This document shows positions 1 through 64,000 of a DNA stretch of 64,000 nucleotides, piece after piece. How positions within the stretch are numbered: the stretch's first letter is position 1; every line of letters begins with the position of its first letter. This DNA is from a virus (lineage: Duplodnaviria > Caudoviricetes), in IMG/VR virus record IMGVR_UViG_3300034161_000008, positions 128,001-192,000 of that record; one strand, given 5' to 3'. The notes under the pieces are model-generated. The model did no database searches, was not told the DNA's origin, and was given only the letters and a program-made list of their open reading frames with translations. Made by a program: the position numbers and the translations under genes.

Positions 1-71
1 AGCAAGCCCTGTCGGTCAAAGAAAGGGGAATCCGTACCGTCGAATTTCAAACGACTCAATCGGCGTTGCAT
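1..71 (-). CDS. 5' part of a gene running off the left edge (MQRRLSRLKFDGTDSPFFDRQGL...)
   Basis: ATG at 71 preceded by AAGGAAG RBS; frame open to position 1; lies downstream of the terminator at 121-157. Confidence 0.55.
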   Translation of the reverse strand, partial: MQRRLSRLKFDGTDSPFFDRQGL

Positions 72-115
72 TGTGCTTCCTTACTTTGGAGTATATACAA
101 AATCAGTTGACGGCA

Positions 116-157
116 TAAAAAGCTGCCCAGGGACCGAAGTCCCCAGACAGCGCAGCT
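116..157 (-). terminator. Intrinsic terminator with cUUCGg loop
   Basis: Minus strand GGGAC-TTCG-GTCCC hairpin with extended stem, then TTTTTATGCCG. Confidence 0.75.
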
Positions 158-314
158 AGATCCTGCCTAACAAGACAAGTACCAGCAGTACCACGACGAT
201 CACGCCAATGATACCTGATGGACCGTAGCCCCATGAGCGACTATGTCCCCACGTTGGGAAAGCCCCAAATAGGAGGAGGACCAGTACAATCAGAACGATC
301 GTGCTTACAGTCAT
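156..314 (-). CDS. DUF3309-family small membrane protein (52 aa, MTVSTIVL...)
   Basis: Two hydrophobic segments around the family signature PTWGHSRSWGYGPSG; start moved to ATG 314. Confidence 0.8.
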   Translation of the reverse strand: MTVSTIVLIVLVLLLFGAFPTWGHSRSWGYGPSGIIGVIVVVLLVLVLLGRI

Positions 315-366
315 GGTTCGTACCTCTTGATTAAGAAAGGTGCAACACTGCACAGTATAACCTTTC

Positions 367-738
367 TTAAGCCTTACGAGGTCCCCAGCTGATGCGCTCT
401 ACGCCCAAGTCTTTCAGGTAGAGTACATTGTTGTCATCGGAAATCCCGACATTGAACCCCACCTTGGAGAAGGTCTCGATGTCCTTACGGATGCCATCGA
501 AATCTTTCTTGCTGAACTTCTCAAGTATCCCGCCCATCAAGCGTTGGGATTCAAAGAGCAGCTCGGGGTTCATTAGAGCCCCAGGTTTGCGTGCCTTGTC
601 TTTAGCGATAAGGTCGTTAACCAAAGCGATCGCCCCGAAGAAAGCACCGTCCTCGCCGTACTTCTGACGATCGATTACGTTCTGAACGCTTTCGCCTGGG
701 CGAGCCAATACACCATCTACCGAATGGACTGTACGCAC
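367..738 (-). CDS. Hypothetical protein (~123 aa)
   Basis: GTG at 738 immediately after the thyA stop; the longer 819 start would overlap thyA. Confidence 0.6.
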   Translation of the reverse strand: MRTVHSVDGVLARPGESVQNVIDRQKYGEDGAFFGAIALVNDLIAKDKARKPGALMNPELLFESQRLMGGILEKFSKKDFDGIRKDIETFSKVGFNVGISDDNNVLYLKDLGVERISWGPRKA

Positions 739-739
739 A

Positions 740-1717
740 TTACACCGCCATTGGAGCTGTGATGGGTTCGTGATGCTCGTAGCCTTCCAGCTCGAAGTCA
801 GTTGGGCGCAGATGATCAATCCACACCAACGCTTCCACCAACGTCTCGCACTTCGGAATACGAGGATTGATCACCAACTTCGGAGAGGCAAGAGGTTGGC
901 GTTCCAGAATGGTGTTGACCATCTCGATGTGGTTCTCGTAGATGTGCGCATCACCGATCTGGATGGTGAGGATCTTCGCCGTGTAGCCCGTCAGACGGCT
1001 GATCAGCGACAACAGCACCGCAGCCTCAGACACGTTGAACGGAGCACCCAGACCCAGATCGTTGGAACGAATGTACAAAGTCATGGACAATGTACGGGTG
1101 GTTGGGTTTGGATGGAACTGGTACAGCAGGTGACATGGCGGCAATGCCATCTCGTCCAGCTCGGCAGGGTTCCAGGCGTGGAAGATGATGCGGCGATCTT
1201 GCGGCGTGAAGAGGATCTTTTCGATCACGTCTGCAATCTGATCGATCTTTTTGTGGTACAGGTACTCTGAATTAACAACCACCAGAGTGGCATCCGAGGT
1301 CTCGGTAGCTTCCCAGCCACCTGCCTCCAGCTTATCTTGCACTGCGATATTGAACATATCAACAGATTTATAAGCCTGCCAATCGCGCCACTGAACGCCA
1401 TACACGCGACCCAGGTGATCTTCGCCTTCGCGGAAAGGATTAGCCAGCCACTGTTGGTTTTCGTTAGCGTTCTGGTCCCAGACTTTGCAGCCCAACTCAC
1501 GGAACTGCTTGGCGCTGTCGCTGGCTTGCAGGAAGCCAATCAGCTCACCTACGGAGGACTTGAATGCCAACTTGCGCACAGTGACCGCAGGGAAGCCTTC
1601 AGTCAGGTCGTAGCGCATCTGCGCACCCGGATACGACAGGGTACGCACGCCAGTACGGTTTTCTTGCCACTCACCGTTTTCCAATACGAGTCGCAGCAAA
1701 TCAAGATACTGTTTCAT
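740..1717 (-). CDS. thyA: Thymidylate synthase
   Basis: MKQYLDLL start, RTG motif, RRIIFHAWNP, ALPPCH catalytic Cys, YIRSNDLGLGAPFN, GDAHIYENH. Confidence 0.97.
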   Translation of the reverse strand: MKQYLDLLRLVLENGEWQENRTGVRTLSYPGAQMRYDLTEGFPAVTVRKLAFKSSVGELIGFLQASDSAKQFRELGCKVWDQNANENQQWLANPFREGEDHLGRVYGVQWRDWQAYKSVDMFNIAVQDKLEAGGWEATETSDATLVVVNSEYLYHKKIDQIADVIEKILFTPQDRRIIFHAWNPAELDEMALPPCHLLYQFHPNPTTRTLSMTLYIRSNDLGLGAPFNVSEAAVLLSLISRLTGYTAKILTIQIGDAHIYENHIEMVNTILERQPLASPKLVINPRIPKCETLVEALVWIDHLRPTDFELEGYEHHEPITAPMAV

Positions 1718-2253
1718 TCTTCTTCCTTATCACTGGGCATTACTACCCGATCACGAATTTGTTTATTGGAGAAAAGCTGCCGGAACTCGGGGCTGTTTAA
1801 GTCCCCTCCTTCCAGCATAGCTTTCGATGAGAGCATGTGGTTACCAACCAGCCACTGATCTGTACCTTCTGGGGGCGTGGGTAGCAGCCACTTCTCCATG
1901 ATCTTCTTGATCTCAGGCTTAGGCTCAAACACAAAACCACCATCGAAATTAATGATGGTTGTCCCGTCCTTAACCTGCTCCTCGATCGCACCCATCACTT
2001 GACACGAGATAGGATAGAGACCGCTCACCGAGTAGAGACCTTCCACACCCGTGTCTTTATCGACAGCACGAATCAACACAGGTTCTTCTGGTTCAGGGTT
2101 CAGGATCGGACCACCCCAGCGCTTCAGGAACTCGGAGATGGGTGAGTTGTAGGTTTCCGTAAAGGTTACCACTAACTTCATCCATCGTGGCATGGAGCGC
2201 CGCAAGCGACGCCCCTTCCGGTTGTAGCCCCAGTAGTGCTTAACCTTTCTCAT
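1714..2253 (-). CDS. Hypothetical protein, basic N-terminus MRKVKHY
   Basis: 179-aa ORF coupled by 4-nt overlaps to both neighbours. Confidence 0.7.
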   Translation of the reverse strand: MRKVKHYWGYNRKGRRLRRSMPRWMKLVVTFTETYNSPISEFLKRWGGPILNPEPEEPVLIRAVDKDTGVEGLYSVSGLYPISCQVMGAIEEQVKDGTTIINFDGGFVFEPKPEIKKIMEKWLLPTPPEGTDQWLVGNHMLSSKAMLEGGDLNSPEFRQLFSNKQIRDRVVMPSDKEEE

Positions 2254-4244
2254 TCGGGGTCCTTAGGAGGGAAGAGGGTTGGCTTACCAGTGTCGATGAG
2301 CGTATCCCAGTCCACACGGCGTTCTTCGAACATATGTGGGTTCTGCTCACGAAACAGCTGCTGGGTTGCTTCGGGAGTCAGGCCGCGACCGAGAGGGTAG
2401 CTTTCAGCCACATCGTTGTTTTGGACATCAGGAACAACAACTGCCCCGGCCTTGAGCAACAGATCCTTCATCACTGGGTCGCTGGTAGTGAAGGTAACGG
2501 TAAAGGAGTGATCGTCGTCACCGGCTTTGATCTGAACGTCATCGAACGGCGTTACTGCCGTGTCTTTCACTTCGTCCAAATACTTGTTGATGGTATCCAA
2601 CACTGCCGACGGCATGATTGGGGGTTTGGGGGGAGTGAGCTCGGAGAGCGCCATCAGCATGGAGTTTGTGAGGTCGTCTGCCAAAACACTCTGGCCCGAT
2701 TCGTAGATAGTGCGGATCGGAGGGAAGTACATGAGTCCCAAGTCTGTACGAGATCCCTCGATGTTTGCCTCAGAAATAAACGGCATGGCACCGCGAGGAA
2801 ATAAACGGCGCCGCATCCCAGGAGCAATCAGCGCAGTTTTACTTTCGTAGAACTTGGACATCACCGCAATATCAATGGTGCCGTCCGGCAGGAAGACATC
2901 GGGGATCATGTCCTGCATTTGCTTCAGTTGGGTCTCGGTGAACAAGTCACGACTGAAACTGCCTTTCTCACCCAGCGATGGGTTCTCGCGCAAGCGCTTT
3001 ATTACGTCCGCACCCAAGAACGAGTTATCAGAAACCACCCACTGGTTGAAGAACTCGCGACCATCAGGCTTGCCCGCCGCCTCGAGTTGCGCGCGCAGCC
3101 ACGTATCGTCAACCGTAGTTGCTGGACCATAACGAAGTGAGCGCGGGACTGCGAGTGTACATGCGTTGTAAGTTTGAGGAAGGATCAGTATCCCTAAGGT
3201 ACGAACTGCAAACTGGTAGGCCTCCTCGATAATGTTGTTCTTGGCTTCTGGAGCAACCGACTGCTCGTGGATCTTCCAGTTGTCGCCTCGATCACCGCGC
3301 AAGGACGTGAAGTAGTCCTTAGTGATGAATGCACCGTTACGCGGCAAGAAGAAAATACTGGCAGGCAAGCCAGCTTCTTTACGAACCAACTCACTGTAGT
3401 CCAGACTGATGAAGGCAGCCTTCAGCAGTTCGGCAGGCGCCACCGTATAGAACGTGGTGTCTTCGGTCAGCGAGGAGATGATCTTCGCTACGTTTGACTT
3501 GCGGTGTTGTGCAGCCTCCATGGCAGACTCCAAACCAGTCAGACCTTCGTTCATCACGTCGCTCAACGGTTTGAAGTTCATGATCTTCAGACGCTCAGCC
3601 CACTCATCCAAGCGAGCAACGTCGTCGATCATCAACCAGTTGAAGTCTGAACGGTTAGGATCTGGCACGTAGGACTTGAAAGCGTACTCCGGCTTCATCG
3701 TCAACACGCCAGGACTAACTGGCGCGGTGGGTTCGTGAGGTTCCTTCATGCTAGCGCGGTGTGAAGGGAAACGAAAACGAGGGTCAACGTTAGGATCTTC
3801 ATCGTTGATCTTCACATGACCACCTTCTGGCAAAGGCATCAGGCGAGATTCGTTGTGGTGTTTGTGCCAGCCTTCGAAATGAGAGTGACGTTCTTTGATC
3901 ACCCAGCGTTCGAAACCTGTGGCCAGCATGATGCGGTCGAATTCCACATCCAACTGGCGCGGGAGCCCAGCTGCTTCGAAAGCAAAAGACGGATGAGGGT
4001 AGCCGCCGATACCGCGCGCGTGCTGGACGTTCTCAGTGCTGACGACGAAGTAGAACAAGAGGTCATCGGAAATCTTCTCGTCCGTGTGGCGAGTCTGGCG
4101 CAACAACGTAGATGTGATACCTTCTTGGGAGCCCCAGATTGGATCTGTTAAGCACCATGGGGCTTCTTTGAAACCCAGGCGCTCAGTCAGCGGCTTAACC
4201 AACACCAGGTCGTCAACGATAATCAAATTCAGTGTCTTGGCCAT
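2250..4244 (-). CDS. Large hypothetical protein (664 aa)
   Basis: Long ORF with GAGGA RBS in a co-directional operon; no family recognised. Confidence 0.8.
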   Translation of the reverse strand: MAKTLNLIIVDDLVLVKPLTERLGFKEAPWCLTDPIWGSQEGITSTLLRQTRHTDEKISDDLLFYFVVSTENVQHARGIGGYPHPSFAFEAAGLPRQLDVEFDRIMLATGFERWVIKERHSHFEGWHKHHNESRLMPLPEGGHVKINDEDPNVDPRFRFPSHRASMKEPHEPTAPVSPGVLTMKPEYAFKSYVPDPNRSDFNWLMIDDVARLDEWAERLKIMNFKPLSDVMNEGLTGLESAMEAAQHRKSNVAKIISSLTEDTTFYTVAPAELLKAAFISLDYSELVRKEAGLPASIFFLPRNGAFITKDYFTSLRGDRGDNWKIHEQSVAPEAKNNIIEEAYQFAVRTLGILILPQTYNACTLAVPRSLRYGPATTVDDTWLRAQLEAAGKPDGREFFNQWVVSDNSFLGADVIKRLRENPSLGEKGSFSRDLFTETQLKQMQDMIPDVFLPDGTIDIAVMSKFYESKTALIAPGMRRRLFPRGAMPFISEANIEGSRTDLGLMYFPPIRTIYESGQSVLADDLTNSMLMALSELTPPKPPIMPSAVLDTINKYLDEVKDTAVTPFDDVQIKAGDDDHSFTVTFTTSDPVMKDLLLKAGAVVVPDVQNNDVAESYPLGRGLTPEATQQLFREQNPHMFEERRVDWDTLIDTGKPTLFPPKDPE

Positions 4245-4248
4245 TTTC

Positions 4249-4446
4249 TTATTTCCTCACCGTTATAGTTGGATAAAAGGCTTCACTGAAGCCGCAGTTC
4301 ATCTGGAGAGCCCTGTCGTACAGAGGTTTAATCCAGGAGGCCACTTTGGCTGGAGTCACGCCCTTGAACCACGAACGCTGGATAAGTTTTGGGTAATGTC
4401 TGGCCTTTCGGCGGGCATTCCCGAAATATGCTTTATGTTTGCGCAT
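4249..4446 (-). CDS. Small basic hypothetical protein (MRKHKAY...)
   Basis: TAATG overlap with the upstream gene; fills the gap in the operon. Confidence 0.65.
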   Translation of the reverse strand: MRKHKAYFGNARRKARHYPKLIQRSWFKGVTPAKVASWIKPLYDRALQMNCGFSEAFYPTITVRK

Positions 4447-5021
4447 TAGCCTGAGAATCCGTAAATGAAGAACTGCCAGCCAGCGGCCTTCAGTTCGATA
4501 GCTTGCTTGAGAAAGTCCTCGCCTTCCTTGCCGAACAATTCTCGGTATGTCTTGCCGCCTACTTCTTTAACATACGCCTCGATCTTGCGATCCCATTGTG
4601 GGGCGACTTGATCGTAGTCGAAGTCAGTGATGTCGGTAATGGGGATGATGTTTCGGTTGCGATCCCCGATATAGACCTTGTCGCTGTTAGGGCGACGGAC
4701 CGCGTCGTATGTTTTAGTGACGTCAGAAGTGATCTGGGGTAGGTTGTCCAGAATCAATCCGATGCGCTCTGATTCGCCATACTCATCGCCCAAGTCTCCG
4801 TAACGTGACTCCAAGCTACCACGTGACTCACCGAGCCAGCTGAACATGTAGTAGTTGCGATTAACGTCCTCGCACTCGGCCAGCTGAATATCGCTGGCCA
4901 AGATACCGCTGCCAAAAATAGCAGCCAGCTCGGTGCATTCGCCGGGCACTTTATTGGAATCAGGCAAAGCTTCTGCCCTTGGCTTAATCCGTCCAACGCA
5001 TGCCCAATTATCAGAACCCAT
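4446..5021 (-). CDS. Hypothetical protein (191 aa, acidic)
   Basis: ORF abutting both neighbours. Confidence 0.75.
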   Translation of the reverse strand: MGSDNWACVGRIKPRAEALPDSNKVPGECTELAAIFGSGILASDIQLAECEDVNRNYYMFSWLGESRGSLESRYGDLGDEYGESERIGLILDNLPQITSDVTKTYDAVRRPNSDKVYIGDRNRNIIPITDITDFDYDQVAPQWDRKIEAYVKEVGGKTYRELFGKEGEDFLKQAIELKAAGWQFFIYGFSG

Positions 5022-5174
5022 CTATTTCTTTTCCTTCTTGTCAGCTGCTTTGGCTTTATCCGCGTCGTGGAATTCTTTGGCCACGTCTTGCGGGATTCCT
5101 ACTTTATCAGCAAATTCTTTATTGTGCGCTGCTGCTCGCATCAGGTCCGCTTGCTTCTTGCTCTTGCTTGGCAT
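5022..5174 (-). CDS. Small basic phage protein (50 aa, MPSKSKKQADLMRAAAHNKEFADKVGIPQDVAKEF)
   Basis: GAGGA RBS before ATG 5174; resembles a recurrent small phage protein family of unknown function. Confidence 0.75.
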   Translation of the reverse strand: MPSKSKKQADLMRAAAHNKEFADKVGIPQDVAKEFHDADKAKAADKKEKK

Positions 5175-5454
5175 CTTGAATATCCTCACTAAGTGGGCCA
5201 TCCGTAAAGCCGAACACGCCCATGGCGTCAGAGTGAACGATGTAGGTGTCCCAGTTAATGCGTTTGTCAAAGCAGTAAGCTTTCACATTCAGAGTCTCTG
5301 GGGAGATACCTTCAACGATCTGTTCTTCGGAGTAAAGTCCGTATTCTCGGTATTTCTCCCGAAGTAGTTCAACCAGCGCAGTGCGCGTTGGTTCCAGTTC
5401 TACAACTGTTTCCATCGCCTCAGAGAGCAGATGACGATGATGTCGAAATTTCAT
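5119..5454 (-). CDS. Conserved phage hypothetical protein
   Basis: KFRxHR start and DxRINWDTYIV...GVFGFTDGP motif recalled from phage proteins. Confidence 0.7.
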   Translation of the reverse strand: MKFRHHRHLLSEAMETVVELEPTRTALVELLREKYREYGLYSEEQIVEGISPETLNVKAYCFDKRINWDTYIVHSDAMGVFGFTDGPLSEDIQDAKQEQEASGPDASSSAQ

Positions 5455-6063
5455 TTACGTATCCCTTCGTGTGGCGACAGCGATGCCAGGTTCATGGAAA
5501 GATTCCCACTCAACATAGTGGGTAATATGGCGCTCATCTTTACCGATGAACTCTCCATCGATCGCAGATTCAATTTCTTGCAGGGCGTGTCTGAGGCCAT
5601 TGACACTGTGGGGGTCAAAGTCCTCGATTTTGTGACTGTGGGCATTTGGGTCATGAGCCTTTATGAACTCACCCTCAAGAGCAGGCTTGGGAGCCAATCG
5701 CTTCGCCTTTGCCGAAAGGGCGAATACGTCGATACCACCACTAGGCAAAAAGAACTTGCGCATATCGGCAGGCGGACCTTGCTCGAACTCGCCTTCCAAT
5801 GCGTTGTGGTTTGCAACGATCTCTTTCTTTCGTTCGCGACGCAGCTCAAGGGTTTGAGTAAGGAAGTCATTCAAGGGGATGCGATCTTCGTAGACCTTAA
5901 CTTCCACACCCTTATCTACCAGCTCACCTTCAAGCGTTGCGGGATTGTGGGTCCGCGCAACCAAGGCCACCATCGCATTGAGTGAACGAAAAGGCATATC
6001 AGCCAAAACCTGCGGATCAGTATCCACAGTCCCTTCCAGCGGTGCTTTCGTCAAATCGCCCAC
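5455..6063 (-). CDS. Hypothetical protein (202 aa)
   Basis: GGAGG RBS before GTG 6063. Confidence 0.75.
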   Translation of the reverse strand: MGDLTKAPLEGTVDTDPQVLADMPFRSLNAMVALVARTHNPATLEGELVDKGVEVKVYEDRIPLNDFLTQTLELRRERKKEIVANHNALEGEFEQGPPADMRKFFLPSGGIDVFALSAKAKRLAPKPALEGEFIKAHDPNAHSHKIEDFDPHSVNGLRHALQEIESAIDGEFIGKDERHITHYVEWESFHEPGIAVATRRDT

Positions 6064-6188
6064 GCTTCCTCCAATGCCTTAAAGGCCATGCAAAGTAAAA
6101 CAATAAAGACAACAATACCAATCAGGTACAGCCCGGCAATCACTATGTCGAGAAGGTCTGGCTCTTCGACTGGACCTAAGTCTTTCAT
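6051..6188 (-). CDS. Small single-pass membrane protein (45 aa, MKDLGPVEEPDLLDIVIAGLYLIGIVVFIVLLCMAFKALEEAWAI)
   Basis: Not in ORF track; TAATG overlap with upstream stop; one TM segment; fills the gap. Confidence 0.6.
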   Translation of the reverse strand: MKDLGPVEEPDLLDIVIAGLYLIGIVVFIVLLCMAFKALEEAWAI

Positions 6189-6661
6189 TAATGGTCCTTC
6201 TCACCAGTACGGTGTTTGTGAAGTATCCGATGACCCAGCTCGAACAATGCATTTAGAGCCAATCGCTCTTCGCGCACTTTATTCATGCGAGCTGTAAAGC
6301 CATCGGGATTCCCAGCCTTCCAACGACCATGACCAAAACGCAAAGCTTCTTCACGTTCCATGAAGTCAAAGTACGCGCTGATTGGGCGACGAACTTTACG
6401 CACTAACGACTGACGCTGCCGCCGAACCGGCAAAGTCAAGATGCGATACGTGCCTGGCTCCATCGGCAAGTTGGTCAGCGTGTTGATGTAATCCGTGAAG
6501 CGCTGATTATCATTCCAGTCTTCCCGAGGAACTAGGCTCTTGCGAACGCAGTTCTCCAGGAAGTATTGTGGATTGATTCGACACTCATTTAAAACAGCAG
6601 CCAATTGTTCAGCTGTGAGGTTTGGATCGAACGGATCTACACCTTCCAGGGTAGGGTTCAT
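6188..6661 (-). CDS. Protein with a terminase-large-subunit N-terminal-like segment fused to an unrelated C-terminus
   Basis: NPTLEGVDPFDPNLTAEQLAAVLNECRINPQYFLENCVR resembles the N-terminal region of phiKZ-like TerL (recalled pattern). Confidence 0.6.
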   Translation of the reverse strand: MNPTLEGVDPFDPNLTAEQLAAVLNECRINPQYFLENCVRKSLVPREDWNDNQRFTDYINTLTNLPMEPGTYRILTLPVRRQRQSLVRKVRRPISAYFDFMEREEALRFGHGRWKAGNPDGFTARMNKVREERLALNALFELGHRILHKHRTGEKDH

Positions 6662-6972
6662 TTCACAATCCTTAGTGCTGGGATTCGACGTTCGGGTTGC
6701 TCAGGAACATGAGCGTTGCGCTTTTCCAGGACAGCATGGAAACCCTGCATTGCCTCAGCCATAGTTCCACCATCAACGAACTTGTCGATGATGTCTTTCA
6801 TGTCATCGGGGACAGGGGGAACCACAGTACCGAAAGCCGACTGCTCGCTACGGTGTTGCATGCAACGTTCCGTAGGCGAGTCAGCAAACATGTAACAGTG
6901 GTACTTCTCGCTGCCTTCGTAAGTCATGCGCTTGTAGTCGCACGTCTCGCAGTTATTTGGATTCTTGCTCAT
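6658..6972 (-). CDS. Small Cys/His-rich putative metal-binding protein
   Basis: CETC...HC...CMQH near the N-terminus. Confidence 0.65.
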   Translation of the reverse strand: MSKNPNNCETCDYKRMTYEGSEKYHCYMFADSPTERCMQHRSEQSAFGTVVPPVPDDMKDIIDKFVDGGTMAEAMQGFHAVLEKRNAHVPEQPERRIPALRIVK

Positions 6973-7117
6973 CGGAGCCCTTCCCGTATTTAGCTTTCAG
7001 GGAATCCAGACTTATTTGCACCGTACGAAGTACGTTGTTGCAGATGTTCTGGAGTTGGTGATCCATTCGCTTGCGGTTCTCAGCCCGCTTAGAGCGATAT
7101 GCTTTTGGGTTGTACAT
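6953..7117 (-). CDS. Small basic protein (54 aa, MYNPKAYRSKRAENRKRMDHQLQ...)
   Basis: Not in ORF track; GGGTGAG RBS before ATG 7117, TAA at 6953; fills the gap. Confidence 0.55.
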   Translation of the reverse strand: MYNPKAYRSKRAENRKRMDHQLQNICNNVLRTVQISLDSLKAKYGKGSDEQESK

Positions 7118-7120
7118 TGC

Positions 7121-7390
7121 TCACCCTATTGAGTAGAGTTCATAAATGGCCAGGGCCAGCAGAAGGTACAGCATAGTCCAACCGAAACCGTACAGCCCAT
7201 CACGAATGATCTGCTGTTGAAAAGCTCGGTAGTTCGCTTCTTCTTCTCGTTGCAGCTTTTCCAAGCGACGCTTAGTAATGCCTTCGAGTTCTGCTTTGTC
7301 CCATGGCGTTGGTATTGCACGTGGCTTAACGTGTCTTGCGTCTGGTTCCATTGCGTCAAGCACCTGGATATACGGTTTATGTTTACGCAT
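7121..7390 (-). CDS. Membrane-anchored hypothetical protein (89 aa, MRKHKPY...)
   Basis: Start moved to ATG 7390, downstream of the promoter motif; C-terminal TM segment. Confidence 0.65.
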   Translation of the reverse strand: MRKHKPYIQVLDAMEPDARHVKPRAIPTPWDKAELEGITKRRLEKLQREEEANYRAFQQQIIRDGLYGFGWTMLYLLLALAIYELYSIG

Positions 7391-7430
7391 CGTAAGCCTA
7401 ACTGAGTGATACTTGCACGATAACAAAGGG

Positions 7431-7440
7431 GTAATATGTG
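7431..7440 (-). promoter_or_regulatory. Putative phage early promoter (CACATATTAC)
   Basis: Resembles the phiKZ early TATATTAC element; recurs at four other operon starts. Confidence 0.55.
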
Positions 7441-7448
7441 GCCAAAAC

Positions 7449-7480
7449 AAAATAAAAGAGCACTCCCGAAGGAGTGCTCT
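7449..7480 (-). terminator. Intrinsic terminator
   Basis: AGAGCACTCC-TTCG-GGAGTGCTCT perfect stem followed by TTTTATTTT. Confidence 0.85.
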
Positions 7481-7490
7481 CTATGCCCGC

Positions 7491-8843
7491 TTACGCGTCA
7501 GGTGCAACGCCAGCAGGACGCAGCTCAAGCTGCTTAACGCCGATCAGGTCAATGAACTGATCGTTGACCATGGTTTCGCCAATGATGCGCGACCAACGTT
7601 CCAGAGTCGGTTCTTCCAGGATCTTGGTGATCGGATACGTACCGATGAACTTGTCGCTATCGCCGGTGGTTTCAGCACGGATGCCGCGAGGCAGCAGCAC
7701 AAAGCTCACGATGCCGAGGTGGTAGGTGCCAGTCTTCTTCGGGTCTTCGTTGTCGCACAGGAAGCCGGTGAAGCGAGTGGCGTCGGGGTTGGTGAGGATC
7801 GTACGCTTGACATGCTCAGGCACGCTGTAGCCGTCACGCGAGATCAGGGTCAGCTCTTCCATGCGTTCACGGAACACACCGGTCTGGATGGTTTCGAGGA
7901 TGTCTGGACGATTGTCGTCAAACTCAATCGACAGGGCGTCAGCCTTCTCGATGTGGCCACCGATGCCGATCGAACGACCGTTAGCCAGGCGTTGTTCGCC
8001 AGACAGCTTGGTGCGTTCGTACAACACGATTTCCAGGGTATCGGCCAGATCGTCAGCGCCGTACTGGATGATGATGTCGTAGTTGATCAGGTGACGCTGG
8101 GTCGGATCGTTTTCCAGCTGCGCACGCTGGCGGAAGCTGAAGTGGCCAGCGCCGAGTAGGACGAAGTCTTGCAGCGAGATGCCGGTGGTTACGCCGTGCT
8201 TCATGCCCAGGAATTCGTTGACGAACGCTGCGTCAACCGACAGAATCCATTCGGTCTTTTCAGTCGAAGGATTGTGAACACGCTTTACGTATTCGCGCAG
8301 GAATTCCACGTCACGCTTGACAGCCCACGCAGGCAGCTCAACTGGCGGAATACCTTGCCACTCAGCCGGGAACTCAACGAACCCGTCTTTATAGTGGGTC
8401 AGCGTAGGCTCGTTACCACGAGTCAACTGCATGACTTCTTCGACACGTACTGGGGTTTGGATGAGCTCGCCTTGCGAATTCATAGGGAGGATAGGCGTTG
8501 AACGGCGGTTGTAGTTACCACGAACCACTTCCAGCTCAGCAACCCAGCCCGCATTCGCTACGCAACCACGGGACATGAAGAACGAACGCCCGGTCTGCGT
8601 ATCGATGTCGAGGGTCACGCCGACGCCGTCTTTGATTTCGACATCGATGACAATCTTCGGAGCGCGCCCTTCTGGCTGAGGCATCTCGTTGATCTTGGTT
8701 CCCGAGAACAGAACGCCGTCTTTGTCGAAGAGACCAACGAGCTTCACGCTTTCCAGATGGTCAGTGACGTCGCTATCAGGACCTTCCGTCAGGGTGAAAA
8801 TGCTGAATGGCTTACCCGATTCGATTTTAACTAGCAACTTCAT
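7491..8843 (-). CDS. Nudix/MutT-like phosphoesterase (COG4112-like C-terminal domain) with unknown N-terminal domain
   Basis: EQRLANGRSIGIGGHIE, GVFRERMEE and GFLCD...GTYHLGIV match the COG4112 pattern. Confidence 0.7.
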   Translation of the reverse strand: MKLLVKIESGKPFSIFTLTEGPDSDVTDHLESVKLVGLFDKDGVLFSGTKINEMPQPEGRAPKIVIDVEIKDGVGVTLDIDTQTGRSFFMSRGCVANAGWVAELEVVRGNYNRRSTPILPMNSQGELIQTPVRVEEVMQLTRGNEPTLTHYKDGFVEFPAEWQGIPPVELPAWAVKRDVEFLREYVKRVHNPSTEKTEWILSVDAAFVNEFLGMKHGVTTGISLQDFVLLGAGHFSFRQRAQLENDPTQRHLINYDIIIQYGADDLADTLEIVLYERTKLSGEQRLANGRSIGIGGHIEKADALSIEFDDNRPDILETIQTGVFRERMEELTLISRDGYSVPEHVKRTILTNPDATRFTGFLCDNEDPKKTGTYHLGIVSFVLLPRGIRAETTGDSDKFIGTYPITKILEEPTLERWSRIIGETMVNDQFIDLIGVKQLELRPAGVAPDA

Positions 8844-9598
8844 TACTTGTTTCCTTCTTGGCCGAAGATCTTGTTCAGGGTTGCATCCAACCGCTGTTCG
8901 TCTTCTGGAGTGGGTTTTGGTTTACCTTCCATGTCAACGGCGTTAACACGGTCCATTACATTAGTCCAGTCGGTAGAAAAAGACGGACGCATTCCAGCGT
9001 TGTACGACACGCGACCCCAGAACGATTCAACGTGCTGGTATTCGGTGTATTGCCAGCCCGGCGTAACTTCCTCGCCGGTGCCTTCTGCGAACAGCGGCAG
9101 GTAGCTGGTTTTGGAGTGGACGATGAATTGCTTGAGATCGAACTCCGGGAAGTACGAATCGGCCATCGGTACGTTCAGATCGATACGTGACATGAACACG
9201 TAGTCAGCCAACGGAAGTGCTTCGCGATAAAGCTTCTCACCACCAATCACCATCACCACTGGAGGGGCGTTCACGTTGATCAAATCGCGCGGCATGCGAC
9301 TCGCAACTGCCACCGCACCAGCCAGGGCTTCTGCGTAAGTTGGAAACACGATCCAGCCCGCTTCAACAAACGCACCCACGTCGCGATCAGCCACTACAAA
9401 GCACGTACGGTCTTTGAGGGCAGGGCCGATAGACTTGGCAGTGTTAGCCCCAGCAATCACCGCACGCCCCATGGTGAGCTTCTGGAAGTGCTTCATCTCA
9501 GAAGGTACTCGCCACGGCAACGTGTTCTTGTAGCCGATGACGTTATCGTTGGCGCAAGCCACTACTAATGCAACTTCGTAAGCTTTGGACATATTCAC
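8843..9598 (-). CDS. folA: Dihydrofolate reductase with C-terminal extension
   Basis: VVACANDNVIGYKNTLPW, EMKHFQKLT, VMVIGGEKLY, ADSYFPEFD. Confidence 0.92.
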   Translation of the reverse strand: MNMSKAYEVALVVACANDNVIGYKNTLPWRVPSEMKHFQKLTMGRAVIAGANTAKSIGPALKDRTCFVVADRDVGAFVEAGWIVFPTYAEALAGAVAVASRMPRDLINVNAPPVVMVIGGEKLYREALPLADYVFMSRIDLNVPMADSYFPEFDLKQFIVHSKTSYLPLFAEGTGEEVTPGWQYTEYQHVESFWGRVSYNAGMRPSFSTDWTNVMDRVNAVDMEGKPKPTPEDEQRLDATLNKIFGQEGNK

Positions 9599-11013
9599 AC
9601 CTGTAAGTGTTGACCGATAATCGAACGCGCTTCTTCTTGCTGCGCTTGCGTACCTACCGTACCCATCACGGCTAGAACCTGCAAGTCAGTCTGAGTCAGA
9701 TTGCGTTTGATCAATCGGTGTGGAATGGAGTTAACGAAGCCTTCGGCATCATCACGGTGTTCTAAGAAAAGAGCCTGTAGATCACAACCAGCGATTGGGA
9801 GAAACTCAGCCTGCACCGAACTGAAACGTAGGTGGAAGTCTGGGAACATCAGCCAGAGGTATTCGAGGATCTCGTCGTGACCCAGATAAGGTACTTCGTA
9901 CGTGTAGTCCACGCGTCCTTTACGAGTCAGTGCTTCGTCGATCTGATCCAGATGATTGGTGGTCATGAAGATCACTGTTTCATCCAGCGAGACCACGCCG
10001 TCGAGGGTGTTGAGGATCTTGGTCAGTGAAAGCATTTCGAAGTCCAGATCCGAGAAATTGAAGCTTTCCTTGGGTTGTAGTTCCGCCGAGCCGAGGACGT
10101 TCTTATCGCCAGGCTTTGCTCGCTCCAGCTTTGGACGGGCTGGCGCACGAGCCTTGGTAGCCTTAGCGCTGTCGAAGTCTTCGATGATGATGAAACAGTT
10201 TTTGGGGGCAGACTGCAAGGCCAGTTCAAAGGCAGAGTCAGACATGCCAGCAATGTTCAGCGTACAGATACTCTTACCGTAATAAGAGGCCAGTGCTTTG
10301 AGCAAGCTGGTCTTACCTGTGCCGGGACGGCCGTGCAGAATATAAGTCTGCTTGTAGGGCATCCCTTTGCTGGTGTACCACTCGCGTCCTTTAAAGAACG
10401 AGTCGAGGTTCTTGAGCAGCTCGGCTTTGAGCTTTTTATCGATGATCACTGTGTTCAGTGGTCGCTTAGGGATCTCAGTCAGCCATCGCCATTCGTCCTT
10501 GAAGACGTAGATGCCGATCTTGGAGCTGTCTGGTTTGTGGCGGAAGTCTTCGATCAGGTTCAGGATCGCTTGACGATTACGCCCCAACACACGGATCTTC
10601 ATCTCGTGCTTTTCTTTCTCGGAACCCGAAGACTCCAAGCGGCGCTTCTCGAACCAAAAGAAGTGCCCACGATAAAAGAAAAAATGAGACCCGAACCCAG
10701 GTCCCACCACGACAGTCTCGCCATCCCAGCCTCGACCATCGAGGGAGAGATAACGAGACCATCGTGACCAGCGGCTAGCAGTGAACCAGTTCATGAAGCC
10801 ATTGAACTGATGCGAGTTGCCTTCGTAGCCGCTGTTGTTCATTGTAAGCGTAGTGGTGAACTGGTTGAGGAAGAACGACCCAACCTTACGCGGAATGTCC
10901 CGCAACGCCCAGGTGAGCACTGTGAGTCCCCACAGTGAGATTGCTCCGGCGATGATCGGGCTGGTTTTCGCCAAGAGTTGAATCTGGTCGAACAGCGACT
11001 GGATGAGTTCCAT
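9595..11013 (-). CDS. BCS1-like membrane-anchored AAA+ ATPase
   Basis: N-terminal TM, BCS1_N-like PGFGSHFF, KRPLNTVII, WYTSKGMPYKQTYILHGRPGTGKT (Walker A), IIIEDFD (Walker B), TTNH, RKGRVD. Confidence 0.88.
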   Translation of the reverse strand: MELIQSLFDQIQLLAKTSPIIAGAISLWGLTVLTWALRDIPRKVGSFFLNQFTTTLTMNNSGYEGNSHQFNGFMNWFTASRWSRWSRYLSLDGRGWDGETVVVGPGFGSHFFFYRGHFFWFEKRRLESSGSEKEKHEMKIRVLGRNRQAILNLIEDFRHKPDSSKIGIYVFKDEWRWLTEIPKRPLNTVIIDKKLKAELLKNLDSFFKGREWYTSKGMPYKQTYILHGRPGTGKTSLLKALASYYGKSICTLNIAGMSDSAFELALQSAPKNCFIIIEDFDSAKATKARAPARPKLERAKPGDKNVLGSAELQPKESFNFSDLDFEMLSLTKILNTLDGVVSLDETVIFMTTNHLDQIDEALTRKGRVDYTYEVPYLGHDEILEYLWLMFPDFHLRFSSVQAEFLPIAGCDLQALFLEHRDDAEGFVNSIPHRLIKRNLTQTDLQVLAVMGTVGTQAQQEEARSIIGQHLQV

Positions 11014-11087
11014 TCTGGGTCCCTCGCTCCCGCAGCTTGTGGGCTGTCGAGAGCGTTATTAGTTTTCGGAGTTGGTCAGTCACGCAG

Positions 11088-11546
11088 TTAAATACCCAAC
11101 AGTTGGTAGAGTTCTTTGTAGAACAGTTCTTTGAGCTCTGGCGAACGGAACGTGACCCGGAGGATCTGAGACATGTAGACGCGCCGAGTACGCCCCACTG
11201 GAATGCCGCGAGCCTTGTTGGCAAGCTCTACTTCCATTATCAACTTTGCAGGAAGCCCCAACACCAGACGACGCATCAGGGTATTCAGCTGGATGTGGCC
11301 AGCGCCGGTAACTGCCATGATTACGTAACCCTGAACAGCGGTACGCTTTTCAGTGAAATGACCTTCGCAGCAGAAAGCCGTCGCCACACCCGTCAGACCG
11401 TTAAGGTACTTGATCAGCGGGATCATCAGCGGGTCAAACGTTTCAACGCCACCAGTGGAATTGATGTCGTCGTAACGCTTCTTTACAATTGCGTACGCCT
11501 CGTCAATAGAGGCGAGACCTTCAGTCGTTTCGATAGCTTGGCTCAT
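11088..11546 (-). CDS. Hypothetical protein with a D-x3-PLI-x2-LN...T-x2-CCEGH motif
   Basis: ORF coupled to upstream gene; motif loosely like the TYW3 N-terminus. Confidence 0.7.
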   Translation of the reverse strand: MSQAIETTEGLASIDEAYAIVKKRYDDINSTGGVETFDPLMIPLIKYLNGLTGVATAFCCEGHFTEKRTAVQGYVIMAVTGAGHIQLNTLMRRLVLGLPAKLIMEVELANKARGIPVGRTRRVYMSQILRVTFRSPELKELFYKELYQLLGI

Positions 11547-12040
11547 TTCGGACCCTTGATTTTCAGACCGCGCAGAGAGATGTTGAACTTAGCCGCCGAG
11601 ACTTCCATTTCCGTTTGGGTGAGTTGTTCCAGCAGCGTGCGAGTCCATGCCAGAGTCTGGGCGGTGGTCTTCGCTGTTGCTGCCTTGATCTTCCAGCGTT
11701 TGCACTCAGGACCCATCCGGATAGTGAATTCATCCCAGTCAGTAGACAGGTCCATCGTGGCATTGGAATCTACAAGAGACTCAGCGTAGTAACGACCCAT
11801 CCCACCTAAGATACGTGGCTGGCCACCATAACTCGGTAACTCACCGCCCAGTGCCGTAGGCTTCTGGCGGTTCCAAGGACCTTTTGGAATCATGCCACCC
11901 AGCGTCGGGTATTCGATCTGCGCATCGACACCTGCTGGGACATGTACTAACCCGCACTCGTTAGGGTGCAGCACGCGCTGTGGTTCCAATGCTGCCCGGA
12001 ACTCGTCAAGACGTTTCGGTATCTCAGTAGTCCGATTCAT
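11543..12040 (-). CDS. Hypothetical protein (MNRTTEIPK...)
   Basis: AAGGA RBS before ATG 12040. Confidence 0.7.
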   Translation of the reverse strand: MNRTTEIPKRLDEFRAALEPQRVLHPNECGLVHVPAGVDAQIEYPTLGGMIPKGPWNRQKPTALGGELPSYGGQPRILGGMGRYYAESLVDSNATMDLSTDWDEFTIRMGPECKRWKIKAATAKTTAQTLAWTRTLLEQLTQTEMEVSAAKFNISLRGLKIKGPK

Positions 12041-12809
12041 AAAAGTCCTTTGGCGAGCTGTAGAACGCATCAAGGTGGTCAACAGGAAGATTCAGAGTCG
12101 CACGGAAGTCAGCAGGCAGGCGAGCCAGCAAACCAGTACCGCGACCACTGGCGATTACGTACTCCGCCTGGATAGCGTGGTACTCGCTTTCCGGGGTGTC
12201 CGACTCTTCTTCCGGCTGAGTCATGTAAAGGTTGGCATTAGGCCAAGGCAGACGACCTGGCTTCTTCGGTAGGGTGTGGATGCCGGTGATAGGAATCGCT
12301 GGATCTACGAACAGACCTACTTCGATCTCCACCTCATTACCTGTGAAGCCGTGCTGGTGGTAGAGGATCACACTGATCTTGGCGCTGATCTCGCCAGCAT
12401 CTTGCGTCATCTCTAGAGCCAGCGCTTCGCAGACAGACACTTCATTACGAAGAGCATTCTGGAAGGTGTAGTCAGAGCCGAGCGTAACGTAGGCCCACTC
12501 GTCTTTGTACAGCGCCACCCCGTGATACGCCAAATCAACTGGAGGCATTACTGGGCGGTCCAAGAAATCGTCGATAGTGCGCGAAACAGTTTCCACTGGA
12601 TCTGCACTGGTAATGATCGCTTCAAAGATTGCTGGTCGAATGAAGTGATTGAGTTTCGCACGCATCCGTTTGGCGAACTTGATTAGGGCTTTGGGGTCAG
12701 AGTTCGATTCCTCGATAACCCGCCACAACACCAGTAGGACATCGAGTTGCGATTTGACTTGCTTGAAATCGTACTCGTCGAATACCGATACTTGTTTTTG
12801 CTTAGCCAC
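12024..12809 (-). CDS. Hypothetical protein (261 aa)
   Basis: GTG start with AGGA RBS, first gene after a terminator. Confidence 0.75.
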   Translation of the reverse strand: MAKQKQVSVFDEYDFKQVKSQLDVLLVLWRVIEESNSDPKALIKFAKRMRAKLNHFIRPAIFEAIITSADPVETVSRTIDDFLDRPVMPPVDLAYHGVALYKDEWAYVTLGSDYTFQNALRNEVSVCEALALEMTQDAGEISAKISVILYHQHGFTGNEVEIEVGLFVDPAIPITGIHTLPKKPGRLPWPNANLYMTQPEEESDTPESEYHAIQAEYVIASGRGTGLLARLPADFRATLNLPVDHLDAFYSSPKDFYESDY

Positions 12810-12856
12810 GACATTAATCCTGCGGGTTCTGTGCTCAGACTATGGTCCAAGAAGAT

Positions 12857-12884
12857 AAAAAAAGAAGGACCCGAAGGCCCCTCT
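12857..12884 (-). terminator. Intrinsic terminator
   Basis: AGAGGGGCC-TTCG-GGTCCTTCT followed by a T tract. Confidence 0.8.
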
Positions 12885-12895
12885 ATTTGCGTTTG

Positions 12896-13465
12896 TTAGA
12901 TACCTTTCAGCAAAGCGCGCAGCCGTGCTAAGTTTTCTGCTGCTTCAGCATTCGCCGCCGACTCTTCTTCCACTTGAGTGGCTACGGCTTCCAGCTGTTC
13001 AGCAATTGCGGTAATGCCTTTGGAGAACGAGGCATGTAGTTCGTTCACCTGGATAGCCAGAGCCAGCAGTACAGTGGCGGCAGTCGGCTTTGTTTCTACA
13101 GCTTCGTCACCACGCGATGTAGTCAGGTCGATTTTGTGGGCGACCACGATTTCGGTAGCTGCTGCACGAACTGGAGCGGATTGGCTGGACATCGGTTCAA
13201 CTTCCTTCTGCGGAATAGGAGTGTTTCGGGTAACAGCGACGCGTTGGTACAGGCCGGATTGAGGCTCGCGGATCAAACCAGCATCACGCATATCCCGCAA
13301 GCAGCCGCGCAGGGTATGGCTTGCGATCTGTTGTGCGCCAGTAAGACGAATTGCCTTGTTGATCGTTGCTTCTGTCCATGGTTCAGCAATCGGGACAGCT
13401 TCAAAGATCTTGCGGGCTTGGCTTGTTTGACCCTGTAGCAGCTGCTGTTGACGTGACTCTTTCAT
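12896..13465 (-). CDS. Winged-helix-like protein with C-terminal coiled coil
   Basis: MKESRQQQLLQGQTSQARKIFEAVP...LRDMRDAGLIREPQSGLYQR resembles a Pseudomonas prophage protein family (recalled); AAGGA RBS supports start 13465. Confidence 0.65.
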   Translation of the reverse strand: MKESRQQQLLQGQTSQARKIFEAVPIAEPWTEATINKAIRLTGAQQIASHTLRGCLRDMRDAGLIREPQSGLYQRVAVTRNTPIPQKEVEPMSSQSAPVRAAATEIVVAHKIDLTTSRGDEAVETKPTAATVLLALAIQVNELHASFSKGITAIAEQLEAVATQVEEESAANAEAAENLARLRALLKGI

Positions 13466-13513
13466 CCCAGCTTTCCTTAATTCTTGTCGTAACACATAGT
13501 ACATCGAAGGTGT

Positions 13514-13541
13514 AAAAAAGGAGGGGGTCACTACCCCCTCC
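13514..13541 (-). terminator. Intrinsic terminator
   Basis: GGAGGGGG-N6-CCCCCTCC followed by T6. Confidence 0.8.
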
Positions 13542-13547
13542 CGTACA

Positions 13548-14006
13548 TCAGATTGCCTTGCGGTGACGCCAGTACATGTGCGCTGGCGAAGCCATCAACA
13601 ACACGACAGAGATCCACAGACCCATTGGGCCTTGGATCAGTGCAGTAGGCAGAAGCATCACGATGATCATGCCGAAGGTGATCAGGTAAACGAAGTAGTT
13701 CCAGTAAGGAGCCACAGCCACTTCCTTCTCGCGATCAGTACCCATCCGAGCATCGATCTGTTGAGCGCCTTCGTCAGTGTTCAGCCACTTGAAAGCACAC
13801 CAGCCGTAGACCAGCGAAAAGACATAGAGGAACACCATGCCCAGCTGATAGCCGGCGATGCCGCAGAAACCCACGATCAGCGATACGAGGATCGCAGCAC
13901 CGAGGCCTTGCTTGAAGTGCTTGGCGGTTTCCTTCTGAGCTACGTCAGAAATGGTGTTGCCAGCCAGGAAGTTGCCCAGCTGAGTTACAGTGTTGAATGC
14001 GCCCAT
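13548..14006 (-). CDS. Multi-pass membrane protein (about 4 TM)
   Basis: Four hydrophobic segments; AAGGA RBS. Confidence 0.75.
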   Translation of the reverse strand: MGAFNTVTQLGNFLAGNTISDVAQKETAKHFKQGLGAAILVSLIVGFCGIAGYQLGMVFLYVFSLVYGWCAFKWLNTDEGAQQIDARMGTDREKEVAVAPYWNYFVYLITFGMIIVMLLPTALIQGPMGLWISVVLLMASPAHMYWRHRKAI

Positions 14007-14017
14007 TGCAGTATTCC

Positions 14018-14323
14018 TTATACGTCGAATTGGAGTTTCTCAAGTACACGCGCAGCATGCGGTGCATCATGAGAGGAGTGAGTGCCCAGGGTAGCAATCT
14101 CGAGAGACTGCGGAATATAGCCTTGGCGACCCAGTTGTTCAAACACGTCCATGATCGTTTCGTCACTAGCATCCGCCAGCACTTCAGGACGATCAAAAGA
14201 CAAACCCAGCTTCAACAGCTTGCCCGAAGCATCCCGGACAAACGCAGTGCCGTGTTGCGTGGTAGGGGTATCAGTATCGATAACCTCTACGCGGGTTTTA
14301 GGTGCACGAAAGAGAGACCACAT
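14018..14323 (-). CDS. Hypothetical protein
   Basis: TAATG coupling to upstream gene. Confidence 0.7.
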   Translation of the reverse strand: MWSLFRAPKTRVEVIDTDTPTTQHGTAFVRDASGKLLKLGLSFDRPEVLADASDETIMDVFEQLGRQGYIPQSLEIATLGTHSSHDAPHAARVLEKLQFDV

Positions 14324-14682
14324 TAGTTAGCCCCCACTTTAGGTTTTGCAGTAGTGCCAATCAACATGCCGTGATGCTTGGCATTCAGTTCGCGAAGAGA
14401 CTCCAGTGAGCCAAACTCGCCCAACAACTTTCGGACAGGCACAGTCAGGAAAAACTCCTTGGCATGGTCGCCGCCTTGGATAACCCAACCTTCCCGAACG
14501 ATCGCACCTTTGATCTGTGCGATGGTGTTATTCTCGATACGGCTGGTTTCTGCATACGCCCGCAATTCCTCGCGAGTGAAGGCAACCGTAATGTCTTCCA
14601 GATTACGCAAGCGCAGATTCAGGCGCAGGCGTTTCTTGACAGCCGAGACAATCCAATGGGTGAGCGTTTCGCGTTGAGACAT
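14323..14682 (-). CDS. Hypothetical basic protein
   Basis: AGGA RBS, first gene after a hairpin. Confidence 0.7.
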   Translation of the reverse strand: MSQRETLTHWIVSAVKKRLRLNLRLRNLEDITVAFTREELRAYAETSRIENNTIAQIKGAIVREGWVIQGGDHAKEFFLTVPVRKLLGEFGSLESLRELNAKHHGMLIGTTAKPKVGAN

Positions 14683-14745
14683 TGTTACGATTCCTACTTG
14701 TAGTAAAGGTGAGGGGGCTAGGTTGGCCCTTCGCCCCCGAGGGTA

Positions 14746-15168
14746 TTACGCCGCGACCTGGAGGGCCTCGGTTAACTCTGCTGCTGGCTCAATTGCCTTT
14801 TCGATCCAGACTTCATTGTCTTTCACGAAACGCACTGTGCCAACGAGGTGCCGCGAATCAGTGTATTGATCGCAGCACACGACCGTACCATTGGGCAGGG
14901 AGTTCAGAATGTCCTCCCAGTTGCTCGCCGGTACTGGTTCGGATTGACCCGCTACTGTGTAACCTACTTCGAGGAAACCCAGATTCTTGCGGATCACTGG
15001 TTTGGGCGGGCTCAACAGCGGGGTGGCGATGATCCCGAAGCTGATGCCCAAGAACTCGCGCGGGGCGTTGTTCTTGATTTCTTCACACACCCACGGACGG
15101 GTATCAACCACGTTGCCTTCGTGGATGAACTGAGCGAAACGGTGTTTGCGGATGAATTCTTTAAGCAT
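14746..15168 (-). CDS. Hypothetical protein
   Basis: AAGGA RBS; 8-nt overlap with upstream gene. Confidence 0.7.
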   Translation of the reverse strand: MLKEFIRKHRFAQFIHEGNVVDTRPWVCEEIKNNAPREFLGISFGIIATPLLSPPKPVIRKNLGFLEVGYTVAGQSEPVPASNWEDILNSLPNGTVVCCDQYTDSRHLVGTVRFVKDNEVWIEKAIEPAAELTEALQVAA

Positions 15169-15388
15169 GGTCGTTTTCCTTGTAGATCAGGTTGTATTCC
15201 TGGAGTGTACGTTCCAGGGCGGGGTTACGAGGGAAAGTCGCAAAAGGTAGGAAGGAGAGTTGATCACCTTCGAAATCACCTTCCACGGGTTCGTGCGAGA
15301 TACTGCGGGACAACCTATCAATAGCCGCTTGTTCACGGAGCGTAAGTTCGCGAGGCGGCTTTACTTTTTGGATGATGATACTACGCAT
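15161..15388 (-). CDS. Small hypothetical protein
   Basis: AAGGAG RBS after a terminator. Confidence 0.7.
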   Translation of the reverse strand: MRSIIIQKVKPPRELTLREQAAIDRLSRSISHEPVEGDFEGDQLSFLPFATFPRNPALERTLQEYNLIYKENDHA

Positions 15389-15405
15389 TGTTGCTCCTTG
15401 CGAAT

Positions 15406-15440
15406 AAAAAAGCCCGGAGTATTAACTCAAGAGACGGGCT
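15406..15440 (-). terminator. Intrinsic terminator
   Basis: AGCCCG...CGGGCT stem with inner GAG/CTC pairing, followed by T6. Confidence 0.7.
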
Positions 15441-15459
15441 ACGGAAATCGTGGGGAGCG

Positions 15460-15627
15460 CTACTCCCCGTTGATAGCTTTGCAGATCGATACGGACTTAC
15501 TCATCTGAGAGGTGCCCTGTGTTGGGCATGAAGGTTTCTCAAATGCGGCGATAGCGACCAGTGTTGCTGCGAGGGCTGCAAACACGCCAGCCACGATCAG
15601 CTTGTGGAGCGGGTTGACGTCAGCCAT
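15460..15627 (-). CDS. Small N-anchored protein with two Cys (55 aa, MADVNPLHKLIVAGVFAALAATLVAIAAFEKPSCPTQGTSQMSKSVSICKAINGE)
   Basis: Not in ORF track; AGGAG RBS, ATG 15627, TAG 15460. Confidence 0.65.
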   Translation of the reverse strand: MADVNPLHKLIVAGVFAALAATLVAIAAFEKPSCPTQGTSQMSKSVSICKAINGE

Positions 15628-15639
15628 GTTGCGTTCTCC

Positions 15640-15984
15640 TTAGAGGGCGTAGAGTTTCGGTTCGCCGTTTACACGGACTTCGATGTGCATGAGCTCGTAA
15701 CCGAGGTCACGCATTTGTTCGTAGATACCGCGGATGGTGCTACGGCTAGGTTCAGCCAGCAGGTCCGGTTTGTCAGCACGGAAGTTACGAGCGGTGTAAC
15801 CTTCGTGGTCTTGCTCGGTACGTTCAATCTTGCGAACCCAGACAGCGCCGTGTGCAGCGTGCGGGCACATTTGATCGTTCAGGGCCAGGCTTACAGTTTT
15901 AGCGCGCAGAAATTTCAACATTAGATAACACTCCGAAAGCGGGCTTGGGCGAGATTGCTTAGCCACTGGAAACAACGTTCTCAA
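15640..15984 (-). CDS. Hypothetical protein
   Basis: Coupled ORF in operon. Confidence 0.65.
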   Translation of the reverse strand: MRTLFPVAKQSRPSPLSECYLMLKFLRAKTVSLALNDQMCPHAAHGAVWVRKIERTEQDHEGYTARNFRADKPDLLAEPSRSTIRGIYEQMRDLGYELMHIEVRVNGEPKLYAL

Positions 15985-16172
15985 CTAAAGACTCGCTTGG
16001 CTGCGTAAAGTAGCAAAGCGATACCACCACCAGCCGCCAGGCTAGAGCTAGTCGCGTAGAACACAATGGCTTTCGCTGTTTGGTGAGGATCGTTACGGAA
16101 GCCATTGACCGCCATCCAGAGCAGCAAAGCAGCCAAAGAACAAAGGAAGAAGACTACGTATTTGTCATCCAT
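15981..16172 (-). CDS. Small two-TM membrane protein
   Basis: Two hydrophobic helices; coupled ORF. Confidence 0.7.
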   Translation of the reverse strand: MDDKYVVFFLCSLAALLLWMAVNGFRNDPHQTAKAIVFYATSSSLAAGGGIALLLYAAKRVFS

Positions 16173-16501
16173 CAGTCAGCCGCCTTATAGCTCTGGATGC
16201 TGTGTGGCAGGTAACCTTGGTTAACAGCCTGGGTCCAGATGTGGTAGATCACATCCGGGGTCATTACTGGTGCGTGCTCGCAACCGACGAAAGCGAAACG
16301 CACCGGCGAGTTGTCCAGCTTGAACTCGCGGTTGGTTACGACGATCACGCCGTGGCTAACCATGCCAGCAGTCTTACGGTGGAAAGCAACCGAGAGGTCA
16401 TAGACCGTCTTGGTTTTGGCCTTCCGGGAAAACAGGTTTTTCAGAGCACCCAACAGGGATGGTTGCACTGGAACTCGGATAGCATTTGGAAGAGTTTGCA
16501 T
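16172..16501 (-). CDS. Hypothetical protein
   Basis: GGAG RBS (ACGGAGCAATACCATG). Confidence 0.7.
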   Translation of the reverse strand: MQTLPNAIRVPVQPSLLGALKNLFSRKAKTKTVYDLSVAFHRKTAGMVSHGVIVVTNREFKLDNSPVRFAFVGCEHAPVMTPDVIYHIWTQAVNQGYLPHSIQSYKAAD

Positions 16502-16826
16502 GGTATTGCTCCGTGAAAGAGAGGGTAGTTCCTAATGGCCAAATGACCACATTGTGTTTGTCGGTCTTGATGACCAATCTTTTCCAGCCTTTTTCATCTG
16601 CTTCGCCCGTGCAGGTGTAGCCGCCGTAGCGATGTACGCCAAGCACGCCCAGTACATCAAAGCGTGCTTCAGCGCCCTCACCGTTCTGGAACATCTTGCG
16701 AACCAGATTCACGATGGTTTTTTCAACAACTACTTCTTTGTCTTGCGACAGGTCCAGGTAGTCCAGCAGAGTAAACAAAGCGCTGTACTTCGGACGTGGG
16801 ACGGATAGTACAGACACTTCATTCAT
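16398..16826 (-). CDS. Hypothetical protein, C-terminus overlapping the next gene by 104 nt
   Basis: AAGGAGG RBS after the promoter motif. Confidence 0.65.
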   Translation of the reverse strand: MNEVSVLSVPRPKYSALFTLLDYLDLSQDKEVVVEKTIVNLVRKMFQNGEGAEARFDVLGVLGVHRYGGYTCTGEADEKGWKRLVIKTDKHNVVIWPLGTTLSFTEQYHANSSKCYPSSSATIPVGCSEKPVFPEGQNQDGL

Positions 16827-16864
16827 TGTAACCTCCTTAATGCAGTGGGTTAAGTAAACTGATG

Positions 16865-16889
16865 CTAATGCTCAAGTGTAGAATATGTG
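16865..16889 (-). promoter_or_regulatory. Putative early promoter (CACATATT-N8-GAGCATTAG)
   Basis: Same two blocks and spacing as 44705-44729. Confidence 0.55.
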
Positions 16890-16914
16890 TTTATAATCCG
16901 TTTCAATCCTACTT

Positions 16915-17298
16915 TTAGATACCTATTGATTTCTTCAAACGTTGCATGAAAGAAGGCTTAGGTTCGTTAGCCTCAACCTCGCCGCGTGCCAGCCAAATAT
17001 AGAGACTGTCGTAGCAAGCCTTTTCACGCCAGCAGATCTTGTTGTTGTGCGGGGTGAAGAAGTAGCGTCGAGGGATTGCCTCGAACGCCAAACGCCAGCA
17101 CGCTTTGGTATCCAGATCCTTGTGCTCCTTGCGAATGTACGCCACCACATCGTCCAAAGTCTTGCGAGGCAAGTCCTTAGGGATGTAGATCTCTGGTTCT
17201 TCGCCGACGCCCCACTTCATGTCTTTGGGGGCAACTTTAGTTTTTGCAGTTGTATCAGCCACGGGAAACCTCCTTAGGCGTGTTGTTAACAAGGACAT
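16915..17298 (-). CDS. Hypothetical basic protein
   Basis: 127-aa ORF in operon. Confidence 0.7.
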   Translation of the reverse strand: MSLLTTRLRRFPVADTTAKTKVAPKDMKWGVGEEPEIYIPKDLPRKTLDDVVAYIRKEHKDLDTKACWRLAFEAIPRRYFFTPHNNKICWREKACYDSLYIWLARGEVEANEPKPSFMQRLKKSIGI

Positions 17299-17347
17299 CC
17301 CTGTAAGTATCCCGAGAGCCCACTCGTGAGAATGGACTCGAGGATAC

Positions 17348-17710
17348 TTACAGCAAGGACGCAGAGACAGTCAGCGTACGGTCTTCATCATTGCCGGATT
17401 CTTCGTCGGCAGGGATTTTGATCTGTACGTAGTTCATGTACGGTTCGTCTGGATCGCGTTGTTCTTGCGCGTGAAACCCAGCCACTGCCAGACGGCGCAG
17501 CGCTTGGGTGTTCACTTTACCGTCGGGGCGAAAGATCGCATCGACAACAACCTTTTCGATCTCGGTGACTGCTTCGCGAACTTCTTCGCTACCACAGCAC
17601 AGCAGATACCCGTCGTTGTTGATCTCGTGACCTTCGTCCATTTCGTTGACTGAGGTCGTTTGCAACTCTTGAAGCAGTGGGATCAGATCGCCGGTGTTGT
17701 ATGGTTGCAT
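17348..17710 (-). CDS. Acidic hypothetical protein
   Basis: GGAG RBS identical to that of 16172-16501. Confidence 0.72.
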   Translation of the reverse strand: MQPYNTGDLIPLLQELQTTSVNEMDEGHEINNDGYLLCCGSEEVREAVTEIEKVVVDAIFRPDGKVNTQALRRLAVAGFHAQEQRDPDEPYMNYVQIKIPADEESGNDEDRTLTVSASLL

Positions 17711-17722
17711 GGTATTGCTCCG

Positions 17723-18034
17723 TTAAATGCCAGAGAATTCTTGGCCGCGTGATTTGAAGGTGATATTGAACCGGTCGTCGATGTAGACCTCTCCGTACCA
17801 GAAGTCTGGAAAATCTTTGACCGGTTTTCTTACGATGTCCACACGAATGCCCTGACTCCGCAACCACTCAAGATTCTGAGGGGCTGGTTCACCGGGTTCA
17901 ATGAGCAAGACTTCATCAGCCAGCTCCATGATTTGATCGTGCAGATTTTCTGGGTCGTTCCAGAAACCTTGCTCTGCCAGAAGCAGAGTCTTTTCTTTCA
18001 GTTCGACAAGTTTGTCGGAAGGGACGAAAGTCAT
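17723..18034 (-). CDS. Hypothetical protein
   Basis: ATGA coupling. Confidence 0.7.
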   Translation of the reverse strand: MTFVPSDKLVELKEKTLLLAEQGFWNDPENLHDQIMELADEVLLIEPGEPAPQNLEWLRSQGIRVDIVRKPVKDFPDFWYGEVYIDDRFNITFKSRGQEFSGI

Positions 18035-18579
18035 TGTGCCACCTCAAAACGTTTCTCAGCACCGTTCGGACATTTAACTTGCATGTCATCAGTGATGCAG
18101 TTGAAGATCAGGATGTCAGCCTTTGGGTGGTCTTTGTACCACTGTTGCTGAACTTCCATCTTTTGTTTGAACTTCATTTCATTGTAGCCAGCTGCTAAGA
18201 ACGGGAGGCACAACACGCCCAGAACCAGCAGGATAAAGCCGATCTCTTTGAGGTAGTTCTTTTTAGGAGCTACGTACATTGGGAACGGCTTTGGCGGAAG
18301 TCGTTTAACCCACGTGATGTGGTACTCGTCGTTGCCATGACAAACAACATCAGCACCGACCATATCGGCCAATACCCAGAAAGCCTCTTCCAGATCTGAG
18401 TTGCTGATGTGGGTGGGGGCAACAAAGCCCACCACGCGAACTGCGTCTGCTTCCATGACGTAGTCCATGAATACGCCGTTGTAGTCGACTGTGTCACAAG
18501 CGTGACCTTGTGTGGAGCGAACTCTCATTTCGCCCAAAGTGATTGCGTCTGCACGTGTTGCTAGGATTTCATGTTTCAT
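18031..18579 (-). CDS. Single-pass membrane protein
   Basis: GGAG RBS; one TM segment, short C-terminal domain with two Cys. Confidence 0.72.
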   Translation of the reverse strand: MKHEILATRADAITLGEMRVRSTQGHACDTVDYNGVFMDYVMEADAVRVVGFVAPTHISNSDLEEAFWVLADMVGADVVCHGNDEYHITWVKRLPPKPFPMYVAPKKNYLKEIGFILLVLGVLCLPFLAAGYNEMKFKQKMEVQQQWYKDHPKADILIFNCITDDMQVKCPNGAEKRFEVAQ

Positions 18580-18614
18580 CTTTTTTCTCCAATTGATTAA
18601 TTATTTTTGTAGCA

Positions 18615-18650
18615 TAAAGCCAGCCCCATTGGGCTGGCTCTTATTACGGT
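18615..18650 (-). repeat. 36-bp direct repeat copy 1 (contains terminator hairpin AGCCAGCCC/GGGCTGGCT)
   Basis: 35/36 identical to 19835-19870. Confidence 0.9.
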
Positions 18651-18651
18651 G

Positions 18652-19812
18652 TTAAAGATTGACCAAGAAACGATAAGTACGCCCTTGTGGGCCGTTAAAC
18701 GTTAGATCGGTCAAACTGGTGAACACTTCGTTCTTCTCGATCGTAATGCCGTAGAGGTTATCTGCGAACTGACCAAGCAGGCGGTAGTTGTCAATGTCGA
18801 TCAATTCCTTAATCGTTACTGACTTCAGTGCCTCATTCATGCCAATGCGCGCAGCTTCGGGTACAGCGATGCCATAGTAGCAATCAGCACCTGTGTCCTT
18901 GGCAGCCTCACGCATCTTGAACAGAGGCGGAGTAGCGTCAGTCATGACGTAGAAACCACGGTACATGTCCGTAGGCAACAACCCGAAAGGCTTGTCGAAA
19001 GTCTGGATGACTTCGCGCAGCTTACGGATGTAGTCTTCCGGTACGTTAGCCATTGCAGCCTTTACCATCCCGCGATAGGACTTATGGCGTGCTTGGTTAT
19101 AGCCGCGCAGCCATGGATACATCTCGTGCAGCTGAGTGTAACCGTTATAGCCCCACTCGCAGATGTCTGCAAACTTCTTGGCCAGCGTGGTGTCTGGACC
19201 AAACTTGTCGGCAGCCTCCTGAGTCAGCTGCTTGCGGTGAGCCTCACCCGCACGCCAAGTCGAACCACAGTCAGACATCCGGTGGCTCCAGTCGATGTTC
19301 TCCACACGCAACACGAACTGTTCTTCCTCATCAAGTTCGCGGTTGCCATATTCGAGAATGTCCTGATACTCGAGCTGTTCATCAAGGCTCAGATAGTCAC
19401 GACGCAGCTCTGGCTTGACGCGCATCTTCTTGGCCAGTTGCTGACGCTGCCAGTCATCAAGGATCTTGAACGCTGGCTCGTTGCTGTGCTCCAACCGCAC
19501 CCGCAGTGATTGCAGGGCGATGCATTTGATTCGATTGAACGTCTCCGTGGATAGAGGCAGGCCTTCCTGAACCATCACACCATCGACTGGCAGATACACA
19601 CCACCGTAGCCATTGACCTCGGTGGCTTTGCGGCGAAGCTGTGCGTAGTTGGTCGCTGTGGTGCCAACCACGATCAAATCGCTGTGGTCTTCTGCAATAC
19701 CCGCCAAAGCAAATACAGCCGACGGACCCATCACTACAACGTCTTTATAATCCAGGCCGTTGTTCTTGATGAAGTCGTTTACTTTCCGTTCAACGCGAGA
19801 CTTACTAGGCAT
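18652..19812 (-). CDS. Protein with a degenerate nucleotidyltransferase-like N-terminal motif
   Basis: VVVMGPSAVFALAGIAEDHSDLIVV resembles hG[GS]...DxD but the DxD is imperfect. Confidence 0.5.
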   Translation of the reverse strand: MPSKSRVERKVNDFIKNNGLDYKDVVVMGPSAVFALAGIAEDHSDLIVVGTTATNYAQLRRKATEVNGYGGVYLPVDGVMVQEGLPLSTETFNRIKCIALQSLRVRLEHSNEPAFKILDDWQRQQLAKKMRVKPELRRDYLSLDEQLEYQDILEYGNRELDEEEQFVLRVENIDWSHRMSDCGSTWRAGEAHRKQLTQEAADKFGPDTTLAKKFADICEWGYNGYTQLHEMYPWLRGYNQARHKSYRGMVKAAMANVPEDYIRKLREVIQTFDKPFGLLPTDMYRGFYVMTDATPPLFKMREAAKDTGADCYYGIAVPEAARIGMNEALKSVTIKELIDIDNYRLLGQFADNLYGITIEKNEVFTSLTDLTFNGPQGRTYRFLVNL

Positions 19813-19834
19813 GACATTCTTCCTTAGACGGGTT

Positions 19835-19870
19835 TAAAGCCAGCCCCAATGGGCTGGCTCTTATTACGGT
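19835..19870 (-). repeat. 36-bp direct repeat copy 2 (terminator hairpin)
   Basis: 35/36 identical to 18615-18650; the mismatch is in the loop. Confidence 0.9.
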
Positions 19871-19872
19871 TG

Positions 19873-20490
19873 TTAGAACTTCGACCAATCGATAGCATCA
19901 ACTTCTAATGCATCAATGGCTTTACGCTGTTTATCCAGACGATCGCCAAAAGCCTGCTCGTACAGATGTGGGTAGGCTGCATAGCCGCCAGTACCTGACT
20001 TGTGCTTCATGTGGGCGATACAGCCTTTACGGGCTTCCTCCACACCCAGCTTGAGGTTATCAAGATGGTAGTGGTACGAACGTTGAAGGATGCCATCAAT
20101 GTCTCCAGGCTCCCCACGATCGGCAGATGACATCATCAAACTGAACTGATGAGAGTAGTCACCCTTGTAGCTGGCCCGATGTTCGCGACAAGCTTCGGCT
20201 ACCAACTGGCGTTCAGGAATATCGAGCGCCATGAAGATCGGATGATTCGTTGTGGAAACGTACTCATACGACAGGAGCTCGTGATTGAAGCGCGTCCAGG
20301 CGAAAAGATCATGAAAGAAGGCCACCAACATAATCAACTTAGGATCTTGATCCAGACGAAGTTTATCGTTGATGAGATTACCTGCACGCTCCACAGCCAA
20401 GAAGTGTTCGATGCGATGAGCTCGATCATTCAGTGCCCAATGAGGTGTGAACTCGGTAACAATGCTTTCACGCAATTCATTCAGATCCAT
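19873..20490 (-). CDS. HD-domain metal-dependent phosphohydrolase
   Basis: AHRIEH...AFFHDL...REHRAS...SADRG: H...HD...H...D pattern. Confidence 0.85.
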   Translation of the reverse strand: MDLNELRESIVTEFTPHWALNDRAHRIEHFLAVERAGNLINDKLRLDQDPKLIMLVAFFHDLFAWTRFNHELLSYEYVSTTNHPIFMALDIPERQLVAEACREHRASYKGDYSHQFSLMMSSADRGEPGDIDGILQRSYHYHLDNLKLGVEEARKGCIAHMKHKSGTGGYAAYPHLYEQAFGDRLDKQRKAIDALEVDAIDWSKF

Positions 20491-20543
20491 TTACAGCTCC
20501 TTTGAGTTAAGGGAAAGATTGATAGGTACTCAACTCATGTGCA

Positions 20544-20552
20544 GAATATGTT
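20544..20552 (-). promoter_or_regulatory. Putative early promoter (AACATATTC)
   Basis: Same core motif, upstream of the HD gene. Confidence 0.45.
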
Positions 20553-20585
20553 ACCAAGATAATCTACAATCGCACTTTTCAGGAC

Positions 20586-20957
20586 TTACTGATAAGGGAT
20601 AGAAGCCTTGCGCATCCGTGGCATTCCTTCCTTTGCAAAGCGACGTTCGTACTTGGCAACACGTTCAAAGCCTAGGTAGCCGTAGTTGAAACAGATACCA
20701 TTGACAAAGAACGCACGGCCCGGACGTGCTTGCAAGTTGTAGACCAGATGCGCAGCCAGATCACCAGCAGCAACATGGTTCTCTTTCTTGTCATCGTTGT
20801 TGTAGACGCCTACCGTGTGGTAGAACTCCAGTGGGCGCTGACCCACAGAAGTCTTCAAACGATCCAACGCTTGCTCTTCGACGTTATCGAGTTCCCGGCC
20901 CAGTAGCCCTTTGAGGATCTCGTAGTTCAAACCCGTAGTTGCCTTTACCATTGCCAT
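20586..20957 (-). CDS. Conserved jumbo-phage hypothetical protein
   Basis: AAGGA RBS; YNLQARPGRAFFVNG motif. Confidence 0.7.
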   Translation of the reverse strand: MAMVKATTGLNYEILKGLLGRELDNVEEQALDRLKTSVGQRPLEFYHTVGVYNNDDKKENHVAAGDLAAHLVYNLQARPGRAFFVNGICFNYGYLGFERVAKYERRFAKEGMPRMRKASIPYQ

Positions 20958-20960
20958 TCC

Positions 20961-21410
20961 TTAGATCATTACGACGCGCTGACCAATCCATTCTTTTAGA
21001 TTGATCTTCTCAAGACTCTTGGGCGTGATTGTTCGCTGAGTTCTGTACTCAGTCTTCAAGTTGTTGTGTGGGTTCTTGTTCAGTTCCCAATCTTCTTTCG
21101 GGGCTGGAACGATCTTGTACAACCAGACTTCCAGTTCTAAGAGTTCTTCTTTTTTTGGTTTTGGTCGAACGTCTTTAGGAACATCAATCAGGATGCTATT
21201 CCCGATCGTCTGGAAGTGGTCGAGACCATAGCGCTTTTCGATAGCGCTAGCCCAACCCAAAGTGATTGCCATTTCGCGCTCAGTAGTCGCGTAGAGGTAG
21301 TGGTTACTTTCAGTTTCATCCCACTTGACTTCTACACCGGTGTGCTGGAAACCCGGTTTAAGTTTCCCTGTCCAGAAAGCAGATCCGTGATACAAAACTG
21401 TGGGTAACAT
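20961..21410 (-). CDS. Arr-like ADP-ribosyltransferase-fold protein
   Basis: LYHGS...HYLYATT...LYKIVP...N...EYRT...W layout parallels rifampin ADP-ribosyltransferase Arr. Confidence 0.6.
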   Translation of the reverse strand: MLPTVLYHGSAFWTGKLKPGFQHTGVEVKWDETESNHYLYATTEREMAITLGWASAIEKRYGLDHFQTIGNSILIDVPKDVRPKPKKEELLELEVWLYKIVPAPKEDWELNKNPHNNLKTEYRTQRTITPKSLEKINLKEWIGQRVVMI

Positions 21411-21436
21411 TTTGCACTCTCCTATGGTCAGAGCAT

Positions 21437-21474
21437 AAAGCCTCCCAGTAGATTTTTATCCACCGGGAGGCTTT
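21437..21474 (-). terminator. Terminator of the tail-fibre operon
   Basis: AAAGCCTCCC...GGGAGGCTTT followed by ATGC. Confidence 0.75.
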
Positions 21475-21478
21475 AGAC

Positions 21479-22168
21479 TTATTTCCAGGCCAACGAACCT
21501 GCAACCGAAGGATCACCCAACGAGACAGGAATTGCAGAACCTGCTGCGGTTTTAGAGATGCGGTAGATATCGATCCGCGTCACTTTGTCGAGCGTGTTCT
21601 TGTTGATCACGAAGTTCGTGACCTGTACTTGACCCACCAGAGTGTTAGTCAGCGTTTCAGGCAAGTACGATGTCGACATCACCCACGTCGGAACACCTGC
21701 CACCAGCTGAGCGTAGAAGTACGTCAGCACGCCGTCAACTACCAGGAACGACTTCACAGGGAGCGTGTACGAACCACCCGCCATAAACAGGGGAGTCGCA
21801 ACGAACGCAACGACCCGACTGGTGTTTACGGTAGCTCCCAAAGGAACAGCCGTATCTGGGTTACCCAACTGAGTCAGTGGGATCACGCCCGTAGGTACGA
21901 GCCCCGCCACCAAAGCTTGAATCTGTGCTGTGGTGTACATGCTCAGATCGGCAGCCGAGGTTCCGTGTGGGTTGTTAACCAACTGGGCGTGGGCATCAGT
22001 GTGTTGCTGAGCCAACGCGACCAGCTGATCTTTGCTCAAGCCACCCAACAACAAAGCATTGTCTGCTACGAATGCGGCCTGCACCTTTCGGGCGAAGGAA
22101 GCTTTGATAGCTGATGCTTGAGTTGTCAAGTTAGCTTTGAGCGCAGTTACTTCAGTTGCCAAAGACAT
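21479..22168 (-). CDS. Short tail-fibre paralog (N and C domains only)
   Basis: Shares N-terminal and C-terminal motifs with 22172-25036. Confidence 0.7.
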   Translation of the reverse strand: MSLATEVTALKANLTTQASAIKASFARKVQAAFVADNALLLGGLSKDQLVALAQQHTDAHAQLVNNPHGTSAADLSMYTTAQIQALVAGLVPTGVIPLTQLGNPDTAVPLGATVNTSRVVAFVATPLFMAGGSYTLPVKSFLVVDGVLTYFYAQLVAGVPTWVMSTSYLPETLTNTLVGQVQVTNFVINKNTLDKVTRIDIYRISKTAAGSAIPVSLGDPSVAGSLAWK

Positions 22169-22171
22169 AAC

Positions 22172-25036
22172 TTAGCTCCATTGCAAAGTAGCAGAACCAG
22201 CAGGGTCACCAGTTGTAGCAGCAACAGCACTGCCACGACTTACTGCCGAGATTCTGAAATAGTTGATCTTGGTGACCTTCTCAATAGCCACGGTTTGAAT
22301 AGACGTCGCGCCGGTATCAACATACCCCAAGTAGATGCTGGTACTCGATTCTCCAGTGAATGCCAGCTGAACCACGTAACGAGCCACACCACCAGTTACC
22401 GTCACGTACACATAGAAACGGGTGTTCGCAGGGCTGGCTTTAATGGCAGTCAAGTCAAACGTAGCTTTCGCTACCGTATAGGTCTGACCGTTAATCATCA
22501 GTGGGGTAGGTTCTGTGAAATAGAGTTGCCACGTTGCCGCAACGTCTTGACTCATGATCACCTTCCACTGTGACGCAGCAGGCACTGCCCAGCTATCAAA
22601 CTCAGCATCGCTGTTTTTGGTCACCAGCATGTGGGAGACTTTGGCACCGTAGTCTGTCTCAGCCGAGGCGGTGTAGCACAGACCAAAGCCGAGCGTAGGG
22701 GAACCATACCAAACCGCACCATTGACTTGTGGGTTATGAATCCGCAAGTCAGCGTTGCTCCCCCAGTTAGGCACACCAGTGGATTTGTTGATGCGGAAAC
22801 GGATCACTCCGCTTGGGGCGTTACCGTTGACCAAGAAGCCACGAGTCAGCGTCAGACCAAACAGAACACTGGTGGTGGTTTCATACATCGTCACGGCACC
22901 CCCAGCTGCGATGATGTAGTTACTGTCTTGGAGATCCAGACCTCCCTGGTTTGCTTGCAACCACGTGAACTTTGGAGACAACGACGTAAGAGCCAACGCA
23001 GTGATGCTGTCGCCAGCAACTGTAACGTTGAAGATACCAACGTAAACGCCATTCTCGCCATTGTTCAGCGTGTACTGCATCGCCGCAAAAGCTTTACCAG
23101 TCATCAGGATCTTAGGCACCCAGATTTGAATCTTGGCGTTTTTGATTCCCGTCAGTCCAATAGCTGCAATCATCGCGGCCTTGGTATTCTGAAGCAATGC
23201 ATCTGTCAGTCCCAGAGAACCAGACTTCGATAGATCGGGGTTGATGGTGCGAAACCCCGTCCAGCGAAACCCTTCGATGAAATGCTGAGACGATACTGCG
23301 ATGCTTGTCGTACCTGTTTCAACCAGAGGTGCCCAGAAGTCCGCATCGGTCATCGGAACATCTTTTACGAACTTGCGGTTTGCATTAGGGGCGTAGCCCG
23401 TCATGGCTCCGTTTTGAATGGAGTTGTAGCCGAAGGTAGGTGCGCCAGCTAAATCGCTGAATGCCATTCCTTCAGCCTGCTGGCCATTGATGTCACTCCC
23501 CTTGCAGTAGACCATCGCTCTATTATCGCTGAGTGGGTAGGGCCCAAGAATCACCCCGCCGATGGCACTACCATAAGAAGGCTGAACACCAATCGTCGTT
23601 CCTGTTTTGGCAGTGGACGTACCTCGTAGCAGTGCTGCAAACGGCGTCGCGGCCGCAGCAGTCATCTCAACACGCATCAGGTCGAGAGTATCCACAACTT
23701 GGTGTGTGCGGAAGTTGAAGACCCACTTGCCCGAATACAGGTGACGACTGTAGTTGTTAGCAATCCCTGGCCAGCACTCCGTTACCCAATCGTTGTTCCA
23801 AACAGGGCCAGTCCAGACTGTTGGAGAGTTGGCATCTCCAGTGCGAGTTACTGTGGACTGGCTGGCTCGATAGATTGGGTCCAACACACACGTCTTCGCC
23901 GAAACGTTAATCACGAACGAAATGGCGTAGTAGTTGTAGTACGTGACCTGGCTGGAAGGTGCGTTAGTCATCCCCACAATTTTGCAGCGAGTGTTGCCTG
24001 CGCCGTCCGAGTACGATCGAATTGATGGAATCTCAAAGTTCGAGAACGCAAAACCATTCGCATCGGGCTTATAAACGGCAGGATTGTCTGCTGCGTTCTG
24101 GGACATGCTCTTGGCACAGAGCTTGGCCGAGTCTCCAGTGTAGACGACGTTTCCGAAGCCAGTGCTGGTAATCCCAGTCAGGCGCGTGGGTGTCAGCGTA
24201 CCGCCTTGGTTAACGCCAATCCGAGTGAGGGTATGGACCAGAACTTCCAGCACCCCACCTTCGACGTGATTCACCGTAAGGAGTAATACCAGGGCGCCCG
24301 ATACCAGAGCCTCGCCACGCCCAATACCCAAAGCAACCACATCGGCATTGGTGATGATGCAGCCAGTGTGAACGGAGTCATCCAGCGAGCCGTTAGTCAG
24401 TGACAGGAACCAGTCACCCAACACACCGCTGGCATTTTGAAGACGACCGAAGATAGCGGTCTCTGAGCTGGACTGGATGTACGCTGCCGATACGTTGATC
24501 GGAAAATACCCTGGACGGTACTGACGGGTAGTTTTGATTGGCTGATTGAGTACAGGACCCAATGCATCTAGCACGTAGCCGTAGTAAACACCCAACTTCG
24601 AACCATTCGTCCCGTTACGCAGGTATGCCAACGTCCCATCGTTTTCGAGGAACAGACAGCATTCACGAGGGGCGATACCGGTGGTGGCGCCTTCAAAACT
24701 ACCAGACACTCCCGCTGGAAGATAGTTGAGCGTGCCGTAGCGGGAAACTGGGATGATGCCTTTAGCTGGACGTTTTGCCAACAAAGCATCAACAGCCGAA
24801 CCATCCATCGTACCCAGTTGGGCGGCAGTGATGGCGTGAGCCAGTTTGTTGTTGACGTGGGCTACCAGCGGTGCGTCAAGGTCTGTCGATACTTGACCAG
24901 AGGTGCGCAGGCTCAGCGTACCTGCGTTGTCTGCTGTGACAGCATTCTGGACTTTGGCTTTCAGGGCCTGCTCGAAAGCTGTGGATTCAGTCGCTACCAC
25001 CGCTGCAAGATTGGCGAGTTCGGTTGTTAAGCTCAT
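22172..25036 (-). CDS. Long tail-fibre / receptor-binding virion protein (954 aa)
   Basis: AH-x-N...H fibre motif, CLFLENDGTLAYLRNGTNGS segment, Gly/Ser/Thr-rich beta content; start moved to MSLTTEL at 25036. Confidence 0.75.
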   Translation of the reverse strand: MSLTTELANLAAVVATESTAFEQALKAKVQNAVTADNAGTLSLRTSGQVSTDLDAPLVAHVNNKLAHAITAAQLGTMDGSAVDALLAKRPAKGIIPVSRYGTLNYLPAGVSGSFEGATTGIAPRECCLFLENDGTLAYLRNGTNGSKLGVYYGYVLDALGPVLNQPIKTTRQYRPGYFPINVSAAYIQSSSETAIFGRLQNASGVLGDWFLSLTNGSLDDSVHTGCIITNADVVALGIGRGEALVSGALVLLLTVNHVEGGVLEVLVHTLTRIGVNQGGTLTPTRLTGITSTGFGNVVYTGDSAKLCAKSMSQNAADNPAVYKPDANGFAFSNFEIPSIRSYSDGAGNTRCKIVGMTNAPSSQVTYYNYYAISFVINVSAKTCVLDPIYRASQSTVTRTGDANSPTVWTGPVWNNDWVTECWPGIANNYSRHLYSGKWVFNFRTHQVVDTLDLMRVEMTAAAATPFAALLRGTSTAKTGTTIGVQPSYGSAIGGVILGPYPLSDNRAMVYCKGSDINGQQAEGMAFSDLAGAPTFGYNSIQNGAMTGYAPNANRKFVKDVPMTDADFWAPLVETGTTSIAVSSQHFIEGFRWTGFRTINPDLSKSGSLGLTDALLQNTKAAMIAAIGLTGIKNAKIQIWVPKILMTGKAFAAMQYTLNNGENGVYVGIFNVTVAGDSITALALTSLSPKFTWLQANQGGLDLQDSNYIIAAGGAVTMYETTTSVLFGLTLTRGFLVNGNAPSGVIRFRINKSTGVPNWGSNADLRIHNPQVNGAVWYGSPTLGFGLCYTASAETDYGAKVSHMLVTKNSDAEFDSWAVPAASQWKVIMSQDVAATWQLYFTEPTPLMINGQTYTVAKATFDLTAIKASPANTRFYVYVTVTGGVARYVVQLAFTGESSTSIYLGYVDTGATSIQTVAIEKVTKINYFRISAVSRGSAVAATTGDPAGSATLQWS

Positions 25037-25066
25037 TACGGGATTCTCTATAAAAGGACTGGGGCA

Positions 25067-25094
25067 TAAAACCGGAGACACCTAGGTGCTCCGG
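25067..25094 (-). terminator. Intrinsic terminator
   Basis: CCGGAGCACC-TA-GGTG(T)CTCCGG followed by TTTTATGCC. Confidence 0.7.
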
Positions 25095-25101
25095 CTGGCG
25101 A

Positions 25102-25536
25102 CTAAGCCTCGAGCATGCCGTCTTGCCAAAGCACAGGACCCGGTGCGTAGTGTTTGTGTCCACCGACGCGAACGCCCCAGTAGAACAACTTCGCACGCAG
25201 TTTGCCTACACCTTCTGCCAGCAGAGAACGATAGAAGAACTCATCGCACTCTTTGCGGGTTGGGTAGTAGATAGTCCCGTCAGCTTTGGTTACGCCGTAG
25301 CCGGTGTAAAGCCAGTCGTGAGACGTTGCTGACTTGTCTCCGTACTTGACCAACAGTGCGTAGAAAGCGAACAACATGATGTTTTTCAGAACGTCGATCG
25401 AGGCGTAGTTGGTGCGAAAACCTTTCTTCGCCACGACCTGTCCGAGGACTTCGTCATCGTTGCTGAAGTCGGCCAGCAACAGATATTCGCCGCTCTCTTC
25501 TTCCCGTGTATCCAGATTACCAAAACGTGTGTTCAT
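25102..25536 (-). CDS. DUF1353-family protein
   Basis: GFRTNYAS...SATSHDWLY...RKECDEFF...FYWGVRVGG signature. Confidence 0.85.
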   Translation of the reverse strand: MNTRFGNLDTREEESGEYLLLADFSNDDEVLGQVVAKKGFRTNYASIDVLKNIMLFAFYALLVKYGDKSATSHDWLYTGYGVTKADGTIYYPTRKECDEFFYRSLLAEGVGKLRAKLFYWGVRVGGHKHYAPGPVLWQDGMLEA

Positions 25537-25682
25537 GGCCCCAGTCCTTGTTAAAACATAGTGCAGGCCTAGTGGTGGCCTTCAAATGATTAGCCAACAA
25601 AAAATACTGGTGACATTAATACTCAATTGTATGCCTACATGTAGCTGGCATTTTCCAGTCCACAACTCTCGAGAGACTCACC

Positions 25683-26222
25683 ATGTCCGATCTTACCAAA
25701 GCCCCCAAGCTGATTGTCCTTGACCTGATCAACACCGACAACAGCCTGGCACTGACCGAAGCCCTCATCTCGTTCGGTTTGCCGACTGTTACCGCTGGCG
25801 AAAGCCCGGTGAAAAACACCACCCTGACCGTCTCCTCGGTTCCGGGTAGCGGCTACACCGGCGACGTCGTGGTTGAGTACAACCGTGTCGCGATGTCGAC
25901 CATCCCGGTCATTGCCAACAAAACTGCCGAGTTCCAACTGGGCGACGCGAAGAAGATCTCGGACATCGTCCCTGAGCTGAACGCGCTGTACAACATCAAC
26001 CTGGACGTGACGGACTACGTCGATGCTGACCTGCCGACTTTCACCGGCGAGCTGAACGAAGAACACGACGTTCAACTGGTTGCTGCTGCCGACTCCCTGA
26101 TCTACATCGGCTCCCTGACCTTCACCCTGAAAGCTGCTGACAAAGAGCTGGGCACCGTGATCACCATCACCGCGCTGAACGGTCTGGTGTACGAAGCTCC
26201 ACCTGTTGCTCCTGTGGTCTAA
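25683..26222 (+). CDS. Virion fibre/adaptor family paralog, short acidic type
   Basis: DLIN...FGLP...NTTL...GYTG...YNRV family motif; strong codon bias. Confidence 0.8.
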   Translation: MSDLTKAPKLIVLDLINTDNSLALTEALISFGLPTVTAGESPVKNTTLTVSSVPGSGYTGDVVVEYNRVAMSTIPVIANKTAEFQLGDAKKISDIVPELNALYNINLDVTDYVDADLPTFTGELNEEHDVQLVAAADSLIYIGSLTFTLKAADKELGTVITITALNGLVYEAPPVAPVV

Positions 26223-26245
26223 CCGCAAGCGGCTCGGCGACAATA

Positions 26246-26284
26246 GGCAGGGTGAGAAGGTTTCGACCTTCTTGCCCTGTCTTT
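26246..26284 (+). terminator. Intrinsic terminator with UUCG loop
   Basis: AGAAGGT-TTCG-ACCTTCT with extended GGCAGGG/GCCCTGTC stem, then TTT. Confidence 0.7.
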
Positions 26285-26330
26285 GTGCCTTATAAATGCT
26301 GGGAGTCATTTTTCGACCAGGAGAAACCCT

Positions 26331-27128
26331 ATGTCTCTTATTCCAGGGTCGTCGGAATCGGCACTGATTTCGCTGATCAACCAAGCCAACACCTTAGCTA
26401 CTCCGTTGGTTGAGGGCGATCTTTATTACGGTATTCCTCGCTCCCTCAACGACGGCCAGGGAACAGTTCGCTTGCCCACTGTTACGATGTTCGACAGTGA
26501 ATACGAAGGTTACGCAACGTTCGAATACAAGCGTCTCAACCTGAACAAGCTTTATTCCGGCCTCAAGCCTAAAATCGCATCGCTGGGTCAGCCTACGCTG
26601 CATCGTCTGCTGCCTTCACTGAACAAAGCTTTGGGGTTGAACTTGACCCCTCGTGATGTGAATGACACTCAGTTGAACTGGGTGGGTGGTAACGAGCAGG
26701 TAAACATCCAGATCACAGCAACTGCTGCGTCTCTGGGTTACGAAGGCGTGCTGGTGGTTCAATACACCCGAGTACGACCTACGCTGGCACTGGTGGTCAA
26801 AGACAAACAGCTGTTGCAACTTCGCCATCCTCAAGATAACCCAGTCAAACGTTCTGTCGACATGATGACCTGGGGTATGGACTTCACGGATGATCGTCCA
26901 AACATGCAAGTCCAGTACACCTACTGGTGGAAAGACCAAGCGGCTGTGAACGCAATTATGGCTGAGCGTGGGTTTGCCAACTGGCCTAACCCTATCCTTC
27001 GCCGCATCTTTACACTGGCTACCAAAGACGTACCGCTCGCCAACCAGGCTTTCAAGTACGTGATCATCCAAGAGGCTGTCGTGGGTCCTGACTACGCCGG
27101 GACTGCGTACATTCACTTTAACCAGTAA
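26331..27128 (+). CDS. Virion fibre/adaptor family paralog, full-length type
   Basis: AGGAG RBS before ATG 26331; LINQAN, YKRLNL, WGMDFT, AYIHFN. Confidence 0.8.
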   Translation: MSLIPGSSESALISLINQANTLATPLVEGDLYYGIPRSLNDGQGTVRLPTVTMFDSEYEGYATFEYKRLNLNKLYSGLKPKIASLGQPTLHRLLPSLNKALGLNLTPRDVNDTQLNWVGGNEQVNIQITATAASLGYEGVLVVQYTRVRPTLALVVKDKQLLQLRHPQDNPVKRSVDMMTWGMDFTDDRPNMQVQYTYWWKDQAAVNAIMAERGFANWPNPILRRIFTLATKDVPLANQAFKYVIIQEAVVGPDYAGTAYIHFNQ

Positions 27129-27139
27129 GAGGCTTCGAT

Positions 27140-27979
27140 ATGTCTTTGTACAAAGACCCGCTATCGGTCATCCTCGCAGCGATCACCGAACAGAACCCTG
27201 GTGTGGTGCTGGTTGCTGCGGAATACGTGTTCGGACAGCCTGTTGCTGTTGCTGAAGACGCGAAACTGACCAACACCACGTTGCTGATCACTGCCAAGGA
27301 CATCACCACTCCTTACGACGGCTTTGTCACCATTCGTTACCGCCGTCTGCCTTTGTCTGATCTGGTTCAGTTGGTTCCTCTGACCCTTCGTGCAAATGCT
27401 TTGGCTACGACTCTGGATGTAGCGTTGCTGCTCAACCAAGTCTATGGCATCAACTTCACTGCCGATGACATCGAGTCCACACCACTGGCTTTGGTCAATG
27501 GTGCTGGTACGGTGACGCTGACCGCTAAGGCCAACTCGTTGGGCTGGATCGGTACGGTAGACGCAACGATTGAGGCTGGTCGCTTCGATCTGAATGACTA
27601 CGTGACGGTGACTGCTCTTGCAGGTTTGCCTTATCCAGACAACGATCTCACCAAGCCGTTTGCTTGGGGTTATTCGTACTGGCGTGATTGCTCCTCGATC
27701 TACCAGACGCTGCAAGCGGCGTTCACGGGCGACACCAACACCCAAACAGATCTTGCTGCTGCACTGGCAACTCTGACGGGCGATACGTGGACTGCAACTG
27801 CGGCTGGTCGTTACTCGCTATTGGGTGCCTCGATCGATTATGCCGGTATCACTACTGGCCGTACCGATGTCAACACCGACTATAGTCACGTTGTGATTGT
27901 ACAGTTGCTGGCTGCTAACTCGCTGGGACTCTCCGGCAAGCTCACCCTGCATTACCACCTGCCTGAAGATGAGGTCTAA
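27140..27979 (+). CDS. Virion fibre/adaptor family paralog, full-length
   Basis: YRRLPL, ANSLGWIG, LTLHY. Confidence 0.8.
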   Translation: MSLYKDPLSVILAAITEQNPGVVLVAAEYVFGQPVAVAEDAKLTNTTLLITAKDITTPYDGFVTIRYRRLPLSDLVQLVPLTLRANALATTLDVALLLNQVYGINFTADDIESTPLALVNGAGTVTLTAKANSLGWIGTVDATIEAGRFDLNDYVTVTALAGLPYPDNDLTKPFAWGYSYWRDCSSIYQTLQAAFTGDTNTQTDLAAALATLTGDTWTATAAGRYSLLGASIDYAGITTGRTDVNTDYSHVVIVQLLAANSLGLSGKLTLHYHLPEDEV

Positions 27980-27996
27980 GCCTCAAGGAGTGCAAC

Positions 27997-28773
27997 ATGG
28001 CTAGCGCCAACTCTAAGCTTCTTGACCTTGTCAACGCTGAGAACTTGCCTGCTAAACTGCTGACTGATATCAACGTCACCTTTTCAGCACCTGCTCCAAC
28101 CACAGAGGGTGGTGACACTGTCGTCACTATCACAGGGGTTCCAGGACGCGGCTACAGAGGTTCTGTTGACGTCACCTACCAACGAGTGCCCTTGACGCTC
28201 GTCGCTCCTACAGCGAGCTTGCGCAGCACCAATCAGTTTACCCAGGCAACTGTGGTAAGCATGCTTAACGCCATGTTTGGATTGTTCCTGACAGTGGACG
28301 ACTTCGAAGACTTCACACCTCCGACGTTGGAGCTGGAAGAAAGCGAGACACTCACTTTGGTGGCTAAGGCTGAGTCGAAGAACTTCACAGGTTCGATCGA
28401 AGCTACGTTCTTCTTTGGACGGACGTTGCTGGACTCAGCGATTGGTGCTCGTATCCTGGGGGTACTTAAACACCCGATTCTCCCGACTGCGCGTTCAGCT
28501 CGAATGCAAACGTGGAACATTGACTTCACGTGCATCCGTGACGCTATCCTGCCCGTCAAAGGCAAGTACGGTGATTTCGAGATTGTTCAAGCGTGCTGTG
28601 CTTACTACGACATTCCTGCATGGGTAGAGGGTGGCATTACCGATCAGGCAACATCTGCGGTAGCGGACAGCAATCAGGCGTTTGATCGCGTGGTCATCCA
28701 ACGAAACGTTAACGGTGGTGGTGCAATCGTGGGCGACATCTACCTGCACTACAACAATCTCGACGAGGTTTAA
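27997..28773 (+). CDS. Virion fibre/adaptor family paralog, full-length
   Basis: GYRG...YQRVPL, WNIDFT, IYLHYN. Confidence 0.8.
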   Translation: MASANSKLLDLVNAENLPAKLLTDINVTFSAPAPTTEGGDTVVTITGVPGRGYRGSVDVTYQRVPLTLVAPTASLRSTNQFTQATVVSMLNAMFGLFLTVDDFEDFTPPTLELEESETLTLVAKAESKNFTGSIEATFFFGRTLLDSAIGARILGVLKHPILPTARSARMQTWNIDFTCIRDAILPVKGKYGDFEIVQACCAYYDIPAWVEGGITDQATSAVADSNQAFDRVVIQRNVNGGGAIVGDIYLHYNNLDEV

Positions 28774-28775
28774 CC

Positions 28776-29693
28776 ATGCCTATTTTCAACAAGCCCTCGG
28801 CTGATTTGGTATACGACCTCATCAACCAGGCTAACCCACAGTTGGTGAAACCGGCAACGACCGTCAACACCAAGCTAGGGGTTCCTGCTGTTATTGCTAC
28901 ACCGGGCTTGAACAAGCTCAACACCAGCATCGTTCTGGCTGCCGTACCGGGTGGAGATTACATCGGTCGCAAGACTGTAAACTATCGCCGCATCGATCTG
29001 GCTGCGCTGACCCGTGGTGTGACGATTGCAATCGATCGTTATTCCGCTACTCAAGCCTCTGCGGGGACGGTGGTGTTTACCATCTACCAGCTGCTGCCAT
29101 TCATCAACCAGCGCTACGGTCTGAACCTGACCACCGACGACATCAACGACGGTAACATCCTGCGTGGGTCGACTCTGGTTAATGGTCAGTACACCACCAC
29201 CGTGACCGTAACCGCGAAGCCTGGTAGTCTGGGCTATATCGGTTCGTTCGCTCTGAAGTGGACGGGCGCTGCTCAGGACATCGGGTTGATGCTGGCTGTC
29301 TCTGAACTCCCGGCTCGCCAGTTCCCAGGCGGCAACGACTTCAGCAACGGTCACACGGTGCTGAACGCCCTGACCTACGGCTACGACTGGACTACGATCT
29401 TCACGGCGAACCCGTGGTATCAGTACCCAGCCGGAAACCCGAACGCAAACATTGCGGTCAACACTACCATGGGTGCGGTGTTCCAGTACATCAACTCCAC
29501 GTACGGTACGAACTTTGCACCGTCCTTCCGTTTCGACAACGAATACAACTTCGAAGTCCTGACGCTGCCGTCGGCTAAGTACCCAGAGCTCAACTCTGAT
29601 TACTACAACCGTTGCCTGGTGTTCACACCAACCTCGGACACGGCCAAAGCGCAACTGGGTGCTGGCGTCATGCAGATGCACTACAACGTCTAA
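28776..29693 (+). CDS. Virion fibre/adaptor family paralog, full-length
   Basis: DLINQAN, YRRIDL, GSLGYIG, YGYDWT, MHYNV. Confidence 0.8.
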   Translation: MPIFNKPSADLVYDLINQANPQLVKPATTVNTKLGVPAVIATPGLNKLNTSIVLAAVPGGDYIGRKTVNYRRIDLAALTRGVTIAIDRYSATQASAGTVVFTIYQLLPFINQRYGLNLTTDDINDGNILRGSTLVNGQYTTTVTVTAKPGSLGYIGSFALKWTGAAQDIGLMLAVSELPARQFPGGNDFSNGHTVLNALTYGYDWTTIFTANPWYQYPAGNPNANIAVNTTMGAVFQYINSTYGTNFAPSFRFDNEYNFEVLTLPSAKYPELNSDYYNRCLVFTPTSDTAKAQLGAGVMQMHYNV

Positions 29694-29703
29694 GGAGTGA
29701 GTC

Positions 29704-30582
29704 ATGTCTTATCAAGCGATTTCCCTTCCTGACTTGCTCGTCGAACTGAACAAAGCAAACGGCACTACGTTCACCACGAACGACGTTGCCTTTGCTAACC
29801 CTCAGGTTGTTGCAGGTACGTGGAAGGCTAAAACCACACTCAAGAACACGGGTGTGGTCGTGACTGCCAAAGCTGGTAGCGCGTATCAAGGTCGTGCAAA
29901 CATTCTGTACGATCGTCTGCCGTTGTCGGCACTGGACCCGGCGAAGTTGAAGGGTTTCCAATTGGCTGCGTACCAACCAGCAAAGATCTACGACTTGTTG
30001 CCGTGGCTCAAATACTGGAACGGTTTGCAGCTGACCAGCGACGACATCAATGATGGCGATCTGGTAGACAACGGTGACGGCACTAAAACTGCTGTGATCT
30101 CTGCCAAGCCTGGATCGTACGGTTGGGTTGGGTCTGTATCGATTCTGGTCAAGCCAGGCGGTGCTTCACTCAACAACGTGTTGACGGCTCCTGATCTGAT
30201 GGGTCTGAACTACCCAACAGCTTCGGATACTGACACGTACTCGCAGATCTACATGTACGGCTACGATTTCACCACGTACTTCAACGACATCGTTGGGTTG
30301 AACGTTGGTGCAATCCCTGCTGCTTCCATCACTAAGTTGGTGGCTGCGTTTACGGCAGTGGACGTTTCCAGCGGTAAAGCACTGTGGAACGAACAAGCCA
30401 GTTCGACTGCGTGGTCGTTGGCCGGAGCTACTGTGGTTTCCAACGGGCTGAACAACCCTGTGACGATGCCGACCAACCCGGCGTACAAATACGTTCTGGC
30501 AATCAATTTGCGCAGCGATGTGTTGACGCCTGCTGGTACGCTGTACCTGCACTACAACGATCCGTTCGATCCGAACGCCTAA
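29704..30582 (+). CDS. Virion fibre/adaptor family paralog, full-length
   Basis: YDRLPL, GSYGWVG, YGYDFT, LYLHYND. Confidence 0.8.
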   Translation: MSYQAISLPDLLVELNKANGTTFTTNDVAFANPQVVAGTWKAKTTLKNTGVVVTAKAGSAYQGRANILYDRLPLSALDPAKLKGFQLAAYQPAKIYDLLPWLKYWNGLQLTSDDINDGDLVDNGDGTKTAVISAKPGSYGWVGSVSILVKPGGASLNNVLTAPDLMGLNYPTASDTDTYSQIYMYGYDFTTYFNDIVGLNVGAIPAASITKLVAAFTAVDVSSGKALWNEQASSTAWSLAGATVVSNGLNNPVTMPTNPAYKYVLAINLRSDVLTPAGTLYLHYNDPFDPNA

Positions 30583-30590
30583 CTGGGCTG

Positions 30591-30613
30591 GGTGGGTTCG
30601 CCCACCCTTTTTT
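30591..30613 (+). terminator. Intrinsic terminator
   Basis: GGTGGG-TTCG-CCCACC followed by T7. Confidence 0.85.
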
Positions 30614-30633
30614 ACTGATTTAGGAGACTACCC

Positions 30634-31659
30634 ATGTTACGTTGCGTCTGGGGCTTCGACCACGTTTTGAAGAACGTGCAGGAATCATGGTTGGCTAACA
30701 GCGGCTACTCGTTGTTTCGCAAGAACGCCGTCGCCAACAAAGGACTCATCATCAACGACGATGGAGCCATCACTACACTACCGGGTGTTTCTACCGGGAA
30801 CAACACGCAGCTTTATATCGACTGCACACCCGTAGCCGTCGCTGGTGTTACAAGTCTTGTATTCGGCCTTCGTCTCAAGACTCTTGCGCTTGGTAACAGC
30901 GGCGCAATGCTCTACTTTACTGGTGACAGTGCCGGGTCGTCATACGTCCAGCTATTGACGTTTGCTCAGCTGACCAAAGCAAACGTGGGTGATGAAGTTT
31001 ACATCGAGGTTGTTGCGGATTTGGTTGCAGCTACGTTCACTGTCTTTATGGATGGGGTTCTGATTGTATCTCCTACCGCGATCGGTGCAACGCTCAATGG
31101 TCAGCTGAAAGCGGGCTTGGTGTGGGTGGCGGTCAACCTCACTGGCTCCGGTCAGTCTGGTTTGATTTCTCTGCGCGACATGTACTTCTTGGATAACGTG
31201 GGTGGCGACGGCTTTGTTGGTCGTCAGGGTCCGCGCCGTGTTCAGAAAGTTGACTTCGATTTGGCCACCGGTACGGGCTGGACTACTACCGACGGCTCCG
31301 ATCTGCTGACCACTCTCAAAGTGGCTCCAGATACTGCTAACCCAGCATTTGGTGTGGCTCCTTCCACTAAAGCACCGCTGGCCCTGTCGATGAAGTCTAC
31401 CTTCTCTGATTCGTTCATCGTAGACGCCGTCTATGTACAGCTGGCGGGTAAAGTGGACGCAGCAGGGGGCATCACAAAGACTCAGGTTAAGGATGGCGCT
31501 AACAGCACCACAGCGTCCAGCTTGAAATCTGACTTCACCACCACCCTCAAATACGGCGTACCGGCTGGTGTCTTTGCGCGTCACCCATCGGGTGTTCGCT
31601 GGAACAGCGCCAACCTCGATACTGCTTCCTTTGTGGTATTGCCTGACCAGGTGAGCTAA
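30634..31659 (+). CDS. Lectin/ConA-like two-domain beta-sandwich protein, copy 1 (GFDH family)
   Basis: WGFDH start, YIEV...FMDG, RDMYFLD...GFVGRQGP linker. Confidence 0.65.
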   Translation: MLRCVWGFDHVLKNVQESWLANSGYSLFRKNAVANKGLIINDDGAITTLPGVSTGNNTQLYIDCTPVAVAGVTSLVFGLRLKTLALGNSGAMLYFTGDSAGSSYVQLLTFAQLTKANVGDEVYIEVVADLVAATFTVFMDGVLIVSPTAIGATLNGQLKAGLVWVAVNLTGSGQSGLISLRDMYFLDNVGGDGFVGRQGPRRVQKVDFDLATGTGWTTTDGSDLLTTLKVAPDTANPAFGVAPSTKAPLALSMKSTFSDSFIVDAVYVQLAGKVDAAGGITKTQVKDGANSTTASSLKSDFTTTLKYGVPAGVFARHPSGVRWNSANLDTASFVVLPDQVS

Positions 31660-31661
31660 CC

Positions 31662-32684
31662 ATGACCACTTCGCTAAGAAATGCTGTGGCTTACGCATTG
31701 ACGATTCCGCCTCATTCCACTTCTGTGCGAAGTGCTGTGGCGTATGCGTTGACTCGTGACCCAGGTGTCGCACCAGCACCGTCGTATGTTTCGTCGGATC
31801 TGCGTAAGGCGCAAGATCGTTTGCTCTACGATTTGATCGAGGACAGCAACCCTGGCTTTCAGGCAGCATTCCCTCTGAATAAAATCCAGTTTGGTGCGCC
31901 TGCTGTCAAGACCATTGATCCGGCAGATCCTTACAAGCGAGACACTACTTGTATTGTTTCTCCAAAACAGGGCAGTGGCTTAGTTGGCAGTAAGACGATC
32001 TCGTATCGTCGGATTGACGTTGGGTCGTTGTTTCGCAACATGGTTGTGCAGATCCAAACCTACTACGCAAGCACTACATTGCCCAAAACTATTTGGCAGG
32101 CAGAAGTTAACAGTCGCTTTGGGATTGTGACGTTGCCTGCTGACTGGAACAACATCTCCAGTGGTATTGCCGCCAATACAGTTTACACAGGGACCACTCT
32201 GAGTGGCCTTTGTTACAAAGGCACCCTGACGTTGCAGTGGGTTCCTGGCAAACGCCCCGCCAGTGATTTGATTCCAGATGCCAAGGTGGCTTTGGTTGGG
32301 CGGACATACCCTGCGGGTAATGACTTCACTACACCGGGCCGCAAGCCCGTTGGTGAGTGGCAGGTCTACGGTGTTGATTTCTCGCCACAGGGCGCAGCAA
32401 ACCTTGAGCCTAACTCAGCAGTTACTGCATTCGCAGCTGGTTTTACTTCGGCAGGCATGACGTCACTGTTGAACTTCCTCAATGCAAACACTGGTCGAAC
32501 CAACTGGTCGAACAAAGATTCTACCATTGATGGCGGGATCTGCGGGCTGACGTGGTACAAATACACCATTCCATCTGCCTCTGTGCCTGAAGCAAACTCT
32601 GCACGCTTTAACCGCGTGATGGTAATTCAGGGGGTGGCCGGTAGCTGGTTCTCCGGCAAAATCCTTCTCCACTACAACGTGTAG
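31662..32684 (+). CDS. Adaptor paralog with N-terminal tandem repeat, full-length
   Basis: SLRNAVAYALT / SVRSAVAYALT repeat; YRRIDV; YGVDFS; ILLHYNV. Confidence 0.75.
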   Translation: MTTSLRNAVAYALTIPPHSTSVRSAVAYALTRDPGVAPAPSYVSSDLRKAQDRLLYDLIEDSNPGFQAAFPLNKIQFGAPAVKTIDPADPYKRDTTCIVSPKQGSGLVGSKTISYRRIDVGSLFRNMVVQIQTYYASTTLPKTIWQAEVNSRFGIVTLPADWNNISSGIAANTVYTGTTLSGLCYKGTLTLQWVPGKRPASDLIPDAKVALVGRTYPAGNDFTTPGRKPVGEWQVYGVDFSPQGAANLEPNSAVTAFAAGFTSAGMTSLLNFLNANTGRTNWSNKDSTIDGGICGLTWYKYTIPSASVPEANSARFNRVMVIQGVAGSWFSGKILLHYNV

Positions 32685-32692
32685 GAAACGCC

Positions 32693-33193
32693 ATGTCTAT
32701 TTACGTAAGCAGCCAGGCTGATCTGGCAGCGATGGTCAGCGTGGCGGCGGGAGTAGTGGTTGCGGTGTCGGACCTTGTGTTCGGGACTCCACACCCAACC
32801 ACGACTGCTGAGAAAGCACAGTACGGTCGCAACACCAAGATCGCTGTGAACTTTGCCCCTGCCTCTACGGTGGGTACAGGATCGCGCACGCTTTATTACG
32901 ATCGTCTGGATCTTGCTCCGTTGCAATTGGCTGTTCTGTTTGGGGCTAAGGCCTCGGGTGGTGCGAACCTTGCTGCGATGATTCCGGTGATCAAGAACTA
33001 TACGGGTGCTGTTGTTAGTGCAAGCGACTTGGTTGAAACATCCAGCACAGTGAACCCAGACACTGGGGGAGTTGAGTTTGTGATGACAGCTCAGACAAAC
33101 AGCTTGGGCTGGCTTGGTACAGGCACGCTTAAGTTTGATCCGCCTGCGCCTATCGCCACTGCGTTTACTGACGATAAACTCCCAGGTTTCTAA
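32693..33193 (+). CDS. Virion fibre/adaptor family paralog, short type
   Basis: FGTP, YDRLDL, NSLGWLG, ends KLPGF. Confidence 0.8.
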   Translation: MSIYVSSQADLAAMVSVAAGVVVAVSDLVFGTPHPTTTAEKAQYGRNTKIAVNFAPASTVGTGSRTLYYDRLDLAPLQLAVLFGAKASGGANLAAMIPVIKNYTGAVVSASDLVETSSTVNPDTGGVEFVMTAQTNSLGWLGTGTLKFDPPAPIATAFTDDKLPGF

Positions 33194-33215
33194 CCTTTTT
33201 CAAAGAGATTAAAAA

Positions 33216-33563
33216 ATGGACATCGATTGGCGCAATTTCATGCTTAGATGTGACTTCACCGAATACGCCGATCAGTTGTCGGTTATTCCTGTAGGTCCTC
33301 TGGACGAAGGCAGTCAGCGCACTGTTGCTGCTGCCTTGGACGCAACCGGTCCTTACGATGCTCGCGGTAAGTGGTCGTTCGGCCAGATGACTTCTGAGTG
33401 GTCTCTGTACGGCGCTGAGGTGACGTACGTCGGTGATAACCATCGCGACTACCCAACCATCAGCATCTTTAAGCACTGTCTTGCCTTGAGCTTCCCAGAG
33501 TGGTCTACCGCTCCTGTGGGTGTGTTGTACATGTGCTGGAACGACCCGGTGGTCGAGGAGTAA
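33216..33563 (+). CDS. Stand-alone C-terminal domain of the fibre/adaptor family
   Basis: CDFTEY...WSLYGAEVTYVG...GVLYMCWND aligns with the C-terminus of 29704-30582 and 27140-27979. Confidence 0.7.
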   Translation: MDIDWRNFMLRCDFTEYADQLSVIPVGPLDEGSQRTVAAALDATGPYDARGKWSFGQMTSEWSLYGAEVTYVGDNHRDYPTISIFKHCLALSFPEWSTAPVGVLYMCWNDPVVEE

Positions 33564-33566
33564 GTC

Positions 33567-34625
33567 ATGCTTCGTAAAACCTATGCCTTTGATCACTGCA
33601 TCAAAGTAGATGCTCTGGCCGCCTCTGTAATCGCCGCTTACAACTGGGTTAGCAGTAGTGGCTTTAACATCACGCAAAGCGCCAATGCCAGTAATGGTTC
33701 TAACTCCGTGATCTCTTTGGACGGCTGGTTGGCTTTTGGGCTGACCAGCTCCTGGTACGGCAGTGCGACACTGGTCACTACCCTGCTCCCTGGTGCTCCG
33801 GCTTCCGCAGCCACCAAGGTTTTCTTTGGTGTTCGCATCCGCGCATTCAGTACGTATGCAACGAACGATGAAGTGGTTTGGTTCGGGCCGTCGTCAGGAG
33901 CTCAAGCCATCCTCACCTTTGCCGATTTGGCTCCTTTGCGCGGTAGTACACCTGCCGGTACAGGTATCGATCTTTACTTGGAGTTCGCTATCGATGCGGC
34001 CACCGGCAACGTCGATATCTACAACAACGGCACGTTCTACAAAACCAAAGCTGCTCTGCTTACGGCTGGTAACAAAGCCCTGATTGCTAGCGGCTACTAC
34101 ACCTTTTCGCTGCGTCAGACTATCTGGGCAGGTCCAGTTACTACCAACTGGTTCCGTGACATCTACGTGATTGATGACGTTCCTGGTGATGGTTTCGTAG
34201 GTCGTCAGGGTCCTCAGCGCATGTTTCCAGTTTACTTGGATAGCGCAGTGGGTCCGTGGGTTGGTGATGATGGGGCTACCGACATCAAGGCCACGCTTAA
34301 TGCTCCGTACCCGGCTTCTGCACAAGTGGTCTCTCCAACGGATAAAACGCCGTTGGTGCTGAGTTTGGCTGCCGCAATCCCTGACGGTTACAAAGTCAAT
34401 GCGCTGACGCTGACGCTGGATGGCAAATCGCTGGGTGACGTGCCAACCCTCAGCAAAGTCGAAATCAAGCAAGGTGGTGTGACTGTGCCTGCTGTGAACT
34501 TGACCACGCCCCGGACATTGACGTATTCGCAACCTCTTGGGGTGTTTCCGCTAGCCCCCGATGGTGGTGTGTGGGATATCAACAAAATTGATGCCACCAC
34601 AGTTACCATCACTCCCGATCAATAA
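33567..34625 (+). CDS. Lectin/ConA-like protein, copy 2
   Basis: YAFDH, YLEF...YNNG, RDIYVID...GFVGRQGP, ends TITPDQ. Confidence 0.65.
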   Translation: MLRKTYAFDHCIKVDALAASVIAAYNWVSSSGFNITQSANASNGSNSVISLDGWLAFGLTSSWYGSATLVTTLLPGAPASAATKVFFGVRIRAFSTYATNDEVVWFGPSSGAQAILTFADLAPLRGSTPAGTGIDLYLEFAIDAATGNVDIYNNGTFYKTKAALLTAGNKALIASGYYTFSLRQTIWAGPVTTNWFRDIYVIDDVPGDGFVGRQGPQRMFPVYLDSAVGPWVGDDGATDIKATLNAPYPASAQVVSPTDKTPLVLSLAAAIPDGYKVNALTLTLDGKSLGDVPTLSKVEIKQGGVTVPAVNLTTPRTLTYSQPLGVFPLAPDGGVWDINKIDATTVTITPDQ

Positions 34626-34636
34626 GGGGTTAACCA

Positions 34637-35833
34637 ATGGCTATTAAGGCGCTTTATGGCTTTGACCATTACGCACAGAACGACCCCACTTGGGTTACCA
34701 AAGCCCCAGCGGGACTTACGCGATATGAGGTTGCAAGCACTGGGTACATCGATACTGTAGTTAGTGGCTGGGTGCGTACTCTGGCCGCTGGCAGCGTCAG
34801 CACATTCGACCGCATTCAGTTTGCCTTGGCTAGCTTTTTCACTGCACCTGCGGATACCATCAGCTTCGGTATGCGGATTCGTTGTGACGTTCCTGCTGGT
34901 ACGACTCGTGTGATTTACACGAACTGGGGCAGTAACGTCGACTTCACGACAGCCGATATTCCAGGCGGGGCAGTCGCTGGTAAAGTTTCATACGTCGAGT
35001 TCATCTACAAGTTCAGCACAAACACGTACACATGGAAGTGTGACGGGGTGGTTATCCGTAGTGCTGTTGCTCCTACGGGAGCAACTCGAGCGGTAGTCCT
35101 TGGTGTTCGAACAATCGCCGCCACTGCGGAGCGTTGGGCGTTTAAAGACGTCGTCGTTAGTGATGACCAAGATAGTCCAGTTGGTCCGATGGGTCCAGGC
35201 GTATTGGTTTTGCAAGATGCTGCGACGGGTACTTATACGTTTCAGAAATCGCCTAGCCAGCTGAGCTTGCGTCGACTGGGTGGCTACGCAATGGCCAAGC
35301 AACCTGCGCAGTTAAGCGCCCGGCAGATTCGTGGTTATGCAATGTGCACACCATTCACTCCGCTTCCGGCTGGGTTGACTGGACAGCAAGCTGTTCTTGC
35401 GATGATCGTAGCAAAGTCTAAAACCATCCGACCGACTACGGATTTCACCATCGACGCCTCCACCGTGTTGACTGGCGATCCATTGTTTAACAGTCGTGTC
35501 AAAGCAACCGCTACGTCGGCATCGGGACTGTTTGGGAGTTACACGTTCCGTTACAACCGTGTGGCGTTGTCGCGCATGGGGTTGACCTCGTCGTCGTTTG
35601 ATCTGGGTACAGCTACAACGATCTATGGCTTGCTGCCTGCGATCAGTGCTGCGGCTGGGATTACTTTGACCACAGACGATGTCGAAGATGGCGTCATCGG
35701 TGCTGGTGACCTCACGGTTACGCTGAAAGCAAAAGCATCCAGCTGGTGGTTCATCCCCGGCAACACACTGGTGATCGGTAAAACGCTCCCGTCTATCAAT
35801 GTTCCTATCTCGTCCGATACCATCGACTGGTAG
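34637..35833 (+). CDS. Fusion of a lectin-like N-domain (copy 3) to a repeat-bearing adaptor
   Basis: YGFDH...KDVVVSDD...GPMGP, then LSLRRLGGYAM / LSARQIRGYAM repeat and YNRVAL adaptor domain. Confidence 0.7.
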   Translation: MAIKALYGFDHYAQNDPTWVTKAPAGLTRYEVASTGYIDTVVSGWVRTLAAGSVSTFDRIQFALASFFTAPADTISFGMRIRCDVPAGTTRVIYTNWGSNVDFTTADIPGGAVAGKVSYVEFIYKFSTNTYTWKCDGVVIRSAVAPTGATRAVVLGVRTIAATAERWAFKDVVVSDDQDSPVGPMGPGVLVLQDAATGTYTFQKSPSQLSLRRLGGYAMAKQPAQLSARQIRGYAMCTPFTPLPAGLTGQQAVLAMIVAKSKTIRPTTDFTIDASTVLTGDPLFNSRVKATATSASGLFGSYTFRYNRVALSRMGLTSSSFDLGTATTIYGLLPAISAAAGITLTTDDVEDGVIGAGDLTVTLKAKASSWWFIPGNTLVIGKTLPSINVPISSDTIDW

Positions 35834-35849
35834 GGCGTGGAGTTAAAGA

Positions 35850-36833
35850 ATGGCTATTAAAGCAGTTATTGGTTTTGAGCACTTGCCTCAGAACGACGTC
35901 ACCTGGGCTAACTTTGCAACGCATGGTCTGACGCGAGCAGCGGACAGTTCGCTCAAGAGCGTAATTGTTAATGGTTGGATCGTTGACAAGGATACTGGTG
36001 GCTCGGCGTGCCGTTACAGCATCCCCCTGACCCAGTACATTCAAGCACCAGTTAACAAAATCTGGTTCAGCGTGCGCCTGCGTGTCAACCAGAACCCTAA
36101 CGGAGCGGCAGGTATTATCTACCTGAACAATTCGTATTTGGTGATCATCAACGAACTCCTCCCATTTGCACTGGGTACGGCGTATCACTTGGAGTTCAGT
36201 TACGATGTGACTACTGGTGTGATTGAGCGCTGGCTGAATGGCACCAAGATGTCGAACTCGACGTACAGTCCAGGCCCTGGCATTCGCGCCCTGACCTTTG
36301 GGTTGGAAGGGAAAGGCAGTGTGGCGGCCATGATCGACTGGCGCGATATCAACGTCGTCGATGACCAAGGTGTCTCGCTGGGCTTCCCAGTTGGTCCACT
36401 GGGGCCTCGTGAAGTTGTTCCAGTGACGTTTGATACCGTAGATGGTAGCGATTGGACCACCACCCCAAATGGCACTTCGTTGTTGACTGCGGTGAGCGAA
36501 CCCGGTAGTGACCCTACTGCCAAGTACGCAACATCCAACATCAATAGCAAAGGTCCTCTGACGGCCAGCATGATCGCTACTATCCCGGCTGGCAAGAACG
36601 TCGCAGCAATCGAAATGATTGCCACCGTTCAATCCAACGGCTCCGCTGCGGTCAACAACGCCACCAAGCTGAAGAAAGGTACAGATGAAGTGGCTGGCAG
36701 CTTTCTCAGTGCGCCATCGGGGTCGTGGAACTTCAACGCATCATTGGGTGTTTTCCATAAAGCACCCGGTGGTCAGAACTGGACCAACGCAACAATCGAC
36801 GCTACTAGCGTTGTATTGACGCCTGACGTCTAA
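35850..36833 (+). CDS. Lectin/ConA-like protein, copy 4
   Basis: IGFEH, YHLEF...WLNG, RDINVVDD...GPLGP, ends VLTPDV. Confidence 0.65.
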   Translation: MAIKAVIGFEHLPQNDVTWANFATHGLTRAADSSLKSVIVNGWIVDKDTGGSACRYSIPLTQYIQAPVNKIWFSVRLRVNQNPNGAAGIIYLNNSYLVIINELLPFALGTAYHLEFSYDVTTGVIERWLNGTKMSNSTYSPGPGIRALTFGLEGKGSVAAMIDWRDINVVDDQGVSLGFPVGPLGPREVVPVTFDTVDGSDWTTTPNGTSLLTAVSEPGSDPTAKYATSNINSKGPLTASMIATIPAGKNVAAIEMIATVQSNGSAAVNNATKLKKGTDEVAGSFLSAPSGSWNFNASLGVFHKAPGGQNWTNATIDATSVVLTPDV

Positions 36834-36844
36834 GGAGTAAAAGC

Positions 36845-37435
36845 ATGCCTACTCCAGTTAAATTAGGGTCGATTCAAGGTTACGCCTTGACTTCGTCTGC
36901 TGTTGCAATGCGGGTAGGAGCTATACAGGGGTACGCCTTGGTGCGTACTCCTAACCTCCCCAACTTCGCGCTGACTCTGTCTGCTGCGTTGCTTGCTGCG
37001 TTGAATAAACAATATCTGACAAGCTTTACAGCCACTCAGATTTCGTTTGGTCCACCAGTTGCATTGGTTAATGACCCGGACTACAACACCACCAGCTTGC
37101 TGACCACCAATCGTACGTCTGGCTACACTGGCAACAAGACCATGCGTTACAATCGCGTGGACTTCTCGCTGGCGTTGCAAGGTAAAGACCCTGCACTACC
37201 CACCACCGGTATGGGGTCTACGATTTGGACTTCGTTGGCAGCTATCAATACCAAATTTGGCTGGAGTCTGACGACGGCTGATGTTGTGGACAAACCCATC
37301 ACTGGGTTGACAGGTTTCAGTCTCGTTGCGACCGATACCAATCCGTTCATGATCCCTGGTTCGTTTGTGCGTATCGGCAATCAGATCCCAACCATGGCAA
37401 CGGCTTTCCCACAGGTCGAGATCTTCGCCTTCTAA
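36845..37435 (+). CDS. Adaptor paralog with N-terminal tandem repeat, short type
   Basis: LGSIQGYALT / VGAIQGYALV repeat; YNRVDF. Confidence 0.75.
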   Translation: MPTPVKLGSIQGYALTSSAVAMRVGAIQGYALVRTPNLPNFALTLSAALLAALNKQYLTSFTATQISFGPPVALVNDPDYNTTSLLTTNRTSGYTGNKTMRYNRVDFSLALQGKDPALPTTGMGSTIWTSLAAINTKFGWSLTTADVVDKPITGLTGFSLVATDTNPFMIPGSFVRIGNQIPTMATAFPQVEIFAF

Positions 37436-37460
37436 GTGCCGCGTGCACGGAGACATCACA

Positions 37461-38432
37461 ATGAGTATGCGCCACATTTTTGGCTTTGATCACATCCCGT
37501 TGGGGGCTGTCGATCTCTCCCAGTATTTCGATACACGTTTGGTTAACTACCTAGGTAACGGTGCCACTGCTGGCAGCACGGCATTGGCTGGTGGTTGGGT
37601 GTCCGGTGCAGGGACTTCTACCTTTCAATCCCTTGTGTTGCCAGTCTACAACGACACACCCACCCACATCGTGATTGGGTTTCGCGCTCGTTTGGCAAAC
37701 GCATTCAGCGCTACGTTGTCGACCCCGATGCAAATGGTGAATGGTTCCACGTTTACCTCCGTCGGTACGCAAGCTGAATTGGATGCCAGTCAGGTTAAAA
37801 CCTCGGCAGGGGATTACTTCAGTTACGATATCAACCTAGTCAGTGGCGTGATGCGCCGCTGGATTGGTAAATTGGAACTGCCGTCGATCACCTACACCCC
37901 GGCTAACTTGAAGGCTGCGATTTACCTCCTTTCAAGTCAAGCCTACAATAGCACCTACGCGGCCTATCAATTCCGCGACATCTACATCGGCGATAACTTC
38001 GACGGTATTGATGTCAACGTACTGGGTGATCGTGTGGTTAACTCGCTGCCGGTTAAATCTGCGGTCGGTGCTAACTGGGCTGCAACTGATGCAGGTCCGT
38101 TGGTCACTGCGCTGAACAAGGCATGGGTTACTGGTGCGACTGATGTTACTGCCAGTAACCTGGTGGATAATGGCGGGATTCGCGTTCAGTTCAACCAGCT
38201 CGGCGCTACCAGCGATATCGATGCCGTTCAAGTCGAAGCTGCTGGTGCTGTTGGTACGCCTACTACGGGCATCAAGATCGCTCGTGAGAACGACGCTACC
38301 GGCAAAACCTTTACGGCGGCGGCTGCTGTGAAGTGGGGTGCTCGCAGTCCTATCTACCAATTGAAATCTGATGGTTCGAAGATCACTGCTGTGGACTTCG
38401 CGTCGATGAATTTCGATATCTCTGGCGTTTAA
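37461..38432 (+). CDS. Lectin/ConA-like protein, copy 5
   Basis: GGAG RBS before ATG 37461; FGFDH; FRDIYIGD. Confidence 0.65.
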   Translation: MSMRHIFGFDHIPLGAVDLSQYFDTRLVNYLGNGATAGSTALAGGWVSGAGTSTFQSLVLPVYNDTPTHIVIGFRARLANAFSATLSTPMQMVNGSTFTSVGTQAELDASQVKTSAGDYFSYDINLVSGVMRRWIGKLELPSITYTPANLKAAIYLLSSQAYNSTYAAYQFRDIYIGDNFDGIDVNVLGDRVVNSLPVKSAVGANWAATDAGPLVTALNKAWVTGATDVTASNLVDNGGIRVQFNQLGATSDIDAVQVEAAGAVGTPTTGIKIARENDATGKTFTAAAAVKWGARSPIYQLKSDGSKITAVDFASMNFDISGV

Positions 38433-38442
38433 GGGGTAGACC

Positions 38443-39054
38443 ATGTCCCAAAAACTCAGGCAAGTCCATGCCCTAGTGTTGCGAGCACCACCACCGGGTG
38501 TCAGGTTGCGTCAAGTACATGCTCTGACTTTGGCAGGTCCTAACTCGTTGGGGATTGCTGCGGGTAAGAAAGCATCTGACGCATTGAAGGCTGCGATCAT
38601 GGCGACAGCGTCGACTGCCGGTAAGGCTATCCTCGCTACTGACTTCACAATGGAAGACCCGGTAGCTATTACCGGCGTCAAGAACACCAGCGTGAAGATC
38701 AACACCGCTAACATTGATGCAGTCACTGGTTCTCAGACGCTGCGTTACAACCGGAAGTCGTTAACGTCTGCTGCTTATCTCTTCACTACTGCTATTGAAG
38801 TGGGCACCACTGCCACCTCGGTACTGGCTGTGCTGAGTCAGATCAATGCCCTCACAGGCGTTGTGTTTGAAGCACGCGACTTTGAGGATACTGCGATTGG
38901 GGTTGGTGCTACTCAGGTCGCTCTGAAGGCAGCCACAACCTCGTACATCTTTATCCCAGGCACCACGCTTGTTATTCAGACTCACGCAACTTTCCCATCG
39001 CTGTCCGATCTGATTACACAACCACACCTCAGTGGTTTTACTCCTGCATCCTAA
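38443..39054 (+). CDS. Adaptor paralog with N-terminal tandem repeat, short type
   Basis: KLRQVHALVL / RLRQVHALTL repeat; YNRKSL; ends LSGFTPAS. Confidence 0.75.
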   Translation: MSQKLRQVHALVLRAPPPGVRLRQVHALTLAGPNSLGIAAGKKASDALKAAIMATASTAGKAILATDFTMEDPVAITGVKNTSVKINTANIDAVTGSQTLRYNRKSLTSAAYLFTTAIEVGTTATSVLAVLSQINALTGVVFEARDFEDTAIGVGATQVALKAATTSYIFIPGTTLVIQTHATFPSLSDLITQPHLSGFTPAS

Positions 39055-39060
39055 AGATGC

Positions 39061-39094
39061 GGCATAAAGCCGGGCCCGAAGCCCGGCCTTATGC
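39061..39094. terminator. Bidirectional terminator between convergent genes
   Basis: GCATAAAGCCGGGC-CCGAA-GCCCGGCCTTATGC. Confidence 0.8.
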
Positions 39095-39103
39095 TGTCAA
39101 CGA

Positions 39104-39628
39104 TTACTGAGCTGGGGTGAAGCCAGTCAGTTGGTCGTTGGCCACTGCGGTTTCCAACGGAACGTCGGTGTCAGCCAAGGTCAGAACGACCGAGTCATTG
39201 CCCACGTACAGCAGGGAGCCAGCAACGGCAGCCAGAGTGATCGAACCAGGGGTGGCTTCGTCAGCTGGCAGAACCAGATCAGAAACTTCCACGTCCGAAG
39301 CAACCAGGCCGAACAGTGCAACCAGCTGTGCTTTAACTTCAGCAGCGGTTGCAGCAGGATCAACAACAACACCAGCAGCGGCAGCAGCGGCGGCCGAAGC
39401 AGTACCGGTCAACACGCCCAGACGGGTGTAGTCAACGGTTTTGGTGCCGCTGAAGCCAGCGTTGGCAACAGCAGTGATCACGACTTGGGTGTTACGGCCG
39501 TTGGCGCCCGCGAAGACGCTTGGCACGCCAAAGGTAACTTTGGCAGGGGTCAGCGCGAGACCGTTGTTGTCGGCAATGATCTGGTCGACAAGGTTTTGGA
39601 CGGCGCTGTTTGCGGCATTGATAAGCAT
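39104..39628 (-). CDS. Virion fibre/adaptor family paralog, short acidic type
   Basis: GGAG RBS before ATG 39628; FGVP...RNTQ...GFSG...YTRL; ends LTGFTPAQ. Confidence 0.8.
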   Translation of the reverse strand: MLINAANSAVQNLVDQIIADNNGLALTPAKVTFGVPSVFAGANGRNTQVVITAVANAGFSGTKTVDYTRLGVLTGTASAAAAAAAGVVVDPAATAAEVKAQLVALFGLVASDVEVSDLVLPADEATPGSITLAAVAGSLLYVGNDSVVLTLADTDVPLETAVANDQLTGFTPAQ

Positions 39629-39710
39629 GATAAGCTCCATGGGCCATATAGACTTGCGACGGCAAGCCTCATAGAAATAGTAAAAACTTACTACTCTACC
39701 CCATAGAACC

Positions 39711-39745
39711 AAAAAAAAAAAGAGTGGGGACTCTTTCAAGCCCCC
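39711..39745 (-). terminator. Intrinsic terminator with T11 tail
   Basis: GGGGGCT-TGAAAG-AGTCCCC, then 11 T. Confidence 0.75.
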
Positions 39746-39760
39746 GTACCACCAAGATCG

Positions 39761-40435
39761 TTAGATCTTAGTAGTCTTTGATTCTTCATGCTCGCTGCGA
39801 TGCAATGCCAGACGGAATTCGATACCAGCCTTCCAGGTTAGTGTCGCACGAGCGCCGACCAAGAACGTAGTACCCAGCCAAGCCAGATACAGATCTTGTT
39901 CTTTGTCCGAGCCGTCTTTGGCTTTGGATTCTTCACGACCGGTGTTCACCCAGCTCCAGGTGCCACCAACCAATTCCAGCAGGTGCATGCGCTTGGCATG
40001 GTCTGCTCCGTTGCGACCGGCCAATACAAACAGGGCCAGCTCCAGGGACATCGACGAGTGGTCGACGGTCATTGCTTTGTAGCCTTCGGACTTCTTGATC
40101 AGACGTTCGTAAGCTTCGAGGTTGTATTCGTGGGCCAGGTCAGTCAGGCGCAGTGGTTGGCCTTCGTGCTGGGTTGCCAATGCTGGCGGGATGTCGACAG
40201 GTGTGTTGATCACGAGGTTAGGCTCCACTGGAAGGTAATGTTTAGTGGAAGAATCTACAACGTGTTCGCTGTGCTGGTATTCGTTGTCGTGTGCCAGCTT
40301 ATCGAGGGAGCCTTCTGCAAAGACTTTCGGTTGATCAGCATGGACGTGGTGAACGCCACCGGCTGCTGCTGCATCAAGTGCTTTAGCATTGTCGACGATA
40401 GTGCGTTTCTTGCGTTTGTACGATACAGCTACCAT
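39761..40435 (-). CDS. Hypothetical protein (224 aa)
   Basis: GAGGA RBS; basic N-terminal patch. Confidence 0.75.
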   Translation of the reverse strand: MVAVSYKRKKRTIVDNAKALDAAAAGGVHHVHADQPKVFAEGSLDKLAHDNEYQHSEHVVDSSTKHYLPVEPNLVINTPVDIPPALATQHEGQPLRLTDLAHEYNLEAYERLIKKSEGYKAMTVDHSSMSLELALFVLAGRNGADHAKRMHLLELVGGTWSWVNTGREESKAKDGSDKEQDLYLAWLGTTFLVGARATLTWKAGIEFRLALHRSEHEESKTTKI

Positions 40436-40494
40436 TCTTGAATTCCTCTAAGAGCGCAATTTAATCATGGTCTTAAATAACAAGGACCACCTTG

Positions 40495-40504
40495 GTGATA
40501 TGTG
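40495..40504 (-). promoter_or_regulatory. Putative early promoter variant (CACATATCAC)
   Basis: One mismatch to CACATATTAC; upstream of 40435. Confidence 0.45.
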
Positions 40505-40540
40505 GCTATAGGATTTTTTGATCCGATACAAAACGTATAC

Positions 40541-40650
40541 TATGAACTTACCTTACCGTCGGTTCTCCTTCTTGCAACAGACGACTGACGACTGCTCTGG
40601 CCAGTGGTTGAATGTCATTTATAGAGAGTCCATTGGGCTCTCTTTTTTAT
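40541..40650 (+). ncRNA. Candidate small RNA
   Basis: TATG at 40541, then a plus-strand hairpin AGAGAGTCC/GGGCTCTCT with T tract; no plus-strand gene ends here. Confidence 0.3.
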
Positions 40651-40655
40651 GCCGC

Positions 40656-40691
40656 AAAATAAAAGAGGCTGCCTTTTTAGGGGCAGCCTCT
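40656..40691 (-). terminator. Intrinsic terminator
   Basis: AGAGGCTGCC...GGCAGCCTCT followed by TTTTATTTT. Confidence 0.8.
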
Positions 40692-40697
40692 ATGCCA

Positions 40698-42077
40698 TTA
40701 GGCCTGTGCGGTTTTGTGAGCCATGTCCACATGAACTGCTTGACCAGAAGTCCCGGACTCGCGCTGTTCTTCAGCAGGAGCTGGGGTTTCTTTCGGCAGG
40801 CCGTATTCGTTGTTGAACGATACGAACACCCACTTGTCGTCTTGCAGTTCGCTCAGCGGGATTTCCGCCGTGGTGGTTGCAAAGCCCAGATCGACATCAA
40901 CGATCACGGACTCATCACCCACTTCGCTGACGATAACCTGAGTACCGATGTGTTCCAGTTGCAGGCGAACGCCTTTAGTGACTTTCGGAAGACGACGGAA
41001 CAACGTTTCGAACAGACTGACAGAAATCACAGCCAGCTCGCTTTCACCGGTAGGTACGAAGCCACCGTACACCAGACCGCCTTTGCACTCGTTGGCTTCG
41101 AAGTAGCGCGAGTCAGCACCCAGGAGACGATAAGTACCCAGCTGAACCGACAGATCAGGAAGACCGCTGATACGCAGTTCAGGATCGAAGGTTGAACGCA
41201 GCTCTACATCAGCACGAGCAACGTTGCTGTGGTGGTCAGCAATGTCGCTATCGGCCAGTTGCTGGTCGTCACCGGCCGGTGCACCCAGTTGACCAGTAAC
41301 CATGAAGTTCGGTACGGCAATAGCCGACAGAGGTTTGGCTTCGCGTTGACTGATTGGTCCTGCAATCAGGCGCTGGTTGATGCTGAACTCGGCGTTGTCC
41401 AGTTCTTTGCCATCGACGTGTACGAACAGACGGATGTCTTCACGATTGATGCTGATCAGCAGGGAGGCGTCCTCGCCATCTACTTGAAAGCCAGCATCGG
41501 CGATCGGGATTTCGATACGTACGAAATTGTCGTTCGCACGCAGACGTTCTTGCAGCGGGGAACACAGCTTGATGATTTCTTCTTGGTTCGTGATGTTCAT
41601 GTCGGGCTCGTCCGTCGTTGGTGGAGTCAGTTCCGCCGCAGGTGCATGCTCATTAACCCATTCAGCCATCTGCATCAGGGTAATGGTCGGTTCGCTGGCC
41701 ATCACATTTCCGCGTTCGTCGCGGAATTGGAAGGTCAACTTTTGGGTGCCGGTGTCAAAGAACGCCAGATCAACTGCTTCGATCTGATTGTAGTGCGTGA
41801 GCACCGTGCCGAGAGGCAGGCCTTCCAGCTTGCGCAGGAGACCAGCCACCTTTGCCGCTGGCGTCGGGCCGGGGGCAGAGATAGCATCAACAGCAACCCA
41901 GTCAGGACTGTAAGCCAGCTCGTAAGTTGGCACCCATTCCTTGTCGACCAGGTTTTCGTTGGTGTAGTAGTGCAGGGTATCGTTTTCACCCTTCTTGATG
42001 TACGTGCCTTCAGGCCAGCTTTCCAGCCGATAGGAGTGTCCACGTTCCAGGCCGTGCAGCGCTTGATTAAGATTCAT
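40698..42077 (-). CDS. Multidomain protein with an N-terminal DUF2829/Tad2-like domain
   Basis: MNLNQALHGLERGHSYRLESWPEGTYI...WVPTYELAYSPDWVAV fits the A-L-x3-G...R-x2-W...W-x-P...DW pattern. Confidence 0.6.
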   Translation of the reverse strand: MNLNQALHGLERGHSYRLESWPEGTYIKKGENDTLHYYTNENLVDKEWVPTYELAYSPDWVAVDAISAPGPTPAAKVAGLLRKLEGLPLGTVLTHYNQIEAVDLAFFDTGTQKLTFQFRDERGNVMASEPTITLMQMAEWVNEHAPAAELTPPTTDEPDMNITNQEEIIKLCSPLQERLRANDNFVRIEIPIADAGFQVDGEDASLLISINREDIRLFVHVDGKELDNAEFSINQRLIAGPISQREAKPLSAIAVPNFMVTGQLGAPAGDDQQLADSDIADHHSNVARADVELRSTFDPELRISGLPDLSVQLGTYRLLGADSRYFEANECKGGLVYGGFVPTGESELAVISVSLFETLFRRLPKVTKGVRLQLEHIGTQVIVSEVGDESVIVDVDLGFATTTAEIPLSELQDDKWVFVSFNNEYGLPKETPAPAEEQRESGTSGQAVHVDMAHKTAQA

Positions 42078-42826
42078 TATTGCTCTCCATGTACTTGAGT
42101 GGCTTTAACTTTAGCTTGCGCAGTGAATTGTTTGTCAGCAGGCGCCAGTTCGTAACGCACGCTGTTGACGCGGGAGAAGGTAACTTCGCCATCGCGAGGG
42201 TCAATAACCATTACGGTCAGGTCGGTGAGTTCGCCGCCTTCGGTGTAGTCATCGCCTGGATTATCGGTAGCCACAATTGCCCAGTCATCGCCATGGCTCA
42301 TTGCGCTCGCCGAGTAGAAGCCTTTGCGGACTTGCAATACTTCACCTGGGAAGAACGCACGTTGCTGCGATTGCAGTGGACCGAAGAAAGCTTTGAAGGC
42401 TTTCTCTGGAGTCAGTTGCTCGCTATCGTCGCCATGACCTTGGCCTTCTTTCTCAGGTAGCGACTGGCGGTAAAGCTCCAGTTGTTCGTCGCTGATGTAG
42501 AACTGGTTAGGCTTGTCTTGCGTCGGGGATTGCTTTTTGCTACGACCCAACACTCCGACGAAACGAACGCCTTCGTCATCAACGGTGCACCACGACTCGC
42601 CGCCTTGCTGGCCGGTGAGTACGTAGTCTTTGTCTTCGGTCAGGGTGCCGGGAATGGATGCAACAGCCTTGGCGGTGATTTCGCCGTCACGTACAATGAT
42701 CTGGCGAATCACGCAGCCTGGGTTATCACAGCGGTGCAACGATGCAAGTACATCCTCGCGGGTACGTGGCTTACCCACACCCATCAGACCGTCGAGGAGT
42801 TCCATGATACGTGGTTGGTTAGTCAT
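42077..42826 (-). CDS. Hypothetical protein (249 aa)
   Basis: RBS and TAATG coupling. Confidence 0.75.
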   Translation of the reverse strand: MTNQPRIMELLDGLMGVGKPRTREDVLASLHRCDNPGCVIRQIIVRDGEITAKAVASIPGTLTEDKDYVLTGQQGGESWCTVDDEGVRFVGVLGRSKKQSPTQDKPNQFYISDEQLELYRQSLPEKEGQGHGDDSEQLTPEKAFKAFFGPLQSQQRAFFPGEVLQVRKGFYSASAMSHGDDWAIVATDNPGDDYTEGGELTDLTVMVIDPRDGEVTFSRVNSVRYELAPADKQFTAQAKVKATQVHGEQ

Positions 42827-42852
42827 TCTACTGCTTCCTTCTATCGGTAGGG

Positions 42853-42884
42853 CATAGGAAGAGAGGCCATCCAGCCTCTCTCCT
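42853..42884 (-). terminator. Hairpin terminator
   Basis: TAGGA(A)GAGAGGC...GCCTCTCTCCTA flanked by TATGCC. Confidence 0.6.
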
Positions 42885-42892
42885 AAGTTTGA

Positions 42893-43189
42893 TTATTGGT
42901 TGTCTTGATCGATTTTTGTTTCTTGAACGATGCGCGCTGCTTCATCCAGAAGCTTAAACGAATCATCCGCAGGGTTTTCGTACTCGATGTAGATACCATC
43001 TTTCCCGCCTTCGTAATCAGGGCGCTTGATGGTGGGGTTGAAACGGTCGAAGCACAAATTGTTGGCGCACTCAATGATCGTAGCACCATCCTTGTGGGCC
43101 TGGTAAATCACGTCATAGAGATTTGAAGGTGCTGCATTAGCTGCCGAAGAAACGAGAGCCATTGCAACGAACAACGATTTGATTTTCAT
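42893..43189 (-). CDS. Exported protein with Sec signal peptide
   Basis: MKIKSLFVAMALVSSAANA-A signal; Cys pair CANNLC. Confidence 0.75.
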   Translation of the reverse strand: MKIKSLFVAMALVSSAANAAPSNLYDVIYQAHKDGATIIECANNLCFDRFNPTIKRPDYEGGKDGIYIEYENPADDSFKLLDEAARIVQETKIDQDNQ

Positions 43190-43207
43190 GAAGCAGGTCC
43201 TTAGCCA

Positions 43208-43852
43208 TCAGGGCTTGGGAGGTATGTTAAAGTAGGCGTCCGCCCACTCCTTGAGTTGTTTCCGTACACTCTCCACATCACCGGTAGCGTCAATACGCAC
43301 CATGCGGTGAGGATTCTTTCTGAATCGTTCTTCGTAACCACGCTGTACGCGTCTGAAGAAATCCAACGATTCTTGGTCAAGTCTGTCAGCCTTACCACTA
43401 CGACCCGCTAAACGTTTCATGCGAAGCTTTAGCGGAGCAGCAAAGTACAACGTGACGTCAGGTTCGAACCCGTTCAACACGATGCGCTCTAACAGTCTTA
43501 CTTCCTTACGAAACCCACGACCCACGGCTTGATACGCCCACGACGAATCGGAGAAGCGATCGCACAAGACAGTGTTGCCTTGTTGCATGTGTGGTTCGAT
43601 CACGCCTTTTACATGTTGCGAGCGAGCTGCCCACATCAGTAAGAGTTCAGTGTGTTCTGTAAGTTGTTCTTGCGTACTTGGACGTGGCATCAACAGCTGC
43701 TCTCGAAACTGCTCAGCGATTGGTGTACCGCCAGGCTCACGAGTTCGGATACACGGCACCCCATTTTCCTTGAGGTAGTCAAATAGCCAATACAAGCCAG
43801 TGGTTTTGCCAGCCCCGTCGGGACCTTCAACTGTAATGAATTTACCCGACAT
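43208..43852 (-). CDS. tmk: Thymidylate (dTMP) kinase
   Basis: FITVEGPDGAGKTT, TREPGGT, LCDRFSDSSWAYQ, PDVTLY, RIDA. Confidence 0.95.
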   Translation of the reverse strand: MSGKFITVEGPDGAGKTTGLYWLFDYLKENGVPCIRTREPGGTPIAEQFREQLLMPRPSTQEQLTEHTELLLMWAARSQHVKGVIEPHMQQGNTVLCDRFSDSSWAYQAVGRGFRKEVRLLERIVLNGFEPDVTLYFAAPLKLRMKRLAGRSGKADRLDQESLDFFRRVQRGYEERFRKNPHRMVRIDATGDVESVRKQLKEWADAYFNIPPKP

Positions 43853-43863
43853 GACGCTTTACC

Positions 43864-44277
43864 TTAGTACGATTGGTACTCGGTACTAAAGCCCGAGTCT
43901 CTGTCAAAGAACATGCCTTCGATACGAAAGTAATCAATCAAACCTTCGCACTTCGATTGCATGAAGACTGGATACAGACAACGCATCAGTCTGGAACTGA
44001 ATGCTCGTATCCCGAGACACTTCAGTGCCTCTTGTGACCAGCTGGTGACTAACTTGAAAGCTATCTTGCACAAGTTACCACCGATCTGCATTGAGATCCA
44101 ACCCCAGCGATGCTCAGGACGAATCACAAAGTTTTTAGCTTCGAGCACAATCCCAACTCCGGGGACTACCTCGATTCTGCGAAGGAAGGGCGCGTATCCG
44201 AATCGCGCTTCTATCGCATTATGACGACGGTTGGCGGCAGTGGTCCTCACTTTTCGCCGTTCCTTTATCTCGTCCAT
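43864..44277 (-). CDS. Hypothetical basic protein
   Basis: AGGGA RBS; in operon. Confidence 0.7.
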   Translation of the reverse strand: MDEIKERRKVRTTAANRRHNAIEARFGYAPFLRRIEVVPGVGIVLEAKNFVIRPEHRWGWISMQIGGNLCKIAFKLVTSWSQEALKCLGIRAFSSRLMRCLYPVFMQSKCEGLIDYFRIEGMFFDRDSGFSTEYQSY

Positions 44278-44287
44278 TGCTTATTCC

Positions 44288-44653
44288 CTACAGCTCGTCT
44301 GGTTTTATGTTCAATGGCTGACGAGGCAACCACATCACACGCCCATTTTCTTCAATGTGTTTGTACAGCTTCCCGTTAGAGCGTTCACGGATGATCAAGA
44401 ACGTTGGTGTCTCTGGTAGCGTCACCTCCTCGCTGCTGATACCGTCAGGACGACCTACTGGTGCGCAGATGCGCGTCAGATCAGGATCATCCAGCTTAGG
44501 CAAAGCGTTAGCTCGCCAGCCTTCGACGTTATACAGTGTTCGGCTATTGTCTAGTCCCAAGAAGCAGACCATAGGTTGCTTTGGATCAAACCAGTCAGTG
44601 ACTAGTTTCTTGGGCTTGAGTGGAGCCCGACCCGGCAACGTTAGTGTAGACAT
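44288..44653 (-). CDS. Hypothetical protein
   Basis: AAGGA RBS; first gene after the promoter motif. Confidence 0.7.
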   Translation of the reverse strand: MSTLTLPGRAPLKPKKLVTDWFDPKQPMVCFLGLDNSRTLYNVEGWRANALPKLDDPDLTRICAPVGRPDGISSEEVTLPETPTFLIIRERSNGKLYKHIEENGRVMWLPRQPLNIKPDEL

Positions 44654-44677
44654 TGTTACGTCCTTATTTCAAAGCAG

Positions 44678-44718
44678 AATAAAACCCCCGAACACTAGAT
44701 TAGTCTAATGCTCGGGTT
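44678..44718 (-). terminator. Long hairpin at the end of the virion operon
   Basis: CCCGAGCATTAGA-CTAA-TCTAGTGTTCGGG, 13 bp including G-U pairs, then GGTTTTATT. Confidence 0.6.
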
Positions 44719-44729
44719 GGTAATATGTG
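44705..44729 (-). promoter_or_regulatory. Putative early promoter (CACATATTAC...GAGCATTAG)
   Basis: Matches 7431 and 16865 motifs. Confidence 0.55.
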
Positions 44730-44735
44730 CTCAAA

Positions 44736-46088
44736 TTAATTTAGTTTACGCTCTACGAGCAGCGTAAGCTTGGTGTTTGTGCGGTGCCGGGTACTGAGCA
44801 AGCCAGGCCCAACTGTCTCCACGAAGGAGTTAGCCAGCGAACCCACCCCATCCAACTGCTTGATCTCGTCCCCATCCAGATACAACACGCGAGTAGGGAT
44901 ACCAGGATACAGCAGAGATGGATCAGAGTTCTCCCACACAACTTCAACGTGTGAAACCAAACGACGAGCCACTACAGACGACAGCGCGTAACTGTTTGCT
45001 GTAATCGGAGTGTCTGCCATTTGCACGTTGTTGTTCCCGTTGTCACGAAGCTGTCCAACAAACTCGTTGTTGTTAGCCCCACGAGCTGCGACTGCTTTGT
45101 TCCCAGATACCGTCGCCCAGTCTCCCATGAACTTGGAAGCATCGGCAGCACGGATACCATTACCCTCGTTCAGCTGCATCGCCTCAGAGTCGTCACGGAA
45201 CTTAACGTCTCCTGTAGCCAGGATCACAAGGTTGCGACCATTCTGACGGTAGGTACGTTCACCACCCGGCAGCTTGTTCTTCGGGATGTTGATAATGGTC
45301 AGCGTACGGTCAGCCTTATCAAAACGGGTGACATCGAACGCAGGCCAAAGATACCAACCTTCCTTCCTCAAGTAATAACCCAACCCAGTAGAATAAATAC
45401 CGCCGAGTTCGTTCTGAACATAGTGAGGCACATCCACAAGCTTCATGGGTGGGATCACGTAGTGTTCACGCTCAGAGGTATTCGACGCTTCTACCATCTG
45501 GACAGCACTAGGCATGGCCAGATCATCCACCACGATCTCCTGAGTTTTAACTTTCAGGAACGGGCGAATGAAATCAGTCACCGTAGACTTACGGAAGTTA
45601 CCACCCACCGTACGCATGCGAATCTGTTCGATGGCTTTGGACACGATCTGGAAGTCCAGTGTTTCAATGTTCACCAGATCCATCGTCTCCTCATCCGCAA
45701 CGTTACGCATACCGCCGTCAACGATCGGAGAGCCACGGTCAAACAGAGTCGCAGTGTAGCGTTCAGACTGACGGACTTCGTTCTCCAGCGTCCCTGAGGA
45801 AACTTCACCGATAGGGTTCTTGTACAGAGTGATCTCAAGCTGTGACTTCTTTGGATAAACACGCTTGGCGTACTTACCCATCGACATTGTCACACGCAGA
45901 ACGATCATGTCCGCATAGTTACCCAACCAGTCCTCAAGGATGTCCACAGACAACACTTTCAACGTGGGGAGAGTTTCATCCGGTGTGTGAATCTCAGCAC
46001 TCCAATAGAAGTGCACCGGATTAGGCGTGGCAATAATCGCCTCGACTTCTCGCCACAGAGAACTCTTTTCGATTTCCATTACTACCAC
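44736..46088 (-). CDS. Virion structural protein, probable tail/baseplate (phiKZ gp101-like by synteny)
   Basis: 450 aa; last gene of the conserved structural block. Confidence 0.65.
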   Translation of the reverse strand: MVVMEIEKSSLWREVEAIIATPNPVHFYWSAEIHTPDETLPTLKVLSVDILEDWLGNYADMIVLRVTMSMGKYAKRVYPKKSQLEITLYKNPIGEVSSGTLENEVRQSERYTATLFDRGSPIVDGGMRNVADEETMDLVNIETLDFQIVSKAIEQIRMRTVGGNFRKSTVTDFIRPFLKVKTQEIVVDDLAMPSAVQMVEASNTSEREHYVIPPMKLVDVPHYVQNELGGIYSTGLGYYLRKEGWYLWPAFDVTRFDKADRTLTIINIPKNKLPGGERTYRQNGRNLVILATGDVKFRDDSEAMQLNEGNGIRAADASKFMGDWATVSGNKAVAARGANNNEFVGQLRDNGNNNVQMADTPITANSYALSSVVARRLVSHVEVVWENSDPSLLYPGIPTRVLYLDGDEIKQLDGVGSLANSFVETVGPGLLSTRHRTNTKLTLLVERKLN

Positions 46089-46669
46089 CGTTTACGGTTG
46101 GAGAACATCTTCTCTGCAACAGTCGCACGAGGCTGCACAGGACCTTGCGAATCATCCTGGTACACAACGCCAGTTGGAGGAGGATCGCCACGCAGAGTGA
46201 GCGTACGGCTGCCGAGTGTAGTGATACGCTTGCTGAGCCACGACTCAACGTTCGCTGTACTGAGCTGATCGACTGCGTGTGGATAAATGACTTGTACAAA
46301 GGCATTCATCGCAATCAAATCGTCGTAGGGGGCGATAGGGTTGTGGACCAGTGTGGTTTCCAGAAAGCGTTTCCACTGACTGAGATACTCACACACCATC
46401 TCGTAGATGGTTTTAGCGTCACGAATCTTCAACAGACGTACAGACACACCCTCGTGGTGATAGATCACCATCTGAGCAATCGAGAGGTACGTATCCAACA
46501 GTTCGTTGGCAGTTTGACGATCCTTAAACGAATCGCCACACGTAGGGCTCCCAAAGAGCTTGATGTGATCTTTGGAACGAGTCTGGATGTTTGGAACTTG
46601 TGCAAGGAACTTCTGATTCCAGATCTTCCATTTCAAGTCTTGCTTTTCTTCAGGAACCCACGTGGCCAT
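46082..46669 (-). CDS. Conserved virion-block protein (phiKZ gp100-like by synteny)
   Basis: GGAGG RBS before ATG 46669 (MATWVPEE). Confidence 0.7.
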   Translation of the reverse strand: MATWVPEEKQDLKWKIWNQKFLAQVPNIQTRSKDHIKLFGSPTCGDSFKDRQTANELLDTYLSIAQMVIYHHEGVSVRLLKIRDAKTIYEMVCEYLSQWKRFLETTLVHNPIAPYDDLIAMNAFVQVIYPHAVDQLSTANVESWLSKRITTLGSRTLTLRGDPPPTGVVYQDDSQGPVQPRATVAEKMFSNRKRW

Positions 46670-46671
46670 TG

Positions 46672-48033
46672 TTAAATCCTCCGAATGCTGGCACGCATCA
46701 GTATCAGCAGAATAGGAACGTAGTAGAACAGCTCCAGTCCTCCCCACGACTTGTACGCCTCACAGAACTCCATGAGCAGTCGATTACTCAACGGTTTGTT
46801 CTTCAGGTAGTCACTCACCGCAAGTTCCAGTTGGGACTGGCCCTCGCTCTCTTGATAGAAGGCTTCACTGAAAACGTAATAGCTATCCACTAAGACTGGA
46901 TGGATGAGGGATGTGGATGTGTGGGGTGTTGGGAGACCTGGAAGGTTGGTGTTTGGGATGGTATCTCGCAATCTGCGGGTTCGACCGGGGGCCGACAGTA
47001 TTTCTACTGGGGCCAAAGCTTTCGTCGGTGGACGCAGCTCATAATCTACAGTGAGTACAGGATTTTTTGGATAGACAACGTAATCCACACCCGAGTGGTA
47101 CACACCTTCGAGCATTGGGTCACGGATAAACTGTTTAGCCAACACCAAACCCATCTCATCAGACACCAGAGGCATCTGATCGTAGTCGCAGTTGAAGATC
47201 ATCGAGAACAGGTTACGACACTTCATGTTGTCATCACCGTCCACGTTGAGCATTCGCATCTGACGCAGCTCAGGAGCATCCCACGTTGTGAACGAACGCA
47301 CCAACATCTCTTGCAGGAACGGATCATAGATGCGCTTTCCTTGGCCTGGCATCATGATGATCTTGAACTCGTTGCTGAAGAAGCTTTTGAAGTAATCTTT
47401 GGTGATCACCTCAACACGCTCGCTCAGTTTCGCGAACAGGTCGTACTCTTCCTCATGCAGTAGAGGATTCTGACCGTGTTGCAGGAAGTTGCCGATGAAG
47501 ACAACAGTCTCTACAACTTTGGACAGCAGATCCTGCCAGCGTTCCTTGGTGTCGTAGTCGTTGAGTTGATACTCGATCTCGAAGCACGCTTCTTTGTAGA
47601 TCGACTTCATCTCCGAACGAGTTACTTGGAAGATACCCAAGCGACCATCACCAATGTTCGCACGGAACATGTCACCAACGTTTGGTTTCAGGAACGGATA
47701 AACGTTCGCAGTACCAACGACGGTGAAACCTTTGTTCTCATCATCCTGAGTCTGAACCAAAGGCGAAATCACTTTCAACTCCATGCCCTTGATCATCACG
47801 TACTGCTGATAGATGCCGGAGGAGTTTACACGTTGACCGGCTACGGCGTTGTCTACGTCCAGTTTCTGACTGAAGTAGTCTACCGCCCACGCAGCGCCTT
47901 CGATGTGCGTCAGCAACGCGCTGGAGGGCACGTAGCGTGTGTCAACCGTCACACCGCGATACTGAGGTGCTGTGATCTTCACCGCAATCGGTGCTGGCGT
48001 CACCGGAGCATCCGGGGAGTCTGTAACAATCAT
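46672..48033 (-). CDS. Virion structural protein (phiKZ gp99-like by synteny)
   Basis: LLTHIEGAAWAVDYFSQ...PNVGDMFRANIGDGR motifs. Confidence 0.7.
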   Translation of the reverse strand: MIVTDSPDAPVTPAPIAVKITAPQYRGVTVDTRYVPSSALLTHIEGAAWAVDYFSQKLDVDNAVAGQRVNSSGIYQQYVMIKGMELKVISPLVQTQDDENKGFTVVGTANVYPFLKPNVGDMFRANIGDGRLGIFQVTRSEMKSIYKEACFEIEYQLNDYDTKERWQDLLSKVVETVVFIGNFLQHGQNPLLHEEEYDLFAKLSERVEVITKDYFKSFFSNEFKIIMMPGQGKRIYDPFLQEMLVRSFTTWDAPELRQMRMLNVDGDDNMKCRNLFSMIFNCDYDQMPLVSDEMGLVLAKQFIRDPMLEGVYHSGVDYVVYPKNPVLTVDYELRPPTKALAPVEILSAPGRTRRLRDTIPNTNLPGLPTPHTSTSLIHPVLVDSYYVFSEAFYQESEGQSQLELAVSDYLKNKPLSNRLLMEFCEAYKSWGGLELFYYVPILLILMRASIRRI

Positions 48034-49583
48034 TTCTGCACCGCCTTGTGTGCTTCGATAAAGAAGGTCTGTTGGAAGTTGAACTGAACTGTCTGCGATT
48101 GAGTCAGTGGATCACTTGGGTTGCCCTTGGTGACTTCATCAACCGCTTCATCCAACTCGTCCTTGGGAATGTAGTCCGTACCCGGCAGAGGCACTGGCAG
48201 CAAGCCTTTGTCCGCCAACGTACAGTCAGTAGACTTCAGAATCTCGATGCAAGCCTTTGCATGCTCACGCAAGCGTGTCCTAGCAGCCTCTGTGAGCGTC
48301 TTCCAGTCGATTGTGAAGCCAAGCCTCACGTGATATCCCTGACGGAGGTCTAACGGCTCTACGGAGCGCACAGTGAGGTCTGCGTCCATTACCACAGCGC
48401 CTTGAGGCATGGGAATCATCCCACGGTACAAAGTCAGCACGAAAACGGACTGACCGACCTTGTGCATGAAGGGAGCTTCACCTGGAAGGAACTTCAGAAT
48501 CTCAGGGTGGAGCATCTTCTGGCCGAGCTGTGTCATCTTGAACAGAGTTTGCAGGTCTGAGTCAGGCTGTAAGGCCACCATAGCCGTGAACGCACGATAC
48601 GTACCCCATGGGATAGTAGCAGGCAAGAACTCGTCCCACGATGGAATAGCGATGCCTGAGTGACGGCAAGCATTCTTGGTCAACTGATCACGCTCAAACA
48701 CCGCAAAGTGTTTGCGCGAGTTACCGTACGAACGTTGGATGTTCTCTGGACGGTAAATTGGTTCCGTCGGGCGCCAGCGACTGGACAGCACTTGGTTGTG
48801 GATCAACAACGGATACGTCATCACACACTCAAGCGGCTTGTCGTACGAGAACTTGTACGAGAACGCAATCTCCCACGTCTCAGCCTCACCGACTTTGTCA
48901 CCCTTCTCAGGACCACCCTCGAAGTCGAACCACCCAACGATCTCCTGTTGAGTCTCACCGACTACCCACGTTTCGTAACGACCAGCCATGTTAGTGGCGA
49001 TGGACGCTTTCTCAGTCAGGTGTTTGGTGAAGTACGTGTTCCAGTCCTCACCGTAGCCTGCAACGTTCTCACGCAGGCGATGGATCTCCTTCAGGATGGC
49101 AAGGAAGGCCTCTGGGATGATGTAGTGGTAGGTTGCCGACAGCAACTTAACCTCACGGTTCATCGACACGCGCGTGCGAATCTCGTCACGCCACCGGCCC
49201 GCTGAGACTTTGTCTTCAAAGCGTGCGCGGAAGTTAATGCTGACCTTCGTAGACGAGTAGACAGGCTTGATGCCTACCTCCAATGCATCGTCACGAAAGA
49301 TATTCAAGTTCTCTGCTGTGAACACAGCAGTGGCCAACACGGCCTCAGGATCAAAGTCTTCTTCGACATCGATGAAGATCTTATCGCCTTGGTTGAAGTT
49401 CACACCGGTCTGTTGACCGATGGTGGAGTTGGGTTGATAACTAACAGCAGACTGGTCCGGATAGAAGATCGGAGTTTCTTCCGGCAAGCCTGTGTATTTG
49501 AACAACTGTCGTGTGATATCAAAGATAACGGGGCGGGTAACGCTCTCGTTTGTCTCTGGAATCGTGCGTAGGACTTTAGGCAT
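48030..49583 (-). CDS. Virion structural protein (phiKZ gp98-like by synteny)
   Basis: 517 aa; position after internal-head genes. Confidence 0.7.
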   Translation of the reverse strand: MPKVLRTIPETNESVTRPVIFDITRQLFKYTGLPEETPIFYPDQSAVSYQPNSTIGQQTGVNFNQGDKIFIDVEEDFDPEAVLATAVFTAENLNIFRDDALEVGIKPVYSSTKVSINFRARFEDKVSAGRWRDEIRTRVSMNREVKLLSATYHYIIPEAFLAILKEIHRLRENVAGYGEDWNTYFTKHLTEKASIATNMAGRYETWVVGETQQEIVGWFDFEGGPEKGDKVGEAETWEIAFSYKFSYDKPLECVMTYPLLIHNQVLSSRWRPTEPIYRPENIQRSYGNSRKHFAVFERDQLTKNACRHSGIAIPSWDEFLPATIPWGTYRAFTAMVALQPDSDLQTLFKMTQLGQKMLHPEILKFLPGEAPFMHKVGQSVFVLTLYRGMIPMPQGAVVMDADLTVRSVEPLDLRQGYHVRLGFTIDWKTLTEAARTRLREHAKACIEILKSTDCTLADKGLLPVPLPGTDYIPKDELDEAVDEVTKGNPSDPLTQSQTVQFNFQQTFFIEAHKAVQK

Positions 49584-49630
49584 AGCAGGAAGTTCCAGTA
49601 AGGTTAGTCATAAAATTCAACTGACGGCAT

Positions 49631-49658
49631 AAAAAGCCCGACCGAAGCCGGGCTTTTT
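49631..49658. terminator. Terminator with A and T tracts
   Basis: AAAAAGCCCG-ACCGAAGC-CGGGCTTTTT. Confidence 0.8.
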
Positions 49659-49677
49659 ACTCACGCCGCAGAGAACG

Positions 49678-51000
49678 TTAGGCCTTGTAAGCGCCCAGCG
49701 ATTTCTGGATGACGTTCATGGTCGAACGAATGGTCGTCAGAGCATTCGAAGCCAATGGCATTGCTGGCGACTGAGCCCAACGCGCGTAGCTGGCGTTGAA
49801 GTTCAGGACGGCGCGGTAGTACGGAACGCAATGTTTCGCGTCTTCGTCGTTGGCAGCCTTTTCGACAGCGCTGGTGGCTTTCTTCGAAGCGTTCTCGACT
49901 TTGGTCTTGGCCGCTTTCACGTCCGTCGACTTCTTGCCGCGCTGGAAGTCTTCCATGTGGTCCAGGATCTTCTCGCAGATCTTGATCGCTTCTTCCATGG
50001 AGCTGTTGCTCATGGTCTGGAAGTCGCTCGACGCAGGGGCGTCTTTATGCTTCTCACCAGTAGCGGCCAGTTCAACGCCGGAACGACGCTGACGATCCAG
50101 AGTAGCCAGGGTGCCGGTTTCAGTCGAGCTGTTGAATTCTTTCTTCAACAGGCTGACGTTACCGAGCAGAGCCGAGCCCTGAGTAACTTTGAAGCCAGGG
50201 AAGCGCGAACCGCCCGAAGCTTTGGAACCAGGCAGAGCACCAGGGCTGTGCTTGGAAACGGCGCTTTGAACTTTCTTGGCGCTTTCTTCGGCCTTTTCAG
50301 GATCGAAGTCGCTGATGGCGTCAGCAATGGAGTTACCCATCTTGGCCAGTTCAGCTTGGTTGTCGCCGTAGACCCAGGCGGTAGCCTTTTCCAGATCGCC
50401 CAGAGCAGATTTCAGCTCAGCTTCGTTCTTGACGACTTTGTAGTCGACGGACAGAGCGCCGAGGCCGCTGTTCAGGGTGACTTTCTTGTCTTCGATGGCC
50501 GAACCGGATTTCGCTTCAACGCGACCTTTCAGCTCTTTCAGGCGCTTACGCAGGGCCGGAATGGTGCCGAAGATTTTGTAGAAGAAGCCTTCGATTTTCT
50601 TCCAGATGTTCTTCAGGAAGTCCTGGATGGCGCGCCAGATCTGCTGAGCAGTCTCGCGGATGCCTTCAGTGGCGATACGCTTGCCACGATACGATTCCAT
50701 TGCTGGAACCAGATCAGCAGGCTCAACGTCGGAACCGGCAACAGCCATGTCACCAGCGTTTTCGATCAGAGCGATTTCAGCCGGGGTGGCTTCTTCGATG
50801 CCGTCAGCGATGACAGCGAGGTCTTCGAGAGCGTCGGAGACTTCGATGATGCGCTCAGCTTCGCCCAGGTCGGTGTCGACGCTGGCAGAATCCTGCGCAG
50901 CTTCGTCGAGCAGGATCTGCTCTTCTTCCATGGAGATGTTTTCGCCGAAGGCTTGTGCTTCGAGGGCCATAGATTGGCCGTGTTCCAGAAATTTACGCAT
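49678..51000 (-). CDS. phiKZ-like internal head protein (gp93/gp95/gp97 family)
   Basis: Acidic propeptide with ALE/SME/AME/ATE sites followed by an amphipathic helix (IWRAIQDFLKNIWKKI); extreme codon bias. Confidence 0.85.
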   Translation of the reverse strand: MRKFLEHGQSMALEAQAFGENISMEEEQILLDEAAQDSASVDTDLGEAERIIEVSDALEDLAVIADGIEEATPAEIALIENAGDMAVAGSDVEPADLVPAMESYRGKRIATEGIRETAQQIWRAIQDFLKNIWKKIEGFFYKIFGTIPALRKRLKELKGRVEAKSGSAIEDKKVTLNSGLGALSVDYKVVKNEAELKSALGDLEKATAWVYGDNQAELAKMGNSIADAISDFDPEKAEESAKKVQSAVSKHSPGALPGSKASGGSRFPGFKVTQGSALLGNVSLLKKEFNSSTETGTLATLDRQRRSGVELAATGEKHKDAPASSDFQTMSNSSMEEAIKICEKILDHMEDFQRGKKSTDVKAAKTKVENASKKATSAVEKAANDEDAKHCVPYYRAVLNFNASYARWAQSPAMPLASNALTTIRSTMNVIQKSLGAYKA

Positions 51001-51091
51001 GTCGGTGTTACCCTTACAAATAGGGGAAGAGAGTGGTGAAATCAGAACGCCTCATATAAATGGGGCGCTCTGATTGCGTAAGGGCGTGACC

Positions 51092-52411
51092 TTACTTGCT
51101 GCCGTACTGCTTCAGCGACAGCTCAACGTAGTCGAGCAGTGCTTTACCGGTGTTCAGAGCGTAAGCGCTGAAGCCGGTGGCCGGTTGGTCGATCAACTTC
51201 GGAACGGACATGCCCAGTTTGGCCAGAGCCTTACCGTTGGTGCGCGCGCCTTTGTCTTCGTCCGACGCGTTGTCGGCGTCTTTACCAGCTTTCTCGGCAG
51301 CCTTGACAATCTTGTCTTTGGTGGCCGACAGCTTTTCCAGGTTGCGCTTGTAGCTCTGCACTTCCTGGGCCAGGGACTCAACAGCACCGGCAACTTTCTC
51401 GGCTTCCGAAGGAGCCAGAGTGGTCAGGGTGTTCTTGGTCGGTTCCTTGGCTTTCGGGTTGAACTTGCCGATGTTGTAGCCCGAACGGGAAACAGCATCA
51501 ACAGCAGCAGCGCCTTTCAGGCCGCCGTCAGCAGGGAAGCGAGCGATGATCGCTTGGCCGCCTGGCAGTTCGTGGGAGATCATGAAGACCATGCCGTTGC
51601 CAGCGTCACCGTGATCAGCGCCACCTTTGGTCAGAGCCAGGGTGCCGTCGGTACGAGCAGGCAGGCTGAAGCTGTCCAGCTTGGACGGATCGCCCAGCAG
51701 TTCAACGATAGCGTCGCCGACTTCGCCGTTCCAGGTGGTAACGCCACCGAAGATACCGTTGGCCAGCTTGTTCAGCTCTTGGGCTTGGGTGCCGATGGAA
51801 GCAGGAACAGCGCCGCTGATTTCCAGGGCTTTAACCAGACGATCGGATTCGAAGGTCTTTTCTTTCGGAGTGCCGGTAGTGGCACCAGCGCGCTCGACCA
51901 GGGCTTTCGCACGGGCTTCGAGTTTGTTGGCAGCGCCGAACACTTTGACGAAGCGCTCTTTGACCCAGGCGATGGCGTCTTTGATTGCTTTGACGATGCG
52001 TTCCCAGATCTTCTTGATCGAGTCCTTGATGTCTTCCAGAGCCACGGTGGTGGACTTCTGGCGAGTGCTGGTGCCGCCGAAGGATTCCAGGGCAGGAACC
52101 GATTGACGCTTCAGGCCAACACGGCCATACAGGGACTTGACGTGCAGGTCGAGGATGTGGGCACCGTGGGTGTCCAGACCGCCAGCCTGTACAGCGCTTT
52201 CCAGAGCCAGTACGGCCTGTTCCAGAGCTTCGACGGTTTCAACAGCGTCGTCGGTTGCGGCTTCTTCGACATCAGCTTCTTCGGCTTCGTCGTTTACTTC
52301 CAGCAAGTCGGTCTCGAGGGACTCGGGCGCGTCACCGAGTTCCAGATCGCCGTCTTGTGGTTCCAGGTTTTCGTTTTCAAGGGCCATGAGGCCGGTACGG
52401 TTGCGACGCAT
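51092..52411 (-). CDS. phiKZ-like internal head protein paralog
   Basis: Multiple ALE/SLE sites; VALE-DIKDSIKKIWERI; aligns with 49678-51000. Confidence 0.85.
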   Translation of the reverse strand: MRRNRTGLMALENENLEPQDGDLELGDAPESLETDLLEVNDEAEEADVEEAATDDAVETVEALEQAVLALESAVQAGGLDTHGAHILDLHVKSLYGRVGLKRQSVPALESFGGTSTRQKSTTVALEDIKDSIKKIWERIVKAIKDAIAWVKERFVKVFGAANKLEARAKALVERAGATTGTPKEKTFESDRLVKALEISGAVPASIGTQAQELNKLANGIFGGVTTWNGEVGDAIVELLGDPSKLDSFSLPARTDGTLALTKGGADHGDAGNGMVFMISHELPGGQAIIARFPADGGLKGAAAVDAVSRSGYNIGKFNPKAKEPTKNTLTTLAPSEAEKVAGAVESLAQEVQSYKRNLEKLSATKDKIVKAAEKAGKDADNASDEDKGARTNGKALAKLGMSVPKLIDQPATGFSAYALNTGKALLDYVELSLKQYGSK

Positions 52412-52995
52412 TATGATGTTGCTCCCATTGCAATGGTTTTAGGTGCGATGTTGCCGAAAAGTACATGCATTGTACATAACATGTCTTCGATGCCGCTGCT
52501 ATGGCTGCACCAGGACTGTATTACGTCAACCATGTTCCGATTTTGTGGCTGTCGATAATGAAAGCCAGGCTCTTGAATACCGAAGAACTCACGGGCTCGC
52601 GGAGTGTGTTCATGCATCCGCTCACCTTGGTCAGCCAACTCAATGAGTGGCAGCCAGTTCTCGATAGCAAGATCTCGCTTCCCCTCCATAATAAACTGGA
52701 GGGTATCGTCGATGAAGCCGTTGTGGTTGTCGCCAGCCACAGGGGACTGACGTTGGCTCGAGATCCAAACTTCAAAATCTCGAGTGCCGAAAGCTTTGAG
52801 GGCTACGGTCAAGACCTTGCGACGAAACTCAACTGTGGTCGTGTTGCACGCACGGTTGATGTACTGCACGTAGAGCGCTTCCACGGATGGATTAGCCACG
52901 CTACGGAACTGGCCTTGACCCATACGGGACGCAGCAGCACCAGTGATCACCTCGCCCAAGAACCCACGAGGGTACAGTTGGAGGAGGTTACTCAT
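52411..52995 (-). CDS. Conserved phiKZ-like protein (gp91-like by synteny)
   Basis: Coupled ORF in the head gene block. Confidence 0.7.
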   Translation of the reverse strand: MSNLLQLYPRGFLGEVITGAAASRMGQGQFRSVANPSVEALYVQYINRACNTTTVEFRRKVLTVALKAFGTRDFEVWISSQRQSPVAGDNHNGFIDDTLQFIMEGKRDLAIENWLPLIELADQGERMHEHTPRAREFFGIQEPGFHYRQPQNRNMVDVIQSWCSHSSGIEDMLCTMHVLFGNIAPKTIAMGATS

Positions 52996-53885
52996 TGCGT
53001 TTTCTCCATCTTCTGGAGTTTGTAGTTGATCTTGGACAGGCGGGACTCGCTGTACTCGATCTCCTTTTGCGTTGCAGCATCGGGCTTGCCGTTCTGCACG
53101 CGCTTGAGGTTGAGCACACGAAGCTCAATCAGCTTCTTCTCTTCCTTCGACGCGACATAACGTTCTGCCTGCCACTCGGAGATGATCATCCGAACGTGGT
53201 AGATCGGGTTCAGCCAGATGGGAATCAACCCAACGGCAAACGGATCGATCTTGGACTCACCCATGGTAGCTTTCAGGGTGCCGATGTTTTCCTTGGTGAT
53301 CGCGATGTCCGGGATCAACGAGACAGCAGCCTTCAGTTTCTCTTTAGGCTGGCCTACCACGTTGACGGCCGTGCAGAAGTGAACAAAGTTAACTTTGATC
53401 CACTCGATCTCAGCAGGTTCCAGCGATTCACTGATCGTGGTGCCCGAGTCAGGGTACATCGAAGTCTCGAGGATCAAAATATAGATCAGGAGTTTTCGGC
53501 TGTAACGCGATTCGAAGCTGGTCCACTCAGTGAACTGGAGCAGGTTGGCTTTCAGGTACGACAGCCCAGCACCCGCCACGTCGTCGTTGTAGACCTGATC
53601 GATCAACCCAACGATCTCGTCGAGGTTCTCAACAGTATCTTGCAACGCCGACTGGATGCCTTCGAGCAAACCACCTTTGTGACCTTTGACCATACGGCCG
53701 AAGATCTCTTGGTAGTTCTGCAACTCTTCGTTCTTGAACTTGTAGCCCTTGAACGCATTGAGCGCAGTTTTGTACAGAGGCAACGAAACGTCAACAATCT
53801 CTGCACGCGTCAAACGGCAATCTTCCAACACCCGCTCCTTGGAGAAGGTCGGCAGAAGACTGGCCAAGTAATGGTCATTTTTCAT
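52992..53885 (-). CDS. Head/inner-body protein (phiKZ gp90-like)
   Basis: LASLLPTFSKERV start; WLNPIYHVRM...RYVASKEEK...LELR-like end. Confidence 0.72.
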   Translation of the reverse strand: MKNDHYLASLLPTFSKERVLEDCRLTRAEIVDVSLPLYKTALNAFKGYKFKNEELQNYQEIFGRMVKGHKGGLLEGIQSALQDTVENLDEIVGLIDQVYNDDVAGAGLSYLKANLLQFTEWTSFESRYSRKLLIYILILETSMYPDSGTTISESLEPAEIEWIKVNFVHFCTAVNVVGQPKEKLKAAVSLIPDIAITKENIGTLKATMGESKIDPFAVGLIPIWLNPIYHVRMIISEWQAERYVASKEEKKLIELRVLNLKRVQNGKPDAATQKEIEYSESRLSKINYKLQKMEKTQ

Positions 53886-53902
53886 GTTGTAAGCCTTTTG
53901 AC

Positions 53903-55006
53903 TCAGAGTGACGGAGCGTTACCAAGACGGTAGGCCTTGAGGATTTCACCAACGTCAGGACCGGAGCCCTTGTTGGCGGACTTCAGATCACGCACGCTCA
54001 GCTGCGAAGGCTGAGGAATGCCGCGATGGTAGAACGTAACCATGCCCCACTCTTTGTCGACGACCGCCATGATCATCAGGTAGGTGGCTTCGAAGATCTT
54101 CTGGCGAGTTTTGAAGTTCGACAGCTTGCCGTTCACTTTCAGTTCCAGCGCTTCAGCCGAACCAGAGGAGATCACAGCGATGTTCGATGCAGTGGCTACC
54201 GACGGGTTGCCCGACACCAGAGTCGACAGGCGGTTGCCCTTACGACGCTTGAGCATGTTGGCGTAAACCTGGTCAGCAGACATCAGGTTGCTGGTGTGAG
54301 CATCGATCAGATCTTGGCACAACACCAAGTCACGGATGAACTCCAGACGACCAGCACGCCATGCGTGATAGCGCTCTTTCATCGAAGTATCTTGGTTGCC
54401 CACAGATAAAATATGAACGAGGCTCTCACTCGCCAGTGCTGTGGCGATCAGACGAATCGATACCGGAATGCTGGCGCTGTTCTTGCCGTCAGTGATTTCG
54501 ACAGACAGCATTTTGCCGACGCTGAGGTTGCTCAGCTCTTTGGTAGTGGAGATCGCATCACGACCCAGACCAACGCTGTGATCAGCTTTGTCTTTGTCAG
54601 TGTCGACGCCCAACACCATTGCTTCCAGAGCCGGAGTGATCTGGCTATAAGAAGGCAGCTTGTGTTTGTACGCTTCGGTTGCCATTACCCAGCCGAGGCT
54701 GTTGGTGGCAGAGTCGATCACGCTACGCGACGGGTTGAGCTTGTCGAGATGACGCATGGTCTCGATGTTGCCAACGTTAGCCGAGATAGCAATGGCTTGC
54801 AGGTAGTAGCCCGAGAAGATCGCGAGCAATGACTGCGAGACTTCAGACAGCTCTTCGTAGAACATCAAATCGTTGTCGACCAGCATGATGGGCTCGACGC
54901 GAGCTGCTCGAGTGTAATCGATCAACGAGTCGGAACGTGCGCCGTTCCACAGGTCCGTAATTTTACGGAATACAGATAGGCCCGCGTCAGCGGCATCTTT
55001 AAACAT
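53903..55006 (-). CDS. Head/inner-body protein (phiKZ gp89-like)
   Basis: SLIDYTRAARVEPIMLVD, NLSVGKML, ERYHAWRAGRLEFIRDL; internal ATE/ALE sites. Confidence 0.75.
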   Translation of the reverse strand: MFKDAADAGLSVFRKITDLWNGARSDSLIDYTRAARVEPIMLVDNDLMFYEELSEVSQSLLAIFSGYYLQAIAISANVGNIETMRHLDKLNPSRSVIDSATNSLGWVMATEAYKHKLPSYSQITPALEAMVLGVDTDKDKADHSVGLGRDAISTTKELSNLSVGKMLSVEITDGKNSASIPVSIRLIATALASESLVHILSVGNQDTSMKERYHAWRAGRLEFIRDLVLCQDLIDAHTSNLMSADQVYANMLKRRKGNRLSTLVSGNPSVATASNIAVISSGSAEALELKVNGKLSNFKTRQKIFEATYLMIMAVVDKEWGMVTFYHRGIPQPSQLSVRDLKSANKGSGPDVGEILKAYRLGNAPSL

Positions 55007-55036
55007 GGTGAGATCCTTTACAGGTAGAGGTTATAA

Positions 55037-56143
55037 ATGGCTGACAACAAGTCACCGACCGTTGAGGAAATCCTAGCGGCTAAGTCGCTGGGTACTCCGG
55101 GAGACAACATCGACAAGGCCGGACAACCCGAAGTAGGGCTGGATGCCAACGGGCCATACAAGTCAGGCAGCGGGAACGGCGTAGGCAATATCTCTACCGC
55201 GATCGGTGATAACTTTTTCGGCATAAACCATCGCCAACAACCCAACCCGATCTCCATCAACAGAGACCTGTTCGGGTTAACGTTCTTCACTCGACCAGCA
55301 CTGAACTTGCAAGCGGAAAACATCCGTAACCACCGCAAGCTCAACCCACTGTTGTCCACACAGCCTGACAGTATTCCAAGGATCATTCGCTGCCTACTAG
55401 ACAGACGTTTGGATGGCGCTGGAATCACCAGTCCTTTCGTGGATAACTCACAAGCGTTCATACCTGTACTGACAAACAACCTGCTCTCAATGAGTGGTTG
55501 GCCTGATATGAACACTCCGGTTTTCCAATCCCCCGACGGTGTCTATAAAGAAACCTTCGGCATGGTCGATGGCATTGTCGATAATTACTCGTCATACGAT
55601 ATATCCGCCAACTTCCGGAACATGCCCGGCGACCCCATCACAGCGATGATGATGTACTGGTTGCGTTATATGTCCGCAGTGTTCGAAGGCATCCTCGTAC
55701 CGTACCCTGAGTTCATCATTGAGAACGAAATCGACTACCAAACTCGGATCTACCGACTGGTGCTCGACTACACTCGAACCAAGGTGCAAAAGATCGGTGC
55801 ATGTGGTGCAGCCATCCCAATGGTAGCGCCTACTGGTGCAGCACTGAACTTCGAAGCAGACCGTCCAATCAACAACTCAGCTGACCAGATCAGTCTGAGC
55901 TTTCGTTGCTATGGCGCGATGTACGGGGACGACGTACTGATCGAGGAGTTCAACGACACCGTAGTCCTCTTCAACGACCTGATGAGTGATGCGAACCGTA
56001 AGTCCGAGATGCAACAAGTCCCGATGGCTTACCTCGAAATCTTCAACCACAAAGGTTATCCTCGCATCAACCCAGCCAACTACAACTTGGAATGGTACGT
56101 GATGAAAGACGAGTATAAACTCATGGCTCCGAAACTTACCTAA
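55037..56143 (+). CDS. Virion structural protein (phiKZ gp88-like)
   Basis: GLTFFTRPALNL, NNLLSMSGWPD, DYQTRIYRLVLD; inverted pair with the next gene as in phiKZ. Confidence 0.75.
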   Translation: MADNKSPTVEEILAAKSLGTPGDNIDKAGQPEVGLDANGPYKSGSGNGVGNISTAIGDNFFGINHRQQPNPISINRDLFGLTFFTRPALNLQAENIRNHRKLNPLLSTQPDSIPRIIRCLLDRRLDGAGITSPFVDNSQAFIPVLTNNLLSMSGWPDMNTPVFQSPDGVYKETFGMVDGIVDNYSSYDISANFRNMPGDPITAMMMYWLRYMSAVFEGILVPYPEFIIENEIDYQTRIYRLVLDYTRTKVQKIGACGAAIPMVAPTGAALNFEADRPINNSADQISLSFRCYGAMYGDDVLIEEFNDTVVLFNDLMSDANRKSEMQQVPMAYLEIFNHKGYPRINPANYNLEWYVMKDEYKLMAPKLT

Positions 56144-56156
56144 GGCGACCTTTACA

Positions 56157-59072
56157 ATGGCTACCACAGTTGCCCAGCTGCTCCAGAACCTTGATGCAGT
56201 ACGCTACAACCCCTCCAGCATTCAGCGCGGCGTTTACGCGACTCTGGACAGCATCAACGACGGTTCTAAAGTCGTAGTCGATGCCACCAACCCACTGGCA
56301 TTCGGATTGGACGCAGCAGCGTGCATGACCGCAGCATTCTGCATCGAGAACGCCACCAACAACCGTGCACAATATCCATCAGTCGCACAGACGTGGGACG
56401 ATCTCTATCGTCACGCTTCCGACAAAGATTACCTCAACCGTTTCTCTGGCCCATCACGCACCACAATGTCTTTGCTCCTCAGCAAGGACGAAGTGATCTC
56501 CCGTGCCATCCAGACAGACAACCCAAACATCAAGAAGCTGGTGATCCCACGCAACACGGTATTCACCGTAGCGGACACAGACTTCTCGATGCAGTATCCA
56601 ATCGAGCTGCGAGTGATGTCACACGGAGGCCTACAGATCGTTTACGACGGTGACGTAACCTCCCCACTCCAAGCACTGGTCAGCAACGTAGTGCCCGTCA
56701 CGGAAGTCTCCAACTCCGGGATGCAATGGCTCAAGCTCGACATCGCCGTCAACCAGTTCAACGTCCTCTCCCGCCAAGGAGCACTGAACGCTGCAACCGG
56801 TTACAAAGCCACGATCGTATTGCAAGATCTCTACTACTACACACGAGTCTATATCGAGGATTCCAAAGGCAACTGGAACGAGATCCGAACCACCCATTCC
56901 GACCAGATATACGACATCCTAACCCCCACCGCAGTCCTCAAAGTAGTAGACCAAACACTCACCGTTGAGATCCCGCAAATCTACACCACCACCCTCAGTC
57001 TTAATGCAGGCATTCGTATCGATGCTTACCAGACTAAGGGACCGTTAGACATGATCCTCAACGACTATGACTTCGATCGCTTCAAGGCAACGTTCCTTGC
57101 CATAGACTCAGCCGATGACAACCAGTACGTCGCTCCACTCAAAACGTTCCACAACATCGCAGTGTTCTCTCGTGATGTAGTAACGGGTGGTAACCTCGGT
57201 CTGACCTTTGAACAGTTCCGCGATCGCATCATGAAGAACGCAACTGGTTCAGTCACCATTCCAATCACCAACGCACAGATCGAAGCTGAGTTAGTAGACG
57301 CTGGTTACAGTGTGGTTAAGAACATCGACAACATTACTAACCGCGTGTTCCTCGCCACTCGCTCACTCCCTCCACCCACCGTAGTAGATACAAACGTGGT
57401 GACAGGAGCTGCATGCTCAATCGAAACTCTGTCACTTAACTTCAACGACGTAACACTCCTAGACTCGGTGATTGACAACGGGGAGCGGATCACGATCACT
57501 CCTGACACGTTGTACCGAAACCAAGGAGGCGTGATCAAATTCCTCTCTAACCAAGAGACGGATCAGATCCTCGCACAACCGATTGACACACGTGCACAGA
57601 CGGTGACTAACGGATCGTTTTTGTACACTCCCCTCCACTATGTGCTTGATACTACAGGAGATACCTTCGACTCCCGGCCGTACTACCTTGATTCGCCCGT
57701 AGTAGACGCCAAGAGTTTCGTAGGTGAGAACGATACTACCCTCCTGCAAGTCGGCACAGACTCCTACAGCCTCGATCGTGTTCCAACCGGATACCGCCTA
57801 AGGGTTGTCACTGTGTCCAACACAGACTTCCAGGCGCTGTCTGACAGCGAGGTGTTTGCACAAATGTCTTTCATCCCACCAGGAGAAAAAGACTACGCTT
57901 ACCTGTTGGGTTCCTACTACGGGAAGACTGACAGTGGTGAACGAGTGTTCGACTTTATGTTGGACACACGCTTCGATGTGGATTCGTTGGATCAGTTGGT
58001 GTTCAACTCTTTCCTGATGTACGGGGACGAACCGAAGAAGACTCCGACGCAACTCTCGACAACCTTCAACATCCTTTGGGCAACCTCTGCTGTGATGCCT
58101 GATGGTTACGTTGCAGGTCAAGGTGGTGTGGATGAATTGCTCGGTGCTTTCCAATTGCCTGCTCGTATCGCTGGGGTGACGCATGAGACAATGTCTGTTA
58201 CTTTTGGTAGTGCTCTGGATACTCTGTGGGCCCGTAGTCGTTCGGTGATTGACTCCGTTCCTTACAAGCGTTGGGAAGTGGATGTTCCATGGACGTACGA
58301 CGCTGACGTGTATCTGCCATTCCCTGATGGCAGTACGGTACAGATTGTTGATGGGGTTGCTACCTACAACAAGGTTCACTCTGCTGGTGACTTTGTGTTG
58401 GACGACAATGGTGACAAGACGTACCAGTATCGTATCGGCGACACCATGACAGATGCCAGTGGTCAACCGATCCCTGCCTCTACTCGTGGCATGACTCGTC
58501 AGTGCGATATGTTGTTCATCGAAGGCGCTTACTGGTTTGCAACTGAGGCCAGTACACTCACTTACCGTAAAGCGATTACCACTCTGTTGGTGTCGTGGTT
58601 GGTGAATGACTTTGAGACAATGAACGAGAAACTCCTAGAGCAGACTCGACTGTATTTCTACCCTAACTCGACTATGGGCAACATTGATGTCATGATCTTG
58701 GATGGGCTGGTAACTACCATTGAGGCTGGTCAGCGTTTCACTCTGACTCTCTCTGTCTCTGAGACGGTTGACCGTAACGATGAGCTTAAAGCCAAGCTTG
58801 AGCGCACTGCTATTAAAACCATTCAGGAACAACTGAGCCAACCTCTCGTTGCTCACTCTCTGATCGTAGATGCCCTCCAGGACATTCTGGGGAGTGACAT
58901 CAAAGGGCTGACTCTGACGATGCTGGGTGACGCTCAGAACATCGCTGTGGCCACCGTAATGGACGACACTACTCGTCTGGGTATCCGCAAGCGTCTGGCA
59001 GCATTGCCTGACGATACACTCGTCGTGCAAGACGACGTGACTGTTGATTTCATCCGACACGAAATCAAGTAA
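56157..59072 (+). CDS. Baseplate wedge-like protein (phiKZ gp87-like, 971 aa)
   Basis: RYNPSSIQR start, DATNPLAF, YPSVAQTWDDLYRHASD, LVIPRNT; size and synteny. Confidence 0.75.
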   Translation: MATTVAQLLQNLDAVRYNPSSIQRGVYATLDSINDGSKVVVDATNPLAFGLDAAACMTAAFCIENATNNRAQYPSVAQTWDDLYRHASDKDYLNRFSGPSRTTMSLLLSKDEVISRAIQTDNPNIKKLVIPRNTVFTVADTDFSMQYPIELRVMSHGGLQIVYDGDVTSPLQALVSNVVPVTEVSNSGMQWLKLDIAVNQFNVLSRQGALNAATGYKATIVLQDLYYYTRVYIEDSKGNWNEIRTTHSDQIYDILTPTAVLKVVDQTLTVEIPQIYTTTLSLNAGIRIDAYQTKGPLDMILNDYDFDRFKATFLAIDSADDNQYVAPLKTFHNIAVFSRDVVTGGNLGLTFEQFRDRIMKNATGSVTIPITNAQIEAELVDAGYSVVKNIDNITNRVFLATRSLPPPTVVDTNVVTGAACSIETLSLNFNDVTLLDSVIDNGERITITPDTLYRNQGGVIKFLSNQETDQILAQPIDTRAQTVTNGSFLYTPLHYVLDTTGDTFDSRPYYLDSPVVDAKSFVGENDTTLLQVGTDSYSLDRVPTGYRLRVVTVSNTDFQALSDSEVFAQMSFIPPGEKDYAYLLGSYYGKTDSGERVFDFMLDTRFDVDSLDQLVFNSFLMYGDEPKKTPTQLSTTFNILWATSAVMPDGYVAGQGGVDELLGAFQLPARIAGVTHETMSVTFGSALDTLWARSRSVIDSVPYKRWEVDVPWTYDADVYLPFPDGSTVQIVDGVATYNKVHSAGDFVLDDNGDKTYQYRIGDTMTDASGQPIPASTRGMTRQCDMLFIEGAYWFATEASTLTYRKAITTLLVSWLVNDFETMNEKLLEQTRLYFYPNSTMGNIDVMILDGLVTTIEAGQRFTLTLSVSETVDRNDELKAKLERTAIKTIQEQLSQPLVAHSLIVDALQDILGSDIKGLTLTMLGDAQNIAVATVMDDTTRLGIRKRLAALPDDTLVVQDDVTVDFIRHEIK

Positions 59073-59074
59073 CA

Positions 59075-59130
59075 GCATAGAACCCTCCTACCCCTTGACT
59101 AACGTCTTGGAGTGGGAGGGTTCTTTATGC
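59075..59130. terminator. Bidirectional terminator between convergent genes
   Basis: GCATAGAACCCTCC...GGGAGGGTTCTTTATGC. Confidence 0.75.
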
Positions 59131-59137
59131 CGCAGTG

Positions 59138-60466
59138 TTACTTCTTCTTTTTGAGCTCTTTGAGTTTGTCTTTAAGCTTCTTGACAGACTCAGGCAACTC
59201 CGTCCCAGCGTTCTTGCAACGTGACTCCATCTCACGCACCAAGTCTTCCTGCACCAACACAGCTTCGGTGACCAGTTTCTGCATCATGGTAGAAGCCCCC
59301 ATGATGATCTTGTACACACGAACCAACGCAGTGACCTCCTGCATCATGAACGCCATGCACTGACGGATCTCCTTACCACGCTCCAGAGACAAACCACCAA
59401 TCTTGTCATCGTGGTCACCCGAGTACAGCTTCTCTTTGGCAGCCAAGGACGTATGCAGTGCGTCCATGTTGTCATCAAGCTCACTACGGTCTTTCAAGGT
59501 CTTCACCAAACCTTGGTTGTCCATAGCACGAGACAACTCAGTCAGAGCACGGTCCCAGTTGTCACCCAGCTTGTGGGGTTGAGCAGCTTTGATCGTGAAG
59601 TGGTCATCCAACTCCTTAGCCACATCCACAATGTTGCCTTTAAGCTTCTCACTCCACACCACAGCAATAGGAATCATGATCTGGCGAGTGTTCATCGACG
59701 TACGGTTATCCGTAGTGATGTCATCCGACCCAGTATCATTGCTGATGGTCTGGTTCAGCAGCATGACCTTGTTCTTGAACATGCCATTGGCCTTGTCAAT
59801 ACCACGACAGACCTTCTCAAGCTCACGAGCCAATGCCCCATGGTTGAGCAAGTCACTGACCAGCTCATTCTGGTTACGCAAGAAGTCGTAGATCTTGGTA
59901 TCACGACGAATAGCCATGTCACGAGCCACGGTATCGAGCGTATCGCCATCACTGGTCTTGTCATGCTGCACGTCTTCCATGATGCGCTTGACTTGATCGA
60001 TGGTCTCACTCGAAGACTCGTGCTTAGTAGCGATGTCACCACCACTGCCAGCACTGCCATCAGCATCATCACCACCACGACCACGGAACCAACTGATCAA
60101 CTTCCACAGCAAAGCCAGTGCAGCAGCAATGCCCGCAGCAATCAGAGCCCACATGCCCTTAGAGACTTCCTCCAACGCTACCTTCAAGCGAGTAGCACTG
60201 ATGTCCTTGGAGTAATAGCCCAATGGCACGCGATCAGTAATCAGATAGCCAGGCACAATCGCCTCAGCTTCCAATGCAAAGCGCTGACACATGCCCCCAG
60301 CACGTTCAATGTCCTCTGCTACACGAGTGAGGTCCAACACCTGCTCTTCGAATGCCACGACAATCTTAATGTCGGCATCCAACTCAGGCAACTCACCAGC
60401 AATGATAGGCTCCTCGAAGACCTGTTCATTCTCCAGCTCGTACCCGTCATTCAGACTGACGTCCAT
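59138..60466 (-). CDS. Head protein paralog A (phiKZ gp86-like) with post-cleavage TM helix
   Basis: KVALE-EVSKGMWALIAAGIAAALALLWKLISWF then Gly/Asp/Ser linker. Confidence 0.72.
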   Translation of the reverse strand: MDVSLNDGYELENEQVFEEPIIAGELPELDADIKIVVAFEEQVLDLTRVAEDIERAGGMCQRFALEAEAIVPGYLITDRVPLGYYSKDISATRLKVALEEVSKGMWALIAAGIAAALALLWKLISWFRGRGGDDADGSAGSGGDIATKHESSSETIDQVKRIMEDVQHDKTSDGDTLDTVARDMAIRRDTKIYDFLRNQNELVSDLLNHGALARELEKVCRGIDKANGMFKNKVMLLNQTISNDTGSDDITTDNRTSMNTRQIMIPIAVVWSEKLKGNIVDVAKELDDHFTIKAAQPHKLGDNWDRALTELSRAMDNQGLVKTLKDRSELDDNMDALHTSLAAKEKLYSGDHDDKIGGLSLERGKEIRQCMAFMMQEVTALVRVYKIIMGASTMMQKLVTEAVLVQEDLVREMESRCKNAGTELPESVKKLKDKLKELKKKK

Positions 60467-60712
60467 AGATGTTCCTTAAGAAGTTTTTCCAGAGAGTTGA
60501 AATATCGAGTCTTGGGTTTTAGGTCTAAAAGGGTGTTTTAGCACCTCCCTCTTTTACCCCACCCCCCTTGTTGGCCGGGACCCAAAACAGGCTTTGACAA
60601 CCTATGAGTTTTTTTCAGAAAAAGGTCTTTATCGCCCCACTAAGCAAAAGCTCTTGACTTATGCCCGCCCGTGCTTCGCGTCAGCATTAGGCCCCATTAA
60701 GAAACTGTTTAG

Positions 60713-60754
60713 AAAAAAACCCTTAAAAGCGTAGGGGAGCACGCTCCCCATCGC
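60713..60754 (-). terminator. Probable terminator after paralog B
   Basis: GCGATGGGGAGC-GT-GCTCCCCTACGC followed by TTTT and T7. Confidence 0.6.
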
Positions 60755-60779
60755 ATTCGCTACAGTAGACAGTGCCCCC

Positions 60780-62165
60780 TTACTTACGACCCGGCTTGGT
60801 GTTGTCGATAGCCTTCTTCAAAGCTTCCGATACTTCCTTGCCATCCTTCTTCAAAGCAGCAGCAGAGGCACGCAGTACAGCGTGGGTGTGTACCACACCT
60901 TGCTGGAGCACTGTGGCCATCTCGTTGAAGTTGGAGATGATCAAGGCGTTCAGTCGCAGGAACGAAGTCATCCACGCCAGATACTCTTTGTAAGCTGTAC
61001 GGGTGGCAGTCTCTGCGTTGTGGCGTGCCGCCAGATAGGCGCTGTCTGGGGCCTTACCGATGCCTAGGAGCGACTTAGCGCCTGCGGCTTTGCCAGCGTC
61101 AGACTTGTCGGTCAAATCGGCGTGTGGGCTCTTGGAGGCTTCACGGTCGATGAAGGGCTGGACTTTCTCACGCAGCATCTTGTCGGCAGACTTCGCTGCC
61201 TCCAACCCCTCAGACATGTCTCCGATCATTGCGAACAAAGGTTCGATAGTCCCTTCGTTGGAATAGATTCGAGCGATGTTCTTGTGGTGGGTGCGCAGGT
61301 CAGACTTGCTGAAGGTGCGGTGTGAGTTTTTCCAGCCGTCGGTCTCGGCGTAGAAACGTTCGATGAACTGCTTGAGGGTGTAACTGTTGACTACGGCTTT
61401 AGTGCCTTTGAGTCCGCCAATCACCACCGAGAGTTTACCGATTTCTTCAAAGCCTTCTTTGGAGATGAACTTGCCTTCGGCTTCCCCGGCGTCAATGGTT
61501 TCCCATGCCCCGACCAAACTCCCCACAGCTTCCGCTACAGTGCCAGAGTTTTGGTGGACCATGCCCAAGTGATCCATGGCCTCTTCCATCAGCTTGCCGA
61601 ATTCGGATTTCTCCATGCAGCACTGGAATTGGAATTCGGTCAGACCTTTGATTTGGGCTTCGACGACTTCTTTGACTTCTGCGGAGTTCTCAACGTCACG
61701 GATCTCGACGGAAGGATTGTTGATAGTCTCCTCCACGGTATCGGCAGATTGAGCGATCGTAGCTTTTACAGCTTCGACCTTCTTCTCCACTTTCTCGATC
61801 GGACTACCACCTCCGCCACCACCGCCCCCGCCTCCGGAACCACCACCATCAAACCAACCGAGCATCTTGCCGATCAGTGCGATTGCAGCAGCCACTGCCA
61901 GTGCGAGCAAAGCCCAGAAGCCGTCAGAGACTTCTTCCAGTGCTACGCTTGCAGCAGCGGTTTCTACCGCACGGTGACGACGAGAGAATGGACGATGCGA
62001 CTCCATTGCAGTCACGACGCGGGAGACTTGAAACTCGAAGCCGTCTTCAGCAGCCAGAGCCGCCGTTTCGATTTCTTCGAACGGATACTCGAGGTCGACT
62101 TCTTTTACGATGCCCTCCCCCCGGTACTCGTGATCATGCTCCAATGCAAGTTGTAGGTTGATCAT
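60780..62165 (-). CDS. Head protein paralog B with post-cleavage TM helix and poly-Gly linker
   Basis: SVALE-EVSDGFWALLALAVAAAIALIGKMLGWF-DGGGSGGGGGGGGGS. Confidence 0.72.
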   Translation of the reverse strand: MINLQLALEHDHEYRGEGIVKEVDLEYPFEEIETAALAAEDGFEFQVSRVVTAMESHRPFSRRHRAVETAAASVALEEVSDGFWALLALAVAAAIALIGKMLGWFDGGGSGGGGGGGGGGSPIEKVEKKVEAVKATIAQSADTVEETINNPSVEIRDVENSAEVKEVVEAQIKGLTEFQFQCCMEKSEFGKLMEEAMDHLGMVHQNSGTVAEAVGSLVGAWETIDAGEAEGKFISKEGFEEIGKLSVVIGGLKGTKAVVNSYTLKQFIERFYAETDGWKNSHRTFSKSDLRTHHKNIARIYSNEGTIEPLFAMIGDMSEGLEAAKSADKMLREKVQPFIDREASKSPHADLTDKSDAGKAAGAKSLLGIGKAPDSAYLAARHNAETATRTAYKEYLAWMTSFLRLNALIISNFNEMATVLQQGVVHTHAVLRASAAALKKDGKEVSEALKKAIDNTKPGRK

Positions 62166-63457
62166 TTTTTCTTTTCCAGAGACTTGATAGCGTCATTGAA
62201 ATACTCAGGTACTTCATGACCCTTCGACTTGAGGAGGGTGCGGGCTTCGATCAAGATCTGACGCAGAGACGTCGAGAGGAACATCACGAACTTCGCATGC
62301 CGTTGAGCGGACCAGATGGTCAGGTGTACGTAACTGCCCAGAGCACGCAGAGACTTACATGTCTGCATGATGAACTTCTGCGATTCCTGTACCAACGCTT
62401 TGGAGTCTTCTTCAGTGCCGGGACCACTCACGCCATGACGTACGGTGTCGTGGCGTTTAGCCAGAGTCTTGGCATCGTGTGCCAAGTTCTCGAGGATGTC
62501 CCCGTTACGCTTGAGCAACTCTTTGAAGAAATCGCAAGACTTCTCGCCATGCTGCACGAACGCACGAGACATTGCTGTAAAGTCACTGAGACGTTTAATC
62601 TCCAGCGGCTTGTCAGCGTTGGCTTCGCGATGGTTCACCAACATCTGCACGTATTCGGTAAACGGCAGACCCTCGTCCCAATCCTGACCCACTACGCGGT
62701 TCTCGCGCAGTCGAACGATTGCAGAAGCAACGCTCTTGTAGTCTGGAGTGGAGCGGTCAAACTCGTCGGCGATACGGTTGGAGTCAGCCAATGCAATCTT
62801 GAGCATTGTGTTGGCAGTTGGTGCAAGGTTCTCGTCAGACTTCAGGAAGGCATAAAGACCATGCTGGTTAAGCATGTCGACGTCGAGCTGGGAGAAGTGA
62901 GCCAAACCTGTGTGAGCGTGAGACGCCATGTCTTCTTGAGCAACGTGCGTGCCGGAGAAATGTGCGGTGAGAGCTTCTTCCAACGCCTTGAGTTCTTCAC
63001 CCGAGGCCTTAGCGATTGCGTCGGTGCTCGACGAGGCAGCCACGTGCGCTTTAAGGGCGTCATCGTTCGCTTTGAGGGCTTTCTCTAGGCCAGGCAAATC
63101 TGCGCCTCCAGAGCGCCCTGAGGAGCTTGAGGAGTCACCACCGACGAGGGCAAAGATCAAAGTAATCACTGCGGCAAAAGCAGCAGCAATAGCAACAGCG
63201 ATCGCAGCCCACATCCCACGGGAGATCTCCTCCAGCGAAACGCGGTACTGTGATTTAGAAGGTGTAGCACTGAAGTAGCCGATTGGACGAGACGGTTTCA
63301 GAAAGCCGGGCATCAACTGCTCGGCTTCCAGTGCCATACCTTGAGAAACCCCACGCACCGAAGTGATCCGGCGCGAGAGGCGATTCAAGTTGTCCAAACT
63401 CTCTTCGAGTGCGATAGCTACCGACTCAAGACCAAGGTCTTCTAAGAGAGTTCGCAT
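62162..63457 (-). CDS. Head protein paralog C with post-cleavage TM helix
   Basis: RVSLE-EISRGMWAAIAVAIAAAFAAVITLIFALV-GGDSSSSSG. Confidence 0.72.
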   Translation of the reverse strand: MRTLLEDLGLESVAIALEESLDNLNRLSRRITSVRGVSQGMALEAEQLMPGFLKPSRPIGYFSATPSKSQYRVSLEEISRGMWAAIAVAIAAAFAAVITLIFALVGGDSSSSSGRSGGADLPGLEKALKANDDALKAHVAASSSTDAIAKASGEELKALEEALTAHFSGTHVAQEDMASHAHTGLAHFSQLDVDMLNQHGLYAFLKSDENLAPTANTMLKIALADSNRIADEFDRSTPDYKSVASAIVRLRENRVVGQDWDEGLPFTEYVQMLVNHREANADKPLEIKRLSDFTAMSRAFVQHGEKSCDFFKELLKRNGDILENLAHDAKTLAKRHDTVRHGVSGPGTEEDSKALVQESQKFIMQTCKSLRALGSYVHLTIWSAQRHAKFVMFLSTSLRQILIEARTLLKSKGHEVPEYFNDAIKSLEKKK

Positions 63458-63460
63458 GAC

Positions 63461-63934
63461 TTAGTACCCCGGTGGTGTGTTGCGGGATACTTCGGCAGTC
63501 ATCGAGGCAGTCACTTCCAGAGAAAGGATTGCCAGTGCCACGCGGTTGCCTTCGAGCAGTGCACGGCCGTCGCTGGAGATCAGCGTCGAGGCGTTGAAGT
63601 AGCTTTCGAAGAACGTACCGGTGTCGCCGCCGTAGTAGGCGTGTGGTTGTGGATGCGCAGCGTAGTAGCGAACCAGCCACAGGTTGCGAGTCCATTCCAG
63701 CGCGTCCTTGCAGTCCAGGACGATGTTCTCGTTGATGTTGCCTACCGCGTCACGTACACCAGCAAGGTTCTGCATGTTGTAGAAGTTGGTAGGGTCTTCA
63801 ACCACCGAGCTCGGCAGGGCGATTTCGCGGGACAAAGCAATGCCCACGGCAGCAGCCAATACACGGGCACGGGAGGTCACGTCAGGCAAGGCTTCCTGAA
63901 TGCGGGCAGACAGCGAGAGGAACGAGGTATTCAT
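63461..63934 (-). CDS. Conserved virion protein (phiKZ gp85-like by synteny)
   Basis: 157 aa; ATGA coupling. Confidence 0.65.
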   Translation of the reverse strand: MNTSFLSLSARIQEALPDVTSRARVLAAAVGIALSREIALPSSVVEDPTNFYNMQNLAGVRDAVGNINENIVLDCKDALEWTRNLWLVRYYAAHPQPHAYYGGDTGTFFESYFNASTLISSDGRALLEGNRVALAILSLEVTASMTAEVSRNTPPGY

Positions 63935-64000
63935 TTCAAGAAATCCTTGAGTTGGTTGGCTTTGTCGAAGAGCTCACTGGCTGCGATGGCTTCGAGGTCT
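63931..64000 (-). CDS. 3' end of a gene entering from the right edge (...DLEAIAASELFDKANQLKDFLK)
   Basis: Open frame ending in TGA that overlaps the next ATG. Confidence 0.6.
   Translation of the reverse strand, partial: DLEAIAASELFDKANQLKDFLK

What the first reader, a model, noticed from the sequence alone, without database searches (positions are those of the whole stretch)
6188..6661. Stand-alone terminase N-terminal-like fragment in the early region: possible decoy
Seen: residues 1-40, MNPTLEGVDPFDPNLTAEQLAAVLNECRINPQYFLENCVR, with no Walker motifs or nuclease domain after them. Recalled: phiKZ-like large terminases contain L-x-GVDP-x-x-P-x-LT-x-EQ...EC-x-x-NP-x-YF before the ATPase domain. 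Known: Avs STAND NTPases sense terminase. Inference: an early-expressed terminase mimic that titrates a sensor or modulates packaging.
Basis: partly seen in the sequence, partly recalled or inferred. Interest (0 to 1): 0.62.

Follow-up and report, generated by a model that had tools for sequence, protein, structure and literature searches.

The report
Terminase cap module on accessory protein
A nucleus-forming jumbo phage carries a small, selectively maintained gene whose first 43 residues copy the N-terminal cap of its own DNA-packaging enzyme; this cap turns up as a shuffled module on many unrelated accessory proteins of such phages, and its function is unknown.

Summary
Window 6188-6661 (minus strand) encodes a 157-aa protein, ORF157. 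Residues 2-43 are a true paralogue of residues 48-89 of the phage's own intact 741-aa TerL, which lies 105 kb away (hhalign E 1.7e-16). Nothing beyond residue 43 is TerL-like.

In a confident TerL model this segment is a loop plus helix-turn-helix that caps the ATPase fold upstream of the P-loop.

ORF157 is a working gene (dN/dS 0.14). It is modular: an acidic TerL-cap head and a basic C-terminal domain. In a syntenic relative that C-terminal domain carries a different head and a fused membrane helix. Here the helix is a separate, translationally coupled 45-aa ORF. Four allelic forms of this locus exist among close relatives.

The same cap module, in a distinct stand-alone subtype, heads about a dozen unrelated proteins in jumbo phages that also keep an intact TerL.

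The gene sits in a unit that opens with a terminator and a phiKZ-early-like promoter motif.

The Avs-decoy reading is unsupported, because known terminase sensors need the ATPase core. My best guess is a non-catalytic adaptor that mimics the TerL cap. The mechanism is inferred, not shown.

This scan found whole-ATPase-domain terminase paralogues on other phage DNA, but no cap-only form.

The parts
6188..6661 (-). ORF157: 157-aa protein (P0001), ATG at 6661, TAA at 6188-6190
   Evidence: dN/dS 0.14 against a 93% relative.
6533..6661 (-). Residues 1-43: TerL N-cap module (loop plus helix-turn-helix), acidic, pI 4.4
   Evidence: phrog_2 E 2e-8. Own TerL E 9e-15. hhalign E 1.7e-16. Stand-alone subtype features K20/L24 and no W32/R36/E37/P42. 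pI.
6191..6427 (-). Residues 79-157: basic C-terminal domain (pI 11.3) containing RWKAGNP, unrelated to TerL
   Evidence: 43% identical to P0008 across the ORF157/ORF45 junction, E 1e-26. dN/dS 0.08 for residues 44-157. pI.
6051..6188 (-). ORF45: 45-aa protein with one hydrophobic helix. Its ATG overlaps the ORF157 stop (TAATG).
   Evidence: It is fused to the ORF157-type C-terminal domain in P0008 and deleted in the P0002 relative L022.
5455..6063 (-). ORF202: downstream gene with five xLEGE[FL]-like repeats. It is the fusion partner of the motif in allele P0003.
6658..6972 (-). ORF104: Cys-rich upstream gene whose stop overlaps the ORF157 start (ATGA)
   Evidence: A homologue end precedes P0008 in the syntenic L017.
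7455..7482 (-). Intrinsic-terminator-like hairpin (12 pairs plus T-run) ending the upstream unit
7431..7440 (-). CACATATTAC: phiKZ-early-like promoter motif at the head of the unit that contains ORF157
   Evidence: Genome-wide pattern.

Best explanation
ORF157 is a functional, non-catalytic accessory protein of a chimallivirus, probably expressed early, and it is assembled from modules. Its head (residues 1-43) is an exapted copy of the N-terminal cap of the large terminase ATPase domain. This copy belongs to a distinct stand-alone subtype that circulates among jumbo phages on unrelated proteins. Its tail (residues 79-157) is a basic domain. In a syntenic relative the tail is tail-anchored in the membrane by a helix that here is the translationally coupled ORF45. 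I infer that the head is a protein-interaction module presenting the same surface as the TerL cap. ORF157 would then bind, and so titrate or tether (possibly at the membrane), whatever ligand recognises that cap. Shown: the homology, its limits, the modularity, purifying selection, the allelic variation and recurrence in other phages. Inferred: the timing of expression, the membrane association and the whole mimicry mechanism.
For: - Homology is limited to 43 residues.
- There are only two copies in the genome, and TerL is intact with its own copy.
- The TerL model (pLDDT 91) places the segment as a loop plus helices 63-75 and 77-84, ahead of beta1 and the P-loop. This corresponds to the first residues of the T7, PhiV-1 and P74-26 TerL chains and lies within the region aligned to T4 gp17.
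- Purifying selection: omega is 0.14 overall, 0.20 for the head and 0.08 for the rest.
- P0008 occupies the same syntenic slot with another head and a fused TM helix.
- The P0003 allele keeps only the head, fused to ORF202, in three contigs from at least two samples.
- The TM helix is deleted in L022.
- The motif heads about a dozen unrelated proteins.
- Noxifer, G001, pEa_SNUABM_11 and vB_pir03 each hold one extra copy plus an intact TerL.
- Stand-alone copies share K20/L24 and lack the TerL-invariant W32, R36, E37 and P42.
- A promoter motif follows a terminator at the head of the unit.
Against: - No binding partner is known.
- Most conserved polar residues of the module look like helix caps and turns, so its conservation may reflect fold maintenance only and not a shared ligand.
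- The TM helix and the C-terminal domain are each dispensable in some relatives, so membrane tethering cannot be essential to the head's role.
- If the gene is early, TerL and other late packaging proteins are not yet present when it is first made.
- The genomic contexts of other module-bearing proteins (helicase, depolymerase, chimallin neighbourhoods) show no common theme.
Confidence: 0.4

Rival explanations
1. The TerL-derived head is only a convenient small folding unit. The protein's activity lies in the basic C-terminal domain (membrane-proximal or nucleic-acid binding) and has nothing to do with terminase, packaging or terminase sensors.
For: The C-terminal part is the more strongly constrained (omega 0.08 against 0.20). 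It occurs with a completely different head in the syntenic allele P0008. It has pI 11.3. The residues lost in stand-alone copies are TerL-specific ones. The neighbourhoods of other module carriers are unrelated to packaging.
Against: The same 43-residue module is kept at 42-56% identity on about a dozen otherwise unrelated proteins, including its long loop. The P0003 allele keeps the head while discarding the C-terminal domain. Both facts are hard to explain if the head had no activity of its own.
Confidence: 0.28
2. The module is a portable targeting tag. A chimallivirus-specific machine that handles TerL (the nuclear import system Imp1/PicA, or the ChmB/portal docking site on the shell) recognises this surface, and accessory proteins bearing it are delivered to the same place.
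For: Reviews state that import into the phage nucleus relies on surface recognition motifs on the cargo proteins rather than terminal signals (PMC13282480). This phage, Noxifer, G001 and vB_pir03 all encode chimallin. P0012 lies 3 kb from chimallin. The module sits on many unrelated proteins, as a tag would.
Against: I found no published evidence on where TerL localises or that this segment is an import determinant. Helices 63-84 of the module are a universal part of terminase ATPase folds, including those of non-nuclear phages. The membrane-anchored allele is hard to reconcile with import. The Wellingtonvirus record gave no chimallin match with PF25677 (inconclusive).
Confidence: 0.1
3. One reading: an early decoy that titrates a host terminase sensor (Avs-type or other).
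For: Early expression is plausible. Terminase is a known trigger of Avs1-3 and Upx. The locus is hypervariable among close relatives, as conflict loci often are.
Against: Avs2 buries about 2830 A^2 on the folded, ATP-bound ATPase domain. Avs3 reads active-site residues and ATP. Upx is modelled as threading core beta-strands. Most Avs families envelop the target core. ORF157 carries none of these elements. The terminase paralogue T4 vs.8 activates EcAvs2 rather than blocking it. Avs5, which acts against jumbo phages, senses JADA and showed no direct interaction with TerL. Selection on the head is purifying, not diversifying.
Confidence: 0.07
4. Interference with a co-infecting related phage: the head poisons the competitor's packaging machinery by occupying a site meant for its TerL cap.
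For: The head is about as similar to foreign TerLs (61-64% to EL and Asesino) as to its own (my residue count over positions 2-40 of the alignment gives about 24/39). The gene is probably early and non-essential, and the locus is variable.
Against: Nothing distinguishes self from competitor, so the phage would poison itself. No data on competition exist.
Confidence: 0.07
5. It is not a gene in its own right: either a displaced or intron-separated 5' exon of TerL, or a decaying relic of a recombination accident.
For: Some TerL genes in the databases are interrupted right after this motif (P0014, P0016, P0019 and L014).
Against: The phage's TerL is one uninterrupted 741-aa frame with its own copy of the motif. 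ORF157 lacks the 46 TerL residues that precede the motif. dN/dS is 0.14, with 27 synonymous against 15 non-synonymous changes. The same 157-aa protein is found in two independent metagenomes.
Confidence: 0.02

Closest known systems
Large terminase subunit of phiKZ-like phages (phrog_2; structural relatives T4 gp17 2O0H/3CPE, PhiV-1 TerL 8DGC, P74-26 TerL 4ZNL)
   Same: Residues 2-43 are homologous to the loop plus helix-turn-helix that caps the ATPase domain.
   Different: No P-loop, no Walker B, no beta-sheet core, no nuclease domain and none of the first 46 TerL residues. The TerL-invariant W, RE and P of the cap are replaced. It is not a terminase.
Stand-alone terminase ATPase-domain paralogues: T4 vs.8 (PMC13601566), the 'truncated large terminase' of RaK2-like phages and CBB_274 (PMC5259590), and the coliphage 186 W type
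   Same: An extra terminase-derived gene beside an intact TerL, with unknown function.
   Different: Those keep the whole ATPase domain or most of it. vs.8 has Walker A and B, and the RaK2-type copy has an adjacent gene number to TerL (CBB_274/CBB_275). ORF157 keeps only the 43-residue cap, fused to an unrelated domain, 105 kb from TerL.
vB_pir03 321-aa protein / phrog_32359 (annotated as 'terminase large subunit', 210-position profile)
   Same: A second TerL N-terminal copy in a chimallin-encoding phage that has an intact TerL. ORF157 hits the same PHROG weakly (E 2.4e-5).
   Different: The pir03 protein spans TerL residues 16-185, keeps the TerL-type W and RE, and has a P-loop with Lys changed to Arg. 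It looks like an evolutionary intermediate. ORF157 is the minimal form.
NOXIFER_119 family (157-aa hypothetical proteins of Noxifer-like phages; P0004, P0027, L006, L009)
   Same: A stand-alone cap module at the N-terminus, with the same stand-alone subtype residues and the same length.
   Different: The C-terminal two thirds are unrelated to ORF157. The gene follows, and overlaps by 19 nt, a DnaB-type helicase gene.
P0008 (177-aa tail-anchored protein in the syntenic slot of a relative)
   Same: 43% identity across the ORF157 C-terminal domain plus ORF45, with the same neighbours.
   Different: A different 50-residue head without the TerL motif, and the membrane helix is fused rather than a separate ORF.

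Membership tests
Large terminase subunit (TerL) | N-terminal cap segment of the ATPase domain | tested here: met
   hhalign E 1.7e-16, ORF157 2-43 against TerL 48-89. phrog_2 E 2e-8.
Large terminase subunit (TerL) | Walker A P-loop (RQxGK[ST]) and the ATPase beta-sheet core | tested here: not met
   No G-K-[ST] in the sequence. The alignment beyond residue 43 has near-zero confidence. No Pfam terminase domain.
Large terminase subunit (TerL) | C-terminal RNase H-like nuclease domain | tested here: not met
   The protein ends at residue 157. There are no Pfam or PHROG hits beyond the cap.
Stand-alone terminase ATPase-domain paralogues (T4 vs.8, RaK2-type truncated terminase, 186 W) | Retains the ATPase-domain fold (with or without active Walker motifs) | tested here: not met
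   Only 43 residues are TerL-like. The single-sequence fold of the rest is helical and of low confidence.
Stand-alone terminase ATPase-domain paralogues (T4 vs.8, RaK2-type truncated terminase, 186 W) | Coexists with an intact TerL in the same genome | tested here: met
   Intact 741-aa TerL at genome 27367-29592.
Small terminase subunit (TerS) | Match to a TerS family, or position beside TerL | tested here: inconclusive
   No TerS family among Pfam or PHROG hits even at E up to 10. The gene lies 105 kb from TerL. TerS families are very diverse, so absence of a hit is not decisive.
Ligand or decoy of terminase-sensing Avs1-3 / Upx | Presents the folded ATPase core with its nucleotide site (Avs2, Avs3) or the core beta-strands (Upx) | tested here: not met
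   These elements are absent from ORF157. The requirement is taken from PMC13601566 and PMC13581612. Binding itself was not tested.
P0008-type tail-anchored protein | Homologous basic domain containing RWKAGNP | tested here: met
   43% identity, E 1e-26, in a syntenic position.
P0008-type tail-anchored protein | C-terminal transmembrane helix in the same polypeptide | tested here: not met
   A stop codon separates ORF157 from the helix-bearing ORF45 (TAATG overlap). The same ORF157 stop is present in the independent contigs L022 and L023.

The most novel reading that the evidence does not exclude
The 43-residue TerL cap is a portable address tag of nucleus-forming phages. A conserved phage machine that must handle TerL (the Imp1/PicA import system or the ChmB/portal docking site) recognises this surface. 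Accessory proteins that acquired the module are thereby sent to, or compete for, the same site.
Probability: 0.1. Interest if true: 0.8.

Novelty: new variant of a known kind. Interest (0 to 1): 0.48.

Why it matters
Extra terminase-derived genes are known (T4 vs.8, RaK2-type truncated terminase, 186 W), but all of those keep the ATPase domain.

In ORF157 only the 43-residue cap survives. The same cap heads about a dozen unrelated proteins in jumbo phages, each of which keeps an intact TerL wherever the whole genome could be checked. A piece of a motor enzyme reused as an independent module implies that the cap has a function of its own: a ligand, a docking site or a targeting role. Nothing is known about that function even for TerL itself in phiKZ-like phages. 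I know of no small terminase described for these phages, and how terminase meets DNA and capsids at the nuclear shell is an open question.

The family gives a small, testable handle on that question. If the function turns out to be trivial, the result is still a useful annotation warning: PHROG and GenBank records label several of these proteins 'terminase large subunit' although they are not terminases.

Tried and rejected
1. Complex prediction of ORF157 with the TerL ATPase domain (residues 1-415) gave no verdict: score 0.00 in both runs and controls not folded. It is evidence neither for nor against binding.
2. The single-sequence AlphaFold2 model of ORF157 is poor (pLDDT 46), so no fold search was made with it.
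3. A sequence search of the PDB found nothing, either with TerL or with ORF157 (only chance-level hits).
4. The ESM Atlas look-up gave no usable feature hit, and all structural matches had TM under 0.42.
5. I suspected from reading the sequences that ORF157 and the Noxifer-type proteins extend into a degenerate Q-motif and Walker A strand (ILTLPVRRQ against ILIQIRQTGKS). Greedy hhalign gives near-zero confidence there, so I dropped the claim.
6. An excess of differences in the head between ORF157 and P0002 (7/43 against 4/114, Fisher p 0.01) suggested diversifying selection. The codon analysis shows that both dS and dN are higher there and omega is 0.20. This is a different divergence history of the segment, not positive selection.
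7. The exact phiKZ early consensus TATATTAC has 0 matches in the window. TACWTATTAC with one mismatch gives 2 matches against 2.2 expected, so the window alone is not significant. Only the genome-wide positional pattern gives it weight.
8. The split-TerL and intron-exon reading was rejected because TerL is intact.
9. The word-indexed homologue search found only two relatives. The exhaustive search was needed to find the rest.
10. The literature searches found no description of cap-only terminase modules.

Full report
**What is there**

Pfam finds no domain. PHROGs matches residues 2-43 to positions 106-152 of the 807-position terminase large subunit family phrog_2 (E 2e-8), and more weakly to phrog_32359.

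The window is part of a complete 218,436-bp phage genome with direct terminal repeats. The phage encodes chimallin, so it is a phiKZ-like, nucleus-forming phage.

**Relation to the phage's own terminase**

The genome has one full-length TerL, an uninterrupted 741-aa frame at genome 27367-29592, about 105 kb from ORF157. TerL carries its own copy of the motif at residues 47-94.

- ORF157 residues 1-48 align to this stretch with 25/48 identities, E 9e-15.
- A motif HMM run over all six frames of the genome finds these two copies and nothing else.
- ORF157 is therefore not a displaced exon of a split terminase. It is a second copy of one segment.

Profile-profile comparison of the stand-alone proteins with 65 TerL ATPase domains limits the significant homology to ORF157 2-43 against TerL 48-89 (probability 98.7%, E 1.7e-16). 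When the alignment is forced further, its confidence drops to about zero. My impression of a degenerate Walker A strand is therefore not supported.

**What the segment is in TerL**

An AlphaFold2 model of TerL residues 1-415, built on 65 homologues, is confident (pLDDT 91, pTM 0.85). The motif is well ordered and runs in this order:

- a long loop (residues 47-62, GVDPxDPNLT);
- helix 63-75, a turn, and helix 77-84;
- short strands and helix 102-112;
- beta1 (116-120) and the P-loop.

Structural alignment gives these matches:

- T4 gp17 ATPase domain: Z 21.8, model residues 31-358.
- T7 TerL threading model: Z 22.3, model residues 65-357 against chain residues 1-270.
- P74-26 TerL: Z 19.6, starting at model residue 74.
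- Avs3-bound PhiV-1 TerL: Z 16.1, model residues 60-354 against chain residues 2-292.

The two helices are thus the N-terminal cap found in all these terminase ATPase folds. DEAD-box helicase chains in the same list begin to align at about this position; placing their Q-motif there is from memory, not a tool result. The segment is part of the ATPase domain, not a region before it.

**ORF157 is a working, modular gene**

A 93% identical protein (P0002) occurs in two independent metagenome contigs. Codon comparison gives 27 synonymous and 15 non-synonymous changes:

| Region | dN/dS |
|---|---|
| whole protein | 0.14 |
| head (residues 1-43) | 0.20 |
| rest (residues 44-157) | 0.08 |

. Both dS and dN are higher in the head. 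This points to a separate history of that segment rather than positive selection.

The head is acidic (pI 4.4) and residues 79-157 are very basic (pI 11.3).

The exhaustive search found one protein, P0008 (177 aa), that matches only the C-terminal half. P0008 aligns continuously across ORF157 residues 80-157 and then across the 45-aa ORF that follows in the window (43% identity, E 1e-26). That ORF, ORF45 (6051-6188), consists of little more than one hydrophobic helix, and its ATG overlaps the ORF157 stop (TAATG).

The P0008 contig is syntenic with the window. It holds an ORF104 homologue, then P0008, then an ORF202 homologue, then a phrog_8785 homologue. P0008 has a different 50-residue head without the TerL motif.

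Four alleles of this one locus therefore exist among close relatives:

- this phage: ORF157, ORF45 and ORF202 as separate genes;
- the P0002 phage: the helix of ORF45 is cleanly deleted;
- the P0008 phage: another head, with the helix fused;
- P0003: residues 1-40 of the head fused in frame to residues 70-199 of ORF202, seen in three contigs from at least two samples in a fully syntenic 20-kb context.

This is a plastic accessory locus in which the TerL-cap head, the basic domain and the membrane helix behave as separable modules.

**The cap is a shuffled module in jumbo phages**

The exhaustive search (1.84 billion representatives) returned 25 hits. Besides true TerLs and TerL fragments, there are about a dozen short proteins in which the same roughly 43-residue segment is joined to unrelated sequence:

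- the Noxifer-type 157-aa family (P0004, P0027, L006, L009 = NOXIFER_119);
- P0021 and P0026;
- P0012, which lies 3 kb from chimallin and an RNA polymerase subunit;
- P0017, a 431-aa Wellingtonvirus protein with the motif near its C-terminus, upstream of a depolymerase gene;
- P0010, P0011, P0022, P0005, P0006/P0009 and P0023.

In four phage genomes that could be searched whole, there are exactly two copies: one in an intact TerL frame (714-742 aa) and one extra. Three of these encode chimallin by PF25677. The fourth gave no match, which is inconclusive.

The extra copy of vB_pir03 is longer. It spans TerL residues 16-185, keeps the TerL-type W and RE, and has GKS changed to GRS in the P-loop. 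It looks like an intermediate between a whole-domain paralogue and the minimal module.

Column statistics separate the stand-alone modules from 65 TerL caps. Positions 2-35 are conserved in both. The TerL-invariant W32, R36, E37, A39 and P42 are absent from all stand-alone copies. Instead, most stand-alone copies have K20 and L24 on one face of the first helix (78% and 72%). ORF157 itself has L20, while P0002 and P0003 have K20. This favours one circulating stand-alone subtype over repeated fresh capture from the resident TerL.

**Expression context**

ORF157 lies in a tightly packed minus-strand run with overlapping stops and starts: ORF104/ORF157 overlap as ATGA, and ORF157/ORF45 as TAATG. 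A strong terminator-like hairpin at 7482-7455 is followed directly by CACATATTAC (7440-7431) and then by an ATG about 40 nt further on.

In the window alone this motif is no more frequent than chance. Genome-wide, NAC[AT]TATTAC occurs 9 times (about 3 expected by my estimate). Eight copies are on the minus strand, and every copy is 18-83 nt upstream of an ORF. Early transcription is therefore plausible but not shown.

**Mechanism**

What is shown: ORF157 is a selectively maintained protein with no catalytic terminase elements. Its head is a copy of the TerL ATPase cap, and its tail is a basic domain linked, by fusion in a relative and by translational coupling here, to a membrane helix.

What I infer as most likely (confidence about 0.4): the head is a protein-interaction module that presents the TerL-cap surface. 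ORF157 would then bind, and so titrate or tether, a ligand of that cap.

The main rival (about 0.28) is that the head is only a folding unit and the activity lies in the basic domain.

A more novel reading (about 0.1) is that the cap is an address tag for a chimallivirus machine that must handle TerL. Reviews say nuclear import depends on surface recognition motifs on the cargo proteins.

- Avs2 and Avs3 need the folded, ATP-bound ATPase core.
- Upx is modelled as binding core beta-strands.
- Most Avs families envelop the target core.
- Avs5, which acts on jumbo phages, senses JADA and showed no direct interaction with TerL.
- T4 vs.8, a whole-domain terminase paralogue, activates EcAvs2.
- A mimic of a trigger would be expected to trigger the sensor, not block it.

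**Comparison with what is known**

Stand-alone terminase paralogues are documented:

- T4 vs.8 (PMC13601566);
- the 'truncated large terminase' CBB_274 of RaK2-like phages (PMC5259590);
- according to earlier notes of this scan, the coliphage 186 W type (not checked by me).

All of these retain the ATPase domain. I found no description of a cap-only module or of its spread across unrelated proteins. Some carriers are annotated 'terminase large subunit' in GenBank or PHROGs, which is misleading. I class the finding as a new variant of a known kind.

**Verdict**

Interest is moderate (0.48). The phenomenon is real, recurrent and undescribed, but its function is unknown and may prove modest.

Noticed in passing
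window 5455-6063 (-), ORF202: The protein has five repeats of the form x-L/I-E/D-G-E/T-F/L/V (APLEGTV, TLEGELV, ALEGEFE, ALEGEFI, AIDGEFI). The relative in L022 has a roughly 60-residue insertion carrying two more. Its N-terminal APLEGTVDTDP resembles by eye the start of the terminase motif (PTLEGVDPFDP), but the motif HMM does not detect it.
   Followed up: partly
genome-wide; in the window at 7431-7440 (-) and 44720-44729 (-): NAC[AT]TATTAC occurs 9 times in the 218 kb genome (about 3 expected). Eight copies are on the minus strand, and each lies 18-83 nt upstream of an ORF of 51 aa or more. This is a likely phage promoter class resembling the phiKZ early consensus.
   Followed up: partly
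L014:4794-5240 (313 kb IMG/VR contig); proteins P0014, P0016, P0019: Several TerL genes of related phages stop shortly after the cap motif or just before the P-loop although they start with a normal TerL N-terminus. These are probably intron or homing-endonuclease interruptions of TerL near this conserved site.
   Followed up: no
L005:2902-3867 (Vibrio phage vB_pir03): This 321-aa protein is a second TerL N-terminal copy (TerL residues 16-185, hhalign E 2.7e-25) with the P-loop lysine replaced by arginine (GRS). It sits beside an intact 742-aa TerL frame elsewhere in the genome.
   Followed up: partly
L004:2017-3312 (Erwinia phage pEa_SNUABM_11, Wellingtonvirus): This 431-aa protein carries the cap module near its C-terminus (residues 328-372), directly upstream of an EPS-depolymerase tail gene. 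In phage Wellington the feature annotated under the corresponding match is 'terminase large subunit', although the protein has no ATPase or nuclease part.
   Followed up: partly
window 6658-6972 (-), ORF104: A small Cys-rich protein (CxxC near the N-terminus plus further Cys and His) with no family match. It is translationally coupled to ORF157 and conserved in the syntenic relatives.
   Followed up: no
window 9595-11013 (-) and 8843-9598 (-): A BCS1-like AAA ATPase (BCS1_N plus AAA, phrog_7485) lies directly upstream of a dihydrofolate reductase gene, in the unit that ends at the 7482-7455 terminator.
   Followed up: no
protein P0023 (322 aa, metagenomic): The cap module lies at residues 89-131. 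The C-terminal stretch looks by eye like an AlpA/excisionase-type helix-turn-helix. This was not tested with any tool.
   Followed up: no

Follow-up and report, generated by a model that had tools for sequence, protein, structure and literature searches.

Known Tad2 sponges, namely SPO1 gp34.65 (8SME-8SMG, 8WJE), HgmTad2/AcrIIA7 (8KBI-8KBM), ModTad2 (8V3E, 9EIB) and SptTad2 (8WJD), are stand-alone proteins of about 75–105 residues. SPO1 Tad2 binds gcADPR between the subunits of its tetramer: W25 and W73 hold the ligand, N26 and D79 contribute polar contacts, and T78 forms a hydrogen bond (10.1101/2023.05.01.538930). The HgmTad2 mutants W21A/N22A and S90A/T92A/D93A show markedly reduced binding (10.1101/2023.11.15.567273). 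The insertion between strands β2 and β3 is part of the dimer interface (alpha2) in SPO1 Tad2 and forms the cyclic-dinucleotide pocket in HgmTad2 and SptTad2. The family is functionally versatile, since its homologues bind His-ADPR, cCMP/cUMP and N7-cADPR (10.1101/2025.08.24.671296). Sponge domains also occur fused to PF21825 (crAss001_48) or to a Dec-like OB domain (6E3C); Hadary et al. 2025 (10.1101/2025.08.24.671296) left these fusions aside.

Here we analyse a protein of 459 residues encoded in a window of 64,000 nucleotides, the stretch of viral DNA to which all positions below refer unless stated otherwise. Its N-terminal domain (D1) has the same fold as the four sponges above. Compared with them, D1 remains below the Pfam threshold, replaces WNG by WPEG and S-Q-T-D by T-Y-E-L, and lacks the β2-β3 insertion. 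Like the Tad2-domain fusions, the protein links a domain of Tad2 fold covalently to small modules rich in beta strands. Unlike in the fusions of Hadary et al., the Tad2-like domain is N-terminal and followed by four modules, there is no PF21825 and no Dec-like match, and the protein occurs in one jumbo-phage clade only. We favour, with a probability of roughly 0.4, a multivalent binder or inhibitor of a macromolecule that is built on a Tad2 scaffold, in which the head would serve as an assembly or recognition module; the protein is unlikely to be a canonical or a multivalent sponge.

Five folded modules make up the protein (D1, D2, a central domain, D3a and D3b), and the linkers between them are disordered or rich in Pro and Ala. 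The gene occupies positions 40698-42077, as an earlier note on this DNA had it: the ORF of 459 codons lies on the minus strand, and the plus strand, when translated, is full of stops. Its parts are as follows.

40698..42077, minus strand: whole ORF (P0001, 459 aa), stop codon at 40698-40700; homologues share 94–22% identity, conserved domain by domain
41886..42077, minus strand: D1, aa 1-64, a divergent, stripped-down Tad2/DUF2829-fold domain
41853..41885, minus strand: linker 1, aa 65-75, Pro/Ala-rich (7 of 11 residues), pLDDT below 50
41649..41852, minus strand: D2, aa 76-143, a small alpha/beta domain, pLDDT 58-71, conserved in all 10 relatives
41589..41648, minus strand: linker 2, aa 144-163, which holds the motif P-A-A-E-L-[TS]-P-P
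41304..41588, minus strand: central domain, aa 164-258, pLDDT 55-80, not present in the short forms P0008-P0010
41190..41303, minus strand: linker 3, aa 259-296, variable, acidic and predicted to be disordered
40992..41189, minus strand: D3a, aa 297-362, the first SH3/Tudor/KOW-like small beta-barrel
40806..40991, minus strand: D3b, aa 363-424, the second small beta-barrel (the earlier "repeat 3")
40701..40805, minus strand: C-terminal tail, aa 425-459, rich in Pro, Ala and Glu, poorly conserved and disordered

The N-terminal domain and its ligand site

Searching with PF11195, we obtained a match to aa 1-62 that covers essentially the whole profile (positions 1-72 of 73) at an E value of 0.032 and 15.2 bits, below the gathering cut-off of 25 bits; a six-frame search gave 19.3 bits for the same domain. 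This weak N-terminal match recurs in 7 of the 10 family members, the best being P0007 with 23.8 bits, and all members stay below the threshold. When the N-domain of the family was aligned by hhalign with a Tad2 profile of 121 sequences (SPO1 Tad2, taken from the SPO1 genome, and 120 homologues), the two matched end to end over 62 columns with an E value of 1.1e-4 and a probability of 56%. The leading Foldseek matches of D1 are almost all Tad2 structures, with a TM-score to the target of up to 0.72, and the model displays the N-terminal helix, antiparallel sheet, short helix and last strand of the Tad2 fold.

The residues that mark this fold are the Arg before the first Trp, the Trp of the β1-β2 loop, the Trp before the short helix and the terminal Asp-Trp, all of them invariant or nearly so in the 121 Tad2 homologues. 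D1 keeps each one, as R17, W21, W48 and D59-W60, aligned with R22, W25, W73 and D84-W85 of SPO1, and it also retains the alpha1 pattern L-x-x-A-L-x-x-L-x-x-G. The assignment of aa 1-64 to the Tad2/DUF2829 fold is therefore sound. The earlier note had described these residues as fitting DUF2829, which is right for the fold and for the coverage of the profile but falls short by the Pfam score; its picture of a Tad2-type domain at the N-terminus is borne out, and a Pro/Ala linker connects this domain with the modules behind it.

The ligand site, on the other hand, has been rewritten. Across the 121 homologues, N26, S76, Q77 and D79 are 100% invariant and T78 occurs in 119, and in the alignment of the three solved Tad2 types printed from the PDB (SPO1, ModTad2 and HgmTad2) all chains carry W-N-G-K and S-x-[TS]-D-x-L-A-x-D-W. 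In D1, WNG has become WPEG with one extra loop residue, and the Asn that makes a polar contact with the phosphates (N26 in SPO1, N22 in HgmTad2) is replaced by Pro22; this Asn is present in none of the 10 family members, as against 121 of 121 Tad2 homologues. The S-Q-T-D motif (S76/T78/D79 in SPO1, S90/T92/D93 in HgmTad2) reads T51-Y52-E53-L54, so that Thr-Asp has given way to Glu-Leu. Only the distant relatives P0007-P0009 still have an Asp where SPO1 has D79; in P0005/P0006 the residue is a Glu. The spacing from Trp to Trp is the same 12 residues in D1 as in Tad2, and the register of these substitutions is thus not in doubt. Finally, both the hhalign profile alignment and a MAFFT alignment leave a gap of 21 residues relative to SPO1 Tad2 at the β2-β3 insertion.

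With the Asn and Thr-Asp contacts and the insertion lost, D1 is unlikely, judging from its sequence, to bind the known Tad2 ligands in the known way. The binding of gcADPR or cyclic dinucleotides that the earlier note implied is accordingly not supported.

A re-tuned sponge has to be weighed against the scaffold reading at this point. According to this alternative, D1 would oligomerise and form an inter-subunit pocket from W21/W48 with Pro/Glu/Glu/Leu chemistry, which would take up a different nucleotide-derived immune signal, while the other domains would tether or regulate it. Both pocket Trp are indeed kept, and the motifs S-W-P-E-G and K-x-W-x-P-T-Y, which correspond to the pocket loops, do not vary among the six closer relatives. 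This surface of D1 is therefore still under constraint, and conserved loops could equally mean a ligand site. The acidic residue retained at the D79 position in P0005-P0009 is consistent with such a pocket, as is the location of the gene inside a variable accessory island, and the diversification of the Tad2 family to several ligands makes a re-tuned pocket possible (10.1101/2025.08.24.671296). However, the Asn and Thr-Asp contacts that are absent here are kept across the sampled homologues and the three solved types whatever their ligand, the insertion that serves alpha2 dimerisation or the dinucleotide pocket is missing, the Pfam score is sub-threshold in every family member, and a sponge does not need 395 extra residues. 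We consider a re-tuned sponge possible but doubtful.

Modules behind the head and the proposed repeats

The structure of the remaining protein was read from two AF2 models that rest on 6-10 sequences. The first, of the whole protein (6 sequences), reached a mean pLDDT of 39 and was usable for D1 only, while the second, of aa 66-459 (ten sequences), reached a mean of 61.8, with the barrels at 72-84 and D2 and the central domain at middling confidence. In the predicted model D3a and D3b are five-stranded small barrels that can be superposed on known members of that class, and as a pair they resemble tandem small barrels such as Spt5 KOW6-KOW7 (5OHQ), the RapA N-terminal domain (6BOG) and a tandem Tudor (8YE8), as well as DUF1653 (3BE3) and VapX (6ZN8). 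The central domain is the most conserved part of the protein, with 75% identity where the whole protein has 53-54%, and 55% in P0007; structure searches with the aa 66-459 model gave no clear match for it, and Foldseek against BFVD returned only uncharacterised proteins with low TM-scores. Linker 2 is unusual for a linker, as its motif P-A-A-E-L-[TS]-P-P (aa 146-153; 41617-41640, minus strand) is invariant in the six closest relatives (53-94% identity); it is not conserved in P0007-P0010.

The earlier note had proposed two further degenerate Tad2 repeats, at aa 76-143 and aa 355-420, and quoted a string from each. Both strings are present, EPTITLMQMAEWV ending in W140-V141 and IPLSELQDDKWVFV at aa 406-419. 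By sequence, the similarity of the two regions to D1 is no better than chance. In a blastp self-comparison the best match between D1 and D2 has an E value of 0.44 over 19 residues, and hhalign between the regions gave P values of 0.2-0.33 for D1-D2 and 0.084-0.26 for D1-D3, with all pairs in the range of 0.08-0.6. Against a combined profile of D1 and Tad2, D2 reached P 0.037 at a probability of 1.4%, collinear over 72 columns, and D3b reached P 0.27. Three structure searches with the aa 66-459 model placed no Tad2 chain among their best 50 matches, although Tad2 representatives were present in the library searched; the D3 barrels fill these lists, and D2 has a pLDDT of only 58-71.

The note had built on these repeats a single chain with three Tad2 pockets (aa 1-64, 76-143 and 355-420) that would act as a multivalent sponge. 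All three regions do follow the order alpha, four beta strands, alpha, beta, with a Trp at the end. For D2, whose secondary-structure order in the AF2 model is the same as that of D1, the elements are helices at 73-76, 80-84 and 132-135 and strands at 93-99, 102-107, 114-119, 125-128 and 140-142 (protein numbering). D1 and D2 also have P-T-x-x-L-x5-W-V in common at the same spacing, and the collinear match of D2 to the combined profile is a weak hint of a repeat; D2 is possibly a very degenerate duplicate of D1. Against three pockets, no significant sequence similarity links the three regions, the first Trp and all ligand-contact residues are missing from both D2 and D3b, and Tad2 pockets form between the subunits of a tetramer and not inside one domain. 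With the additional repeats undetectable by sequence and the third region being half of a generic tandem pair of SH3/Tudor/KOW-like barrels, we regard a three-pocket sponge as scarcely credible. The other suggestion of the note, a fusion of a sponge with an effector, finds no counterpart in the protein either: the searches revealed neither an enzymatic nor an effector domain among the other 395 residues.

The protein is strongly acidic, with 72 Asp and Glu against 36 Lys and Arg, and its net charge of about -36 is spread over all domains. This acidity argues against nucleic-acid binding by the barrels. It could also be read as a function in itself, that of a decoy whose negative surface would imitate nucleic acid or another polyanion and titrate a host DNA- or RNA-binding defence protein, with D1 serving only to multimerise it. 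The charge and the accessory-island setting agree with a decoy, but no sequence or structure search yielded a similarity to known DNA mimics, and charge alone is weak evidence; we hold this explanation to be very unlikely.

Gene neighbourhood, relatives and the accessory island

The source record is a virus record of 218,436 bp with direct terminal repeats, and the genes next to the locus are those of a phiKZ-like jumbo phage: a head-to-tail protein (PF24214/PF24215), members of PHROGs 3245, 3013 and 3289, and a large DUF7941 array. The nearest cultured relatives, with 30-43% identity in one conserved structural protein, are Burkholderia phage FLC9, Xanthomonas phage RTH11 and Ralstonia phage RP12. 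The features around the gene are listed below.

39761-44653: island of about 5 kb with seven ORFs, flanked by a conserved structural gene on one side and the DUF7941 array on the other
40664..40691, minus strand: strong intrinsic terminator with a 10-bp stem (7 GC pairs) and a T-run, beginning 7 nt past the stop of the 459-aa ORF
42077..42826, minus strand: upstream ORF of 249 aa (P0131), whose TAA overlaps the ATG of the 459-aa ORF (TAATG)
44736-46088: PHROG 3245 protein of 450 aa, annotated as a virion structural protein in some relatives
46672-48033: head-to-tail protein, a neighbour in the structural block

The 459-aa ORF is preceded by a Shine-Dalgarno sequence, GGAGAG, 8 nt upstream of its ATG. 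Owing to the TAATG overlap, the 249-aa ORF and the 459-aa ORF are probably translated together. The 249-aa product has no match in Pfam, PHROG or NCBIfam, and in the low-confidence model that the ESM Atlas itself provides, its residues 155-235 weakly resemble the small barrels DUF4926, DUF2158, KOW and SH3_15. Two terminator-like hairpins stand back to back on opposite strands, at 40623-40643 (plus) and 40664-40691 (minus), in the gap of 260 nt downstream of the 459-aa gene. On the minus strand at 42853-42884, directly past the stop of a 98-aa ORF (42893-43189), we observed an imperfect GC-rich hairpin of about 11 bp that has no T-run; TATG comes immediately after it, about 27 nt ahead of the ATG of the 249-aa ORF. 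Hairpin and TATG could be a phiKZ-type promoter or a processing signal that heads the unit of the 249-aa and 459-aa genes.

Besides these two genes and the 98-aa ORF, the island contains two small ORFs, a thymidylate kinase (43208-43852) and a 224-aa ORF; apart from the thymidylate kinase, its ORFs, six in number, belong to no family. Terminators lie at 44687-44716 and 40664-40691. The island (39.8-44.7 kb) is not found at the same site in Burkholderia phage FLC9, where hardly any sequence separates the homologue of the 450-aa gene (44736-46088) from the DUF7941 array that follows. The roughly 5 kb interposed in the present phage show that the island is variable and that the 459-aa gene is an accessory gene specific to its lineage. 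FLC9 gp323, the positional analogue, was rejected as a homologue, as it consists of DUF7941 and a lectin domain.

Relatives are rare. Protein searches of 5.8 billion and 1.8 billion sequences returned only about 10, all of them on metagenomic contigs, the largest of which measure up to 212-221 kb. Six are full-length (94-42% identity), and three short forms of 303-347 aa, P0008-P0010, lack aa ~155-285, keeping D1, D2 and D3 with the centre missing. Neither the family profile nor PF11195 has a match in the genomes of FLC9, phiKZ, RTH11, RP12 and Xoo-sp14; megablast and tblastn against 50,697 phage records gave no match, and the IMG/VR and JGI metagenome contigs gave no related locus. For the 459-aa protein PHROGs and NCBIfam returned nothing and the ESM Atlas no usable match, and sequence searches of the PDB with the family profile, D1 alone and P0007 returned nothing meaningful. 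The protein thus belongs to the accessory, non-core set of one lineage, a clade of phiKZ-like (chimallivirus-type) jumbo phages of about 215 kb.

The setting also raises the possibility of a virion-associated fibre or head component, which might be cut by the prohead protease at A-x-E sites, for example at P-A-A-E|L of linker 2. The prohead protease follows the rule S/A/G-x-E, as described in the literature on phiKZ gp175, and P-A-A-E-L fits the A-x-E pattern of phiKZ-type sites. The flanks are structural (the head-to-tail protein, the PHROG 3245 protein and the DUF7941 array), the linker motif is unusually invariant and agrees with the protease rule, and phage fibre and decoration proteins commonly contain small barrels and Pro/Ala linkers. 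However, the gene shares its island with the thymidylate kinase and small ORFs of no family, the corresponding site in FLC9 lacks the island, and no homologue was detected in five relatives with the same basic virion plan. In addition, the protein matches no structural PHROG family, the conservation of the motif does not extend to P0007-P0010, and motifs of three residues are frequent by chance. We judge a virion component to be quite unlikely.

Proposed function of the protein

Under the reading that we favour, a multivalent binder or inhibitor, the head would no longer be a canonical sponge of gcADPR, His-ADPR or cyclic dinucleotides. It would oligomerise, probably through alpha1 as in Tad2 tetramers, and the oligomer would offer a macromolecular partner, which could be a host or a phage protein, multiple copies of the acidic central domain and of the barrels at the C-terminus. 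The product would be made together with the 249-aa protein encoded upstream. That the short forms keep D1, D2 and D3 without the centre points to the modularity of the protein. On the other hand, alpha2, which belongs to the Tad2 dimer interface, has been lost, and this makes a Tad2-like oligomerisation doubtful as well.

A further reading is a re-tuned sponge on a tether, made by a nucleus-forming jumbo phage: the head would capture an immune signal that no known Tad2 binds, and the barrels and central domain would anchor the complex to a structure of the host or the phage, or bind a second target. We regard this reading as unlikely.

Tad2 has been regarded as a small sponge that stands alone and has an almost universally conserved ligand site. 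The present family keeps the fold, rewrites the site and places the domain in an acidic protein of five modules in giant phages, which shows that the Tad2 fold is open to reuse, be it to bind a new ligand or to serve as a scaffold for assembly. The family is also a warning not to annotate every weak PF11195 match as anti-Thoeris. At present the protein is an orphan with one recognisable domain, and the cytoplasmic accessory proteins of nucleus-forming jumbo phages are poorly understood in general; should its target be a host factor or a new signal, these phages would gain a further tool for counter-defence or take-over.

Elsewhere in this genome, PF21825 (crAss001_48), the known partner of sponge domains, has no match. 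Two other weak six-frame matches to PF11195 in the genome are due to chance, one lying antisense to a real ORF and one inside a macro-domain ORF. The latter, outside the window at genome positions 201160-201603 (plus strand), encodes 147 aa with a Macro domain (PF01661, E 1.4e-7), an ADP-ribose-binding or hydrolase fold that could have a bearing on ADP-ribose-based host defences.
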